This document shows, in pieces, positions 1-64,000 of a stretch of 64,000 nt of DNA. This DNA comes from an uncultured Acidimicrobiia bacterium (GTDB lineage Bacteria; Actinomycetota; Acidimicrobiia; Acidimicrobiales; AC-14). The notes under the pieces are model-generated. The model had not been told where the DNA came from and did no database searches. It saw nothing but the letters and a program-made list of their open reading frames with translations. The position numbers were made by a program, and so were the translations under genes. The DNA lies in contig CAWIIV010000008.1 of NCBI GenBank assembly GCA_963836205.1, forward strand, positions 169,831-233,830, read 5' to 3'. Within the stretch, counting starts at the first letter, position 1. Each line of letters starts with the position of its first letter.

Positions 1-4
1 GGCC

Positions 5-970
5 GTGGTCGGGCCCAACGGCGCCGGGAAGTCGACCCTCCTACGGGCGTTGGCCGGCATCCAGTCCCTCGCCGGGGGCCGGGTGGTCCTCGACGGGCGG
101 GTGCTCGACGACGTGGCCTCCGGCGAGCACGTCCCGGCCGAGGATCGGTCGGTGGCGGTCGTGTTCCAGGACCACCTCCTGTTCGCCCACCTGAGCGCCC
201 TCGACAACATCGCCTTCGGCCTGCGCAGCCGGGGCGCGGCCAAGGCGGCCGCCAACCGCTCCGCTGCCGGCTGGCTCGAGCGCCTGGGCCTGGCCGACCA
301 CGCCGGCGCCCGTCCGGCGCAGCTGTCGGGAGGCCAGGCCCAGCGGGTGGCCCTGGCCCGGGCGCTGGCCACCGAGCCCCGCCTCCTCCTCCTCGACGAA
401 CCTCTCGCCGCCCTGGACGCCTCCACCCGCCCCGAGACCCGGCGGGAGCTGCGGCGGGTCCTGGAGTCCTACGACGGGGCCCGAGTGCTCGTCACCCACG
501 ATCCCCTGGAGGCGGGGGCGCTGGCGGAGCGGCTGGTGGTGGTCGAGGAGGGGCGGGTCGTGCAGACGGGCACGCCGGCCGAGATAAGCGCCCGCCCCCG
601 CAGCCGCTACGTGGCCGACCTGGTGGGCGTGAACCTGCTGCGGGGCACGGGCGCCGACGACCACGTCGACCTGCCCGGCGGCGCCGTCCTGGTCGCCCCC
701 GGCGCGGGACGGGGCGACGTGCTGGCCGTCGTCCACCCCAGGGCGGTGGCGCTCCACCGGCGACCGCCCGACGGCACCCCCCGCAACGTGTGGCCGGGCG
801 TGGCCCGCAGCCTCGACCGCGAGGGCGACCGGGTGCGGGTGGTCGTCAACGGACCGGTGCCCATCGTGGCCGAGGTCACCCCCGCCGCGGTCGACGAGCT
901 ACGCCTGGCCGAGGGGGGCGACGTGTGGGTGTCGGTGAAGGCGACCGAAGTGGTGGTCTACCCCGCCTAG
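5..970 (+). CDS. modC: Molybdate-type ABC transporter ATP-binding protein with C-terminal TOBE domain (5' end probably outside the window)
   Basis: Walker A GPNGAGKST, LSGGQ signature, LLLDEP, C-terminal AEVTPAAVDELRL..VWVSVKAT TOBE pattern. Confidence 0.85.
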   Translation: MVGPNGAGKSTLLRALAGIQSLAGGRVVLDGRVLDDVASGEHVPAEDRSVAVVFQDHLLFAHLSALDNIAFGLRSRGAAKAAANRSAAGWLERLGLADHAGARPAQLSGGQAQRVALARALATEPRLLLLDEPLAALDASTRPETRRELRRVLESYDGARVLVTHDPLEAGALAERLVVVEEGRVVQTGTPAEISARPRSRYVADLVGVNLLRGTGADDHVDLPGGAVLVAPGAGRGDVLAVVHPRAVALHRRPPDGTPRNVWPGVARSLDREGDRVRVVVNGPVPIVAEVTPAAVDELRLAEGGDVWVSVKATEVVVYPA

Positions 971-2367
971 GTCGGGGCCGACAGGGGGGCGAAGCGGGCG
1001 GTGAAGTGGCGCAGGTACGGCGGCTCCCACGTGATGCGGTAGCCGGGCACCTGGTCGCGGCGGGCACGGACGGCGGCGATCACCTCGGCCACGTAGTCGA
1101 CGTGGCTCTGGGTGTAGACCCGCCGGGGCAGGGCCAGCCGCACCAGCTCGTGCTGGGCCGCGTCCCCGAACATCACCGAGCCCACCTCGACCGCCCGCAC
1201 CCCGCCCACCCGGTACAGCTCGACCACGACCGCGTGGGCCGGGAACTGCTCCCGCGGGACGTGGGGCACGATCGACGCCGCGTCGAGGTAGACGGCGTGG
1301 CCGCCGGGCGGGCGCACCGTGTCCACGCCGGCCGCCCAGCAGCGCTGAGCCAGGTACTCGGCCGTCCGCACCCGGTAGCGGAGGTACTCGGGGTGGAGGA
1401 CCTCCTCCAGGCCGGTGGCGATGGCCTCCAGGTCACGGCCGGCCAGTCCCCCGTAGGTGGGGAAGCCCTCGGTGAGGATGAGCAGGGCCCGGCAGCGGGC
1501 GGCCAGGTCGTCGTCGCGCAGGGCGAGGAAGCCGCCGATGTTGGCCAGCCCGTCCTTCTTGGCGCTCATGGTGACGCCGTCGGCGTAGGAGAACAGCTCG
1601 TGGGCGACCTCGGTGGGGGTGCGGTCGGCGTAGCCGGGCTCCCGCTGGATGACGAACCAGCAGTTCTCGGCGAAGCGGGCGGCGTCGATGAACAGGGGCA
1701 CCTCGAAGCGGTCGCACAGCGCCCGCACCGCGCGCACGTTGGCCATCGAGACGGGCTGGCCGCCGATGGTGTTGTTGGTGACGGTGAGGAACACCATCGG
1801 GACGTCGAGCGCCCGCTCGGAGAGGAGCGCCTCCAGCCGGTCGAGGTCCATGTTGCCCTTGAACGGCGCCTCCGCCTGGGTGTCGCCCGCCTCCGGGCAT
1901 GGCAGGTCGAGGGCGATTCCACGGTCGTACTCGATGTTGGCCCGGGTGGTGTCGAAGTGGGTGTTGTTCGGGACGACGTCGCCCTTCTTCACCGTCTCCG
2001 CGAACAGGATGCGCTCGGCCGCCCGGCCCTGGTGGACAGGGATGACGTGGGCCAGCCCGGTGAGGCCGGTGACGGCGGCGGTGAAGCGCTCCCACGACTC
2101 GGCGCCGGCATAGGACTCGTCGCCCCGCATGATCCCGGCCCACTGCTCGGCCGACATGGCGCCGGTGCCGGAGTCGGTGAGGAGGTCGATCATCACCTCG
2201 CTGGCCGCCAGCCCGAACACGTTGTAGCCGGTGCGGACGAGGGCCAGCTCGCGGTCGGCGCGGGTCGTGAAGTGCAACGGCTCGACCGCCTTGATGCGGA
2301 ACGGCTCGAAGATCGTGCTCCACCCGGCCCCACCGGGACCGTCGCCGGGACGGGCGTCGTCGGTCAC
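967..2367 (-). CDS. tnaA: Tryptophanase (beta-eliminating PLP lyase)
   Basis: EPFRIKAVE, IDLLTDSGT, HQGRAAE, SAKKD PLP-lysine motif (tyrosine phenol-lyase has SGKKD), LRHFTARF; GTG start chosen at 2367. Confidence 0.85.
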   Translation of the reverse strand: MTDDARPGDGPGGAGWSTIFEPFRIKAVEPLHFTTRADRELALVRTGYNVFGLAASEVMIDLLTDSGTGAMSAEQWAGIMRGDESYAGAESWERFTAAVTGLTGLAHVIPVHQGRAAERILFAETVKKGDVVPNNTHFDTTRANIEYDRGIALDLPCPEAGDTQAEAPFKGNMDLDRLEALLSERALDVPMVFLTVTNNTIGGQPVSMANVRAVRALCDRFEVPLFIDAARFAENCWFVIQREPGYADRTPTEVAHELFSYADGVTMSAKKDGLANIGGFLALRDDDLAARCRALLILTEGFPTYGGLAGRDLEAIATGLEEVLHPEYLRYRVRTAEYLAQRCWAAGVDTVRPPGGHAVYLDAASIVPHVPREQFPAHAVVVELYRVGGVRAVEVGSVMFGDAAQHELVRLALPRRVYTQSHVDYVAEVIAAVRARRDQVPGYRITWEPPYLRHFTARFAPLSAPT

Positions 2368-2377
2368 CGGCTGCCCC

Positions 2378-2610
2378 AACCGGTGACGCTTTCGGTCCTG
2401 TGGCGACCAAAACCGTCACCGGTTCGAGGGCGGTGCCAACTGGTGACGCTTTCAGGCCGGTGGCGACCGAAACCGTCACCGGTTCGAGGGCGGTGCCAAC
2501 TGGTGACGCTTTCGGTCCTGTGGCGACCAAAACCGTCACCGGTTCGAGGGCGGTGCCAACTGGTGACGCTTTCGGTCCTGTGGCGACCGAAACCGTCACC
2601 GGTTCGAGGG
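2378..2610. repeat. Tandem array of four ~60-bp palindromic REP-like units
   Basis: Units start at 2378, 2438, 2498, 2558: AAC(C/T)GGTGACG-CTTTCGGTC..GACC(A/G)AAA-CCGTCACCGGTT followed by the constant linker CGAGGGCGGTGCC. Confidence 0.95.
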
Positions 2611-2635
2611 GGGTCGGTCCCGGCCCCCGGTGCCG

Positions 2636-5011
2636 TCATCGGTACCCTGCCGGGGGCTCGACCCGGAGGATCGAGCCCGGCTCGCGGCCGGCGGGCTGGG
2701 CCGGGCGGGGCCGGGGGGCGATGGCCGGCACCTTGCGTTCGACCGGTTGGCCGATGGTCACGACCAGCTCCTCCCCGTGATGGGCGACCTCGAGCGGGTC
2801 TCCCTCCAGGAGAACGTAGGTCGCCACCGTCGGGGTGATCTCCACCCGCAGGCGCCGGCCCCGCACCGCCAGCCGGAAGGCGATGCGGCTGAGCTGCTCG
2901 GGCAGGCGGGGGGCGAAGCACAGCCGGCCCCCGTGGTCGCGCAGGCCGCCGAAGCCGCACACCACCGCCGACCAGGTGCCGGCCAGGGCGGCCAGGTGGA
3001 GCCCGTCGCGGGTGTTGTTCCCCAGGTCCCGGAGGTCGATGAGGGCCGTCTCCCGCAGGTACTCGAAGGCCAGGCCGAGATGGCCCACCTCGGCCGCCAT
3101 CACCGCCTGGGTGCACGCCGACAACGACGAGTCCCGCACCGTCAGCCGCTCGTAGTAGTCGAAGTTCCGGGCCTTCTCCGCGGGCGTGAAGGCGTCGCCC
3201 CGCAGGTGGAGGGCGAGGACGAGGTCGGCCTGCTTCACCACCTGCTTCCGGTAGAGGTCGAAGTACGGGTAGTGGAGGAAGAGCGGGTAGCGGTCGGACG
3301 GGGTCGCCTCGAAGTCCCACGCCTGGTGGTCGGTGAAGCCGTCGGCCTGGGGATGCACGCCCAGGACGGCGTCGTAGGGGACGACCATGGCCGTGGCCGC
3401 GTCCCGCCACGACACCAGCTCCTGGTCGTCGACGCCGTGGGCCGTGGCTTCGGCCGGGTGGCGGGCGGCAACGGTGGCGGCGGCCTCCAGATTCCGCTGG
3501 GCCATGAGGTTGGTGTAGACGTTGTTGTCGGCGACGGCGCTGTACTCGTCGGGACCGGTGACCCCGTCGATCCGGAACCGGCCCCGGTGGTCGTGGTGGC
3601 CGAGCGACCGCCACAGCCGAGCCGTGGCCACCAGCAGGTCGAGGCCGACGGTGCGCTCGAACTCCCAGTCGCCGGTGGCATCGACGTAGCGGATGGCGGC
3701 GGCGGCGATGTCGGCGTTGACGTGGAAGGCGGCGGTGCCCGCCGGCCAGTAGGCCGAGCACTCCTCGCCCGCGATCGTGCGCCAGGGGAACGCCGCGCCC
3801 TTCAGGCCCAGCTGGGCGGCCCGCTCGACGGCCAGGGGCAGCGTGTCCCGCCGCCATCCGAGGGCGTCGGCCACCGCCCGGGGGACCGTGTAGGTGAGGA
3901 CGGGAAGGACGAAGACCTCGGTGTCCCAGAACGAGTGGCCGTCGTAGCCGGGCCCGGTGAGGCCCTTGGCCGGGATGGCCCGCCGCTCGGCCCGCGCCCC
4001 CGCCTGCAGGACCTGGAACAGGGCGAAGCGCACCGCCTGCTGCACACCGGGGTCGCCGTCGACCTCCACGTCGGCCCGGCCCCAGAAGTCGTCGAGGAAC
4101 GCCCGCTGTTCGGCGACCAGGCCGTCCCACCCCGCCTGGCGGGCGGCGAGGAGGGCGGCAGCCACCTGGTCCCGCAGGGCCGGCACCGAACGCAGCCCCG
4201 ACCAGCCGTAGACCACGAACTTCACGATCCGCAGCCGCTGCCCCGGCTGCAAGGTCGTCGTCACCGACACCCGGCCGATGTCGGGGAAGCTCTCGGACTC
4301 GACGTCGAGGCCGTCGGCCGGGCCCTCGACGAGGTGGTCCATCCCGGCCGCCACCCGGATGCGGCTGGCCCTGGTGGTGTGGAGAAGGATGACGCGGCGC
4401 CCGTCGGCGGAGTGCTCGTCGGTGACGAGGGGGGCGTCGATGGCGGCCGCCACCCGGGGGTCGCCGGAGCGGGTGGGCACCGACTCGTTGGCCACCAGCT
4501 CCGACTGCACCACGACCCGCGCCGGCTCGCCGACCGCCTCGACGGTGTAGCTGATGGCGGCCACCGACCGCTGGGTGAGCGAGACCAGCCGCTCCGACGA
4601 CACCCGCACCACCTGGCCCGCGGGTGAAACCCACTCGACGTCCCGGGTGAGGGTGCCGGCCCGCAGGTCGAGCGCCCGCTGATGCGACCGGACGACGCCG
4701 TAGCGGACGTCGAAGGGTTCGTCGTCGACCAGCAGCCGCAGGAGCTTGCCGTTGGTGACGTTGATCACCGTCTGCCCCGCCTCGGGATAGCCGTAGCCGG
4801 CCTCGGCATGGGGCAGGGGCCGCCGCTCGTAGACCCCGTTGAGGTAGGTACCGGGCGTCCCGAAGGGCTCACCCTCGTCGAGGTTGCCCCGCAGCCCGAT
4901 GTGGCCGTTGGACAGGGCGAACACCGACTCGCTCTGGCTGAGGAGGTCGAGGCGCAGCTCGATCTCCCGTACGCACCACGGCTCGACGACGTACGCCGGC
5001 TCGGTGATCAC
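2636..5011 (-). CDS. Glycoside hydrolase family 65 (trehalose/maltose/kojibiose phosphorylase-like)
   Basis: ESVFALSNGHIGLRG, KGLTGPGYDGHSFWDTE, GVTGPDEY, VVKQADLVL, DSSLS; GTG at 5011 overlaps the upstream TGA (GTGA). Confidence 0.92.
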   Translation of the reverse strand: MITEPAYVVEPWCVREIELRLDLLSQSESVFALSNGHIGLRGNLDEGEPFGTPGTYLNGVYERRPLPHAEAGYGYPEAGQTVINVTNGKLLRLLVDDEPFDVRYGVVRSHQRALDLRAGTLTRDVEWVSPAGQVVRVSSERLVSLTQRSVAAISYTVEAVGEPARVVVQSELVANESVPTRSGDPRVAAAIDAPLVTDEHSADGRRVILLHTTRASRIRVAAGMDHLVEGPADGLDVESESFPDIGRVSVTTTLQPGQRLRIVKFVVYGWSGLRSVPALRDQVAAALLAARQAGWDGLVAEQRAFLDDFWGRADVEVDGDPGVQQAVRFALFQVLQAGARAERRAIPAKGLTGPGYDGHSFWDTEVFVLPVLTYTVPRAVADALGWRRDTLPLAVERAAQLGLKGAAFPWRTIAGEECSAYWPAGTAAFHVNADIAAAAIRYVDATGDWEFERTVGLDLLVATARLWRSLGHHDHRGRFRIDGVTGPDEYSAVADNNVYTNLMAQRNLEAAATVAARHPAEATAHGVDDQELVSWRDAATAMVVPYDAVLGVHPQADGFTDHQAWDFEATPSDRYPLFLHYPYFDLYRKQVVKQADLVLALHLRGDAFTPAEKARNFDYYERLTVRDSSLSACTQAVMAAEVGHLGLAFEYLRETALIDLRDLGNNTRDGLHLAALAGTWSAVVCGFGGLRDHGGRLCFAPRLPEQLSRIAFRLAVRGRRLRVEITPTVATYVLLEGDPLEVAHHGEELVVTIGQPVERKVPAIAPRPRPAQPAGREPGSILRVEPPAGYR

Positions 5012-5742
5012 CGCCCGATCTCCCTGGGGCCGAGCAGCTCGCTCAGGTCCTGGACCACGACGTCGGCCCCGTGGGCGAGGAGGGCGTCGGCCCGCCCGAC
5101 CCGGTCGACGCCGACGACCCACCGGAACCGGCCGGCCCGGCCCGCCTCCACCCCGGCCAGGGCGTCCTCGAATACGGCTGCCTGACCGAGACCGGCGCCG
5201 GCCATCTCCGCTCCGGCCACGAACGTGTCGGGCGCGGGCTTGCCCCGCAGATGACGTTGCTCGGCCACGATCCCGTCGATGTACCCGTCGACCAGATCGA
5301 TGAGTCCGGCCGCGACCAGCACGTCGCGGCAGTTGGTGCTGGAGGACACCACCACCCGGGCCAGCCCCGCCTCCTGCGCCCGCCGGAGGTACTCCACCGA
5401 TCCCGGGTAGGCCTGCACTCCTCCCTCCCGGATCAGGCGGAGGACGATCTCGTTCTTCCGGCGGCCCAGCTCCCGCACGTCGTCGTCGGACAGGGTGATC
5501 CCCCGGGAGGCGAGGAAGTCGCGGGTGCCGTCGTCTCGGGGCTTGCCGTCGACGTAGGTGACGTAGTCGGGATCGACCTCGAACGGCCGGAAGGGTTCGC
5601 CGGTGCGGGCCGCCCGCTCGCGGAGGTAGCCGTCGAACATCGCCTTCCACGCCGCGGCGTGGACCTTGGCCGTGCTCGTGAGCACGCCGTCGAGGTCGAA
5701 CAGGCAGGCCCGGACGTCGTCCGGCAGGCCGAGGCCGAGCAC
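5008..5742 (-). CDS. Beta-phosphoglucomutase-family HAD hydrolase
   Basis: FDLDGVLTST, GKPAPD, VFEDALAGVEAG; typical partner of GH65 genes. Confidence 0.9.
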   Translation of the reverse strand: MLGLGLPDDVRACLFDLDGVLTSTAKVHAAAWKAMFDGYLRERAARTGEPFRPFEVDPDYVTYVDGKPRDDGTRDFLASRGITLSDDDVRELGRRKNEIVLRLIREGGVQAYPGSVEYLRRAQEAGLARVVVSSSTNCRDVLVAAGLIDLVDGYIDGIVAEQRHLRGKPAPDTFVAGAEMAGAGLGQAAVFEDALAGVEAGRAGRFRWVVGVDRVGRADALLAHGADVVVQDLSELLGPREIGR

Positions 5743-5783
5743 CGCCGCCAGCCTACGACGCCCGGACCCTGGCCCTGGCCCTG

Positions 5784-5844
5784 GGCCTCGAACCGGTGAC
5801 GCTTTCGGTCGTCAGGCGACCGAATCTGTCACCGGTTCGAGGCC
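5784..5844. repeat. Single REP-like palindrome
   Basis: 17-bp perfect arms GGCCTCGAACCGGTGAC / GTCACCGGTTCGAGGCC; same family as the 2378 array. Confidence 0.9.
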
Positions 5845-5849
5845 GCCGC

Positions 5850-6020
5850 TCAGATCAGGAGGACCGCGATGATGGCGACGATGGCGAGCAGGGCCAGCAC
5901 CCGCACCGGCCAGCCGTACCGGCTCGGGCCCCCGTCGTCGAGCCCGTCGTCGTCGTACCACTCCGACCACAGGTCGGGGTCGTTGGGATCGGGGGCGACG
6001 GGCCCGACCGGGGTCGGCAC
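5850..6020 (-). CDS. Small acidic membrane-anchored hypothetical protein (~56 aa)
   Basis: GTG 3 nt after the MMPL stop; acidic N-terminus then hydrophobic C-terminal helix VLALLAIVAIIAVLLI. Confidence 0.55.
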   Translation of the reverse strand: MPTPVGPVAPDPNDPDLWSEWYDDDGLDDGGPSRYGWPVRVLALLAIVAIIAVLLI

Positions 6021-6022
6021 GG

Positions 6023-8347
6023 CTACCGGCCGGTGGTGGTGGGCACCCGCCGGTCGGGGCTGTCGGCTGCCTCCCGGCCTTCGACGGCCACGTCGGGCAG
6101 CAGCTTGTCGAGCCAGCGGGGCAGCCACCAGTTCTTGTCTCCTAGCAGCTCCATGGTGGCGGGCACGAGGAGGAGGCGGACGATGGTGGCGTCGAGCAGC
6201 ACCGCTCCCGCCAGGCCGATGCCGAAGAGCTTGATGACCCGGTCGTTCTCCAGCAGGAAGCTGCCGAAGACGAAGACCATGATCAGGGCGGCGGCGGTGA
6301 TCACCCGGGCGGTGGCGGCCAGGCCGTCGGCCACCGACTCCCGGCTGTCACCCGAGTGCTTCCACGCCTCCCGGATCCGGGACAGGAGGAACACCTCGTA
6401 GTCCATCGACAGGCCGAAGACGATGGCGAAGAGCATCATCGGCACGAACGGCTCGATGGGCGCCTTGTCGAGATTGAGGATCGACGCCCCCCAGCCCCAC
6501 TGGAAGATGGCCACCACCACGCCGAAGGCGGCGCCCAGCGACAGCAGGTTCATGATCACCGCCTTGAGCGGCACCAGCACCGATCGGAAGACGGTCATCA
6601 GCAGGAGGAACGACAGCCCCAGCACGGCGGCGAAGAACAGGGGCATGCGGGCGGTCATGTAGTCGGAGAAGTCGACCAGGATGGCGACCGTGCCGGTGAC
6701 GGAGACGTCGAGCCCGGTCCCCTCGACGGCCGGTGGCAGGACGCCGTCGCGCAGGGTCGAGACCAGCTCGGTGGTGGCCTCGTCCTGAGGTGAGGTCGAC
6801 GGCACCACCCGCCACAGGGCGGCGGTGGGGTTGTCGGGGTCGTTGAGGACGGCCGGGCTGGCGAAGGCGACACCGGGTGCCCCCGTCAAGGCGTCGGTGA
6901 CTCGCTGCAGGGTCGCGTCCGAGGTGCCGGGCGGCACCTCGGAGACCACCATCATGGTGCCGTTGAAGCCGGGGCCGAAGCCCTCCGCCAGCAGGTCGTA
7001 GGCCTTGCGGGTGGTGGTCTCCTCGGCGTAGTTGCCCTCGTCGGAGAAGCCCAGCCGGAGCCCGAACACGGGCAGGGCGAGAAGGATGAGCACGGCCACC
7101 GCGATCAGCGCCGAGGGCCACGGGTGGTGCTGGATCAGCCGGCTCCAGCGGTAGGCGAGGGTCTCGTTCCGGGGCTTGGGAGCGGGCCGGGGCACCGGCT
7201 GGCGCAGCGGCCGGACGGCGAGGCTGGCCAGCATGACGATCGCGGCCAGCGGCAGGCAGACGGCGAACAGGGCGGGGATCTTGAGGCCCAGGCCCAGCAG
7301 GCCCACCGCCAGCAGGCTGGCCCCGATGAGGCCTCGCCAACGGGTGAGCTCGACCCGTCCCCCGGCGAAGCCGAGCAGGGCGGGCAGGAGGGTCAGAGCC
7401 GCCACCATGGTCATGAAGACGACGAGGGCGGCGCCGATGGCCAGGCCCGACACGAAGCTGATCTGCATCACCAGCATGCCGAGCAGCGAGATGACCACGG
7501 TGGTGCCGGCGAAGGCGACCGACCGTCCGGCGGTGTCGATCGACTGGCGCACCGCGGGCCCGATGTCGTCGCCCGCATGGAGCTGCTCCCGGAACCGGGT
7601 GACGATGAACAGGGCGTAGTCGATGCCCACGCCGAGGCCGATCATCAGGCCCAGCTGGGTGGCGAAGTCGGGGATGGTGATGAAGTTGGAGAACAGGCCC
7701 ACGGTGATGGTGCCGAAGCTGATCCCCGCCAGGGCGACGGCGATGGGCAGGCCCATGGCCAGGACCGACCCGAAGGCGAGCACGAGGATGACCATGGCGA
7801 AGGCCACGCCCAGCAGCTCGGACGAGGGAGGCTCGAACTCGCCGAAGATGGCCCCGCCGAGCTCGATCTGGAGGCCCGCCTGCTCGGGCATCACCTCGTT
7901 GATGTCCTTGGTGATGGCCTGGGCGGTCTCGAAGGTGACCTCGGGGTCGAGCTCGACCACGGCGTAGCCGATGTCGCCCGGGTGCTCGGCGGTGTCGGAG
8001 ATCTGGTTCGACCCGTCCTCCGAGTAGGGGCTCACCACCCGGGCCACGCCGTCGACCTCGGCCACCTGGGCGAGGAACGACTCCATGGTGGTCCGCACCT
8101 GGGGGTCTTCCACGCCCGCGTCGGACCGGAAGACGACGGTGCCGCTCTCACCCGTGCCCTGGCCGCCGAAGTGCTCCTCGAGGACCTCGAAGCCCTGGCG
8201 GCTCTCGACGTCGGGCAGGTTGAAGTCGGCCCGGTAGGCGGTGCCGAGGGAGCTGAGGATGCCGCCGGCCACGAAGAGGCCGAGCACCCATCCGATTACG
8301 ACGATGCGGCGGTGATCGTGGCACCAACCACCAAGGCGTCCGAACAC
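6023..8347 (-). CDS. MMPL (RND-superfamily) transporter
   Basis: GLGVGIDYALFIVTRFRE and FGLSMDYEVFLLSRIRE repeats; many TM helices. Confidence 0.93.
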   Translation of the reverse strand: MFGRLGGWCHDHRRIVVIGWVLGLFVAGGILSSLGTAYRADFNLPDVESRQGFEVLEEHFGGQGTGESGTVVFRSDAGVEDPQVRTTMESFLAQVAEVDGVARVVSPYSEDGSNQISDTAEHPGDIGYAVVELDPEVTFETAQAITKDINEVMPEQAGLQIELGGAIFGEFEPPSSELLGVAFAMVILVLAFGSVLAMGLPIAVALAGISFGTITVGLFSNFITIPDFATQLGLMIGLGVGIDYALFIVTRFREQLHAGDDIGPAVRQSIDTAGRSVAFAGTTVVISLLGMLVMQISFVSGLAIGAALVVFMTMVAALTLLPALLGFAGGRVELTRWRGLIGASLLAVGLLGLGLKIPALFAVCLPLAAIVMLASLAVRPLRQPVPRPAPKPRNETLAYRWSRLIQHHPWPSALIAVAVLILLALPVFGLRLGFSDEGNYAEETTTRKAYDLLAEGFGPGFNGTMMVVSEVPPGTSDATLQRVTDALTGAPGVAFASPAVLNDPDNPTAALWRVVPSTSPQDEATTELVSTLRDGVLPPAVEGTGLDVSVTGTVAILVDFSDYMTARMPLFFAAVLGLSFLLLMTVFRSVLVPLKAVIMNLLSLGAAFGVVVAIFQWGWGASILNLDKAPIEPFVPMMLFAIVFGLSMDYEVFLLSRIREAWKHSGDSRESVADGLAATARVITAAALIMVFVFGSFLLENDRVIKLFGIGLAGAVLLDATIVRLLLVPATMELLGDKNWWLPRWLDKLLPDVAVEGREAADSPDRRVPTTTGR

Positions 8348-8459
8348 GTGGCTTCCTCCTCGAGACGGGGGGCGTCGGCGCCCATGCTACGGAACGCAGG
8401 CGCGTTATGTGAACAGGATTAGGGAACGGCGGACCGGACGGGCCTGTCCAGGGAAAATG

Positions 8460-8533
8460 TGGGCGCTGAGGGACTCGAACCCCCGACCCCCGGCTTGTAA
8501 GGCCGGTGCTCTGACCAACTGAGCTAAGCGCCC
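8460..8533 (-). tRNA. tRNA-Val(TAC)
   Basis: Reverse complement GGGCGCTTAGCTCAGTTGGTCAGAGCACCGGC-CTTACAA-GCCGG..GGTTCGAGTCCC..AGCGCCCA forms a cloverleaf. Confidence 0.97.
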
Positions 8534-8564
8534 GCAGCGGGTGCCAGCCTACGGGCGGGGCGGC

Positions 8565-9080
8565 CTACTCGCTCCCGGTGGCCGGGCGGTTGGCCCGGGC
8601 CAGCTCCACGAGGGCAGTGGTGGCCTCCGGCAGCAGGATCGGCAGCGCGTTGGGAGCGAACCACCGCACCTCCACGATCTCCGGCGACGCCGGGGTCGGC
8701 GGTGGCGGATCGGATTCGTCGCCGGGCAGCCGGCCCCGGTAGACGACGTCGACCCGCCGGTGGCCGGAGTCGACCACCACCATGGGGGCGTCGTCGACCT
8801 CCACCTCCACGCCGAGCTCCTCCCGCACCTCCCGACGGACGGCGTCGGCCGGCTGCTCCCCCCGCTTCAAGAGGCCGCCGGGGAACCCCCAGGCTTCCTT
8901 GCGGCGGTAGGACTGGCGCAGCAGGAGCAGGGCGCCGTCGGCCCGCTCGATCACGCAGAGGGCGCCGACGTGGAACGACGGGGTCAGGGTGCGCACGACC
9001 AGGAGTCGACCCGCGAGAGGGAGCCGGCGGTAGACGCCCAGGAGCGCCGTCTGGACCCGCTGCCGGGCTGCGGGCAGCAC
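8565..9080 (-). CDS. NUDIX hydrolase
   Basis: Nudix box GGLLKRGEQPADAVRREVREELG; GTG start at 9080. Confidence 0.85.
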   Translation of the reverse strand: MLPAARQRVQTALLGVYRRLPLAGRLLVVRTLTPSFHVGALCVIERADGALLLLRQSYRRKEAWGFPGGLLKRGEQPADAVRREVREELGVEVEVDDAPMVVVDSGHRRVDVVYRGRLPGDESDPPPPTPASPEIVEVRWFAPNALPILLPEATTALVELARANRPATGSE

Positions 9081-9085
9081 GAGGC

Positions 9086-9832
9086 TCAGCGGAGCCCGGC
9101 GCGGGCCTCGAGCGCCTCCGCCAGCAGCTTCTCGGTGGCGGCCGCCACGGGCGTGCGCCGTTCTGTCAGGCCCAGTGTGACCAGCTCCCGGCCCTCGGCG
9201 TCGGCCACCAGCCCCCCCGCCTCCCGGCACACGAGGACACCCCCCAGGTAGTCCCAGGGGGCGCAGGAGTGGTCGCTGCAGTCGATGTAGGCGTCGAGCA
9301 GGCCGGCGCCGACTGCGCAGATGTCGAGGGCGGCCGCCCCGAGGGCCCGGAACTGGCGCCAGCCGAGGTACGCCGCGGGCCAGCCGTTGAGCCCGACGAC
9401 GGCGTCGCCCATGGTGGTGCAGCCGGTGCTGTGGAGCGGACGGCCGTTGCACGTGGCTCCCGAGCCCCGCAGCGCCTCGAACCGGTCGCCGGTGGCCTGG
9501 TTGACGACCACCGCCGCCCGCACACCGGCGGTGTCGACCGCGGCCAGGCTGGTGGCGTACCAGGGCAGCCTGCGGGACGCGTTGGTCGATCCGTCGACCG
9601 GGTCGAGGGCCACCATGACCGGCCGGTCGGGGTGATGCAGGCCGGTCTCCTCGGAGAGCACGCCCAGGCCCGCCCCCACCAGGATCGCCACCGCCACCTC
9701 GTCCGCCGCCAGGTCGCTGAAGTACTGGCCGGGGCGCGTGCCGGCCGGGCCCCAGTCGTCGAGGGCCTCGAGGGCGGCGTGGACCGCGGTCGCCGCCTCG
9801 TTGAGGACGGCGATGAGGCGGTCGTCGGTCAT
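9086..9832 (-). CDS. Inositol monophosphatase family protein
   Basis: LSEE, LDPVDGSTN, RALGAAALD, PWDYLGG. Confidence 0.9.
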   Translation of the reverse strand: MTDDRLIAVLNEAATAVHAALEALDDWGPAGTRPGQYFSDLAADEVAVAILVGAGLGVLSEETGLHHPDRPVMVALDPVDGSTNASRRLPWYATSLAAVDTAGVRAAVVVNQATGDRFEALRGSGATCNGRPLHSTGCTTMGDAVVGLNGWPAAYLGWRQFRALGAAALDICAVGAGLLDAYIDCSDHSCAPWDYLGGVLVCREAGGLVADAEGRELVTLGLTERRTPVAAATEKLLAEALEARAGLR

Positions 9833-9920
9833 CGTCCGAACCTACCCGCCGAGTCCGGCGCCACCGCCTACGCTCGTCAAGAGTTACTGCAACATCTATT
9901 GGCCCGGAGGAGGTGGACGG

Positions 9921-10478
9921 TTGGCTGCCATCGACGTGGCCGGATACGTAGCGGAGCTCAAGGACCACGCCGTCGACCACGGCTTCCATGTCCACGACGA
10001 GCGCCACTTCGTGGAGACGTACTCCCTGCGCCAGGTGTGGGAGGTCGACCTCCACCCGGAGGAGGGCTGCGGTGGCCCCCTCGACCTCCACCTTGCGCTG
10101 GAAGTGGAGCCGCGGGTGCTCCTCGCCTTCGAGGACGTGGTGTCGAACCTGCCCGACGACGAGGACCCGGCCGACGACTTCCAGTTCCCCCTCATCTTCA
10201 CGTGGGCCCTGCCGCCGCTGCCCAAGGGCCCCGACCTGCTCCTGTTGGCCACCGAGTTGGCCGGCGTGGGCGGGCCCGACCTGCCCCTCGAGGTGTCGGC
10301 CATCGACTCGTTCGCCTCGGTCACCGACGCCCCCGAGCGCAGCCTCACCATCGTCGCCCGCCAGCAGGTGTCGCTGGCCAAGGTCCTGGCCGGCGAGGAG
10401 CTGCTGTGCGACATGCTCGACCGCTGCCTGGCCGTCAGCCGCTTCCTGCTCGACCAGGCGCCGGCGTGGGGCGTCTGA
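9921..10478 (+). CDS. Hypothetical protein
   Basis: Strong SD GGAGGAGG before TTG at 9921; host-like codon usage; no family recognised. Confidence 0.75.
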   Translation: MAAIDVAGYVAELKDHAVDHGFHVHDERHFVETYSLRQVWEVDLHPEEGCGGPLDLHLALEVEPRVLLAFEDVVSNLPDDEDPADDFQFPLIFTWALPPLPKGPDLLLLATELAGVGGPDLPLEVSAIDSFASVTDAPERSLTIVARQQVSLAKVLAGEELLCDMLDRCLAVSRFLLDQAPAWGV

Positions 10479-10488
10479 CGCAAAACCC

Positions 10489-10517
10489 TTGACAGAAGGG
10501 GAGCCCGGGCTTATATT
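10489..10517 (+). promoter_or_regulatory. Sigma-70/SigA-type promoter
   Basis: TTGACA (10489-10494), 17-bp spacer, TATATT (10512-10517), rare in ~73% GC context. Confidence 0.85.
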
Positions 10518-10523
10518 TGTCTT

Positions 10524-10607
10524 CCGGAGTCCCAAGGGGGCACCCGAAGCGGAAGGACCCTCGGGTCCAGAAGCGGAGGAAACTTCCTTGGGGCTCCTCT
10601 TTTTTTT
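10524..10607 (+). ncRNA. Putative structured small RNA of unknown family
   Basis: 15-bp closing stem 10526-10540/10583-10597, central hairpin GGACCC-TC-GGGTCC flanked by two GAAGCGGA motifs, 8-T tail; directly downstream of the promoter. Confidence 0.7.
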
Positions 10608-10626
10608 GCCCTATTGTCGGGTTCTG

Positions 10627-10709
10627 GCCCGGATGGCGGAACGGTAGACGCGATGGTCTCAAACACCATTGTCCGAAAGGGCGTGCGGGTTCGAGTCCCG
10701 CTCCGGGCA
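10627..10709 (+). tRNA. tRNA-Leu(CAA)
   Basis: GCCCGGA acceptor, ATGGT-CTCAAAC-ACCAT anticodon arm, long variable arm, GGTTCGAGTCCC. Confidence 0.97.
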
Positions 10710-10835
10710 CGGCCGTTCGGCGGCATACACGCTGGCAGCGTCCTCTAGGGCCTCTGCGTGAGATGCATTGAGGTGTCCTTCGTGGTCACGAGTTGGTCAC
10801 AGATCGCCGGACGGGGGTTCGGCAGCGTCCTGCGG

Positions 10836-10883
10836 GTCGACGGCAATGTGTGAGTCGACGGCAATGTGAGTCGACGGCAATGT
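10836..10883. repeat. Three tandem copies of GTCGACGGCAATGT
   Basis: Copies at 10836, 10854 and 10870. Confidence 0.9.
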
Positions 10884-10909
10884 CGTGCAGCAAAGTCTTG
10901 AGGTGATCT

Positions 10910-11070
10910 CCCGCCAGGACCGGCCCGCAAGAATTGAGATGCCGGGTGTAGCAGTCGACCGTGGAAGGTGCCCGCCCCGAGGTGGACAGCCCGGCCGTCC
11001 AGCCGTCAAGGTAGGCGGCCGGGGTGAGGCGGCTCGGGTCGACATAGGTCTGGTCCCGCGCGCTGATCCT
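10910..11070 (-). pseudogene. Tyrosine integrase N-terminal (core-binding) remnant
   Basis: TYVDPSRLTPAAYLDGWTAGL..RAPSTVDCYTRHL resembles the actinobacterial phage-integrase N-terminal region; no catalytic domain follows. Confidence 0.6.
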
Positions 11071-11114
11071 GAGGCGGATCCGAGTAGAAGGAGGCGGCCG
11101 ATGGATCTCGTCCT

Positions 11115-11384
11115 CTACAGGACGAGATCCAGGTACGACGGGCGGTCGATCCGGCACTCGACCATGTCGTAGACCTGCCTTCTGGTAACGCCGAGTTGCC
11201 GACCGATCGCAGAGACCAGCGAGTCGTCGATGTCGCGGGCGCCGCGGGACACCTGGGTATGTGCCACCCACACACCGTCGATCTCGAGCTTGTACTTGTC
11301 GTGAGGCCCGCGGCCCGACCCGTCGCAGGTGAACCCGAACTTCCCCGTCAGTGCGGTGCGCAGGGCTCGGGCGGCGAGGGGCAC
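11115..11384 (-). CDS. HicA-like toxin (dsRBD-fold mRNA interferase)
   Basis: 89 aa; KFGF..GRGPHDKYKL (candidate catalytic His), DIDDSLVSAIGRQLGV. Confidence 0.65.
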   Translation of the reverse strand: MPLAARALRTALTGKFGFTCDGSGRGPHDKYKLEIDGVWVAHTQVSRGARDIDDSLVSAIGRQLGVTRRQVYDMVECRIDRPSYLDLVL

Positions 11385-11813
11385 CTATCCGAAGACGAGC
11401 CTAAGAAACGCCAGCTGACGTTGCATCCGTGGGTGCAGCCGTTCCTGGTGGAGGCGCAGCTCGTCATAGTGCTCCCGCGCTGCCTGGCGCCAGTGCTCCA
11501 TCGCTTCGCCAAATGACTGGCCGACGCCGTAGGCCCCTCCCTCTGGGTCCGAAACGACGACGGTTCCCTCCTCGCCCAGCCGCACGGTCAACCGCTGGAA
11601 CGCCTCAGCTGAGGAGCCGACCGCGGGAGCGCCTACGTGCACGACCAGCGTCGTTCCGCCGACCTGCGTCTGTGCCGGTGGCTCCCAAGAGTTGAGATCG
11701 TCCCATTCAAGCTCGAGGCTTGGCCTTTGGCCTGGGTCGACGTCGCTGTTCGTTGGGTCGGTTGTGCGCCCCGGTTGAGGGAAGGCGAACCGCTCCATCG
11801 TCATGTCACTCAC
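11385..11813 (-). CDS. HicB-like antitoxin with N-terminal low-complexity extension
   Basis: VVVSDPEGGAYGVGQSFGEAMEHWRQA matches the HicB partial RNase-H pattern; no RHH/HTH seen. Confidence 0.65.
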   Translation of the reverse strand: MSDMTMERFAFPQPGRTTDPTNSDVDPGQRPSLELEWDDLNSWEPPAQTQVGGTTLVVHVGAPAVGSSAEAFQRLTVRLGEEGTVVVSDPEGGAYGVGQSFGEAMEHWRQAAREHYDELRLHQERLHPRMQRQLAFLRLVFG

Positions 11814-12142
11814 TCGCTCATCCCTCCTGGTCCTCTCAGGTCAAGCCCTGGCGGGCCGAACTGCCTCAGATATTCACCAAACTGCGCCTGCAACAGGCTG
11901 ATCAAGGCGTGCATCAAGGTCGCCGGAACAACAACATGAGCCACGGCCTGCGGGTGGATCTCGACTACCCCCCCTTCGACATCCTCGGGTGACACCTGAA
12001 GCGGCGACAGGAAGAGGCTGAACATCAGGCGGAAGTCGTGGGGAGTGAAGTTAATGTTGGCGGCGTTCGCGTAGACCGGCCGCAGGTAGTCCGGCTCGAT
12101 CGGAGGTCCGACCGAAACGTTGAGGCCTGCCTGTTCCGACAC
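11810..12142 (-). CDS. DUF3467-like protein
   Basis: PVYANAANINFTPHDFRLMF..AHVVVPATLMHALISLLQAQFGEYLRQFG; SD GGAGGAG before GTG at 12142. Confidence 0.75.
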   Translation of the reverse strand: MSEQAGLNVSVGPPIEPDYLRPVYANAANINFTPHDFRLMFSLFLSPLQVSPEDVEGGVVEIHPQAVAHVVVPATLMHALISLLQAQFGEYLRQFGPPGLDLRGPGGMSE

Positions 12143-12250
12143 CGCTTCTCCTCCGCCCTGGGCGTTACACGCTTGTGATTTGGTGCACAAATAATGGTAC
12201 TAGTCATGCCGCCGGAAGGAAGGACCAGCATCCAAGCGTTCCTCTCCCTG

Positions 12251-12301
12251 GGGCCAAACACAGTGTCGGTCATGTCCGGGCCAAAGACAGTGTCGGTCAT
12301 G
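12251..12301. repeat. 24-bp direct repeat with 27-bp period
   Basis: GGGCCAAA(C/G)ACAGTGTCGGTCATG at 12251 and 12278. Confidence 0.85.
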
Positions 12302-12649
12302 ACGAGTCCCGTCGAGCGCCCACAGGCGTCGTCGCTGGTCACACCGTGGTCACGGAATGCCCGCCACTCGACAACACCAGACACCATGCCCGTTGTGGCG
12401 CCAACCCGAAAGGGCTGTCCAGAGCGGTCGTCTCGACCCCTGGCATCATCCGATGAACAAGGCCTGCGGGAGTTCGAGTCCCGCTCCGGGCACGGCCGTC
12501 ACCCACGACGCTCAGGGTGCACGGAACGAACCGTGCGCCGAGATGGCCGTGATCCGGCCCGAGATCGCCGCCGACACGACGATTCGAGCGATCTGAAGGG
12601 CGACCGACGTTACGTGCGCCGGAATCGTCGTGGGCGGTGGGGGGCGGCG

Positions 12650-13108
<459 letters not shown>

Positions 13109-13143
13109 CGGGCGACCCTACCCGTGGCCGGGAGGGCCCCCGG

Positions 13144-13986
13144 TCAGAGGCCCAGGGGCAGGCGCCGGCCGTTGAAGGTGGTCGTGCCCAGGGCCAGCTG
13201 CACGCCGGCGAAGGCGGGGACCTTGGCCTTCAGGTAGTCGAGCTCCCGGCGGATGTCGCCGACCCCGTTGGTGACGCCACCGGGGATGGCGATGTTGAGC
13301 GTGCTCAGAACGCCCAGGGCCTTGCCGGTGGAGTCGAGGAACGCGCTCCCCGAGTCGCCCGGGATGCCCGGCGTGAGGGTGGACACGCTGTGTGTCCATC
13401 CGCCGCCGCCGTCGCCCATGCTGAACCCGAGCTTGGGGCTGAGCAGGGTGATGCCCAGGCGCAGGCTGGAGTTGCCGTAGCTGTAGACCTTCTGCAGGGT
13501 GGTCGTGCCGGCCGAGTTGACCCCGTTGGGGCCACCCCAATGGGGGATGGACGGGTTGACCTTGGCCGCGTCGGCGGGGTCGATCTTCACCAGAGCCAGG
13601 TCGTTGTACTTGCAGGTGTCGGGATCGGTCTCGTTGAGCGCCTGCATGGTGAGCCAGGAGTTGTAGACGAGCGTGCCCGGCTTCGACGCCCCTCCCACGG
13701 TGACGGCGGTGCCGAGCGGCAGGGAACCGGCGATGCACCCGTTGGTGTCGGTCTGGCCACCGGTGGTGGAGCAGTGGGCGGCCTGCCCGATGTACACCGT
13801 GGGACCGTCGTAGAAGACGAAGTTCGACGTGCACTGGCCGCCGGCAGTCGTGGTCTGCACGCCGGGATGGATGGGCGCGGTGGCCGCCGGCGCCCACGTG
13901 GGTGCAGCCGTGGCCGTGCCGGCCGGGATCAGGGCCAGGGACGAGAGCAGGGCCGCGACCGGTACACAACGCCGAAAGATTCGCAT
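13144..13986 (-). CDS. Secreted trypsin-like serine protease
   Basis: Signal peptide, AAHC, NDLALV, PGDSGS catalytic triad motifs. Confidence 0.8.
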   Translation of the reverse strand: MRIFRRCVPVAALLSSLALIPAGTATAAPTWAPAATAPIHPGVQTTTAGGQCTSNFVFYDGPTVYIGQAAHCSTTGGQTDTNGCIAGSLPLGTAVTVGGASKPGTLVYNSWLTMQALNETDPDTCKYNDLALVKIDPADAAKVNPSIPHWGGPNGVNSAGTTTLQKVYSYGNSSLRLGITLLSPKLGFSMGDGGGGWTHSVSTLTPGIPGDSGSAFLDSTGKALGVLSTLNIAIPGGVTNGVGDIRRELDYLKAKVPAFAGVQLALGTTTFNGRRLPLGL

Positions 13987-14039
13987 CGGCTCAGGATGCC
14001 AGGGCCTCTCCGAGTTGGGGTGGCAGGGAGCAGGTATTT

Positions 14040-14858
14040 CTACGGCTGTGGATCGAGAGGCGGCGGTTCGACGGGCGCGGGCGCGGGCGCAGCGGCCAGC
14101 GAGTGGAACCCGCCGTCGACGTGGATCATCTCGCCGGTGGTGGCCGGGAACCAGTCCGACAGGAGGGCGACGCACGCCTTGGCCACCGGGATCGCGTCAC
14201 GGGTGTCCCAGCCGAGGGGGGCTCGGCCGCCCCAGGTGTCCTCGATCTGGGCGAACCCGGTGATGCCTTTGGCCGCGATCGTGCGCAGGGGGCCGGCCGA
14301 GACGAGGTTGACCCGCACCCGGTCGCGGCCGAGGTCGCGGGCCAGGTAGCGCGACGTGGCCTCAAGAGCGGCCTTGGCCACGCCCATCCAGTCGTACGCC
14401 GGCCACGCGTAGCGGGCGTCGAAGGTGAGGCCGACGATCGACCCCCCGCCGGCCGCCCGCATCAGAGGCAGGACGGCGCCGGCCAGGGCCTTGAGGGAGT
14501 AGGCCGAGACGTGCAGGGCCGTGCTCACGTCGGCCCATTCCGGCTGCATGAAGTCGCCGCCCAGGCAGTTGGCGGGGGCGAAGGCGACCGCGTGGAGCAC
14601 CCCGTCGACCCGTCCCCACCGGTTGCTGAGCTCCTCGGTGAGGAAGAGCAGATGGGCGGGGTCGGTGACGTCGACCTCGAGCACGTCGGGCTCCACCGGC
14701 AGCCGGCGGGCGGTGCGCTTGGTGAGGCTCATCCCCCGTCCGAAACCGGTGAGCACGATCTCGGCCCCCTGCTCCTGGGCCACCGCCGCCACCGCGTAGG
14801 CGATGGAGGATTCGTGCAGGACCCCCGTGACCAGCACCTTCTTGCCTTCGAGCAGCAT
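14040..14858 (-). CDS. fabI: Enoyl-ACP reductase (InhA-type)
   Basis: LLEGKKVLVTGV, SIAY, AWPAYDWMGVAKAALE, TTGEMIHVDGG. Confidence 0.95.
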   Translation of the reverse strand: MLLEGKKVLVTGVLHESSIAYAVAAVAQEQGAEIVLTGFGRGMSLTKRTARRLPVEPDVLEVDVTDPAHLLFLTEELSNRWGRVDGVLHAVAFAPANCLGGDFMQPEWADVSTALHVSAYSLKALAGAVLPLMRAAGGGSIVGLTFDARYAWPAYDWMGVAKAALEATSRYLARDLGRDRVRVNLVSAGPLRTIAAKGITGFAQIEDTWGGRAPLGWDTRDAIPVAKACVALLSDWFPATTGEMIHVDGGFHSLAAAPAPAPVEPPPLDPQP

Positions 14859-14868
14859 CAACCCCGCA

Positions 14869-16242
14869 TCATAGGGGTGGGTTGGAGTGCTTCAGGCCGG
14901 CGGGGGACGGCACCCGCTTGGACCGCAGGGCGGCCAGGCCGGCGACGAGGAGGCGGCGGGTGTCGGTGGGGTCGATGACCTCGTCGACGAAGCCCCGCTC
15001 GGCCGCCACCTGCGGCGTGCAGAACCGGGACGCGTACTCGGCCTCCAGCTGGTTCGCGGCGCCGGCCCGGTCGGCGGGGTCGTCGAAGGCGTCGAGGCGG
15101 CGGCGGTGGAGGATCTGGACCGCGCCGGGGGCACCCATCACCGCGATCTCGGCCGTCGGCCAGGCCAGGACCAGGTCGCTGCCCAGGCCCCGTGAGTCCA
15201 TGACGATGTAGGCGCCGCCGTAGGCCTTGCGCAACACCACGCAGATGCGGGGGACCGACGCCGCCGAGTACGCCGCCACCAGCTGGGCCCCGTAGCGGAT
15301 GATGCCCTGCCACTCGATGTCCTTGCCCGGCTGGAACCCGGAGCTGTCGACGAAGGTGACGAGGGGGATCCCGAACGCGTCGCAGCACTGGACGAAGCGG
15401 GCCGCCTTCGTCGAAGCGTCGATGTCGAGGGTGCCGGCCCGGTAGCTGGGCTGGTTGGCGATCACGCCCACGGGCGCCCCCGCCAACCGTCCGTAGCCGG
15501 TGACCACGTTGGGCGCCGCCCCCGCCCGCACTTCGAGGAACGAGTCGCGGTCGACGACGTCGCCGATCACGGTGCGCACGTCGTAGGAGGCGGTGGCCCG
15601 ATCGGGGACGGTGGTGGCCGCCACCCGGCAGGGCCGGTCGACGGGATCGTCGCAGGCCACGACGGGTGCGTCCTCCCGCCAATTCGAGGGCAGGTACGAC
15701 AGCAGGTCGCCCACGGCCCACGCCGCCTCCGCCTCGTCGGCCACGACCAGGGACGCCAACCCGCTGCGGCGGGCGTGGACGTCGGCCCCGCCCAGCTCGG
15801 CGCTGGTGGTGGGAAGCCCGGTGAACTCCAGCACCGATGCCGGACCGCTCACGTAGGCGTAGGCGTCGGCGGTCATCACCACGTGGTCGGCGATGCCCAA
15901 CATGAGGGCAGGACCGGCCAGGCACGGCCCGAGCACGGAGAAGACGATGGGCACCGTCCCCGACGCCTCGCTCAGGGCCCGGGCCACCCGGCCCCAGGCA
16001 TGGAGGGATGCCAGTCCCTCCCGGACGTCGGCGCCCGACGTCGACAGCTCCCCCACCACCGGCACCCCAACGTCGAGGGCCATGCGGATGAGGCGCTCGA
16101 CGACCTGCCCCTCGACGGGACCGATCGCCCCCCGGTGCGGCCCCCCGGCCAACCGGAACCAGGCCACCCGGCGCCCGTCGAGCTCGGTGAGCGAGGCCTG
16201 GACGGCTCCGCCCCGGCGGGCCGCGACCGGCACCGCGGTCAT
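14869..16242 (-). CDS. Acyl-CoA carboxylase carboxyltransferase subunit
   Basis: VGVIANQP, KAARFVQCCDAFGIPLVTFVD, RKAYGGAY, KHSNPPL. Confidence 0.9.
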   Translation of the reverse strand: MTAVPVAARRGGAVQASLTELDGRRVAWFRLAGGPHRGAIGPVEGQVVERLIRMALDVGVPVVGELSTSGADVREGLASLHAWGRVARALSEASGTVPIVFSVLGPCLAGPALMLGIADHVVMTADAYAYVSGPASVLEFTGLPTTSAELGGADVHARRSGLASLVVADEAEAAWAVGDLLSYLPSNWREDAPVVACDDPVDRPCRVAATTVPDRATASYDVRTVIGDVVDRDSFLEVRAGAAPNVVTGYGRLAGAPVGVIANQPSYRAGTLDIDASTKAARFVQCCDAFGIPLVTFVDSSGFQPGKDIEWQGIIRYGAQLVAAYSAASVPRICVVLRKAYGGAYIVMDSRGLGSDLVLAWPTAEIAVMGAPGAVQILHRRRLDAFDDPADRAGAANQLEAEYASRFCTPQVAAERGFVDEVIDPTDTRRLLVAGLAALRSKRVPSPAGLKHSNPPL

Positions 16243-16252
16243 TCGGCCGTGC

Positions 16253-17491
16253 TCACTCAGGGGGGGCGAGCACCAGGCTGGCGTTGTGGCCGCCGAACCC
16301 GAACGAGTTCGAGATGACGGGTGCGGCGGCGAGCTTCCGGGGCTCGCCGTGGACGACGTCGATGGCCAGCTCGTCCTCGGTGCGCTCGAAGTTGGCCGTG
16401 GGTGGGACCAGCCCGGCCCGCATGGCCAGGAACGAGGTGACCGCCTCCACCGCCCCGGCGGCGCCGATGAGGTGGCCGGTGGCGCCCTTGATCGACGTGA
16501 CCGGCGGCCCGTCGTGGCCGAAGACCTTCACCATCGCCTCCGCCTCGGCCGCGTCGTTGAGCGGCGTGGAGGTGCCGTGGGCGTTGACGTGGCCGATGGC
16601 CGACGGGTCGAGACCGGCGTCGACCAGGGCCAGGCGCATGCACTCGGCCGCTCCGACTCCCCCGGGTGAGGGAGCGGTGATGTGGTAGGCGTCGGCGTTG
16701 CGGCCGTAGCCGGCGACCTCGCCGTAGATGCGGGCGCCCCGGGCCACGGCCCGGTCCCAGCGCTCGAGCACCAGGAAGGCGGCACCCTCGCCGATGACGA
16801 AGCCGTCGCGGGCCACGTCGAAGGGTCGGGAGGCCAGCTCGGGGGCGTCGTGACGGCTGCTGAGGGCTCCCATGCGGGCGAAGGCGGCGATGGCGATGGG
16901 GGTCACCGCGGCCTCGCTGCCGCCCGCCAGCACCACGTCGGCCGAGCCCTCCCGGATCAGGCGAGCCCCCTCCCCCACCCCGTGGGAGCCGGCGGCGCAG
17001 GCGGTGGCGACGCAGAAGTTCGGCCCCGTCCAGCCCAGCTTCATGCCGATGAGGGCGGCGGTGGCGTTGGGCATCATCATGGGGACGAGCATGGGGCTGA
17101 CCCGGGACGCCCCCTTGCTGAACAGGACCTGCTCCTGCGCCTCCTGGGTGATCAGCCCGCCCACGCCGGTGCCCGCCACCACGCCGCAGCGGGCGGGGTC
17201 GGCGCCCAGGTCGCCGGCGTCGGCCAGGGCGTCGGCCGCGGCTGCGAAGCCGAGCTGGGCCACCCGGTCGGACCGCTTCGCCTCCTTGTAGTCGAGGTAG
17301 GCCAGGGGGTCGAAGTCGGCCACTTCACCCGCGAACTGCACCGGCAGGCCGGAGGGATCGAAGCGGCGGATGCGGGCCGCGCACGACTGCCCGGTGAGGA
17401 GGGTGGCCCAGAAGCTGTCGAGGTCGGAGCCGGCCGGCGACTTGACCCCCATGCCCACCACGGCCACGCGCGACCTCTCCACTCGGGTCAT
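16253..17491 (-). CDS. fabF: Beta-ketoacyl-ACP synthase II
   Basis: TACAAG, NAHGTST, GHLIGAAG, SNSFGFGGHN. Confidence 0.95.
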   Translation of the reverse strand: MTRVERSRVAVVGMGVKSPAGSDLDSFWATLLTGQSCAARIRRFDPSGLPVQFAGEVADFDPLAYLDYKEAKRSDRVAQLGFAAAADALADAGDLGADPARCGVVAGTGVGGLITQEAQEQVLFSKGASRVSPMLVPMMMPNATAALIGMKLGWTGPNFCVATACAAGSHGVGEGARLIREGSADVVLAGGSEAAVTPIAIAAFARMGALSSRHDAPELASRPFDVARDGFVIGEGAAFLVLERWDRAVARGARIYGEVAGYGRNADAYHITAPSPGGVGAAECMRLALVDAGLDPSAIGHVNAHGTSTPLNDAAEAEAMVKVFGHDGPPVTSIKGATGHLIGAAGAVEAVTSFLAMRAGLVPPTANFERTEDELAIDVVHGEPRKLAAAPVISNSFGFGGHNASLVLAPPE

Positions 17492-17832
17492 GCCGGGTTG
17501 GAGATCTCGACCGGCTCGGGGCTCTCGGCCGACACCGCGTCGGCCTCGGCAGCCGGTGCCGCGTCGTCGGCGGGCGCCGGCGTCTCGGTGGCCTCCGCGA
17601 TCCCGATGACGAGGTCGATGGCCTCGCCCACGGTGGTGATGCCGTCGAGCTTGTCCTCGGGGACGGAGATGGAGAAGCGCTCCTCCAGGGCCATCACGAC
17701 CTCGACCAGGTCGAGGCTGTCGGCGTCGAGGTCCTCCTTGAACCGGGCGGTCTCGGACACGATGGCCGGGTCGGCCCCGAGCACGTCGACGGCCACCTCG
17801 GTGAGCTGCTCGAGGACTGTCGCGCGATCCAT
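17488..17832 (-). CDS. acpP: Acyl carrier protein with acidic C-terminal extension
   Basis: DLDADSLDLVE phosphopantetheine site; SD AGGAGG. Confidence 0.93.
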   Translation of the reverse strand: MDRATVLEQLTEVAVDVLGADPAIVSETARFKEDLDADSLDLVEVVMALEERFSISVPEDKLDGITTVGEAIDLVIGIAEATETPAPADDAAPAAEADAVSAESPEPVEISNPA

Positions 17833-17899
17833 GTTGTGAATTCCTCCTAGGCCTTCATCGATAAGGGCGATACATCAGCGATCCGGTACGTCGGCGATC

Positions 17900-18643
17900 T
17901 CAGTGGCCCATGCCCATGCCGCCGTCGACCGGCACGACCGCGCCCGACACGTAACTGGCGGCGTCGGAACACAGAAATGCGGCAACGGCGGCGACTTCCT
18001 CGGGTGTGCCGAACCTGGCCAAGGGTACCTGGCCCGTCATCTGCGCCTTGCGCTCGTCGCTGAGGGCGTCGGTCATGGCCGTGGTGATGGGCCCGGGAGC
18101 GATCAGGTTGACGGTTATCCCCCGGGAGCCGAGCTCGCGGGCGACGGAGCGGGTGAGGCCGACCAGGCCGGCCTTGGCCGCCGCGTAGTTGGCCTGCCCG
18201 GGGGAGCCGGTGAGGGCGACCACCGATCCCACCAACACGATGCGTCCCCACCGGGCCCGGACCATGCCCGGGGTGGCCCGCCGCACGACGTGGAAGGCGC
18301 CGTCGAGGTTGGTGCGCAGGACCTCCGACCACTGCTCGTCGGACATCCGCATGACGAGGCCGTCGCGGTTGATGCCGGCGTTGGACACAACCACCTCGAC
18401 CTTGCCCCACGCCTCCTCCACCTGGGAGAAGGCAGCGTCGACCGAATCGGGGCGGCTCACGTCGACCTGGATCGGAAGCGCCTCCCCGCCCAGGCTCTCG
18501 ATGGCCTGGCACGTCTCCGCTCCCGCGGCGGCGTCGGCACCGAAGCAGGCCGCCACCCGGTGGCCGTCGGCCGCCAGGGCCACTGCCACCGCCCGGCCGA
18601 TCCCCCGGGACGCGCCCGTCACAAGGGCGATCCGCCCCCCCAT
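17900..18643 (-). CDS. fabG: 3-oxoacyl-ACP reductase
   Basis: VTGASRGIG, NAGINRD, YAAAKAG, VDGG. Confidence 0.93.
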   Translation of the reverse strand: MGGRIALVTGASRGIGRAVAVALAADGHRVAACFGADAAAGAETCQAIESLGGEALPIQVDVSRPDSVDAAFSQVEEAWGKVEVVVSNAGINRDGLVMRMSDEQWSEVLRTNLDGAFHVVRRATPGMVRARWGRIVLVGSVVALTGSPGQANYAAAKAGLVGLTRSVARELGSRGITVNLIAPGPITTAMTDALSDERKAQMTGQVPLARFGTPEEVAAVAAFLCSDAASYVSGAVVPVDGGMGMGH

Positions 18644-19672
18644 CAGCGAGTCTGCCCCCACCGGAGGATGACGCTGGCCCACGACATCCCGGCGCCGAAC
18701 CCGGACATCAGGACCAGGTCGCCGTCGTGCAGCCGTCCGTCGTCGGCGGCCTCGGCCAACGCGATCGGCACCGACGCGGCCGAGGTGTTGCCGTAGCGCT
18801 CGATGTTGACGAACACCCGCTCGGCCGGGAACCCCAGCCGCGACGCGGCGGCGTCGATGATGCGGAGGTTGGCCTGGTGGGGCACGAAGAGGGCGATGTC
18901 GGCGGCGGTGAGGCCGGCCGCGGCCAGGGTGATCTCGGCCGACTCGACGATCGCCCGCACCGCCTTGCGGTAGACCTCCTTGCCGTCCATCCGCAGCCAC
19001 TGCTCGCCTGCGGCCAGGGTTTCGAGGGTGAGCGGCCGGCGGCTGCCGCCACCGGGGATCGACAGCAGGTGGGCGGTGGACCCGTCGCAGGCCAGGTCCC
19101 AGGCCAGGAGGTTGGGCTCGGAGTCGGGCACCAGCACGACCGCCCCCGCGCCGTCGCCGAAGAGCACGTTGGTGCTGCGGTCGGCGGGGTCGGCCACCCG
19201 GCTGAGGGTCTCGGCGCCGATCGACGAGGACCGGACCGAACCCGCCCGAGGCCACCAGGGAGGCCCCCACCACCAGGCCGTAGACGAACCCGGAGCAGGC
19301 GGCGTCGATGTCGAACGCACCGCAGCGCAGGCCCAGACCGTCCTGCACGAAGGCGCCGGTGGGCGGGATGGGCTGCTCGGGGGTGCAGGTGGCGACGATG
19401 CAGCAGGCGATGTCGGCCGGGCACAGGTCGGCCGACTTGATGGCCGAGGCGCCGGCCTCGATGGCCAGGGTGGCCGTGCTCTCACCCTCGCCTGCCCACC
19501 GCCGCTCCTTGATGCCGGTGCGCTCGGTGATCCAGGCGTCGCTGGTGTCGACCATCTGGGCCAGATCGTCGTTGGTGACCCGACGTTCGGGGACCGCCTT
19601 CCCCCAGCCGGCGACCGCAACCCGTAGGCCTGCCGGAACCTGTGGGCCGGCCGGGTTGATGCCTGCCGGCAT
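18643..19672 (-). CDS. fabH: Beta-ketoacyl-ACP synthase III (apparent +1 frameshift near 19222)
   Basis: DTSDAWITERTGIKERR and AACSGF in one frame; FGDGAGA, PHQAN, GNTSAAS in the next. Confidence 0.9.
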
Positions 19673-19950
19673 CAGTGCGCCATGCGGAGCCACGCCACCG
19701 GCTGGCCCTCACGCACCCGCTCTCCGGCCGAGGCGAGCAGGCCCATGAGCCGGCCGTGGAAGGGGCTGTGGACGGGCGTGGAGTGGCCGATGCCGTCGAC
19801 GAAGCCGATGACCTGCTGACGGGCCACGTCGGCGCCGTCGGAGGTTGCTTCGGGCGCGCTCTCGATCGGGCGGAACTTGCCGGGGGCGGGAGCCAGGATC
19901 ACCCGTTCGGGGACCATGAGCACCTCACCGTGGACAGATCCGGCTTCCAT
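19672..19950 (-). CDS. Biotinyl/lipoyl-domain-like protein lacking the acceptor lysine
   Basis: ILAPAPGKF..VIGFVDGIGHSTPVHSPFHG..GERVREGQPVAWL; coupled to fabD and fabH. Confidence 0.75.
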   Translation of the reverse strand: MEAGSVHGEVLMVPERVILAPAPGKFRPIESAPEATSDGADVARQQVIGFVDGIGHSTPVHSPFHGRLMGLLASAGERVREGQPVAWLRMAH

Positions 19951-20885
19951 CACGCGACCTCCAGAGAACGGGAGAAAGTGGGGACGTCGTCGGGGGCGGC
20001 GACGTTGTGGGTGGTGACACCCGAGAGCGTGCGGCGGGCCAGTCCGGACAGGACGGCACCAGGTCCGACTTCGAGAAAGGTTCGGGCACCGAGGGCGGCG
20101 AGAGTCTCCAGAGATTCCCGCCAGCGTACCGGCGCCACCAGATGGCGGCTCAACCGCTCCGGCCAACCGTCGGCACCGGCGTGGGCGGCGGCGTCGGTGT
20201 TGGCCACCACCGGGGCCGAGGGGTTGGTGAACCGGGTGTCGGAGAGGTGGTCGAACAGGTGGGCCGCGGCCCGCGCCATGAGGGGCGTATGGAAGGCGGC
20301 GCCCACCTTCAGGGCCATCACCCGCTTGACGCCCAGGCCCTTGGCGCGGGCGGCGGCGGCTTCGATGCCGGCAGGGGTGCCGCCGATCACGACCTGGCCG
20401 GGGGCGTTGTCGTTGGCGACCCACGAGGTGCGGCCGGCGGTGGTGGCCCCGGCGGAGGCGGACTCGGCCTGGTCGAGGGAGGCGCCGAGGAGGGCGGCCA
20501 TGCGACCGGGGCGGGCGTCGGCCGCGGCCTGGGTGCAGTCGGCCCGCTCCGCGGCCAGGCGGACGCCGTCCTCGAGAGAGAGGGCGCCGGAGGCGATGAG
20601 GGCGGTGATCTGGCCCAGGGAGTGGCCGGCGAAGGCGACGGGGGGCTCGTCGAGGGTGTCGCGTACGGCCTCCCAGGCCATGAGCGACGTGAGAAGCACC
20701 GCCAACTGGGCCTCGCGGGTGCGGGCCAACTCGTCGGCGTCGGCGGTGAGGAGGAGATGGGCGAGGGGCTGGCCGAGGGCGGATTCGGCCCGTTCGACGA
20801 CGTTCCAGGCCGCCGAGGCGCGCCAGGCCTCACCCATACCGGGGACTTGGGTCCCCTGGCCGGGGAAGAGCACGGCTAAGGCCAC
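19950..20885 (-). CDS. fabD: Malonyl-CoA:ACP transacylase
   Basis: FPGQGTQ, GHSLG, AFHTPLM, EVGPG. Confidence 0.95.
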   Translation of the reverse strand: MALAVLFPGQGTQVPGMGEAWRASAAWNVVERAESALGQPLAHLLLTADADELARTREAQLAVLLTSLMAWEAVRDTLDEPPVAFAGHSLGQITALIASGALSLEDGVRLAAERADCTQAAADARPGRMAALLGASLDQAESASAGATTAGRTSWVANDNAPGQVVIGGTPAGIEAAAARAKGLGVKRVMALKVGAAFHTPLMARAAAHLFDHLSDTRFTNPSAPVVANTDAAAHAGADGWPERLSRHLVAPVRWRESLETLAALGARTFLEVGPGAVLSGLARRTLSGVTTHNVAAPDDVPTFSRSLEVA

Positions 20886-20951
20886 CGGACCTACGACCTC
20901 GGGGGGGCCCAGAGGGTTACATCCGGGGGTCCGGCGGGTGACCGGAGGGGG

Positions 20952-21746
20952 TTACCGGGCGTCGAGGCCGGCGCGGAGCTCGGCGACGAAGTCGGCGGCG
21001 CCGTCGGGTCCGCAGCCTTCGAGCAGGCGGCGGACGAGGGCCGAGCCCACGATCACGCCGTCGCCGTCGGCCGCCGCCTCGGCCGCCTGGGACGGGGTGG
21101 ACACCCCGATGCCGATGAGGACGGGCTTGTCAGTGACCGCCTTGAGGCGCTTGGCCATGAGGGTGGCGGAGCTGGCGAGGGCGGAGCGTTCGCCGGTGAC
21201 GCCCATGATCCCGACGCCGTAGACCCAGCCCCGTGTCCGCTCGCAGATGGCCACCAACCGGTCGTCGGGCGTGGTGGGGGCGGCCAGCAGGATCGTCTCC
21301 ACACCGGCCTCCTCGGCCGCGTCGCCCCACCCGTCGAGCTCGTCGAGAGGCAGGTCGGGGACGATGGCCCCGGCGATCCCCTGGTCGGCCAGTTGGCGGG
21401 CGAAGCGGGTATGGCCGGCGCGAAAGACCAGGTTGTAATAGGTCATGACCGCGACCGGCACCCCGCCGGTGTCGATCCTGCCCAGGGCGGTGACGATGGC
21501 GGCGGGGGTGATCCCGGCCGCCAGGGCCCGCTGGGATGCCTCCTGGATGACGGGGCCGTCCATGACCGGGTCGGAGAAGGGGATGCCCACCTCCACCGCG
21601 TCGGCCCCGGCGGCGGCCACCGCCTCCACCACCGCCGGCCAATCCGTCCCGAGCCCGCCCGTCACGTACGGGACGAGGAGCTTGCGCCCTTCCGCCCGCC
21701 GAGCGCGGAGGAAGGTCTCGATGGCCCCGCCGGAGTCGGCCGTCAC
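20952..21746 (-). CDS. trpA: Tryptophan synthase alpha chain
   Basis: [29 protein letters not shown]. Confidence 0.95.
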
Positions 21747-22951
21747 AGTTGGTCGCCGACCATGTCCATGACCTGGGCCACGTCCTTGTCGCCCCGGCCG
21801 GAGAGGGTGACGAGGACGGTGGTGCCCGGAGGGAGGTCGCCGGTGCCGGCGGCCCGGATGACCCAGGCCAGGGCGTGAGCCGGCTCGAGGGCGGGGATGA
21901 TGCCCTCGGTCTCGGCCAGGAGGCGGAAGGCGTCGAGGACCTCGCCGTCGGCGGCCGACACGTACGTCACCCGGCCGACCGAGGAGAGGTGGGCGTGCTC
22001 GGGGCCGACGCCCGGGTAGTCGAGGCCGGCGGAGATGGAGTGGGCTTCGAGGACCTGGCCGTGCTCGTCCTGGAGGAGGAACGACTTGCTCCCGTGGACC
22101 ACGCCCGGCACGCCCCGGCCGATGGCGGCCCCGCCCTCGGGCTCGACCCCCACCAGGCGGGCGTCCGTGTCGACGAAGCCGGCGAAGGTGCCGGCGGCGT
22201 TGGACCCGCCGCCGACACAGGCCACCACCACGTCGGGCTGGGCCCCGTCGAGTATCGGAGGGCACTGTTCGGCCGCCTCCCGACCCACGATGCGCTGGAA
22301 CTCACGCACCATCCACGGGTAGGGATGGGGTCCCATCACCGAACCCAGGCAGTAGTGGGTGGACTCGACGCTGGCCACCCATTCCCGCAGGGTCTCGTTG
22401 ATGGCGTCCTTCAGGGTGCGGCTGCCGGAGGAGACGGGGATGACCTCGGCGCCGAGGAGCTTCATACGGAAGACGTTGAGGGCCTGGCGCTCGACGTCGA
22501 CCTCGCCCATGTAGACCCGGCACTCGAAGCCGAAGAGGGCGGCGGCGGTGGCGGTGGCCACCCCGTGCTGGCCGGCGCCCGTCTCCGCGATCATCCGCCG
22601 CTTGCCCATGCGCTCGGTGAGCAGGGCCTGGCCGATCACGTTGTTGAGCTTGTGGGAGCCGGTGTGGTTGAGGTCCTCCCGCTTGAGCAGGACCCGGATG
22701 CCGAGCCGCTCCGAGAGGCGGTGGCACTCGGTGACGGGCGTCGGCCGGCCGCCGTAGTCGCGGAGGAGCCCCTCGTAACGGGCGTGGAAGGCGGGGTCGG
22801 CCCACGCCTCGGTGAAGGCGACCTCGAGCTCGGCGCAGGCGGGGACCAGGGACTCCGGCAGGTAGCGGCCGCCGAAGTCGCCGAACCGGCCGTCGGCGGA
22901 GGGCTCCTGCATGAGGCGGGCGGCAGTCGGCTCGGTCAGCAAGGAGCCCAC
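21743..22951 (-). CDS. trpB: Tryptophan synthase beta chain (TrpB1)
   Basis: [45 protein letters not shown]. Confidence 0.96.
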
Positions 22952-23013
22952 GCTACCGCCCTCGTTCCGGCGCCCGGCATGGGATTTGGCGGGGGTCGTT
23001 CGTCGCCGGGTGC

Positions 23014-23700
23014 CTACAGGTCGTCCTGGTCGAAGGGGAGCTCGGCCTCGTCGACGAGCTCGTCGGTGTCGTCGACGGACGGGTCGGTGTCGTTGGCCGC
23101 GTGCTCGGCGGCGCGGGCGGCGACGATGAAAGTCCGCAGCTTGCGGGGGTCCTTGCGCCCGGGAGCAGCCTCCACGCCGGTGGCCACGTCGACGCCCCAC
23201 GGGTGGACCTGGGCGATGGCCGCGCCCACGTTGGCCGTGGTGAGTCCCCCGGCGAGCATGAGGCGGATGCCGCTGGGGACCTCGGCCAGGGCCCAGTCGA
23301 AGACCTTCCCCGAGCCGGGCTTCGCCGAGTCGATCATGACCACGTCGGCCAGGTAGTCGGCCGCCTGGGCCACGTTGGGGTCGCCCGCGGGGAAGGCCTT
23401 GATGAGGAACCGGACCCGTTCGCGCACGTGGAGGGCCTGCTCCACCGTCTCCCGCCCGTGGAGCTGGGCCCCGCCCAGGCCGGCCTGGTTGACGACGGCC
23501 ACCACCCGCTCGGGCGCCTCGTCGCGGAAGACGCCGATGGTGAGGATCTCGCGGGGCAGGCGCTTGACGATGTCGGCCACCCTCGTCGGCGACACCATCC
23601 GGGGCGACGGGGCGAAGACGAAGCCCACCGCGTCGGCGCCCATGGCGACGGCGAGGAGGGCGTCCTCCTCCGTCGTCGTCCCGCAGATCTTCACGAACAC
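23014..23700 (-). CDS. trpF: Phosphoribosylanthranilate isomerase
   Basis: [24 protein letters not shown]. Confidence 0.95.
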
Positions 23701-23755
23701 CGAGGTCGAACGCTACCGGTCGGACCTCGGAGAAGCGGAGATGGTCCGTCCGGCC

Positions 23756-25032
23756 TCAGCCGTCGAGGCGGTCGTTGGCGTAGTCGTCGTACGCGCCGAG
23801 GTCGAGGAGGCCGTGGCCGGAGTAGGAGAAGAGGATCACCCGCTCGGCGCCCTCCTCCTTGGCCAGGAGGGCCTCGTCGACCGCAGCCCGGATGGCGTGG
23901 GACGTCTCGGGGGCCGGGATCGACCCCTGGGTGCGGGCGAACTGCACGGCCGCCTCGAAGCACTTGCCCTGCGGGTACGCCACCGCCTCGATGCGTCCCG
24001 ACTGGACGAGGTTCGACACAAGGGGCGAGTCGCCGTGGTACCGGAGGCCACCGGCGTGGATGGGCGGGGGCATGAAATCGTGGCCGAGGGTGTACATGGC
24101 CAGCAGCGGGGTCATGCCGGCGGTGTCGCCGAAGTCGTAGTCGAAGCGTCCCCCGGTGAGGGTGGGGCATGACGACGGCTCCACCGCCACCAGGCGCACG
24201 CCCTCGTCGGGGACGAACGGGAAGGCGATCCCGCCAAAGTTCGACCCCCCGCCGCAGGAGCCGATGACCACGTCGGGCTTCTCCTCCCCCGCCGCCGCCA
24301 GCTGCTCCTTGGCCTCCAGGCCGATGACGGTCTGGTGCAGGAGGACGTGGTTGAGCACCGATCCCAGTGCGTAGTGGGTGTCGGGACGGCTGGCGGCGTC
24401 GGCGACGGCGTCGCTGATGGCGCTGCCCAAGGACCCGGGCGAGTCGGGGTCGGCCACCGGCGACGGCTCCACCTGTCCGCCCCACGTCTCGATCATCACC
24501 CGCCGGTAGGGCTTCTGCTGGAACGACGAGCGCACCATGTAGACCTTGCACTCCAGGTCGAAGAGGGAGCAGGCGAGGGACAGGGCGCTCCCCCACTGGC
24601 CGGCGCCGGTCTCGGTGGCCAGGCGGGTGGTGCCGTCGGCCTTGTTGTAGAAGGCCTGGGGGATGGCGGTGTTGGGCTTGTGCGACCCGGCCGGCGACAC
24701 CGACTCGTCCTTGTAGTAGATCCGGGCCGGCGTGCCGAGGAAGGCCTCCAGGCGGCGGGCCCGCACGAGGGGCGTCGGCCGCCACATGCGGAGCACGTCG
24801 AGCACCTCGCCGGGGATGTCGACCCACGGCTCGGCCGTGACCTCCTGGCCGATGAGGGCCATGGGGAACAGGGGGGCGAGGTCGTCGGGGCCGATCGGCT
24901 GGCGGGTGCCGGGGTGGAGCGGGGGCTGCAGCGGCGCGGTGAGGTGGGGGGCGACGTTGAACCAGGCGGACGGGATGCGGTCGGGCGGGAGGAGCCAGCG
25001 ACACCCATTGGGGTTGCATCGGAAACGGTCAT
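23756..25032 (-). CDS. TrpB2-type tryptophan synthase beta-like enzyme (likely -1 indel near 25001)
   Basis: [38 protein letters not shown]; ATG at 25032 overlaps the trpC stop (ATGA) but is out of frame with the body. Confidence 0.9.
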
Positions 25033-25827
25033 GACGGTTCACCTCGCAGGGTTCGGAGGGCGTCGGCGGGGTCGGCGGCGGTCACCAGCTGCTCCCCCAC
25101 CAGGATGGCGTCGTAGCCGGCCTCGGCCAGGGCGTCGACCTGGGCCGGCGTGTGGATGCCCGACTCGGCGATCTTCATGACTCCGTCGGGGATGAGGGCA
25201 GCCAGGCGGGCCGCCCGCGTGGGGTCGACCTCGAAGGTGTGCAGGTCGCGCTGGTTGACCCCGATGATGGTGGCGCCGGCCTTGAGGGCGACGGCCACCT
25301 CGTCCTCGTCGTGGACCTCGACCACCGCGGCCAGTCCCAGTCCGTCGGCCAGGTTCCGCAGGCGGGAGAGGTCGCCCGGGTTGAGGGCGGCCACGATCAG
25401 GAGGACGGCGTCGGCGCCCATGGCCCGGGCGTCGGCCACGTCGCGGCCGTCGACGGTGAAGTCCTTGCGAAGGATCGGGCAGGTCGGGGGCCGCCTGGCG
25501 GGCCGCGGCCAGGTCGTCGGGCGAGCCGCCGAAGAACTCGGCGTCGGTGAGCACTGACAGGGCCGACGCCCCCGCCGACTGGTAGGCCCGGGCCAGGACG
25601 GCGGGGTCGAGGTCGGGGGCGAGGTCGCCCTTCGACGGGGACCGGCGCTTGATCTCGGCGATCACCGCCGGCCGTCCGGTGCGGGCCGCCGCCACCCGTA
25701 GGAGGCCGCGGAAGTCGCGCGGGTCCGGGGCCTCGAAGGCGGCGGTCATGGTGGCGTCGAGCCAACGCTTGTCGGCCAGGGCCGCCTCCCGGTGGGCGGC
25801 GATGATGCGGTCGAGGACGGTGGGCAT
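25029..25827 (-). CDS. trpC: Indole-3-glycerol phosphate synthase (apparent +1 frameshift near 25477)
   Basis: [12 protein letters not shown] and SVLTD, then ILRKDF, VEVHD, GVNQRDL, AESGI in the next frame. Confidence 0.92.
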
Positions 25828-25892
25828 CCGATCGATCGTACCGACCGCACCATCCCCGTGAGTCCCCGCCCGGCCTGGGAAGATCGACGTTC

Positions 25893-26483
25893 GTGCACGG
25901 GCTCGACGCGCTGGAGGGTGGTCCGTTCTCGACCATCCTCGCCGACCCCCCGTGGCGGTTCTCCCACCGCACCGGGAAGGTCTCGCCCGAATACCGCCGC
26001 CACGCCCGCTACGGCACCATGCGCACGCCCGCGATATGCGCCCTGCCGGTGGCGAACGCGGCCGCCCCCGACGCTCACCTCTACCTGTGGGTACCCAACG
26101 CCCTCCTCGCCGACGGCCTGGCGGTGATGGAGGCGTGGGGCTTCACCTACAAGGCCAACCTGGTGTGGCACAAGGTCCTGGCCGACGGGCGCAGCGACCG
26201 GCGGGGCGTGGGCTTCTACTTCCGCAACGTCACCGAGATGGTGCTCTTCGGGGTGCGGGGCAGCCTGCGCACCCTCGCCCCCGGCCGGCGCCAGGTAAAC
26301 CTCATCGCCACCCGCAAGCGGGAGCACTCCCGCAAGCCGGAGCAGCTCTACGACCTGGTCGAGGCGTGCAGTCCGGGCCCCTACCTGGAGCTGTTCGCCC
26401 GTTACCCCCGCCTGGGCTGGACCGCCTGGGGCGACGAGGTGGGCCAGCTCACAGAACCCTCACATGAGGGAGCGCGACCATAG
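25893..26483 (+). CDS. MT-A70 family N6-adenine methyltransferase (orphan)
   Basis: ILADPPW, HLYLWVPN, GFYFRNVTE, REHSRKPE, LELFAR. Confidence 0.9.
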   Translation: MHGLDALEGGPFSTILADPPWRFSHRTGKVSPEYRRHARYGTMRTPAICALPVANAAAPDAHLYLWVPNALLADGLAVMEAWGFTYKANLVWHKVLADGRSDRRGVGFYFRNVTEMVLFGVRGSLRTLAPGRRQVNLIATRKREHSRKPEQLYDLVEACSPGPYLELFARYPRLGWTAWGDEVGQLTEPSHEGARP

Positions 26484-26486
26484 GGC

Positions 26487-27173
26487 GTGGCTGACGTCGG
26501 CACGATCGTGGTGGTGGAGGACGACCAGCACATCGCCGACCTGGTCGAGCTCTACCTGCGCCAGGAGGGATTCCGCGTCGTCCAGGCGGCCGACGGCCAG
26601 CGGGGGCTCGACGCGGTGCGCGACCAGCGGCCGCGGATGGTGATCCTCGACGTCGGCCTGCCCGCGATCGACGGGCTGGAGGTGTGCCGGCGGCTGCGGG
26701 CCGACAGCGACGTCCCGATCCTCATGCTCACCGCCCGCGACGGCGAGATCGACCGGGTCCTGGGCCTGGAGATGGGCGCCGACGATTACGTGGCCAAGCC
26801 CTTCTCGCCCCGGGAGCTGGTGGCCCGGGTGCGGGCGATCCTGCGTCGGGCCGACGGGGCCTCGGGGGCGGGCCGGGGGGACACTCCCGGCGTGCTGCCG
26901 GCGGGTGACGTGGAGGTCGACGTCGGCCGCCGGGAGGCGAGGGTGGACGGGGCCGTGGTCGCGCTGGCCACCCGCGAGTTCGACCTCCTCCGGTACCTGG
27001 CCGAGAACGCGGGGCTGGCCCTGTCCCGGCAGCAGATCCTCGACGCGGTGTGGGGTCCGGACTGGTACGGCGACGAGCGCACCATCGACGTCCACGTGGG
27101 CCAGCTGCGCAAGAAGCTGGGGCCCGGATTGCCCCTGGCGACGGTGTGGGGCGTCGGCTACCGCCTCGGATGA
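26487..27173 (+). CDS. OmpR-family response regulator
   Basis: VVEDD, LDVGLP, GADDYVAKPFSPREL, TVWGVGYR. Confidence 0.95.
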   Translation: MADVGTIVVVEDDQHIADLVELYLRQEGFRVVQAADGQRGLDAVRDQRPRMVILDVGLPAIDGLEVCRRLRADSDVPILMLTARDGEIDRVLGLEMGADDYVAKPFSPRELVARVRAILRRADGASGAGRGDTPGVLPAGDVEVDVGRREARVDGAVVALATREFDLLRYLAENAGLALSRQQILDAVWGPDWYGDERTIDVHVGQLRKKLGPGLPLATVWGVGYRLG

Positions 27174-27184
27174 CCGCGGCCCCC

Positions 27185-27312
27185 CTCCGAACCGGTGACG
27201 AAAAAGGGTCCCCACAGGGGCGGAAAGTGTCACCGGTTCGGAGCGGCGGGCGGGTCGCCAGCGAACCGGTGACGGTTCCGGTCCTGTGAAGGCCTTTTCC
27301 GTCACCGGTTCG
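27185..27312. repeat. Pair of REP-like palindromes between response regulator and kinase
   Basis: CTCCGAACCGGTGAC..GTCACCGGTTCGGAG (27185-27243) and CGAACCGGTGACGG..CCGTCACCGGTTCG (27262-27312). Confidence 0.9.
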
Positions 27313-27317
27313 GAGGG

Positions 27318-28670
27318 ATGGGCACGGTGACCCGACGCCTCATCGTCACCATCGTGGCGGTGGTGGCCGCCGCCCTGGCCGTGGCCAGCATCGGGACGGT
27401 GGTGATCCTCCGGATCGAGGCCCGGGCCGCGGCCCGGACGGAGCTGCGGGACCAGGCGGTGCGGCTGGCATCGCGGGTGGAGACGGTGCAGGCGCCGGGG
27501 GCGCTGCCGGCGGTGGCCCGCGCCCTCCGCCTCGAAGGGGCCTCCATCCTCCGCATCGACCCCGACGGCCGCCTGCGGGGCGTCCCCCCGGCCGGGGTCA
27601 CCCTGGCCGACCTCGACCCGGCCCGGCTCGGTGACGGCCGCACCGTCACCGGCGTGGCCCCGGGCGGGATCGCCTACGCCGCCGCCCCCGCCGAGCGGGC
27701 CGCCTCGACCGTGGTGGTCGTCCTCAGCCGGCAAGTGAGCACCGGGCGTCCCGTCCTCGGGCCGTGGTTCCTGGTGGCGGTGGTGGCCACCCTCGGCCTG
27801 GCCGCGCTCGTGGCCGGCAACCTCGCCCGCCGCCTCACCCGTCCGCTGCGGGAGGCCCAGGAGGCCACCCGGCGCATCGCCTCCGGCGACCTGGCCGTGC
27901 GGGTGACGGAGGACGAGGCCGACGGGGCCGAGCTGGCAGGACTGGCCCGGTCGATCAACGCCATGGCCGAGAGCCTGGAGCGGTCGCGAGGCATGGAGCG
28001 CCAGTTCCTGCTCTCGGTGTCGCACGACCTGCGGACGCCGCTCACGTCGATCCGGGGCTTCGGCGAGGCGTTGGCCGAGGGACGTGCCCCCGACCCGGCC
28101 CACGCGGGGGCGGTGATCACGGCCGAGGCCCGCCGGCTGGAGCGGCTGGTGGGCGACCTGCTCGAGCTGGCCAAGCTCGACGCCCGCCGCTTCTCCCTCG
28201 ACATCCGGGCCACCGACGTGGCCGAGGTGGTGTCCGACACGACCGAGGGCTTCCGCCCGGCCGCGGAACGGGCGGGCGTGGTCCTCGCCGTCGACCTCGG
28301 CGCCGGCCCCCGGGGCCCGTTGGCGTCGGCCGATCCCGACCGGCTGGCCCAGGTGGTGGCCAACCTGGTGGAGAACGCCCTCAAGTTCGCGGCCACCCGC
28401 ATCTCGGTCTCCGTGGTGGAGGGCGTCCGGATCGCCGTCGACGACGACGGGCTCGGCATCGCCGCCGACGACGTGGCCCACGTCTTCGAGCCCTTCTTCC
28501 AGTCGAGCCGGGCGCCGGCCCGCCAGGTGGGATCCGGCCTGGGGCTGGCGATCGTCGCCGAGTTGGCGGTGGCCATGGGGGGGTCGGTGCGGGCCGAGCC
28601 CCTGGCCGGCGGGGGCACGAGGGTGCTCGTCGCCCTCCAGCCGTGGCCGATACCCCCGCCGGTGGGTTAG
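27318..28670 (+). CDS. HAMP-domain sensor histidine kinase
   Basis: Two TM helices, SHDLRTPLT, NLVENALKF, GSGLGLAIV. Confidence 0.95.
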   Translation: MGTVTRRLIVTIVAVVAAALAVASIGTVVILRIEARAAARTELRDQAVRLASRVETVQAPGALPAVARALRLEGASILRIDPDGRLRGVPPAGVTLADLDPARLGDGRTVTGVAPGGIAYAAAPAERAASTVVVVLSRQVSTGRPVLGPWFLVAVVATLGLAALVAGNLARRLTRPLREAQEATRRIASGDLAVRVTEDEADGAELAGLARSINAMAESLERSRGMERQFLLSVSHDLRTPLTSIRGFGEALAEGRAPDPAHAGAVITAEARRLERLVGDLLELAKLDARRFSLDIRATDVAEVVSDTTEGFRPAAERAGVVLAVDLGAGPRGPLASADPDRLAQVVANLVENALKFAATRISVSVVEGVRIAVDDDGLGIAADDVAHVFEPFFQSSRAPARQVGSGLGLAIVAELAVAMGGSVRAEPLAGGGTRVLVALQPWPIPPPVG

Positions 28671-29497
28671 GGCGTGGTGGTGGCGGGGACGGTGGGGGCG
28701 GGAGCCACGGGGGCGGGCACGCACGCCGGGAGCACCAGGGCCGACGAGAGGTTGCCGACCAGGATGGAGGCCGGGAACTGGCCCGGCAGGAGGCACCGGA
28801 CCTGCCACGCGACCGCACCGGTGCCGTCGGTGACGGGGATGGGCACCGACTCCAGACTGAAGCCCGACGGCAGGCTGAGCTGGACCCGGATCCCGGGACG
28901 AGGGGTGAGCACGACGTTTCCACTGGCGTCGACCGTCCCGCTCCCGAAGCGGACGACCAGCAGCGCCGGGAATCCCGCCACCGGTGGGTTGGGGTCGATG
29001 CTGGCGGTGACGGAGTTGGTGCCCACTTCCATGAGATTGGTGGTGAGCGACTTGGTCTCGTCGGCGGCCAGGAAGAACACGTCGGCGGCCGTCTGGGCCA
29101 GGTCGGGCGGGCGGAAGATGGTGACCCGGTAGGAGCCGCCGAGGATGGCGTCGATCGACCAGGTTCCGGCCGCGGTGCGGGCCTCGGCCGTCGCCACCGC
29201 CGACCCCACGAAGCGCTCGATCCTCACCACCGCCCCGGTCACCGGGCCCGCGGGCCCGTTGACGACGCCGACGATGCGGGCCGAGCCCGGTCCCATTGCG
29301 GTCGACAGGCTGGTGACCGTGCGGGGACTGCCGCGGGGCACCGTGGTCTCCGGGACCGCCTCGGTGACCGGCGGGGCGGTGGTGACCTCGATGACGGCCG
29401 TGGTCGGTGTCGTGGTCGGCGCCGGCTTGTCGTCGGAGCCTCCCCCGCACGCGCCCGCCACCAGGGCGGCGGTCACCAGGAGGACGAGTCGGCGCAC
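28667..29497 (-). CDS. Lipoprotein with carboxypeptidase-regulatory/Ig-like domains
   Basis: Lipobox VAGAC, Thr/Pro-rich linker, beta-rich body. Confidence 0.7.
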   Translation of the reverse strand: MRRLVLLVTAALVAGACGGGSDDKPAPTTTPTTAVIEVTTAPPVTEAVPETTVPRGSPRTVTSLSTAMGPGSARIVGVVNGPAGPVTGAVVRIERFVGSAVATAEARTAAGTWSIDAILGGSYRVTIFRPPDLAQTAADVFFLAADETKSLTTNLMEVGTNSVTASIDPNPPVAGFPALLVVRFGSGTVDASGNVVLTPRPGIRVQLSLPSGFSLESVPIPVTDGTGAVAWQVRCLLPGQFPASILVGNLSSALVLPACVPAPVAPAPTVPATTTP

Positions 29498-29505
29498 AGG
29501 GCGTC

Positions 29506-30387
29506 TCAGGGCACGAGGGGGAGGGCGAGGACCTGGGCCGGGGTCGTGCCGCCGTCCCAACGGAGCTCGACCTCCGCCGGCGGCTCCACCGCCCGCCGCA
29601 CGTAGGCGAGGGCCACCATCGCCGCCCGCCACTCCGACCGGGCCACGCTCGTGACCACGCCCACCTCCTTGTCCCCGGCATGGATGGTGGCGCCCGCCGG
29701 GGGCACCACGTCGCCGGAGACCACGACGCCCCGCAGGCGGCGGGGGACGTTGCCGCCCCGGGAGTCGATCCGGGCGACCAGTTCCTGTCCCGTGTAGCAG
29801 CCCTTGTCGAACGCCACCGAGCGCTCGACCACGCCGGCCTCGGCGGGGATGGTGGACTCGTCGAGCTCGCGTCCCATCACCGGCACCCCCGCCTCGATGC
29901 GGGCCACCTCGTAGTCGTCCACCGAGACCGTCGGGACGCCGTCGGGCGCCTCCACCTCGGCCGCGGGGCCGACGATGTCGACGCCGGGGAGGCCGGGCCA
30001 GTCGGCGGGCAGTCCCCCTTCGGGCACCGCCTCGTGGGCGCCCGGACCCCGCACGGCCAGGCACTTCCAGCCCTCGATCACCTCGATGTCGGCCTTCACC
30101 CGCAGCTTGAACCGGTTGAGGCGCTCGACCACGGCCGGCGCCCACCCCCCGTCGGTGTCGAGGACGTACTCCTCGGCTCCGGTGCGGGTGAAGCGGAGGA
30201 GGGCGACGACCTTGCCCTGGGGGTGGAGGAGCAGGGTCCACGCCGAGGTCCCGACGGGGACGTCGACCTGCTGCGACAGCTGGCCCTGGAGGAACTTCAT
30301 GGCGTCGGGTCCCGCCACCCGGACGAAGTCGCGGGGCAACTCGACCACACCCACCGTCTGGTGGAGGTCGACGGCCGTGTCGGACAT
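29506..30387 (-). CDS. YgfZ/GcvT-family folate-binding protein
   Basis: GPDAMKFLQGQ, KGCYTGQE. Confidence 0.9.
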   Translation of the reverse strand: MSDTAVDLHQTVGVVELPRDFVRVAGPDAMKFLQGQLSQQVDVPVGTSAWTLLLHPQGKVVALLRFTRTGAEEYVLDTDGGWAPAVVERLNRFKLRVKADIEVIEGWKCLAVRGPGAHEAVPEGGLPADWPGLPGVDIVGPAAEVEAPDGVPTVSVDDYEVARIEAGVPVMGRELDESTIPAEAGVVERSVAFDKGCYTGQELVARIDSRGGNVPRRLRGVVVSGDVVPPAGATIHAGDKEVGVVTSVARSEWRAAMVALAYVRRAVEPPAEVELRWDGGTTPAQVLALPLVP

Positions 30388-30388
30388 G

Positions 30389-31924
30389 TCAGGCACCGGC
30401 GGCCACCTGTCTCGAAGCCCGCATCCGGCGGGCGGCGGGGACGGCTGCGAGCAGTGCGGCCGCCTTGTTGTGGCACTCGTCGTCCTCGGCCCCGGGGTCG
30501 CTGTCGGCCACGATGCCCGCCCCCGCCTGCACCGACGCCCGCCCGTCGGCCCCCACGAACATGGTCCGGATGGAGATGGCGGTGTCGAGGTTGCCGGAGA
30601 AGTCGAGGTAGCCGACGACGCCCGCGTAGGGGCCCCGCTTGGTTGGCTCCAGGGTGTCGATGATCTCCATGGCCCGCACCTTGGGCGCGCCCGACACGGT
30701 GCCCGCGGGCAGCGTCGCCCGCAGCACGTCGATCGGCCCCTTGCCCGACGCCAGCCGCCCCGACACCTGCGACGTGAGGTGCATCACGTGGGAGTAGCGC
30801 TCCAGGGTCATCAGCTCGTCGACCTTCTCGGTGCCGAAGGTGACCACCCGGCCCACGTCGTTGCGGGCCAGGTCGACCAGCATGATGTGCTCGGCCACCT
30901 CCTTGGGGTGCTCCCGCAGCTCGCCCCCGAGGCGGCGGTCCTCCTCCGGCGTGGCTCCCCGGCGGCGGGTGCCGGCGATCGGGCGGGACACGACCACGCC
31001 GTCGCGCAGCTGCACCATGGGCTCGGGGGACGAGCCGACCACGGTGATGGCCGGGTGGCGCAGGAAGTACATGTAGGGGCTGGGGTTGACCTGGCGCAGC
31101 ACCCGGTAGACGTCGAACGGGTCGGCGCCCAGGTCGAGGTCGAAGCGTTGGGAGAGCACCACCTGGAAGATGTCGCCGGCCAGGATGTGCTCCTTGGCCA
31201 CCTCCACCGCGCCGGTGTAGGCCCGCCGCCCCACCACCGACCGCACCTCAGGCAGGGGGTCGGTCGGGTTGGGGGGAGTGGCCGGCGTGTACGGCAGGGC
31301 CCGGCCGAGGTCGTCGGCCATCGTCTGGAGGCGGACCTGGGCCTCGTCGTACAGCCGGTCGAGGGCCTCGACGTCGAGGGCGGTGCCGGCCGCCACCCGG
31401 ACGTTCTCGATGAGCACCACCCGCTGGCGCCAGTGGTCGAAGGCGGCGACGTGCCCGATCACCGACAGCACGGCGTCGGGGTGGCCGAGGTCGTCGGGCG
31501 GCGGCGACGGCAGGTGCTCGACCTCCCGCACCACGTCGTAGCCGAGGAAGCCGACCACACCGCCGTGGAGCGGAGGCAGGTCGGGCAGCACCGGCGAGCG
31601 GTAGACGTCGAGCAGGCCCTCCACCGCGGCCAGCACGCCCCGGTCGAGGGGGACGCCCGCCGGCACCACCCCGTCGGCCTCGATCCGCCCGTTGCGGGCC
31701 ACCAGGGTGACGGACGGGTCGCGACCAACGAACGAGAACCGCCCCCAGGTGTCGCCGTGCTCCACCGACTCCAACAGGAAGCTCGGGGCGGCGTCGGGAC
31801 CGTCGCCGGCGAGCTTGAGGTAGGCCGCCACCGGCGTCTCCAGGTCGGACACCAGCTCCCGCCACACGGGCACCACCGTGTGCCCTGCGGCCAGGGACCG
31901 GAAGTCGTCCCGGCTGAGATCCAC
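30389..31924 (-). CDS. trpE: Anthranilate synthase component I
   Basis: FLLESVE, GDIFQVVLSQ, NPSPYMY, PIAGTRRRG, PAGTVSGAPK. Confidence 0.95.
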   Translation of the reverse strand: MDLSRDDFRSLAAGHTVVPVWRELVSDLETPVAAYLKLAGDGPDAAPSFLLESVEHGDTWGRFSFVGRDPSVTLVARNGRIEADGVVPAGVPLDRGVLAAVEGLLDVYRSPVLPDLPPLHGGVVGFLGYDVVREVEHLPSPPPDDLGHPDAVLSVIGHVAAFDHWRQRVVLIENVRVAAGTALDVEALDRLYDEAQVRLQTMADDLGRALPYTPATPPNPTDPLPEVRSVVGRRAYTGAVEVAKEHILAGDIFQVVLSQRFDLDLGADPFDVYRVLRQVNPSPYMYFLRHPAITVVGSSPEPMVQLRDGVVVSRPIAGTRRRGATPEEDRRLGGELREHPKEVAEHIMLVDLARNDVGRVVTFGTEKVDELMTLERYSHVMHLTSQVSGRLASGKGPIDVLRATLPAGTVSGAPKVRAMEIIDTLEPTKRGPYAGVVGYLDFSGNLDTAISIRTMFVGADGRASVQAGAGIVADSDPGAEDDECHNKAAALLAAVPAARRMRASRQVAAGA

Positions 31925-32298
31925 TACTTCTCGGGGGACGGGTCGGTGCCGAAGCGCCGGTAGAAGCAGGTGCGCTCGCCGGTGTGGCAGGCACCCCGGC
32001 CCTCCTGCTCGACCACCAGGAGCAGGGTGTCGCCGTCGCAGTCGTAGTACGCCTCCCGCACGAACTGGCGGTCGCCCGAGGTCTCGCCCTTGCACCAGAA
32101 CTCCTGGCGGGACCGGCTCCAGAACCAGGTGCGGCCCGTCTCCAGGGTGCGGCGGAGGGATTCCTCGTTCATCCAGGCCAGCATGAGGACGGCGCCGGTG
32201 GCCTGCTCCTGGACGATCGCCGGAACCAGGCCCTCGGCGTTGAAGGAGACGGCGGCCAGGTCGGAGTCGACGAGGGTGAGGGGTGTGGCGGTGGGCAC
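31924..32298 (-). CDS. hisI: Phosphoribosyl-AMP cyclohydrolase
   Basis: [31 protein letters not shown]. Confidence 0.95.
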
Positions 32299-32401
32299 CC
32301 GGCCATCGTACCGGCGGCCCGGACCCGAGCGACCTTGACCTGCACGGGATCTCCATAGGGCGCACGGGACTCCGCCACATCCGGTCCGTATCCTTCGGTA
32401 G

Positions 32402-33082
<681 letters not shown>

Positions 33083-33104
33083 AGGTCACCGGCCAATGCA
33101 TCAG

Positions 33105-34106
33105 ATGAGGCCGCTCGACCCCCTGAAGTCGATCAAGATGAAGCTGGGGGCGGTGATCGTGGCCGCGGTGGCGGTGACGGTGCTGGTCGTGTCGGTGGGG
33201 CAGGGGGCGGGCATGTCGGCCGTGGCCAGCGCCCTGCTGGCGGGTGCGTTGGCCCTGAGCCTGGTCCAGATCCTGGCCCGGGGGATGACGTCGCCCCTGC
33301 GGGAGATGGCCTCCGCGGCCCGGGCCATGGCCAAGGGCGACTACGGCCGGCGGGTGACGGCCACCTCCCGCGACGAGGTGGGTGAGCTGGCCCGGGCCTT
33401 CAACGCCATGGCCGTGCAGCTGGCCGAGGTCGACCGGGTGCGGCGGGACCTGGTGGCCAACGTGTCCCACGAGCTGCGCACGCCCATCACCGCCCTGCGG
33501 GCCAACCTGGAGAACCTGGTCGACGGGGTGGAGCCGGCCGACGCCGACACGTTGCGCACCATGCTCCGCCAGACCGAGCGCCTGGGCGGGCTGGTGGCCC
33601 AGCTCCTCGACCTGTCCCGCCTGGAGTCGGGGTCGGTCCCGCTGCAACGCCAGCCGTTCGCGGTGGAGGCGGTGCTGGAGGACGCGGCGTCGGAGTCCCG
33701 CCTCCATGCGCCCGGGGTGGAGGTGTCGGTGCTGGTCGAGGCGCCCGACCCGGTGGCCGACGGCGACCCCGCCCGCGTCCACCAGGTGGTGGCCAACCTG
33801 CTCGACAACGCCGTGCGCTACTCCCCCGCGGGCGGCACCGTCGAGCTGTCGGCCCGCCGGGGCAAGGGCACCGTCACCATCGAGGTCCGCGACCACGGCC
33901 CCGGGATCAGCGACGAGGACTCCTCCCGGGTCTTCGAGCGCTTCTACCGGGCCGACGCGTCCCGGTCGTCGGGCCACGGGGGGGCGGGCCTCGGCCTGGC
34001 CATCGCCCGGTGGATCGTCGACCTCCACGGGGGCGAGATCCGGGCCGAACGGGCCCAGCCCACCGGCTGCCGCATGGTGGTCGTCCTCCCCGCGGGCCGG
34101 CTGTGA
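33105..34106 (+). CDS. HAMP sensor histidine kinase with a very short input region
   Basis: SHELRTP, NLLDNAVRY, GAGLGLAI; two closely spaced TMs. Confidence 0.92.
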   Translation: MRPLDPLKSIKMKLGAVIVAAVAVTVLVVSVGQGAGMSAVASALLAGALALSLVQILARGMTSPLREMASAARAMAKGDYGRRVTATSRDEVGELARAFNAMAVQLAEVDRVRRDLVANVSHELRTPITALRANLENLVDGVEPADADTLRTMLRQTERLGGLVAQLLDLSRLESGSVPLQRQPFAVEAVLEDAASESRLHAPGVEVSVLVEAPDPVADGDPARVHQVVANLLDNAVRYSPAGGTVELSARRGKGTVTIEVRDHGPGISDEDSSRVFERFYRADASRSSGHGGAGLGLAIARWIVDLHGGEIRAERAQPTGCRMVVVLPAGRL

Positions 34107-34191
34107 CCGGCGGCGCCCCCCTCTCTGGAGCGAAAACGACAGCCACGGTCGCTTTTGCACCACAAAGCCGAACCCGGATCGAGGTCCCGTC

Positions 34192-35656
34192 ATGAACACG
34201 CTCGAGGAACTGCACGACAGCCTGGCCGTGCGCCGGCCGGCCGACGGGGCCACCCTGGCCGTGGTCGGGGCGGCGGCGGTGCTGACCGACGTCGCCGTGC
34301 GCTCGCGGCCTCGACGGGCTGGCCGGCGCCCTGCTGGTGGCCGTGGTGGCCGGCGGGCTGGTGCTGAGCGGCCGGGTGGCCAACCCCCAGGCCCGGGCCC
34401 TGGCCGCGGCGGCCATTGCCTTCGGCGTCTGCCTGGCCGCCCGTACCAGCCCGTGGCTGCTCCCCTTCGACGTGCTCGCGGTCGGGGGGCTGTTGGTGCT
34501 GGCGGCGTCGTTCGCCTCCGGGGGCAGCGTCCTCGACCTCACCGTGCCCGCCGCGGTCACCCGGGCAATCCACGCGGTGGCCCACGGGCTCACCGCACCC
34601 GCCTTCCTGGTGGCCGGCCGGGGCCGGGTGACGTCCCGGCGGGCGGCGGCCACCGCCCGGGGCCTGGTGCTGGCCGTCCCCCTCCTCCTGGTGCTGGGCG
34701 TGCTCCTGGCCGAGGCCGACGCCGTCTTCGCCGGCTTCTTCTCCGGCTGGGACCTGCTGACCCCCGTCGAGCACGGTGTGCTGCTGATCATCGGGGCGTG
34801 GGGCATGGCCGGTCTCCTTCGGTTGGCCTCGGCCGCGCCGGCACCGGCGCTGCCCCGCGTCGGCCTCCGGCTCGGCCGCACCGAGGCCACCATCGTGCTG
34901 GCCTCGGTGGTGGCGCTGTTCGCCGCCTTCGCCGTGGCCCAGCTGGTGGCCGCGTCCGAGGGCGGTCGCCACGTGATCGAGACCGCCGGCCTCACCTACG
35001 CCGAGTACGCCCGCACCGGGTTCTTCCAGCTGCTCGCGGTGGCCGCCATCACCCTGGCCGTGCTGCTCGGGCTGCGGGGGGCCACCGACCTGTCCGAACC
35101 CGCCGCCCGCCGCCGGTTCACCGTGTTGGCGGAGGCGGCGGTGGCGCTGACCCTCGTGATCGTGGTGGTCGCCGTCGCCCGCCTCGGCCTCTACGAGGAC
35201 GCCTTCGGCCTGACCATGCTGCGGCTGTACAGCAAGGTGTTCGCCGTCTGGATCGGCGTCGTGTTCGTCCTGCTGGCCCTCGACCTGGCCGGCCTCGGCC
35301 GGCGCCGGACGTGGCTGCCGTCGACGGCGGTGGCCGCCGGCCTGGTCGCCCTGTTCGCCCTCAACGTGGTCAACCCGGAGGCGGTGGTGGTCCGCCACAA
35401 CGTGGCCTTCGCCGAGCGCAGCGGGCGGTTCGACCCGGTGTACCTCACCGATCTGTCCGACGACGCCGTCCCTGCCCTGGTCGACGCCCTCCCCCGCCTC
35501 GACCCGGAGGCCCGCCGGATGGTGCTGGCCCGGGTGTGCACCATGGGGTCCGCCGGCCAACCGGCCCGGTCGTGGTGGTCGTTCAACGGCGCCCGGGACG
35601 CGGCCGTCGAGGCCCGCAACCAGGTGTGCGCCGCTCCCGGCCCCCGGGTGCCCTAG
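34192..35656 (+). CDS. DUF4173/DUF4153-like membrane protein (apparent +1 frameshift near 34306)
   Basis: LTYAEYARTGFFQL, RLGLYEDAFGLTMLR, YLTDLSDDAVP. Confidence 0.75.
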
Positions 35657-36245
35657 GAGGCGGACAGCTCCAACGCGACCGGAACGTCCCCCGGGGCTAT
35701 CCGGCGGTGCTGCCGTTGCCGGTAGAGGGCGGCGTCGGCCCGGGCGACGAGGTCCTCGGACGAGTCGCCCGGCCGCAGCTCGGCGATGCCGATCGTCACC
35801 GACCCGTGCTCGGGAGCCTGGGCCAGGGCCTGGTTCACGCCTGCGAGGCGCTTGGTGGCGGCGGCGGTGCTCAGGCCGGGGACCACGCAGACGAACTCGT
35901 CGCCGCCGTAGCGGATGATCACGTCGTAGGAGCGGAGGGTCGCCCGGATGGTGGCCGCGACCTCGACCAGCATCCGGTCACCGGCCGCGTGGCCCGGTCC
36001 GGTCGCCCGTCGACCATGAACTGCGACAGGAGGCCGGCGGCGTCGACGGCCACGAAGCGACCCTCGTCGATGGCGGTGTCGAGGTCGATCCCGGCGGCCC
36101 GGAAGGAGGCGTCGAAAGGTGTCGGTGGACGGGTGTCGCCACGATCACGGTGGCGTCGCCGGCGAGGAGGGAGGGCGCCAACGTGGCGCAGACGGTGCTG
36201 ACGAGGAACGCCTCCGTGTCGTAGAACCCGACGACATGGTCGCCA
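35653..36245 (-). pseudogene. Degraded MEDS-sensor/GGDEF diguanylate cyclase
   Basis: HVVGFYDTEAFL..VIVATPVH (MEDS-like) joined out of frame to GHAAGDRML..RYGGDEF..ADAALY; GGDEF N-terminal strand missing. Confidence 0.7.
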
Positions 36246-36359
36246 CGGCCCTTGGCCCCGGTGTCGGCCAGGCTCGGAGGGTCCGCTACCCCTCTTTGTC
36301 GACCCGTCGCCGCCGCAACTGGAGCGCGGCGTGGGGCCGCGCTCCAGTTGGCACCCGCG

Positions 36360-37172
36360 TCAGCCCACCCGGCGGCGGGCGGTGACCACGGCCAACCCCA
36401 CGAACACGGCGGCCACCAGCAGCGGCCACCACAGGGAGTGGGGGTCGTTGGTCGACCCCAGCCACGACTGACGGAGGCCGCCCACCAGGTGGCTGAGGGG
36501 CAGGACGTCGGAGATCGTCCGCATGGCCCCGGTCATGACGGCCCGGGGCGGGCCGCCGCCGCCGAGGAGGAGCATCGGGACGAAGACGAGGTTGCCGAGG
36601 GCGTTGGCCGACCGTCCCGACGGGAGGAGCGACCCGAGGGCGACGCCGATGGCGACGAAACAGGCCAGCCCGGCCACGTACCAGCCGAGGACGCCGACGG
36701 GGTCGGCCGGCATGCGCAGGCCGTAGATGGCGGCCCCCGCCACCAGCACCGTCGCCGCCGCCACCGTGCCCAGCACCGCCCCCAGGAGGACCTCCGACGT
36801 CACCAGCACGCCCGCGCTCAGGCCCGACGACCGGAACCGCCGCAGCACTCCCAGCTCCCGGTGGGTCGCCATGTGCACCGGGACGGTGATGAGGCCCATG
36901 GCGGCCAGGACGACACCGACGTAGCCGGCCAGGTAGTGCTGGCTGGGCGCCACCCCGGCGAACTCGGGATCGGGGGCCTGGCCGAAGACGCCTGCCAGGA
37001 CGAGCACGGTGCCGAGCGGGAAGCCGATGAGGGCGACGGCCACCATCGGCTCCCGGAGGACGAGCCGCAGCTCGGCCCCGGTGAGGCGTAGCACGGAGCG
37101 CAGGCGGGGCGGGCGCCCCCCGGGGGCGTTGCCGACAGTCGCGGGGGCAGTGGGTTGGACGAGGGCGGTCAT
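36360..37172 (-). CDS. ABC-2 type transporter permease
   Basis: RELGVLRRFR, multiple TMs, LPLSH; ATGA-coupled to the ATPase. Confidence 0.88.
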   Translation of the reverse strand: MTALVQPTAPATVGNAPGGRPPRLRSVLRLTGAELRLVLREPMVAVALIGFPLGTVLVLAGVFGQAPDPEFAGVAPSQHYLAGYVGVVLAAMGLITVPVHMATHRELGVLRRFRSSGLSAGVLVTSEVLLGAVLGTVAAATVLVAGAAIYGLRMPADPVGVLGWYVAGLACFVAIGVALGSLLPSGRSANALGNLVFVPMLLLGGGGPPRAVMTGAMRTISDVLPLSHLVGGLRQSWLGSTNDPHSLWWPLLVAAVFVGLAVVTARRRVG

Positions 37173-38167
37173 GACGAGGCCTCCTGGGTGAGGGCCCTGG
37201 CTGTGAGGGCCCTGGCTGTGAGGGCCCTGGCTGTGAGGGCAATGAAGCGGTCTTCGAGCGAGGGGCGGTGGGCCCGGAGGTCGAGCGGCGGGCGGCCGAG
37301 GACGACCAGGCGGGCGCCGACGTGGGCCAGCACCGGGCCCGTGCCGGTCACCCGGACCTCGGGGCCGTGGCGGTCGACCCGGGTGACGCCGGGCAGGCGG
37401 CGGAGGGTGGAGACGTCGAGGTCGGCGTCGGTGAACGTCACCGTCGTGGTGCCCCCCAGCTCGGCGACGATCGACGCCGGCGTGCCGTCGGCCACCACCT
37501 GTCCCCGGTCGAGGACGACGATGTGGTCGCACAGGCGCTCGGCCTCCTCCACGTCGTGGGTGACGAGGACGACGGTGGTGCCGCGGTCGCGGACCCGGCG
37601 GACCACGTCCCACGTGCGCCGACGGCCGACCGGATCGAGGTTCTGGGTGAGCTCGTCGAGGAAGACGAGCCGAGGCCGGCCGACGAGGGCCAGGGCCACG
37701 AACAGGCGCTGGCGCTGCCCACCCGACAGCCCGCCGAACGGCCGTCGCCACAAGTCGTCCAGCTGCCACTCCCGGGCCAGCTCGACGAGGGGGCGGGGCG
37801 ACGGGTGGAGCGAGGCGAACAGCCGCAGCGCCTCCCCCACCCGCATGCGCTCGGGCAGGGCCGCGTCCTGGAGTTGGGCGCCGACGATGCGGCGGAGGCG
37901 GTCGCCGGCCGTGGACGGGTCGAGGCCGAGGACCGAGATCTCCCCGCCGTCGGCCCGGCGCAGACCCTGGAGGATCTCGACGGTGGTCGTCTTCCCCGCC
38001 CCGTTGGTGCCCAGGAGGCCGAACAGCTCGCCTTCCCGGACGGTGAAGGAGATGCCGCCGAGCACCTCGGTGGACCCGTAGCGCTTCCGGAGGTGGCGGA
38101 CCTCGATGACGGGGCCGTCGCCCAGCCCGAGGCGCTCGGGGGATGGTGAGAGTGTCGTCGTGGACAT
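37169..38167 (-). CDS. ABC exporter ATP-binding protein
   Basis: GTNGAGKTT, LSGGQRQR, VFLDE, VTHD; C-terminal (ALTAR)n from a 15-bp tandem repeat at 37188-37240. Confidence 0.92.
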   Translation of the reverse strand: MSTTTLSPSPERLGLGDGPVIEVRHLRKRYGSTEVLGGISFTVREGELFGLLGTNGAGKTTTVEILQGLRRADGGEISVLGLDPSTAGDRLRRIVGAQLQDAALPERMRVGEALRLFASLHPSPRPLVELAREWQLDDLWRRPFGGLSGGQRQRLFVALALVGRPRLVFLDELTQNLDPVGRRRTWDVVRRVRDRGTTVVLVTHDVEEAERLCDHIVVLDRGQVVADGTPASIVAELGGTTTVTFTDADLDVSTLRRLPGVTRVDRHGPEVRVTGTGPVLAHVGARLVVLGRPPLDLRAHRPSLEDRFIALTARALTARALTARALTQEASS

Positions 38168-38216
38168 GCGGCCATCGTGCGCCCACCACCCCCTGGGGCG
38201 CATCGGGCCAGGGTCG

Positions 38217-38888
38217 CTACGTCGTCTCCGCCCCCGGTCGGGGTTCGACGATCCCGTGGTCGTAGGCGAAGACGATGGCCGCGGCCCGGTCGCGAACGCC
38301 CAGCTTGGAGAAGATGGCCCCCACGTGGGTCTTGACGGTGGCCTCGCTCACGAACAGCGACGCCCCGATCTCGGTGTTGGTCGCGCCCCGGGCCATGTGG
38401 CGGAGGACGTCGTGCTCCCGGTCGGTGAGCTGCTCGGCCCGGGCCGCCTCCACCAGCCGGGGCCGTACGTTCGTCCGGAACGCCTGGAGCACCCGGGGCG
38501 CGACCTTCGGGTCGAGCCAGGCGGCCCCGCCGGCGACGGCCCGGGCCGCGGCCAGCAGGTCCTCGGCCGAGGCGTCCTTGAGGATGAACCCGGCCGCGCC
38601 CGCGTCGAGGGCCCCCCACAGGGCGTCGTCGTCGTCGAACGTGGTCAGGACGAGGATCGGGGGCTCGTCCGCCACCGCCCGCAGGCGGCGGGTGGCCTCC
38701 ACCCCGTCGACCCGGCGCATGCGCACGTCGAGCAGGACCAGGTCGGGCCGGTGGCGGGCGACGGCGTCGACCACCTGGTCGCCGTCGTCGCACTCCTCGA
38801 CCACGGCGAAGCCGTCGTCCGGCCCCAGGATGCGAGCCACCCCCGCCCGCACCACCGCCTGGTCGTCGACGATCACGACCCTGATCAC
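38217..38888 (-). CDS. NarL/LuxR-family response regulator
   Basis: VIVDDQ, LTTFDDD, LTDREHDVL, TVKTHV. Confidence 0.93.
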   Translation of the reverse strand: MIRVVIVDDQAVVRAGVARILGPDDGFAVVEECDDGDQVVDAVARHRPDLVLLDVRMRRVDGVEATRRLRAVADEPPILVLTTFDDDDALWGALDAGAAGFILKDASAEDLLAAARAVAGGAAWLDPKVAPRVLQAFRTNVRPRLVEAARAEQLTDREHDVLRHMARGATNTEIGASLFVSEATVKTHVGAIFSKLGVRDRAAAIVFAYDHGIVEPRPGAETT

Positions 38889-40045
38889 GGGGCGTCCACC
38901 ACCACTGAAGGTAGGCGGGCGTCGACCCGCCACCCGTCGGCCGTGGGTCCCGCGTCGAGATCGCCGCCCAGGGCCCGGGCCCGCTCCCGCATCCCGACCA
39001 GCCCGAAGTGGCCGTCGTTCGGATCGGGCGGCGCGCCGGGACGGCCGCGGTCGGCCACGACCAGGCGCACCTCGCGTGCGTCGACCGCCACGGCCAGCTC
39101 CACCCGGTTCTCCGGAGCGTGGCGGGCGACGTTGGCCAGTGCCTCCCGAGCGATGCGGTGGAGGGCGGTTCCCACTGCTCCCTCCAGCGCTGCGACCTGC
39201 TCGGGGACGGTGGCGTCGACCCGGAGCCCGGCCCGCTGGTATTCGTCGACCAGGCCGGCGAGGTCGGCCGCCCCGGCCAGGGACGGGTCGGTCCCCCGCT
39301 CGTGGGTGCGCAGGGCGGCCACCGTCGCCCGGATCTGGTCGAGGCTCGACCGGCCCACCGACTCCGCGTCGCGCAAGGCCCGCTCGGCCTCGTCGACGTC
39401 GCGGCGCAGCACATGGCGGGCCCCGGTGACGTGCAGGAGCATGGCTGCCAGGGTGTGGCCGGCCAGGTCGTGCAGCTCCCGGGCGATGCGGCGCCGTTCT
39501 TCGGCCACCGCCTGCTCGGCCAGCGCCCGCCGGGCCCGCCCGAGCTGCTCGATCAGGTCCTGCTTGCGGCGCAGCTCCCGGCCCATGGCGAAGGTGAACA
39601 CCGCGGCCGCGGCCCACGGCGTCCAGTTGATGCCCGAATCGGGCGCGAAGACGTCGGCGATCAGCCACGGGGTGACGGCGGTGACGGCGAGGAGCACGAC
39701 CGCCCTGGTCAGCGACCGGAGGTGCCACGCCGCGTAGAGGAGCATCACCACCGGCAGGAACTGGGCCGCCTCGAGGTCGCCGTCGCCGGTGGCCACGGCG
39801 AGCGCGACCGACCCGACCACGACCGCCCCGAACACCTCCGCCGGCATGCGGGACCACAGGGCTCGGACCACGAAGGCCGCGACCGCGGGGACGAGCAGGA
39901 GCAGGGCGGCGCCCGAGCCGGGGTCGGTGAGCTGGGCGATGGCGGAGATGGCGACCGCGCTGCCCACGAGGAACCACCGCTGGTCGGACCCCGTCGGCAC
40001 CTCCGGCCGCCACAGGTCCGCTCGCCACCGGCTCGACCAGTCCAT
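38885..40045 (-). CDS. HisKA_3 membrane sensor kinase
   Basis: ERRRIARELHD, EALANVARHA, GLVGMRER. Confidence 0.92.
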   Translation of the reverse strand: MDWSSRWRADLWRPEVPTGSDQRWFLVGSAVAISAIAQLTDPGSGAALLLLVPAVAAFVVRALWSRMPAEVFGAVVVGSVALAVATGDGDLEAAQFLPVVMLLYAAWHLRSLTRAVVLLAVTAVTPWLIADVFAPDSGINWTPWAAAAVFTFAMGRELRRKQDLIEQLGRARRALAEQAVAEERRRIARELHDLAGHTLAAMLLHVTGARHVLRRDVDEAERALRDAESVGRSSLDQIRATVAALRTHERGTDPSLAGAADLAGLVDEYQRAGLRVDATVPEQVAALEGAVGTALHRIAREALANVARHAPENRVELAVAVDAREVRLVVADRGRPGAPPDPNDGHFGLVGMRERARALGGDLDAGPTADGWRVDARLPSVVVDAP

Positions 40046-40213
40046 CGAATCGAGGCTAGGGCGGCGCTCGGCGGACGTCATCGGCCCGGGGACGGAACGA
40101 CGTCCTCCCAGGGGCGGAGTTGCGAGGGGCGGCTTCGGTTCGGATCGTCCGTAGCGGGGTGATCTGACCGAAAGCGGCCGATTCACCCCGATTCGGCTGC
40201 GCCGAACCGTGGC

Positions 40214-40965
<752 letters not shown>

Positions 40966-40984
<19 letters not shown>

Positions 40985-41703
40985 GCGGCCATCGCCTCCT
41001 CCACCGTGAACAGCCCGTCGTGGAGGGCCTTGCCCACGATCGCCCCCGCCAGCCGACGCCCCCCGACTTCGAGCGTGGCCAGGGCGACCAGATCCGCCGC
41101 CGAACCCACCCCGCCGGATGCGATCACGTCGACCGCGGTCGCCTCGAGCACCGCGGCCAGGCCGTCGAGGTCGGGGCCGGCGAAGGTGCCGTCACGGGCG
41201 ATCTCGGTGACGACGAAGGCGGCCACGCCACAGTCCTCGAAGCGGGCCAGGAGGTCGAAGAGGTCGACGCCCGAGCCCTCCAGCCAGCCCCGGACAGCCG
41301 CCACCCGGCCCCGCACGTCGATCCCCACCGCCACCTGGTGGTGGGTGGCCAGGTCGCGCACCAGCTGCGGGTTCTCGACCGCGGCCGTCCCGATCACCAC
41401 CCGGTGGGCGCCGGCCTCAAGGAGGGCCTCGGCCGACGCCTGGTCGCGCACCCCCCCGCCGGACTGGATGCGCGCCGCCCCGCCGACCGCGGCGGCGATC
41501 GCCGCGATCACGGGCCGGTTCTCGGGAGTGCCGGTGCGGGCCGCGTCCAGGTCGACCAGATGGATCCACGGGGCGCCGGCGGCGACGAACTCCAAGGCCA
41601 CGGTCACCGGGTCCGTGCCGTACGCCGTCTCCTGGGAGAAATCACCCTGGTAGAGACGGACCGTACGACCGGCCCGGAGGTCAATCGCCGGGTACAGATC
41701 CAA
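40966..41703 (-). CDS. hisA: ProFAR isomerase
   Basis: PAIDL, HLVDLD, GGGVRD, IASGGV. Confidence 0.93.
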
Positions 41704-42289
41704 CGAAGTTGGCCAGGATGCGCAGCCCGGCCGCCCCCGACTTCTCGGGGTGGAACTGGGTGGCCCACAGCCGTCCCCGGCGGACGGCGGCCGTCACCGG
41801 GCCCCCGTAATCGCAGGTGGCGACCACGTCGGCCGTCGGCTCGGGGGCGTAGGAGTGGACGAAGTAGACCCACAGCGGGTCGTCGAGGCCGTCGAACAGC
41901 GGCGCCCCGGCCGGCGTGCGGTCGAGCACGTTCCACTGCATCTGCGGCCGCTTGACCCCGTCGGGCAGGAGCCGCACCGTGCCCGGCAGCACGCCCATGC
42001 CCTTGACGTCGGGGTCCTCCTCCGAGCCCTCGTAGAGCATCTGCATGCCGACACAGATGCCGAGGAACGGCGTGCCCGCCTCGATCGCCTCCCGGGCCAC
42101 GTCCTCCAGGCCCGCCTCCCGCAGCGCCCCCATGCACCGCCCGAAGTGGCCCACGCCGGGGAGCACGACCGCCTCCGCCGCCCGCACCACGGCCACGTCG
42201 TCGGTGAGGACGGCGTCGGCCCCCACCCGCTGCAACGCCTTCTGGGCCGACCGCAGGTTGCCGATCCCGTAGTCGAGGACGGCGATCAT
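41681..42289 (-). CDS. hisH: Imidazole glycerol phosphate synthase glutaminase subunit
   Basis: LDYGIGNLRS, PGVGHF, GICVGMQ, QFHPEKS. Confidence 0.95.
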   Translation of the reverse strand: MIAVLDYGIGNLRSAQKALQRVGADAVLTDDVAVVRAAEAVVLPGVGHFGRCMGALREAGLEDVAREAIEAGTPFLGICVGMQMLYEGSEEDPDVKGMGVLPGTVRLLPDGVKRPQMQWNVLDRTPAGAPLFDGLDDPLWVYFVHSYAPEPTADVVATCDYGGPVTAAVRRGRLWATQFHPEKSGAAGLRILANFVGSVPGD

Positions 42290-42306
42290 GCCGCGCGGCC
42301 CGGCCC

Positions 42307-42354
42307 AACTGGTGACGAAAAGTGGGGTCCCGGCCCCGCTTTTCGTCACCAGTT
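42307..42354. repeat. REP-like palindrome between hisB and hisH
   Basis: AACTGGTGACGAAAAGTGGGG..CCCCGCTTTTCGTCACCAGTT. Confidence 0.88.
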
Positions 42355-42363
42355 CGCCTTGGG

Positions 42364-42958
42364 TCACAGCGAGCCCTTGGTGGACGGCACTCCCCCGCCC
42401 TCGATCCGCACCGCGTCGCGCAGGGCCCGGGCCACGCCCTTGAACGACGCCTCCAGGATGTGGTGGTTGTTCTTGCCGCTGCGCATGCGCAGGTGGAGGG
42501 TGATGGCGGCCGACGTGACGAACGCCCGCCAGAACTCCTCCGCCAGCTGCGGGTCGAACGGCGGCGTGCCCAGGGCGTCGCCCCCCGGCTCCACCTCGTA
42601 GCAGCAGGAAGGGCCGGCCGGACAGGTCGAGGGCGACCTCGATCAGGGCCTCGTCGAGGGGCACCGAGATCGACGCGAACCGGCGCACACCTGCCTTGTC
42701 GCCCAGGGCGTCGCGCAGGCACTCGCCGAGGGCGATGCCGACGTCCTCCACCGTGTGGTGGGTGTCGACGTCGAGGTCGCCGCTCGCCTTGAGGTCGAGG
42801 TCGAAGCCGGCGTGGCGGCCGAGCTGGGAGATCATGTGGTCGAAGAAGGGCACGCCCGTGGCCACGCTCGTCTCGCCCGACCCGTCGAGGTCGAGGCGGA
42901 TCTCGATCGACGTCTCCTTGGTGACCCGCGACCGGGTGGCGACTCGTGTACCGGCCAT
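42364..42958 (-). CDS. hisB: Imidazoleglycerol-phosphate dehydratase (apparent +1 frameshift near 42601)
   Basis: RVTKET, FFDHM, HHTVED, then NNHHILEASFK, PSTKGSL in the next frame. Confidence 0.92.
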
Positions 42959-44032
42959 CTAGCCGAGGACCTCCTGTAGGGCGGAAAGAAAGGCGTCGTC
43001 CTCGTCGGGGGTGCCGACGGTGACCCGCAGGCAGCCGCCCAGGCGGGGCCACGACGAGCAGTCGCGCACCAGCACCGAACGCTCCACCAACCCCTTCCAG
43101 ACGGCGGCACCGTCGAGCGCGAGCGGTCGGAACAGCACGAAGTTGGCCCCCGACGGCCACACCTCGACCGGCAGCAGGCGGAGGCCGGCCAGCAGCCGCT
43201 CCCGCTCCACCACCACCGCCGCCACCCGGGCCTCCATCTCGGCCTGGAAACGCAGGGCCAGGCGGCCTGCGATCTGGCTGGCGGCGTCGAGGTGGTAGGG
43301 CAGGACCACCCGCTCGAGCTGGGCCACCACGTCGGCCGGACCGATCAGGTACCCCATCCGGCAGCCGGCCATCGACCACGTCTTGGAGAACGTGCGGGTG
43401 ACGACCAGGGGCCGATCGTCGGCCAGGAGCGACATCGACGACCACGAGGCGAACTGGGCGTAGGCCTCGTCGACGACGACCAGTCCCGGCGCCAGGGCCA
43501 GCACCTCCTCCACCGCCTCCCGGGGCTCGACCAGGCCGGTGGGGTTGTTGGGCGACGTCAGGAACGTGATCGACGGGTCGGCCTCCGCCAGCACTCGCCG
43601 CACCTCGTCGAAATCGAGGGTGAAGTCGGCCGCCCGCTCCCCCACGGCCACGCCGGTGCCGGTGATGCGGGCGATGTGGGAGTGGAGGGCGTAGGTGGGC
43701 TCGAAGACGGCCACCGTGCGCCCGTGGCCGCCGTAGGCCAGGCACGTGGCCTGGAGGACCTCGTTGGACCCCTTCCCCACCAGGACCTGGTCGGGACCGA
43801 CTCCGTGCAGCTCGCCGATGGCCGTGCGCAGGGCCCGCGCCTGGCGGTCGGGGTAGCGGTGGAACGGCACCCCGGCCAGCTCCTCCAAAAACGCGTCCCG
43901 CCACGCGGGCGGCGGCGGGTAGGGAGACTCGTTGGTGTTGAGGCGGACGTCGACCGTCACCTGGGCCGAGTGGTATCCCTCCAGGTCGGAGAGGTCGTCC
44001 CTGACTCTGATTGGCCGCACGGAGAGGGCCAT
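42959..44032 (-). CDS. hisC: Histidinol-phosphate aminotransferase
   Basis: LNTNESPY, SPNNPTG, DEAY, RTFSK. Confidence 0.94.
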   Translation of the reverse strand: MALSVRPIRVRDDLSDLEGYHSAQVTVDVRLNTNESPYPPPPAWRDAFLEELAGVPFHRYPDRQARALRTAIGELHGVGPDQVLVGKGSNEVLQATCLAYGGHGRTVAVFEPTYALHSHIARITGTGVAVGERAADFTLDFDEVRRVLAEADPSITFLTSPNNPTGLVEPREAVEEVLALAPGLVVVDEAYAQFASWSSMSLLADDRPLVVTRTFSKTWSMAGCRMGYLIGPADVVAQLERVVLPYHLDAASQIAGRLALRFQAEMEARVAAVVVERERLLAGLRLLPVEVWPSGANFVLFRPLALDGAAVWKGLVERSVLVRDCSSWPRLGGCLRVTVGTPDEDDAFLSALQEVLG

Positions 44033-45342
44033 CAGCTGCGACCCAACCGCATCTGGACCGAGAGGGCGTGGGCGTCGAGCCCCTCGGCCCGGGCCAGGGT
44101 GGCCACCGCCGGCGCCACCGCGGTGAGCGCCACCTGATCGAGGGTGATGGCGTGGATGGTGCGGACGAAGTCGGCCACCTGCAGCCCGCCGGCGAAGCGG
44201 GCGGAGCCGAACGTGGGCAGCACGTGGCTGGGCCCGGCCAGGTAGTCGCCCACCGACGCCGGCGCCCACGGCCCGGTGAACACGGCCCCCGCGTGGCGGA
44301 CACCGGCCAGCATCCGCTCCGCCCCGTCGCACATCAGCTCCAGGTGCTCGGGGGCGATGGCGTTGGCCACCTCCAGGGCGGCCTCGGGCCCGTCGACCAG
44401 CACCGCGTAGCCGCCGCCGGCCAGGGTGGACTCGATCTCCGACCGCCGCAGCGACGCCTTCACCAGCCGTTCGACCTCGGCGGTGACGGCCTCGGCCACC
44501 GCCTCCTCCCACGTCACCAGCCAGGCCAGCCCGTCGGGGCCGTGCTCGGCCTGCACCACCACGTCGACCGCGGCCCACGACGGGGGCACCGAGCCGTCGG
44601 CGATGACGACAACCTCGGACGGGCCCGCGAATGCCGCGGGCACCCCGACCACCCCCTCCGCCGCCACCTCCCGCTTGGCGATGGCCACGTAGACGTTGCC
44701 CGGCCCCACGATCACGTCGACCGCGGGGACCGAGTCGGTGCCGTAGGCCATCGCCCCCACCGCCTGGGCCCCGCCGATGCGGTAGACCTCGTCGACCCCC
44801 GCGATCGCGGCCGCGGCCAGCGTGGGCCCGAACACCCGGCCGTCGGGACCCGGCGGCACGCACAGCACCACCTCGGCCACGCCCGCCACCCGGGCCGGGA
44901 TGGCGGTCATGAGCACGGTGGACGGGTAACCGGCCCGGCCCCCGGGCACGTAGGCGCCGGCCCGGTCGACCGCCCGCCGCAGCTCCCGGACCACCACGCC
45001 GTTGCGCTCGTGGCGGCCCTCGGGCTGCACCTGGTGGCGGTGGTAGGCCTCCACCGAGTCGGCCGCCTCCTCGAGCGCGGCGCGCAACGCGGGCGAGATG
45101 GCGTCGAGGGCGGCGGCCAACTCCGAGGCCGGCACCCGCAGGTCGTCGAGGACCACCCGGTCGTAACGCTCGGTGTACTCCCGGACCGCGGCGTCGCCCC
45201 GCTTGCGCACCTCGGCCAGGATCTCCCGCACCGCGTCGACCGGCGCGGCTCCGCCCTGGTCGGGCCGGGGCAGGCGCGACCGGAGCCCAGGCCCGGTAGC
45301 GCCCCGCAGGTCGAGCCGAGCGAGGATGGGCCGGGAAAGCAT
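44032..45342 (-). CDS. hisD: Histidinol dehydrogenase
   Basis: YVPGG, GPGNVYV, AGPSE, QAEH, APEHLEL, HVLPT. Confidence 0.96.
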   Translation of the reverse strand: MLSRPILARLDLRGATGPGLRSRLPRPDQGGAAPVDAVREILAEVRKRGDAAVREYTERYDRVVLDDLRVPASELAAALDAISPALRAALEEAADSVEAYHRHQVQPEGRHERNGVVVRELRRAVDRAGAYVPGGRAGYPSTVLMTAIPARVAGVAEVVLCVPPGPDGRVFGPTLAAAAIAGVDEVYRIGGAQAVGAMAYGTDSVPAVDVIVGPGNVYVAIAKREVAAEGVVGVPAAFAGPSEVVVIADGSVPPSWAAVDVVVQAEHGPDGLAWLVTWEEAVAEAVTAEVERLVKASLRRSEIESTLAGGGYAVLVDGPEAALEVANAIAPEHLELMCDGAERMLAGVRHAGAVFTGPWAPASVGDYLAGPSHVLPTFGSARFAGGLQVADFVRTIHAITLDQVALTAVAPAVATLARAEGLDAHALSVQMRLGRS

Positions 45343-45429
45343 GAGCCGATCGTACCGGCGCCTCGCGGTGGCTCCCTTCTCATTCATGCGGGCTCAATGA
45401 TGGGAGGGGATTGGGATAGGAAGGAGGCA

Positions 45430-45645
45430 ATGCCCGACCCGTCGCCGACCTCACCGGCTCCCGAGCTGTCGTCGATCACCACCGCCCTGAGCGAGATCAC
45501 CCGCCGGGTCACCAGCATCGCCGAGCGGTCGCAGGGCACCGAGCTCGACTGGCTGTCGTCGACGCTCTTCGACGTGGAGCGGGCGCTGGTCGACGCCACC
45601 CGCCGGCTCTCGTCGGCCACCACCGCCCTGCGCAATCGCGGCTGA
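45430..45645 (+). CDS. Small helical hypothetical protein (71 aa)
   Basis: SD AAGGAGG before ATG at 45430; followed by a hairpin. Confidence 0.7.
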   Translation: MPDPSPTSPAPELSSITTALSEITRRVTSIAERSQGTELDWLSSTLFDVERALVDATRRLSSATTALRNRG

Positions 45646-45656
45646 GGGCGGGCGCG

Positions 45657-45686
45657 ACTGACGGCGCCCCGAAGGGCGCCGTCAGT
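45657..45686. terminator. Strong hairpin, likely bidirectional terminator
   Basis: ACTGACGGCGCCC-CGAA-GGGCGCCGTCAGT (13-bp perfect stem; UUCG loop on the minus strand). Confidence 0.75.
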
Positions 45687-45870
45687 GGGGCGGCCCGGGC
45701 GGCGGGACCCGTTGACCGCCATAGGGATCCAGGTGGCGGGAACCTGATCCCTGCGCAAAAGGTAGCACGTCATGGAGCCAATCCAGCCGATGCCCGGACG
45801 CGTGCGGCGTCAACATTCCCTCAACTCTTTTGGGCCCTGGCGATGCCCCCGAACGTGGTCGCCGAAGGGC
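45687..45870 (-). ncRNA. Putative 6S-like RNA
   Basis: ~184-nt rod with a central bubble; nested pairings; GAATGT and CACCT..GGTCAA.GGG motifs recall 6S RNA; ends at the terminator hairpin. Confidence 0.5.
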
Positions 45871-46502
45871 AGAAATCGGCCAGCAGGCACTCCCCACAGC
45901 GGGGCGAGCGGGCCTGGCAGACCCTCCGCCCGTGCAGGATCAGGCGCAGGCTGAGCCGCCCCCGCTCGCTGGAGCGGGACGATCGCGTTCAGGTCGGCCT
46001 CCACCCGCACCGGATCGAGCTCGGTGGTCATCCCCAGGCGTCGGGTGAGCCGCCCGACGTGGGTGTCGACCGGCAGTCCCGGCAGCCCGAAGCCGACGCT
46101 GCGGACCACGTTCGCCGTCTTCCGCCCCACTCCGGGAAGGGTCACCAGGTCGGCCATGGCGGTGGGGACCTCGCCCCCGAAGCGCTCCTCCAGGGCGGTC
46201 GCCATCCCGATCAATGACCTGGCCTTCGACCGGAAGAACCCGGTTGAATGGACAAGCACTTCCAGCTCCCCCGGATCGGCGGCGGCCAGGTCGGCCGGGG
46301 TCGGATACCGGACGAACAATGCCGGAGTCGCCTTGTTCACGTTCTCGTCGGTGGTCTGGGCCGACAGGATGGTGGCCACCAGCAATTGGAACGGGCTGTC
46401 GTGGGTGAGGGCGCACAGGTCGCGCTCGTCGCCGGGGTACTCGTCGGCCAGCCGGGCGACCGTCTCGCGGGCCCTTCCCTTGGGCGTCCGGGGCCGGGCC
46501 AT
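45821..46502 (-). CDS. nth: Endonuclease III (apparent +1 frameshift near 45975)
   Basis: [29 protein letters not shown]; [17 protein letters not shown] 4Fe-4S motif in the next frame. Confidence 0.92.
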
Positions 46503-46541
46503 GCCCGGGAACGGTAGATGCCGGCGGTACCTTGGGCGCAC

Positions 46542-47534
46542 ATGGCCCGGCTGGAGATCAAGCGCCAGATGGGGAAGGTCGACATCGCCGCCGTCTCCGA
46601 GCTGCTCGACGTGGCCGCCGCCGTCGACGGGCACTACCCCCTCGGCGAACACCAGTGGCTCGACCTCGTCCACGGCAGCCGCCACGGCTTCGCCGGGCTG
46701 GTGGCGTGGGAACCCGGCCACGACCACCCCGTCGGCTACGCCCAGCTGACCCGGGAGGACTCTCCCGCCCACCACGGCCCCCTCTGGGACCTCGAGTACG
46801 TGGTCGACCCCCACCACCGGATGGCCAACGACGGGATCGGGGAGAACCTGGTGGGCACCGCCCTCGACATCGTCCGCCACGAGGGTGGTGGCCGGGTCCA
46901 CATGTGGGTGCCCAAGCCCACCGCCGCCCACGACCGGCTGGCGGAGACGGTGGGCATGGCCCGGGGCCGGGAGCTGCGCCAGCTCCGGCGGGCCCTCCCC
47001 GTCCACCAGCAGGCCACGGTCGACGTGCGGCCGTTCGTGCCCGGCCGCGACGAGGAGGCCTGGCTGGAGGTCAACAACCGGGCTTTCAGCTGGCACCCGG
47101 AGCAGGGCGGCTGGGACCTGGAGACCCTCCGCCACCGGGAGGCGCAACCCTGGTTCGATCCGTCCGGCTTCCTCCTCCACGAGCGCGACGGCAAGCTGGC
47201 CGCCTTCTGCTGGACCAAGGTCCACCACGACGACGGCACCGGCCCCGGCCACGGTGGCGGTCACCGGCACGGCCATGACCACGACCAGGACCTGGGCGAG
47301 ATCTACGTGGTGGCCGTCGACCCTGCCTACCAGCGCATGGGGCTGGGCCGGCAGATGGTGCTGGCCGGCCTCGACTGGCTCACCTCCCGGGGGATCCGCA
47401 CCGCCATGCTCTACGTCGACGCGGTCAACGACGGTGCCCTCCGGCTGTACGAGGACATGGGCTTCACCCTCGACCACGTCGATCGGGCCTACGTGGGCGA
47501 CGTCGACCCCGTCCCGGCCCGGCCGCTGCCGTAA
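46542..47534 (+). CDS. mshD: Mycothiol synthase (tandem GNAT)
   Basis: VNNRAFSWHPEQGGW, WFDPSGF, FCWTKVH, GEIYVVAVDP, LYVDAVN. Confidence 0.92.
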   Translation: MARLEIKRQMGKVDIAAVSELLDVAAAVDGHYPLGEHQWLDLVHGSRHGFAGLVAWEPGHDHPVGYAQLTREDSPAHHGPLWDLEYVVDPHHRMANDGIGENLVGTALDIVRHEGGGRVHMWVPKPTAAHDRLAETVGMARGRELRQLRRALPVHQQATVDVRPFVPGRDEEAWLEVNNRAFSWHPEQGGWDLETLRHREAQPWFDPSGFLLHERDGKLAAFCWTKVHHDDGTGPGHGGGHRHGHDHDQDLGEIYVVAVDPAYQRMGLGRQMVLAGLDWLTSRGIRTAMLYVDAVNDGALRLYEDMGFTLDHVDRAYVGDVDPVPARPLP

Positions 47535-47558
47535 GGGCGCGGCTTGGGGAGCGCGGGC

Positions 47559-48347
47559 TCAGCCGACGGCGCCGATGCCCGCGAACGAGCCCAGCACGAA
47601 GGTGATCAGGGCCGGGATGGCCGTGAACAGCAGCTGGCGGGCGGCCGAGCGCACGACCCGGCGGCCGGTGAAGCGCCCGAGGAGCCCACCTACGAGGACC
47701 GCGGCGATGGCGCCGAGGACGATCGAGGCGACGACCGCGGCCGTGCCCCCACCGAAGAACCAGGGGAACAGGGGCACGATGGCACCCAACGAGAAGCTGA
47801 CGAACGACGACCCCGAGGCCGCCAGCGGCGAGCCGAGCTCGTCGGGGTCGATGCCGAGCTCCTCCCGGGCGTGGGTCTCGAGGGCCAGCTCGGGGTTGCG
47901 CATGAGCTGGCTCGACATCTCCTCCGCCGTCTTGCGGTCGACGCCCCGGGCCACGTAGATGGCGGCCAGCTCGGCCGTCTCCATCTCCGGGCTGCGGCGC
48001 AGCTCGACGCGCTCCATCTCCAGCTCCCGCTCCAGCAGCTCGGCCTGGGCCTTCATGGAGACGTACTCGCCGGCGGCCATCGAGACCGCCCCGCCGATGA
48101 GGCCGACCAGCCCGGCCAGGCGCACCAACGAGGGCGTGGGGTTGGCCCCCGCGAACCCGAGGACGATGGCGATGTTGGACACCAGCCCGTCGCTGACCCC
48201 GAACACCGCCGCCCGGGCCGCCCCGCCCTGGACGTTGCGATGGTGCTTCTCGGGCAGCGTCGGCTCGGCCTCGGAATCGGGTTCGGGCGGGACCGGGGAG
48301 GCGGTGGCGGGACCACTCTCGGTCTCGTCGGAAGCCGGGGTGCTCAC
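47559..48347 (-). CDS. VIT1/CCC1 family Fe/Mn transporter
   Basis: RAAVFGVSDGLVSN, SMAAGEYVSM, HAREELG. Confidence 0.93.
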   Translation of the reverse strand: MSTPASDETESGPATASPVPPEPDSEAEPTLPEKHHRNVQGGAARAAVFGVSDGLVSNIAIVLGFAGANPTPSLVRLAGLVGLIGGAVSMAAGEYVSMKAQAELLERELEMERVELRRSPEMETAELAAIYVARGVDRKTAEEMSSQLMRNPELALETHAREELGIDPDELGSPLAASGSSFVSFSLGAIVPLFPWFFGGGTAAVVASIVLGAIAAVLVGGLLGRFTGRRVVRSAARQLLFTAIPALITFVLGSFAGIGAVG

Positions 48348-48528
48348 TCCACGAGGGTACCGCCCGGAATCCGGCCGACGTGCCTGCGCCGACGGTGCGC
48401 GCCCCCTGGTCGCGGGTCCAGGGTCCGACGGCCGACGCTCGGCTCGTCTCCGATGTCGGCCTGCGCCGTAACCTTCCTTCGACGGGCGAGCGGCCGCCTT
48501 GATGCCGGCGCTGCGCCATGATCGAGGG

Positions 48529-49587
48529 GTGCCCACACGGTCCCCCGCCTCCCGCTTCGACCTGACCCCGCCCGAGGTGGCGGCGGTGCTGGGCGACGAG
48601 CCCGCCTACCGGGCCCGGCAGGTGTGGGCGGGCATCCACGCCGGCCGGGAGCCGTCGGACATGACCGAGCTGCCCGCCGCGCTCCGGGCCCGGCTGGCGA
48701 CCGACCTCCCGGCGGCCCTCCACCTCGAGCACCTGTCGACGTCCGACGGGGGCGACACCGACAAATGGCTGTGGCGACTCGGCGACGGGGCGGCGGTGGA
48801 GACCGTCCTCATGCGCTATCCCGACCGGGCCACGGTGTGCGTTTCGACCCAGGCCGGCTGCGCCATGGGCTGCTCGTTCTGCGCCACCGGCCAGGTCGGC
48901 TTCACCCGCCACCTCACCACCGGCGAGATCGTGGAGCAGGTGGTCAGAGCCCGGCGGTCGGCCCTCCCCCGCCGCCTGTCCAACGTGGTGTTCATGGGCA
49001 TGGGCGAGCCCCTGGCCAACTACGGGCCGGTGTGGGCCGCGGTCGAGCGCCTCCACCACGATCTCGGGCTGTCGGCCCGCCACCTCACCGTGTCCACCGT
49101 CGGCCTGGTCCCCGGGATCCGGCGGCTCACGGCCGAGGCCCTCCCGGTGAACCTGGCGGTGTCCCTCCACGCGGCCAACGACACGTTGCGGGACGAGCTC
49201 GTCCCCATCAACCGGCGCTACCCGCTGGCCGACCTCCTGGCCGCCTGCCGGGACTACGTGGCCGCCAAGGGTCGACGGCTCTCGTTCGAGTGGGCCCTCA
49301 TCGCCGGCGTCAACGACCGTCCGTCCGACGCAACCGAGCTGGCCGAGGTGGCCATCCCCCTGGCGGCCCATGTCAACCTCATCCCCCTCAACCCGACGCC
49401 CGGGTATCTGGTGCGGGGACCGTCGCCGGCCGCGGTCCGCGCCTTCCGCGACCGGCTGAAGGGCCTGGGCGTGAACGCCACCGTCCGCCGCAACCGGGGG
49501 ACCGACATCGACGCCGCCTGCGGCCAGCTGGCGGCCTCCGCGTCCGGTCGGCAGGCGGTCACCCTCGGCCCCACTCGGCGGCCGTGA
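48529..49587 (+). CDS. rlmN: 23S rRNA/tRNA C2-adenine methyltransferase RlmN
   Basis: CVSTQAGCAMGCSFCATG, FMGMGEP, DIDAACGQL. Confidence 0.95.
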   Translation: MPTRSPASRFDLTPPEVAAVLGDEPAYRARQVWAGIHAGREPSDMTELPAALRARLATDLPAALHLEHLSTSDGGDTDKWLWRLGDGAAVETVLMRYPDRATVCVSTQAGCAMGCSFCATGQVGFTRHLTTGEIVEQVVRARRSALPRRLSNVVFMGMGEPLANYGPVWAAVERLHHDLGLSARHLTVSTVGLVPGIRRLTAEALPVNLAVSLHAANDTLRDELVPINRRYPLADLLAACRDYVAAKGRRLSFEWALIAGVNDRPSDATELAEVAIPLAAHVNLIPLNPTPGYLVRGPSPAAVRAFRDRLKGLGVNATVRRNRGTDIDAACGQLAASASGRQAVTLGPTRRP

Positions 49588-51000
49588 GCGGCAGGGGCCC
49601 GCTCGGGCGGGCGGTGGACCAGTTCGTGGTGGCGGTGGCCCCGGCACTCACCCGCCTGGCCGGCGAGTCCCGCATCGGCGACACCGACAAGCTGGCGGGC
49701 GACGTGGCCCTGGAGGCGTTCAACCTCGCCGCCGCCTTCATCGACGCCGACGGCCGCCACACCGACGACGAGCTCGACGCCTTCATCGACGTCTTCGGTC
49801 CTCGCTTCGACACGGTGGCCCGGGCCGCCAGCCCCAACGCCATGCGGGCCGCGGGCCTCCTCACGGGCAGCCGCACGTTCCTCGACTCCCCGTCGCCGCT
49901 CTTCGACCTCCTGGTGGGGGCCGACGGCCGCGACGGGGGCAACCGGGCGTGGGGCTATTACACCGCCGCCCTCGCCGTCGGCCACACCGTCCTCGCCCTC
50001 GACGCCTTCCCGTCCCACGCCGAGCTGTCGGCCGTGGAGCGGTTCCGCTCGGCGCTGCTGCACGCCATGGACGCAGCCGGGTTGCGGAGACCGGGCGGTC
50101 CGCAGCCGCAGCCGGGCCCGTCCGCCGGCCGTCCGGCCGCATCGGGGGGGCCGGCAGTCGTCCCCCCGCCGCCCTTGGCCCCTCTCGCGCCGCCCCGGCC
50201 CATCGAGGAGCTGCTGGCCGAGCTCGACGGCCTGGTGGGGCTGGCGCCGGTGAAAGCCGAGGTCAAGCTGGTCACCGACCTGCTACGGGTGGAGAAGCTG
50301 CGGGAGGCGCGGGGCCTGCCGGTGGTCGAACACAGCCGCCACCTGGTCTTCACCGGCAACCCGGGCACGGGCAAGACCACCGTCGCCCGCCTCCTGGCCC
50401 AGATCTACCGCAGCCTGGCCGTGGTCGAGAAGGGGCATCTGGTGGAGACCGACCGGGCCGGGCTGGTGGCCGGCTACGTCGGGCAGACGGCGCTGAAGGT
50501 GAAGACGGTCTTCGAGTCGGCCATGGGCGGTGTGCTCCTGATCGACGAGGCCCACGCCCTGGCCCGGGGGGTCGACACCGACTTCGGCCACGAGGCCATC
50601 GACATGATCGTCAAGCTCATGGAGGACCACCGCGACGACGTGGTGGTGGTCGTGGCCGGCTACCCGGACGAGATGGCGGTGTTCCTCGACGCCAACCCCG
50701 GGCTGCGGTCCCGCTTCCCGAAGACGATCTTCTTCCCCGACTACACCGACGCCGAGCTGGCCTCGATCTTCGACGGCATGTGTCACAAGAGCCACTACGT
50801 CCCGACCGCCGAGGCCCGGGAGGCGGTGCTGGAGTTCCTGGCCGGGCAGGCCCGCGACCGCGGGTTCGGCAACGCCCGCCTGGTGCGGAACCTGTTCGAG
50901 GCGGTGGTGGCGCGGCAAGCGAGCCGGGTCGTCTCCCGCCCCGAGGCCGAGGTCTCCGACGACGCCCTGGTGGCCATCGAGGCGGTCGACGTCAACCCCC
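49584..51000 (+). CDS. TerB-like domain fused to a CbbX/SpoVK-type AAA+ ATPase (3' end uncertain; frame stays open to 51533)
   Basis: IDADGRHTDDEL N-terminal motif; HLVFTGNPGTGKTTVAR, LVAGYVGQTA, IDEAH, NPGLRSRF, FGNARLVRN. Confidence 0.82.
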
Positions 51001-51039
51001 AGCCGGCTGCGGCGGCCCGGCGGCGGCGGCCCCGGTGCC

Positions 51040-51792
51040 GGCCGCCGACGGACCAGCACCGTCACCTGGTCCGACGCCCTGATCGCGTCCACCAGCCGCT
51101 CCCCGGGGTGGACCCGCGCCCCGTCCCAAACCACCGACCGCACGAGCTCGCCCTCGACGACCGCCCCCTCGCCGATCACCGACGCCCCTCCCGACGCAGC
51201 CAGGTTGGCGGCCAGGTAGCGGGCGGGCGTACCGCAGTCGATTGCCTGCCCGTCGGCGACGACGAGGTCGAGGTCGACCTCCGGGTCGAGGTGCCGCCAC
51301 GAGGCCTCCCACAGCCCGGCGGGGGTGTCGGGGAGGGTGCTCACGACCGTCCACGGGAGGAGGGCGGCGCCCGCGTAGGCGAGGTCGTCCCACGTGGCCA
51401 GGGCGGGGTCGGGAACACACAGCAGCCGGGACCGCACGCCGTCCCACCCCGTGACGAACGGCCCGAGGTCGACGGTGCTCCACGTGTCGGCATTGAGGAC
51501 GAGTGTCGGGCGGCCGTCGATCCACGGCCGTAGGCGACCGAGCGCGCCCGCCGTCCCCAGGCGGTCGCCGTCCTCCATCGACACCCTGACCCCGAGGTCC
51601 ATCGAGGTGGGCGGCCAGGGTGGGTTGGGAGCGGTGGCAGTTCACCGCCACCGAGTCGGCGACCGTCCGGGCCCGGGCGACGGCCCAGTCGACGAGGGGC
51701 CGGCCGCCGACTGGGCAGAGGGCCTTGGGCCGGAGCGTGGTCAGGGGCCGCAGGCGGGTGCCGGCACCGGCTGCGAGGACGACCGCGGCCAC
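51040..51792 (-). CDS. Sugar-phosphate nucleotidyltransferase (frameshift near 51603; 3' end uncertain)
   Basis: LAAGAGTRLRPLT..PKAL, then LGTAGAL, VLNAD, DCGTPARY. Confidence 0.8.
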
Positions 51793-51819
51793 CCCGTCCG
51801 CTCCTGCCAGAATGTCGCC

Positions 51820-52179
51820 ATGCAACAGCGCCGGTGGTTGAACCCCGCCCAACCGCAGACCCTCCAGATCGCCGTTTTCCTGTTCTACGCCAACTCGGCG
51901 TTCATCCTGCTGGCCCTGCTGCTCAACGCCGACCTCCCGATCCTGTACGTCGCCATCTTCGCCGGCCAGATCCTGGCCGGCTACGGGATCGCCAACGAGG
52001 TCAAGTGGGGCTACATCCTCGGCATCGTGATGGCGGTGACCCCCTTCGCCATCCGCTTCTACTACTACGACAACCCCTTCGTCGGCACCGGGCTCCTGAG
52101 CCTCATGTTCGAGATCGCCCTGATCGCCCTCCTCCTCCACCCCCAATCAAGGGACTACCAACGCATCTGGTTCAAATAG
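51820..52179 (+). CDS. Small membrane protein
   Basis: ~4 TM helices, host-like codons, ends LHPQSRDYQRIWFK. Confidence 0.8.
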   Translation: MQQRRWLNPAQPQTLQIAVFLFYANSAFILLALLLNADLPILYVAIFAGQILAGYGIANEVKWGYILGIVMAVTPFAIRFYYYDNPFVGTGLLSLMFEIALIALLLHPQSRDYQRIWFK

Positions 52180-52215
52180 CAGCTCATTGGCTGCTGTAAG
52201 GGGTACGGTCGGTCG

Positions 52216-52950
52216 ATGGGCAAAGCCACCGCGCTACTAAACGATCGCGCCAACGCCGCCTGGGATGCAATACGTAGGAGTCCGGTGGCCGGCGTTTACC
52301 TCACGGAGCTACATAGGCTGGCTACTGACATTGTCGTTAGCCTAGAGGCTGCGCTTGCCGCCGTTCCTGTGCCACAACCTGGGTCCGGGCTCATTACCGT
52401 GAATCATGAAGTTCATCGCCACATCCTGAACGCTCTTGGGGCCGGAGCACGCCTGAAGGGCCTGTGTTTCGACAGGAGCAAGGGGTACAAGCAGACAGAC
52501 TTGGAGCACAAGATCCTCCTCCGGAGGGCTGCGTGGGTGCGCGAGCTTCTCGTGGGGATCGATCTCGCCCCTCTGAAGGAAGCACAAGTGCGAAATACGC
52601 TTGAACATTTCGATGAGTATGTGGATCGGTTGGCATTGGAGGCCTACGAGGGAGACATTTCCATGCCTGCCCTGGTGCCCGTGGATATGGCCCTTAGTTC
52701 GCGAAACCTCCTTAGCCAGTTCGCCATAGGGAACGAAGAACCAACTATGTATTGGGTTCGAATCTACATCTCCGATGAGAAATGCTTCATCAACTGTGGT
52801 CACGAAGTGCGCGTTGAGCCCCTGCGGCTGACTGCCGGGTCGATCCGCGATCGACTTGGACCGCTTTTGGGGAATGCGGCCGAACATGACGGATCCTCGA
52901 TGCTCGTCCTCACGGAGCGTTCGTTCAAGATGCCGAAGTGCGAAAGGTAG
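52216..52950 (+). CDS. Hypothetical protein with Rx4H motif, foreign base composition
   Basis: 244-aa ORF, many A/T-ending codons, RNTLEH motif. Confidence 0.75.
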   Translation: MGKATALLNDRANAAWDAIRRSPVAGVYLTELHRLATDIVVSLEAALAAVPVPQPGSGLITVNHEVHRHILNALGAGARLKGLCFDRSKGYKQTDLEHKILLRRAAWVRELLVGIDLAPLKEAQVRNTLEHFDEYVDRLALEAYEGDISMPALVPVDMALSSRNLLSQFAIGNEEPTMYWVRIYISDEKCFINCGHEVRVEPLRLTAGSIRDRLGPLLGNAAEHDGSSMLVLTERSFKMPKCER

Positions 52951-53039
52951 GTCCGGACCAGCGCATAGGTGATACCGCACGCTCGTCACCCATCACACGC
53001 CTACGGTGGACCCATGCACAACGCTCAGCCCTGGGCACG

Positions 53040-53159
53040 GTTCAAGTAGGCCCGTCGGCCCCTGCCGCGGCGCCCCAGGCCGCCTTCTGCAACAAGTGCG
53101 GGACCCGGCGCAACCCTGGCGACGCCTTCTGCCCGTCCTGCGGCAACAGGCTGTCCTGA
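53040..53159 (+). pseudogene. Zinc-ribbon C-terminal fragment
   Basis: FCNKCG..AFCPSCGNRL in host-like codons with no convincing start. Confidence 0.5.
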
Positions 53160-53166
53160 GGATCGC

Positions 53167-54399
53167 TCAGAACGCGACCCTCACAACCGTCGCCCGCAGG
53201 ACGCCCTGGCCGTCGGCGGCGGACCGCTCCAGGAACACGACCGCGCCGGCGGCCTCGCTCGGCGCCTCGAACCCGATCTCGCCGCTGAACGGTCCGAGGA
53301 CGCCGTCGCCGCGGCCGGTGACGAAACCCTCACCCAGGCGCCGATCGGCGAGCATGCCGTCCTCCCGCACCTGGACGACCACGTTGCCCTCGAAGGTGGC
53401 GGCCTGGCCGGCCACGCCCACCGGAGACGACACCCGGTCGAGCGCCGCCGGCCGGGTGACCACGATCTGGGGCGACGACGCCGCCACCACGGTCCACGGG
53501 CCGAGGTCGCCGTCGGCATTGCCGGACATGAGGAACACGCTCATCGTGGGCTGGGGATCGGCGATCGGCGTCCCCCCCTCGCCGGTGGTGAATCCGACCT
53601 TCACCTCGAGCCGGCCGCCGGTGGACGGGGTCGGCGAGCCGAAGGTGGCGGGGTCGACCATGCCCACGTAGCGAGCGGCGAACGCCTTGGCCGTGTCCAC
53701 CGGGCTGGTGAACGTGCGGTCGGCGCCCGAAAGGTAGGCGTCCATCTCCGCCTGCGACGTGAACGGCCAGATCCCGGGGAACGTCGCCGCATCCGCGTCC
53801 ACGAACTCCCGGTAGTCGGCGCAGCTCACGGGCTGGTCCAGCACGATGCCGTTGCCGGAGAACACGTTGACCAGGTCGCCGTCGAGCAGGAAGCGGACCC
53901 CGGAGACGCTGTCGAACTGGTCGAGCGTGCACGTCACCTGGGCCAGGCGGAGGCTGAGCGACAGGCTCCCCCCGCCCGACTCGAAGTCTTTGGACAGGTC
54001 GACCTTGGCCACGCCGTCGGCGATGGTGAGGCCCCGGAACCGGGTCTCGGCGGGGATGGCAGTGCCGAAGCCGTCGGCCGCCTCCGCCGCGGTCGGGCCC
54101 CCGACCAGCCCTTTCATCGATTCCGCGCCGATGGCCGGCACCCGGGGGACGGCCCGGGTGACGGCGGTGATCTTCTCGCCGCGGGTGAAGTAGACGACAA
54201 CTTCCCTCGTCCCCGCCGTCCCGGTGGTACCGGGGACGGTGGTGGCGGCGCCGTCAGGGTCGCCGTTCGTGGTGGTCGTGGCGGGCCGGGTCGGTGTCGA
54301 GCCGGCGTCGACGGAGCCCCCGCCCGAGTCCCCGCACGCAGCTGCCGCCAGCGCCAGCGCCAGCACCACCGCAGTCATCGTCGTCAGCCGGACCTTCAT
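53167..54399 (-). CDS. Lipoprotein with GerMN and Gmad2 Ig-like domains
   Basis: Lipobox AAAC; GPTAAE..TAIP..AKVDLS..AQVTCTL (GerMN); ATFEGNV..GPFSG (Gmad2). Confidence 0.85.
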   Translation of the reverse strand: MKVRLTTMTAVVLALALAAAACGDSGGGSVDAGSTPTRPATTTTNGDPDGAATTVPGTTGTAGTREVVVYFTRGEKITAVTRAVPRVPAIGAESMKGLVGGPTAAEAADGFGTAIPAETRFRGLTIADGVAKVDLSKDFESGGGSLSLSLRLAQVTCTLDQFDSVSGVRFLLDGDLVNVFSGNGIVLDQPVSCADYREFVDADAATFPGIWPFTSQAEMDAYLSGADRTFTSPVDTAKAFAARYVGMVDPATFGSPTPSTGGRLEVKVGFTTGEGGTPIADPQPTMSVFLMSGNADGDLGPWTVVAASSPQIVVTRPAALDRVSSPVGVAGQAATFEGNVVVQVREDGMLADRRLGEGFVTGRGDGVLGPFSGEIGFEAPSEAAGAVVFLERSAADGQGVLRATVVRVAF

Positions 54400-54400
54400 C

Positions 54401-55915
54401 TCACTGCCTCCCTCGGGACCGCCGCTTGAGCGCTCCGACCAGCCCATCGTGGCGGACGGTGTTCACCGTCTCGTCGCCGACAGGTAACAGCTCGGCAACA
54501 GGTTGGGCGCCCGACCGCCGCCGGGGAAGGACGACGGTGAACACCGCCCCCGCCCCCGGGCGGTTGGCCACGGTGACGTCGCCCCCGTGGAGGCGGGCGT
54601 TCTCCCGGGCGATGGCCAGCCCCAGGCCGCTGCCCGCGCTGCGGGGCCGGGACGGGTCGGCCTTGGAGAAGCGTTCGAACACCGCCGCCAGGTACTCGGG
54701 GGCGATGCCCCCGCCCCCGTCGGCCACCTCCAGGCGGACGTCGTGGTCGTCGGCGGTCAGGGTCACCCGGACGGGTGGGCGCCCGTGCTCGAAGGCGTTG
54801 CCGACCAGGTTGCCGAACACCGCGTCCAGCCGGCGGGGGTCGGCCTCCAGCACCACCCCTGCCTCCAGCCGGACCTCCACCCGGTCCGACCAGCCCCGGC
54901 TGGCCAGGGCGCCGCGCACCAGGGCGCCCACGTCGACGTCCTCCCACGCCATGGCGGCCACGCCCGCGTCAAGGCGGGAGATCTCCATCAGGTCCTCCAC
55001 CAGCCCGCCCAGGCGCCGGGACTCCACCACCAGGAGCCGGGCCGCCCGCCGCCCGGTGTCGTCGAGCCCGTCCTGGTGGGCCTCCAACACGTCGGCCGCG
55101 GTGGTGAGGGCGGTGAGGGGCGTGCGCAGCTCGTGGCTGACGTCGGCCACGAACCGGCGTTGGGTCGCTTCGAGGGCGCGCAGGTCGGCCACCGTCCGTT
55201 CCAGGGCCTCGGCCATCCGGTTGAACGACTCGGCCAGGTCGGCGAACTCGTCGCTGCCGGCGACGGGGAGGCGGGTCTCCAGCAATCCCACCTCCAGGCG
55301 ATAGACCGCCCGCCGGGCCCGGCGCAACGGCCTCAGGAGCCCGCGGGCGGCGAGGGCGCCCACCAGCGCCGACAGGGCCACCAGGGCCACCGCCACCCCG
55401 GCCAGGACCGCCCGTAGGGTGCCCAGGTCGCGCTCGATGTCGTCGAGGGGGAAGAAGAGGTAGAGAGTGGCGGTGTCGGCCACCTGCCCGCCCACCACGA
55501 TCCGGGGCCGGCCGGCGACGTCGGTGCGCACCGACACGACCCGTCCCGCGGCCACCGGCTCCGCCAGCCGGGCCGGAACCTCCGCCGGCGAGGTCGAGAT
55601 CGACGTGGTCTCGGTGGTGCCGTCGGGCATCACCACCACGACGTCGAAGGCGCCGCCGGCCCGAGTCACCAGCCGGTTCACGAACGCGGTCACGTCCGTC
55701 CTCGACGCCCCCGGCGGAAGGGCCTCGACGGCCTCGGCCAAGGCCGAAAGGGTGGCCCGGCGGGACTCGTCGCCGGCCCGGTCGAGCACCGCCTGGCGCA
55801 CCAGGGCGTACGACGTGACCGCCACCGCCACCGCCGTCACCGCCGCCACCAGGGCAAAGGTGGCGATGAGGCGGGGCCGCAGCCGGGCGACGGCGAGCGG
55901 CCGGCGTTCGGTCAC
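54401..55915 (-). CDS. MtrB/CseC-like HAMP histidine kinase
   Basis: QRRFVADVSHELRTPLT, NLVGNAFEHG, GSGLGLAIARENARLHGG. Confidence 0.92.
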   Translation of the reverse strand: MTERRPLAVARLRPRLIATFALVAAVTAVAVAVTSYALVRQAVLDRAGDESRRATLSALAEAVEALPPGASRTDVTAFVNRLVTRAGGAFDVVVVMPDGTTETTSISTSPAEVPARLAEPVAAGRVVSVRTDVAGRPRIVVGGQVADTATLYLFFPLDDIERDLGTLRAVLAGVAVALVALSALVGALAARGLLRPLRRARRAVYRLEVGLLETRLPVAGSDEFADLAESFNRMAEALERTVADLRALEATQRRFVADVSHELRTPLTALTTAADVLEAHQDGLDDTGRRAARLLVVESRRLGGLVEDLMEISRLDAGVAAMAWEDVDVGALVRGALASRGWSDRVEVRLEAGVVLEADPRRLDAVFGNLVGNAFEHGRPPVRVTLTADDHDVRLEVADGGGGIAPEYLAAVFERFSKADPSRPRSAGSGLGLAIARENARLHGGDVTVANRPGAGAVFTVVLPRRRSGAQPVAELLPVGDETVNTVRHDGLVGALKRRSRGRQ

Positions 55916-56610
55916 GCCGGGCCCGGGGCCGGGGCCGGGGCCACCAGCTTGTACCCCACCCCCCGCACCGTCTGGATCAGGGTCGGGTTGGCGGGGTCGT
56001 CCTCCACTTTCGACCGCAGCCGCTGGACACACACGTCGACCAGCCGGGAGTCGCCCAGGTAGGAGTACTCCCACACCCTTTCGAGAAGCAGGGCCCGGGT
56101 GAAGACCTGCCCCGGGCGGCGGGCCAGCTCCAGCAGCAGCTTCAGCTCGGTGGGGCTGAGCTTCACCTCCTGGCCCCGGTGGGTGACGGCCATGCCCAGG
56201 GGGTCGACGACCAGCTCGCCGAAGCGCATGGCGTGCTCCTCCGGCTGCCGCGCCTGCCGGCGGAGGACGGCCTTGACCCGGGCCAGCAGCACCCGGGTCT
56301 CGAAGGGCTTGGTCACGTAGTCGTCGGCGCCCGACTCCAGGCCGACCACCACGTCGATGGGGTCGGCCTTGGCCGTGAGCAGGATGATGGGCACCTGGTC
56401 GACGGCCCGGATCCGCCGGCACACCTCGAAGCCGTCCATCACCGGGAGCATGACGTCGAGCAGGACGAGGTCGGGCCGCACCTGCCGCCACCGCTCGATG
56501 GCCTCGTCGCCGGCGGCTGCCGTGGCCACCCGGTGGCCGTCGCCCTCCAACGCCATCGTCACCGCCTCCCGCACGGAGGCGTCGTCCTCCACCAGCAGGA
56601 TGGAGCTCAC
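55912..56610 (-). CDS. MtrA/CseB-like response regulator
   Basis: [35 protein letters not shown]. Confidence 0.92.
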
Positions 56611-56712
56611 CGGGGACCGTCACCCGTTCGAGGGGCGGCCGTTCGAGGGGCGGGGCGGTCCACGGACGAGAGCGTACGGAAGCACGGGCGCCAAAGGGGG
56701 GACAATCGTTCG

Positions 56713-56903
56713 ATGGACTGGTTCGTCGGCAACGCCCTCGACGTGCTCCTGGCGGTGGCCGTGGGGGGGATGCTGTGGGCCGCGGTGGGCCGGTTGCGGC
56801 GGCGGCAGATCTCCGTTCCGAGGTGTCCGGCGTGCGGGCGGGCGACGTCGCTCGCCTACCCCCGGTGCCCGGCGTGCGGCGAGCCGACGCCTACTCTCGA
56901 CCC

Positions 56904-56907
<4 letters not shown>
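56713..56907 (+). CDS. Small membrane-anchored zinc-ribbon protein
   Basis: TM helix then CPACG..CPACG; ATGA overlap with the next gene. Confidence 0.7.
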
Positions 56908-58904
<1,997 letters not shown>

Positions 58905-60174
58905 CCGTTGGTCGGGGCGGGGGTCGGAGCGGCCACCGCGTCGGGCGCCGCCACCTGGGCCACCGCCGCGGGGGTCAGCTTCGGGCGGCGGCAGAGGGCG
59001 AGCCGGCCGTCCGACTGGCGGACGTCGTAGCCCGGCTGAGGGGCGGTGGCGGGGCCGTGGACGACGGCGCCGTCGGCCAGGCGGAACACGCTGCCGTGCC
59101 ACGGGCAGGTCACGCAGCCGTCGGCGAGGGGTCCCTCGTGGAGGGGACCGCCCATGTGGCTGCACACGTCGGAGAGGGCGTGGACTGCCCCACCCGTCCG
59201 CACCACCATCACCGTGTCGTCGCCGGCCTTGACCGCGACCGGCTCCTCGTCCTCCAGGGGCGACTCGAGGGGCGCGTCGACCCAGTCGTCGGACGGGTGG
59301 TCCCACGCGTGGCGGTCGACGTTGACGCCCTTGCGCCAGGCCAGGTGGCCGCCCAGGTAGGCGCCGGCGGTGGCCGCCGCCGCCCCCAGCACGCCCAACG
59401 TCACCCCCGCCGTGCGCCGGCCCCGCTTGCGGGCCACCCACGACCAGGCGTAGAGGTCGAGGGCGACCGCGTTGCCGATGGCGTGGGCCAGCCCGAGGCG
59501 GCGATCCTCGCCGATGGTGTCCGACCAGTCGGCCAGACCGGATGCGACGGTAGGCAGGGCGGTGAGGACGCCCAGGGCCACCAGCCGGTCGGCGGCCTGC
59601 TGGCCCTTGGCTCCACCGAGGAAGTCGATCGCCATGGCGCTGGTCCAGAAGCCGATGGGCAGGTCGGTGAGCACCGGATGGAGGGGATGCCCCATCCAGG
59701 TCCCGCTCAGGAGATCCTTCACCGGGCCGACCGGCACCACCTCCGCCACCTTGGACGACAGCGGCCGGGCGACCTTGTCGAGCCAGGATGCTTCGGCGAT
59801 CCGGTCGACCAACTGTTCGAGCGCACGCGGAGCCATGGGCTCACCTCCGTCTCGCCAGACGCGCTACCCGGGCAGGGTCCGGTCGAAACGATCCGACGAG
59901 GGCCCCCTGGCGTCGACCCGGCGGGCGCCGAACTGAGAAGAAAGGGCGTCGATCCGTGTAGGACGCCCCCGGCGACAACTTCGGGCCGCGCAGACTGGGC
60001 GTGGCCTCCCCAATCATCGCCGACACGCCGAACATGCCACAGCTCAACGCCCGCCAGCCCGGCAAGGGCGACCTGCAGAAACCTGCCTTCGAGGGCCTCT
60101 TCAACACTCGCGGCAGCCTGCCGCGCGCTCCGCTTCGCCGTTGGCTGCAGAACTGGTCCGACGCCAGGTGGCTG

Positions 60175-60506
60175 TTAGAGCCCTGTGAGGCGGCGGGGCC
60201 AGTCATCGACCGTGGTCAGGGTCGAGTGTTCGGCGGCGCCGAGACGGCGTTGCAGCCGCCGTTGCCCGACTGACCGTACGTCTTCGGGCATGGCGAACGT
60301 TGGCCGGTCGAGTCCGCCTCCCACGACGGGCACGTGGTGAGCGAACCCGCGGTCGCGCGTGGTGAGCGGAACGACGATCACCAGACCGACCGGCCAGGAG
60401 TTGAAGGCGTTGGTCGAGACCACGATGACCGGCCGGGTGCCGCATTGTTCGCCGGGGCCTGCGGGGTCGAGGACAGCGAGCCAACTTCGCCGCGCTCAGG
60501 CGTCAT
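60175..60506 (-). CDS. MazF/PemK toxin (apparent -1 frameshift near 60483)
   Basis: MTPERGEV / WLAVLDPAGPGEQCGTRPVIVVS..VVPLTT..DVRSV; ATGA overlap with the antitoxin. Confidence 0.8.
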
Positions 60507-60748
60507 ATCGGCTCGGACGCTCCTTCTTCCCAGTGGCGACCTTCGGCGAGATAGTCGTTCCAGGCGCCTGGGTCCGCCTCGCGCAGCTGCGACATCTGCC
60601 GACCAGCTTGTTCCATCAACGCCGAGTCGGCTACCTCCCGGGACAGTTGATCGAGCAACGCCCGCACCGTCACTCCGCGAAGCTTGGCGGCTGCGGCGAA
60701 GCGGTCTCGCACTTCAGGGGGGACCTTCAGGGATGTCAGATCAGACAT
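60503..60748 (-). CDS. RHH-type antitoxin
   Basis: TSLKVPPEVRDRFAAAAKLRGVTVRALL; acidic C-terminus; upstream of mazF. Confidence 0.75.
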   Translation of the reverse strand: MSDLTSLKVPPEVRDRFAAAAKLRGVTVRALLDQLSREVADSALMEQAGRQMSQLREADPGAWNDYLAEGRHWEEGASEPI

Positions 60749-60823
60749 CCTCGAAAGATATCTACATGGGCATACAAGGGCTTCCCGGGCCGTGTTGCGT
60801 GCCTTGGGGGCCGAGCAGACGCA

Positions 60824-61430
60824 ATCGCTGGTGTGGAAGGACTCGTCGGGCGACGTCATCCCCTGGGTGGCAGCTCCTGGACGCGCTCGGCCGACGGCAC
60901 CGAGACCACGTTCACCATCCGCGACGGCGTGCGGTGGCACGACGGCCAGCCATTGACGATCGACGACGTCGTCTTCAGCTACCAGTACCTGATGAAGCCG
61001 CCGGGGATGGCCGCCGCCGGGCTTCTCGGCCCATTTTCGTGGGCAACGTGAACGAGGTCGTCGCTGTCGCGCCCAACCAGGTCGTCTTCCGGATGAAGCA
61101 ACCGTGGGCGCCGTTCGTCTCCCAGATCGCAGGCCTCGTCCGCATCATCCCCAGGCACATCTGGGAGACGGTCACCGACCCGGCCGCGTTCACCGATCCA
61201 CAGGCGGTGATCGGACCCGGCCCCCACAAGCTCGAGTCGTACGACCTGGCCACGTTCACCGCCGCCTTCGTGGCCAACGACGACTACTTCCTCGGGCCGC
61301 CGCACGTCCGCCGCATCGAGTTCGTCCCCGCGGCTGACCACCTCCTCGCCCTCCAGCAGGGAGACATCGACGCGGCCGACGCCGGTACCGGGGACCAGCT
61401 GCCCGAGAACGCCCCCCGATCCCTTCTAGC
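60824..61430 (+). pseudogene. Peptide ABC substrate-binding protein (family 5) fragment
   Basis: FTIRDGVRWHDGQPLTIDDVVFS, IGPGPHKL, ALQQGDID spread over several frames; no N- or C-terminus. Confidence 0.75.
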
Positions 61431-61635
61431 GAATCGGTCGCCGAGGGCGCCAACGGCCGGCGGCGGCCGCGGCCAGCGCCTCGCCGACCAGGTGCAGTTC
61501 GGCCAGGCGGCCGACCAACGGGACGCCAGCCCCGGTTCCGCTCATGCACAACCCCCCAGCTGCCCCCCGAAAATCTACCCGGGGCCGTCGAAAGCTGCCG
61601 GGGTCGGCCCCGGCGATCGAGCGTCACCTGGCGCG

Positions 61636-62226
61636 TCACCAACCGCCGCGGTGCACCACCTCCGAGGGCGGGCGCCGGCCCCGGACGACGGATGGCGACG
61701 GCTGGTCGGGTCGCGGATATCCGACGGCGAGGGCGCCCACGGGCGAGAAGCGGTCGGGGATGCCGAACTCGGCCCGGAACGCCTCCGGCTGGTGGACCCG
61801 GAAGAAGGTGGCGCCCAGTCCCATGTCGACCGCGGTCAGCAGGGCCAGCAGGGCCGCGAACCCGGCGTCGACGTCCCAATAGGCCACCGGCCAACGGGTC
61901 GGGTCACGGTCTATCCACCCCTTGTCGGCCTCCGCGTAGCGGTCGAGATATGCCTCCCGGGATCCGAGGGGGACGAGCAAGAGGGGGGCCTCCAGGATCC
62001 CTGGCCACCTGAACCCGGACCGCCGATGAGCAGGGAAGCAGGCGTCCCAGTACCTGCTGGTCTGCTCCCTGCCCTCCAGCACCAGCAGCTCCGTCCCCTG
62101 GCTGAATCCGGCCGATGGACCCCGCTGGGCATTGGCCAGAATCCGTTCGACCAATTCCGGCGGCAGCGGGCGGGAATCGAAGTTGCGGACCATCCGGCGG
62201 CGGCGAACGACGTCTTGGAACTCCAT
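61636..62226 (-). CDS. Nitroreductase family protein
   Basis: RRRRMVRNF, PSAGFSQG, AVDMGLG, VGYP. Confidence 0.9.
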   Translation of the reverse strand: MEFQDVVRRRRMVRNFDSRPLPPELVERILANAQRGPSAGFSQGTELLVLEGREQTSRYWDACFPAHRRSGFRWPGILEAPLLLVPLGSREAYLDRYAEADKGWIDRDPTRWPVAYWDVDAGFAALLALLTAVDMGLGATFFRVHQPEAFRAEFGIPDRFSPVGALAVGYPRPDQPSPSVVRGRRPPSEVVHRGGW

Positions 62227-62275
62227 GAACACGAGCATCCACCATTTCCGCCGCCCGAGCGGTCAGCATGTCGTC

Positions 62276-62929
62276 ATGCGAGCCGATGTGCGCTTCCGGG
62301 TGGCGGTAGCAGGGGCGGAACTCCGAATGTTGGTGCTGGCCCCACGACCGTCGGGATGCGTGGGGGTCGACCTCGACTCGGGCGCGTTCGTCCGGGCGGT
62401 GTTTCCCGGCCCGGTCGACGAGCCCCTGGCTCCCCTCGACCTGGTGGCAGGCGAGGTGGGCGACCCCATCGACCCGCCCGACCCCTCCCAACCGGAGGCG
62501 GTGCAGCTGGGCGCGGTGCCCCGCCGGGTCGGCCGGGCCGGGTCCAAACGGGTCGGGCGCTGGCTCACACCCCTCCACCACCCCCCCCAGGGGCCGCTGC
62601 TCGGCTTCGCCGGCGCCCGCATCCCCTACTGGACCCTCGTGGGCGACCGTCCCTCCCTGGCCCTGGTGGTGCCGAGCGCGGCGGCCGAGGTGCGCCTCGG
62701 CCCCAACGGCTACGAGTGCATCTTCGGCTGGCAGGGCGCCACCCACCAGTACCCCCTGGTCGAACCCATCCTGCTCGACACCCTCCGCCAGCTCGAGCGC
62801 CGTCACATGGGCACCCACGACATGGCCCGCGTCCTCGGCTTCCGGCCGGGACGCATCCTGGTGATCCTCAGCGAGCCCCACGACGGCTACTGCTGGAAAG
62901 AGGTCGCCGCCCTCCTGCCCGGGTCGTAG
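62276..62929 (+). CDS. Hypothetical protein resembling dual OB-fold domain proteins
   Basis: GCVGVDLDSGAFVR, PSLALV, VILSEPHDGYCWKEVAAL. Confidence 0.6.
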   Translation: MRADVRFRVAVAGAELRMLVLAPRPSGCVGVDLDSGAFVRAVFPGPVDEPLAPLDLVAGEVGDPIDPPDPSQPEAVQLGAVPRRVGRAGSKRVGRWLTPLHHPPQGPLLGFAGARIPYWTLVGDRPSLALVVPSAAAEVRLGPNGYECIFGWQGATHQYPLVEPILLDTLRQLERRHMGTHDMARVLGFRPGRILVILSEPHDGYCWKEVAALLPGS

Positions 62930-62955
62930 CCGGCCCCGCCGGTAACCTGGGGACC

Positions 62956-63513
62956 ATGGCGCTGCCCGCGCGGTACCGGTTCACGGTCGACGACTACTAC
63001 AGGATGGCCGAGGCGGGTGTGCTCGCGCCCGACGACCGCGTCGAGCTCATCGATGGCGAGGTGGTGGAGATGGCTCCGATCGGCAGCCGCCATGCGGCCT
63101 GCGTCGACCAGATCACCCGGCTCTTCGTGACGGGCGCTGGCGATCGGGCGGTCGTGCGGGTGCAGAACCCGGTCCGCCTCAGTCCCTACTCCGAGCCGGA
63201 GCCCGATCTGGTCCTGGCCCGGCCCCGGCCGAACGGCTACACCGCCGCCCACCCGGCACCGGTCGACGTCCTCCTCCTGGTCGAGGTGGCCGACACCACC
63301 GTCGCGTTCGACCGCGGCCGCAAACTCCAGCTCTATGCCGAAGCGGGAATCCCTGAGGTGTGGTTGATCGACCTCCCGGCGGCGACGGTGGAGGTCTACC
63401 GGGAGCCCGACCCACCTCGCTACCTCCGGCGGGTGAGCGCGGTAGCGGGTGACCACGTGTCGCCGGCCGCCCTCCCCGACATGGTCGTCGCTGTTTCCGA
63501 CCTTCTCCCGTAG
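62956..63513 (+). CDS. Uma2-family PD-(D/E)XK endonuclease
   Basis: FTVDDYYRM, RVELIDG, EPEPD, VEVADT, KLQLYAEAGIPEVW. Confidence 0.92.
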   Translation: MALPARYRFTVDDYYRMAEAGVLAPDDRVELIDGEVVEMAPIGSRHAACVDQITRLFVTGAGDRAVVRVQNPVRLSPYSEPEPDLVLARPRPNGYTAAHPAPVDVLLLVEVADTTVAFDRGRKLQLYAEAGIPEVWLIDLPAATVEVYREPDPPRYLRRVSAVAGDHVSPAALPDMVVAVSDLLP

Positions 63514-63584
63514 CTGTTCGGGTCATCGGGAGCGCTGGAAGCGGACCGGATCACGTCCCTACGAACGCATGAACCCCGAACGGG

Positions 63585-64000
63585 TTAGCGGCTGGCCCGG
63601 GCGGCGAGGTCTTCGGCCATGGCCCAGCCGAAGGCGATGAGGGCGTCGCCGCGGGAGGCGTCGAGCTCGCTCACGAAGGCGGCCACCTCGGGGTCGATGG
63701 TGGCGGGGTCGGCGGCCTCGTGGTCGAGGGCGCCGGGCACGTCGCCCAGGCCGGTGACTACGAAGGTGCGGTCGTTGATGCGGCCCTCGGCCCCGAAGCG
63801 CTTGGCCAGCCGCCGGCCCCAGGCCCGCTCCTCGCCCGACGCCTTGTGGCCGGGACGGGGGACGATCTCGGCCAGCCCCTCGAACGCGGCGAAGCCGGCG
63901 GGGTCGAGGAGCCGGGTGCCGACGAGCACGTCCTCGTCGGGGAACGCCAGCACCGCCCGTCGCAACTGGTCGCCGATCAGCAGCCGGAGGACAGCGTCGC
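63585..64000 (-). CDS. Hypothetical protein (5' end outside the window)
   Basis: Open frame with host-like codon usage running off the window edge. Confidence 0.6.
   Translation of the reverse strand, partial: DAVLRLLIGDQLRRAVLAFPDEDVLVGTRLLDPAGFAAFEGLAEIVPRPGHKASGEERAWGRRLAKRFGAEGRINDRTFVVTGLGDVPGALDHEAADPATIDPEVAAFVSELDASRGDALIAFGWAMAEDLAARASR

Follow-up and report, generated by a model that had tools for sequence, protein, structure and literature searches.

A predicted small hairpin RNA gene neighbouring tRNA-Leu(CAA) in one clade of Acidimicrobiales

Among the described bacterial RNAs, a few come close to the hairpin considered here. The small SRP (4.5S) RNA is a rod-like hairpin whose domain IV carries a GNRA tetraloop together with conserved symmetric and asymmetric loops. 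The bacterial Y RNAs, including YrlA, combine a long conserved stem formed by their 5' and 3' ends with a tRNA-like domain, and the CsrB/RsmZ-type sRNAs display many GGA triplets in hairpin loops. Finally, 3'ETS-leuZ, a small non-tRNA RNA in physical linkage with a leucine tRNA gene, antagonises RyhB (PMC13501541). Acidimicrobiia are a widespread, mostly uncultured class of actinobacteria, for which neither the passages returned by a full-text search nor Rfam provided any described regulatory RNA.

The locus lies in a stretch of 64 kb (~73% G+C), hereafter called the window, whose genes are of the housekeeping kind, with those for MMPL, NUDIX and inositol monophosphatase proteins, fatty-acid synthesis, trp and his functions and two-component systems. 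All the features of the following list are on the plus strand:

9921-10478, +, gene of a conserved 185-aa protein, upstream neighbour of the unit and syntenic anchor
10489-10494, +, -35 hexamer TTGACA, as read on the sequence
10512-10517, +, -10 hexamer TATATT, separated from the -35 hexamer by a 17-nt spacer
10526-10597, +, predicted sRNA body, a single rod-like hairpin of 72 nt in the fold of the window copy
10526-10540 with 10583-10597, +, closing stem P1, 15 bp with three G-U pairs
10541-10543 with 10580-10582, +, 3x3 internal loop in the fold
10544-10545 with 10578-10579, +, CC/GG mini-helix P2 in the fold
10546-10554 and 10569-10577, +, purine-rich loops in the fold
10546-10553, +, first GAAGCGGA module, on the 5' strand of the purine-rich loop (window and L001 only)
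10555-10559 with 10564-10568, +, apical stem P3, GGACC/GGTCC, in the fold
10560-10563, +, CUCG tetraloop (DNA CTCG) closing P3
10570-10577, +, second GAAGCGGA module, on the 3' strand of the purine-rich loop (window and L001 only)
10600-10607, +, T8 tract, forming with P1 a predicted intrinsic terminator
10612-10617, +, TATTGT, possible weak -10 element (TAnnnT) for tRNA-Leu, 9 nt before the tRNA
10627-10710, +, tRNA-Leu(CAA), in tandem, 19 nt after T8

The initial annotation had proposed at this place a compact plus-strand RNA gene, provided with its own near-consensus promoter and ending in a hairpin and a U-tract, and the predicted gene has this anatomy throughout. The promoter TTGACA-17-TATATT matches the consensus at 11 of 12 positions and is the only sigma-70-type match of at least 10/12 on either strand of the 64 kb, the unit therefore sitting on the strongest promoter of the window. 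The pairing of the two ends into a 15-bp stem with G-U pairs, the inner GGACC/GGTCC hairpin with its CTCG loop (10555-10568), the two flanking GAAGCGGA copies and a total of five GGA triplets are all recovered in the window copy. The preference for the plus strand is also confirmed: the hairpin has a minimum free energy (MFE) of -44.4 kcal/mol (z -2.43 versus shuffles), with the MFE structure representing 0.91 of the ensemble, whereas its reverse strand folds less well (-36.7 kcal/mol, z -1.61), and the covariance model of the family scores 73.6 bits on the plus strand versus 12.2 bits on the minus strand. From the distance between the -10 hexamer and the stem, transcription would probably start at position 10526 or one nucleotide before. 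The eight Ts that follow the hairpin are the only T-run of five or more on the plus strand of the window, where A-runs of this length number two. The 64 kb are nearly devoid of T-tracts, and U-tract terminators seem to be hardly used in this lineage, which is why T8 after the hairpin stands out.

No Rfam 15 family matches the hairpin, in which the initial annotation had recognised neither a tRNA, SRP RNA or tmRNA nor a riboswitch. At gathering thresholds, the search of the whole window returns two tRNAs only. When the E-value is relaxed up to 10, over positions 10400-10760 of the window and 4560-4800 of L010, one of the related loci, no plus-strand match overlaps the hairpin; the lone overlapping match is that of MH_s10, on the minus strand of L010 (E 9.2). 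A blastn search of plasmids with positions 10480-10720, which include the tRNA, yields tRNA matches only, and a search of phages with positions 10484-10612 yields one chance-level match in a tail-protein gene (E 0.1). In the passages returned by the full-text literature search, no such RNA is described in Acidimicrobiia. The hairpin gene would thus appear to be a genuine, previously uncatalogued sRNA family, predicted and of narrow known range.

Relatives were collected by scanning a genome collection with an alignment of the upstream 185-aa protein. At least 598 stretches matched, 594 were confirmed, and the best 80 loci were kept (L001 to L080). The promoter-hairpin unit is present in 9 of these 80 best syntenic loci, which makes ten members with the window, and in all ten it lies downstream of the 185-aa gene. 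In L001, L002, L005, L007, L008, L009, L010 and L047 it was seen just there, and in L004 it was found by motif search, ~610 nt past the stop codon of the anchor gene; in the nine other loci, window included, the distance is 47-90 nt (47 nt in the window). A covariance model built from the ten members and run over the window and the 80 loci (644,926 bases) matches exactly these ten (72-94.5 bits, E at most 3e-18) and no further copy; the next-best matches are reverse strands of member loci (12-31 bits), followed by three matches at E 0.3-0.8. In the tree of the anchor gene, which comprises 42 rows (the window, L001-L040 and L047, L041-L046 and L048-L080 being left out), all ten carriers fall within one 12-row clade (SH-aLRT 95). 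The two other rows of the clade, L003 and L006, have no unit at the anchor locus by either sequence or covariance model, and the RNA is therefore dispensable or able to sit elsewhere. At the position of the sRNA, L006 (2530-2640) carries a TTGACG promoter-like sequence and segments resembling parts of the hairpin, with no match to the covariance model and a fold no better than that of shuffles (z +0.63); this segment may be a decayed copy of the unit. As far as the search extended, the family appears to be confined to one clade of Acidimicrobiales and to comprise at least ten species-level genomes.

A functional unit had been expected to be conserved in relatives, and promoter, fold and stem are indeed kept by the ten members of the clade. 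The -35 hexamer is TTGAC(A/G/T) and the -10 hexamer TAnnnT in 10/10, the latter always 7-8 nt ahead of the first G of the stem; the spacer between them measures 16-17 nt and has a pairwise identity of 45%. The MFE architecture is identical in 10/10 (window and nine relatives folded). In the alignment fitted to the model, 90.4% of the cells are paired, versus 63% when the partners are slid by one column, a level of pairing that none of 500 shuffles reaches. Collecting homologues to look for covariation had also been suggested, and covariation is found: its score is 0.164 versus 0.118 in shuffles, 2/500 of which reach it, and five pairs change on both sides, a count reached by 46/500 shuffles. 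It is concentrated in the apical stem, where 4/6 pairs change on both sides. For a sample of ten members of a single clade, counted on an alignment that is fitted to the model and hence favours structure, covariation is modest overall.

The closing stem behaves differently, with nine of its 15 pairs invariant and one changing on both sides, and this near-invariance leaves the closing stem itself without covariation support. One of its positions is an A-C mismatch in 4/10 members, and two more are unpaired in one and three members, respectively. Its pairwise identity is 0.90, versus 0.64 at the third codon positions of the neighbouring gene, whose first and second codon positions reach 0.95. 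Within the rod, the 3x3 loop is kept as YRA opposite AAW, and the CC/GG helix (2-3 bp) and the purine-rich loop strands are kept in 10/10. GGAA (10578-10581 in the window) is invariant. The apical loop is CUCG, CACG or CUAG in all ten, the loops on either side of the apical stem differ in sequence from one member to the next, and conserved unpaired stretches do not extend beyond 3-4 nt. The hairpin is followed by 3-8 U in 10/10 (3-7 U in the relatives). The members measure 81, 81, 83 (five of them), 85, 87 and 87 nt, owing to indels of 1-2 nt in the centre. Since the lengths differ by 2, 4 or 6 nt, there is no conserved ORF, and a small protein-coding gene is ruled out; after an SD-like GGAGG, the only start-like codon is UUG in the window, and four members have CUC in its place. 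Taken as a predicted gene, the unit would combine a conserved promoter and terminator of its own, in an intergenic region, with a conserved structure that shows covariation among ten members in a model-fitted alignment, as does a stand-alone sRNA gene.

When compared to the small SRP RNA, the hairpin is of similar size and shares the rod-like shape, the paired 5' and 3' ends, the purine-rich internal loops and sequence-conserved helix segments that are likely to be recognised by protein. It differs by its CUCG tetraloop, which is not GNRA, and by the variable sequence of the flanking loops, and the SRP models of Rfam do not match it at E up to 10; it is therefore not a 4.5S RNA. An SRP-like motif considered by eye was dropped for the same tetraloop, and so was a K-turn, the mini-helix lying between the 3-nt loop and what might be tandem G-A pairs. 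With the Y RNAs, the hairpin has in common the enclosure of its ends in a long conserved stem, the U-rich tail and the proximity of a tRNA-like sequence, but it has no tRNA-like domain of its own. The Deinococcus_Y_RNA (E 1.5 and 0.34) and YrlA (E 9.1) matches are weak and fall on the tRNA gene, and no TROVE/Rsr gene is present among the scanned ORFs of the 64-kb window, so that an assignment to Y RNA/YrlA was abandoned. The likeness to 3'ETS-leuZ lies in the linkage to a leucine tRNA gene and in the fact that, in 3-5 of the ten loci, the hairpin is necessarily or plausibly part of the tRNA primary transcript, from which tRNA processing could release it. Unlike 3'ETS-leuZ, the hairpin is located on the 5' side of the tRNA, has a promoter-to-stem geometry and a terminator of its own, persists where the tRNA is inverted and is without a known sRNA partner. 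The host is an actinobacterium that is not known to have Hfq.

We favour the view, with a probability of roughly 0.45, that the unit is a stand-alone gene for a stable, trans-acting, protein-binding small RNA, which could serve as a scaffold, a decoy or a subunit. A housekeeping-type promoter would start transcription at the first base of the long hairpin, and the same hairpin, followed by U residues, would end it. The product would be an RNA of ~75-85 nt, stable and probably abundant, and consisting as a whole of one rod in which the invariant closing stem, the 3x3 loop, the CC/GG mini-helix, the purine-rich loops and the apical stem follow each other; the purine-rich loops might close through purine-purine pairs. 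Its stability is suggested by a 5' end lying inside a helix. Protein binding is probable from the pattern of conservation, and it is preferred over seed pairing because the sequence of the stem, and not only its pairing, is conserved on both strands, because the conserved unpaired stretches are limited to 3-4 nt, and because the purine-rich loops can form an irregular continuous helix, a typical platform for proteins. As for the partner, nothing RNA-related is found among the scanned ORFs of the 64-kb window. With a helix sequence whose conservation comes close to that of codon positions one and two in the neighbouring gene, the RNA would offer a handle on a new RNA-protein partnership. Overall, this is one more orphan sRNA candidate of narrow known range.

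The first alternative comes from the tRNA gene. tRNA-Leu(CAA) adjoins the unit in 8/10 loci, either in tandem and directly downstream (window, L001, L007, L010 and L047) or convergently, on the opposite strand and 36-205 nt away (L002, L005 and L009). No tRNA-Leu is found in L004 within the 3.3 kb of locus that lie downstream of the RNA, and none is seen in L008, where the contig extends only 540 nt beyond the RNA. In L007, L010 and L047, only 12-14 nt separate the hairpin from the tRNA and the U-tract is weak (3-4 U), and the tRNA should therefore be made by read-through. In the window and L001, the T7-T8 tract is strong, the end of the stem and the start of the tRNA are 29-31 nt apart, and the spacer contains a TAnnnT sequence; this sequence, TATTGT in the window and TAATGT in L001, is a possible weak promoter element of the tRNA. 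Furthermore, L003 displays the stop codon of the anchor gene, a promoter-like sequence and the tRNA, but no hairpin, and the adjacency of anchor gene and tRNA-Leu is confined to the same clade as the RNA. All this would agree with a cis-acting leader of tRNA-Leu(CAA), the promoter being that of the tRNA and the hairpin a constitutive attenuator or a stabilising 5' structure that sets the amount of this UUG-decoding tRNA, with the released hairpin as a by-product. Such a leader is nevertheless unlikely to account for the unit. It should always lie upstream of the tRNA and on the same strand, whereas the tandem arrangement is that of five loci out of ten, and promoter, stem sequence and fold are kept where the tRNA is inverted as well as in L004, where none lies within the 3.3 kb downstream. 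The fold makes up 0.91 of the ensemble and leaves no alternative pairing, so the hairpin could not act as a switch, and an attenuator has no need for a stem of invariant sequence.

The initial annotation had envisaged an attenuator gating read-through into tRNA-Leu. This proposal holds in part, for the five tandem loci and in particular for the three with read-through, and fails for the three in which the tRNA is on the opposite strand; as the RNA is kept in these three of the ten loci, tRNA gating is not its general function. The downstream protein genes vary between loci, and none is conserved among the member loci. A unit kept with an inverted tRNA and with varying downstream genes must be an independent gene and not only a tRNA leader, and in loci where it abuts the tRNA, the RNA is probably part of the same transcript. 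Where a tandem tRNA leaves no room for a promoter of its own, the hairpin would form the 5' part of a hairpin-tRNA precursor, from which either termination or a cut by RNase P at the 5' end of the tRNA could release it. This dicistronic arrangement would be a simple natural case in which the efficiency of termination divides the output of one promoter between an sRNA and a tRNA. An origin of the hairpin from the adjacent tRNA-Leu, or a pairing with it, was also considered and dropped, alignments and duplexes being no better than those of shuffled sequences. In the same orientation, local alignments of sRNA and tRNA are at shuffle level in 8/8 loci (an equal or higher score is reached by 70-282 of 500 shuffles), and in reverse complement only L010 stands out (13/500 shuffles). 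The energies of sRNA-tRNA duplexes are within the range of shuffles (5/200 for L010, the best, and 13-108/200 for the others).

A base-pairing sRNA is about as improbable as the tRNA leader. The CU-rich 3' strand of the stem (CUUCCUYGGGG) would open and pair with purine-rich ribosome-binding sites or, in a variant of this proposal, the invariant (R)GGAA would pair with pyrimidine-rich targets. C/U-rich, anti-Shine-Dalgarno-like seeds are usual in the sRNAs of Gram-positive bacteria and actinobacteria, and trans-acting sRNAs have, like this unit, their own promoter and terminator. The upper stem could moreover be prone to opening, as it contains two G-U pairs, one in 10/10 members and the other being G-U in 6/10, as well as positions that are unpaired in 1-4 of the ten; conservation of a seed on one strand would also force that of the partner strand. 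However, the candidate seed is enclosed in a hairpin of about -44 kcal/mol, the MFE structure of which dominates the ensemble, conserved unpaired stretches extend over 3-4 nt only, and pairing to the tRNA does not exceed that of shuffled sequences. Elsewhere in the 64-kb window, complementarities reach 10-11 nt at most, which is the level expected by chance.

One further possibility, rather improbable, joins the protein-binding RNA and the tRNA: the hairpin could be the RNA subunit or decoy of a clade-specific protein, made from the same promoter as tRNA-Leu(CAA). If so, the level of a regulatory ribonucleoprotein would be coupled to the supply of a UUG-decoding tRNA, the arrangement would parallel the E. 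coli sponges made from tRNA spacers, with a 5' leader in the role of the spacer, and it would recall, in a genome of 73% G+C, the bldA-type control that operates via a rare leucine codon.

It is very improbable that there is no functional RNA at all, the hairpin and T-run being the terminator of the 185-aa gene and the promoter serving the tRNA or being incidental. Hairpin and T8 do make up a textbook intrinsic terminator, 47 nt after the stop codon, but a promoter conserved in 10/10 members stands between that codon and the hairpin, 7-8 nt from the stem. Free drift is the rule for terminator stems, whereas this closing stem is 90% identical and accompanied by conserved internal loops, mini-helix and tetraloop. 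In L004, the unit is ~610 nt away from the stop codon of the gene, and T-tracts are almost never used in this genome.

The least probable reading, and a poorly supported one on the sequences compared, is that of an RNA sequestering CsrA/RsmA through two GGA-containing modules, which the initial annotation had put first: the window copy does have five GGA and a pair of identical GAAGCGGA modules, 24 nt apart, and one GGAA is invariant in 10/10, but only the window and L001 (2/10) have the twin modules, the 5' strand of the loop has a GGA in 5/10, and no member has one in a hairpin loop, while half of the invariant GGAA is engaged in the CC/GG helix. Stem and motifs had both been expected to persist in relatives, and only the stem does so (90% identity). 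GAAGCGGA is itself frequent in the window, with 9 matches versus 2.2 expected. The RNA is like the CsrB/RsmZ sRNAs in being short, predicted to be strongly transcribed and, in the window copy, rich in GGA, and unlike them in being a single rod with a CUCG apical loop and in not conserving its GGA-bearing modules; several exposed and conserved GGA, the hallmark of this type of sponge, are lacking. To our knowledge, the antagonist of a FliW-partnered CsrA is a protein and not an sRNA, and no csrA is present among the scanned ORFs of the 64-kb window. Taxonomy would be compatible with such a sponge, as CsrA and FliW appear to be present in flagellated Acidimicrobiia (PMC10746217). The same paper, on actinobacterial flagella, reports flagellar gene clusters in 41-91% of the species of classes including Acidimicrobiia, and its Table S2 appears to list, for Acidimicrobium ferrooxidans, a CsrA of 80 aa and a FliW of 165 aa, the columns of the table being assigned by counting (PMC10746217).

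The 185-aa protein of the upstream gene is acidic and rich in His. Its closest relatives, more than 100 proteins with 84-99% identity, come from metagenome-assembled genomes of Acidimicrobiales, and clustering at 50% leaves 308 representatives. It has no match in Pfam, NCBIfam or the PDB sequences, and only unannotated clusters contain it in the Atlas. Its AlphaFold model is confident (pLDDT 92.2), and the best fold match in the PDB is a weak, YbjN/AmyR-like one (E 0.017, TM 0.35). A functional tie between the sRNA and this protein was considered and dropped, nothing suggesting that it binds RNA. In other clades (L017, L021, L032, L041, L055 and L067), a small ORF lies just downstream of the 185-aa gene and bears a C2H2-like zinc-finger signature (QCPFCELRF...KWEL..HL..EHP).

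Some observations concern the surroundings of the unit. In L009 and L005, a Cheo/SOS-box-like palindrome directly follows the sRNA (~4690-4720), CGAACACATGTTCG in the former and a GAAC-N4-GTTT variant in the latter; the next gene of these two loci may be regulated by LexA. In the window, an exact direct repeat of 28 nt is found at 10689-10716 and 12472-12499, and corresponds to the last 21 nt of tRNA-Leu(CAA) and 7 nt beyond. The ~1.75-kb segment between the repeats (~10717-12471) has a lower G+C content (0.66-0.68) and contains a DUF3467 ORF (11810-12190, minus strand); no integrase was found, and the segment looks like what is left of an element once inserted in the tRNA gene. Just inside this segment, beside the tRNA, three tandem copies of the 14-nt unit GTCGACGGCAATGT (~10840-10887) look like arm-type or iteron-like repeats that might bind a protein. 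Further away, the indole-3-glycerol-phosphate synthase ORF (25029-25439, minus strand) matches only positions 125-254 of the 254 of its profile, which reflects either a miscalled start or an upstream frameshift.
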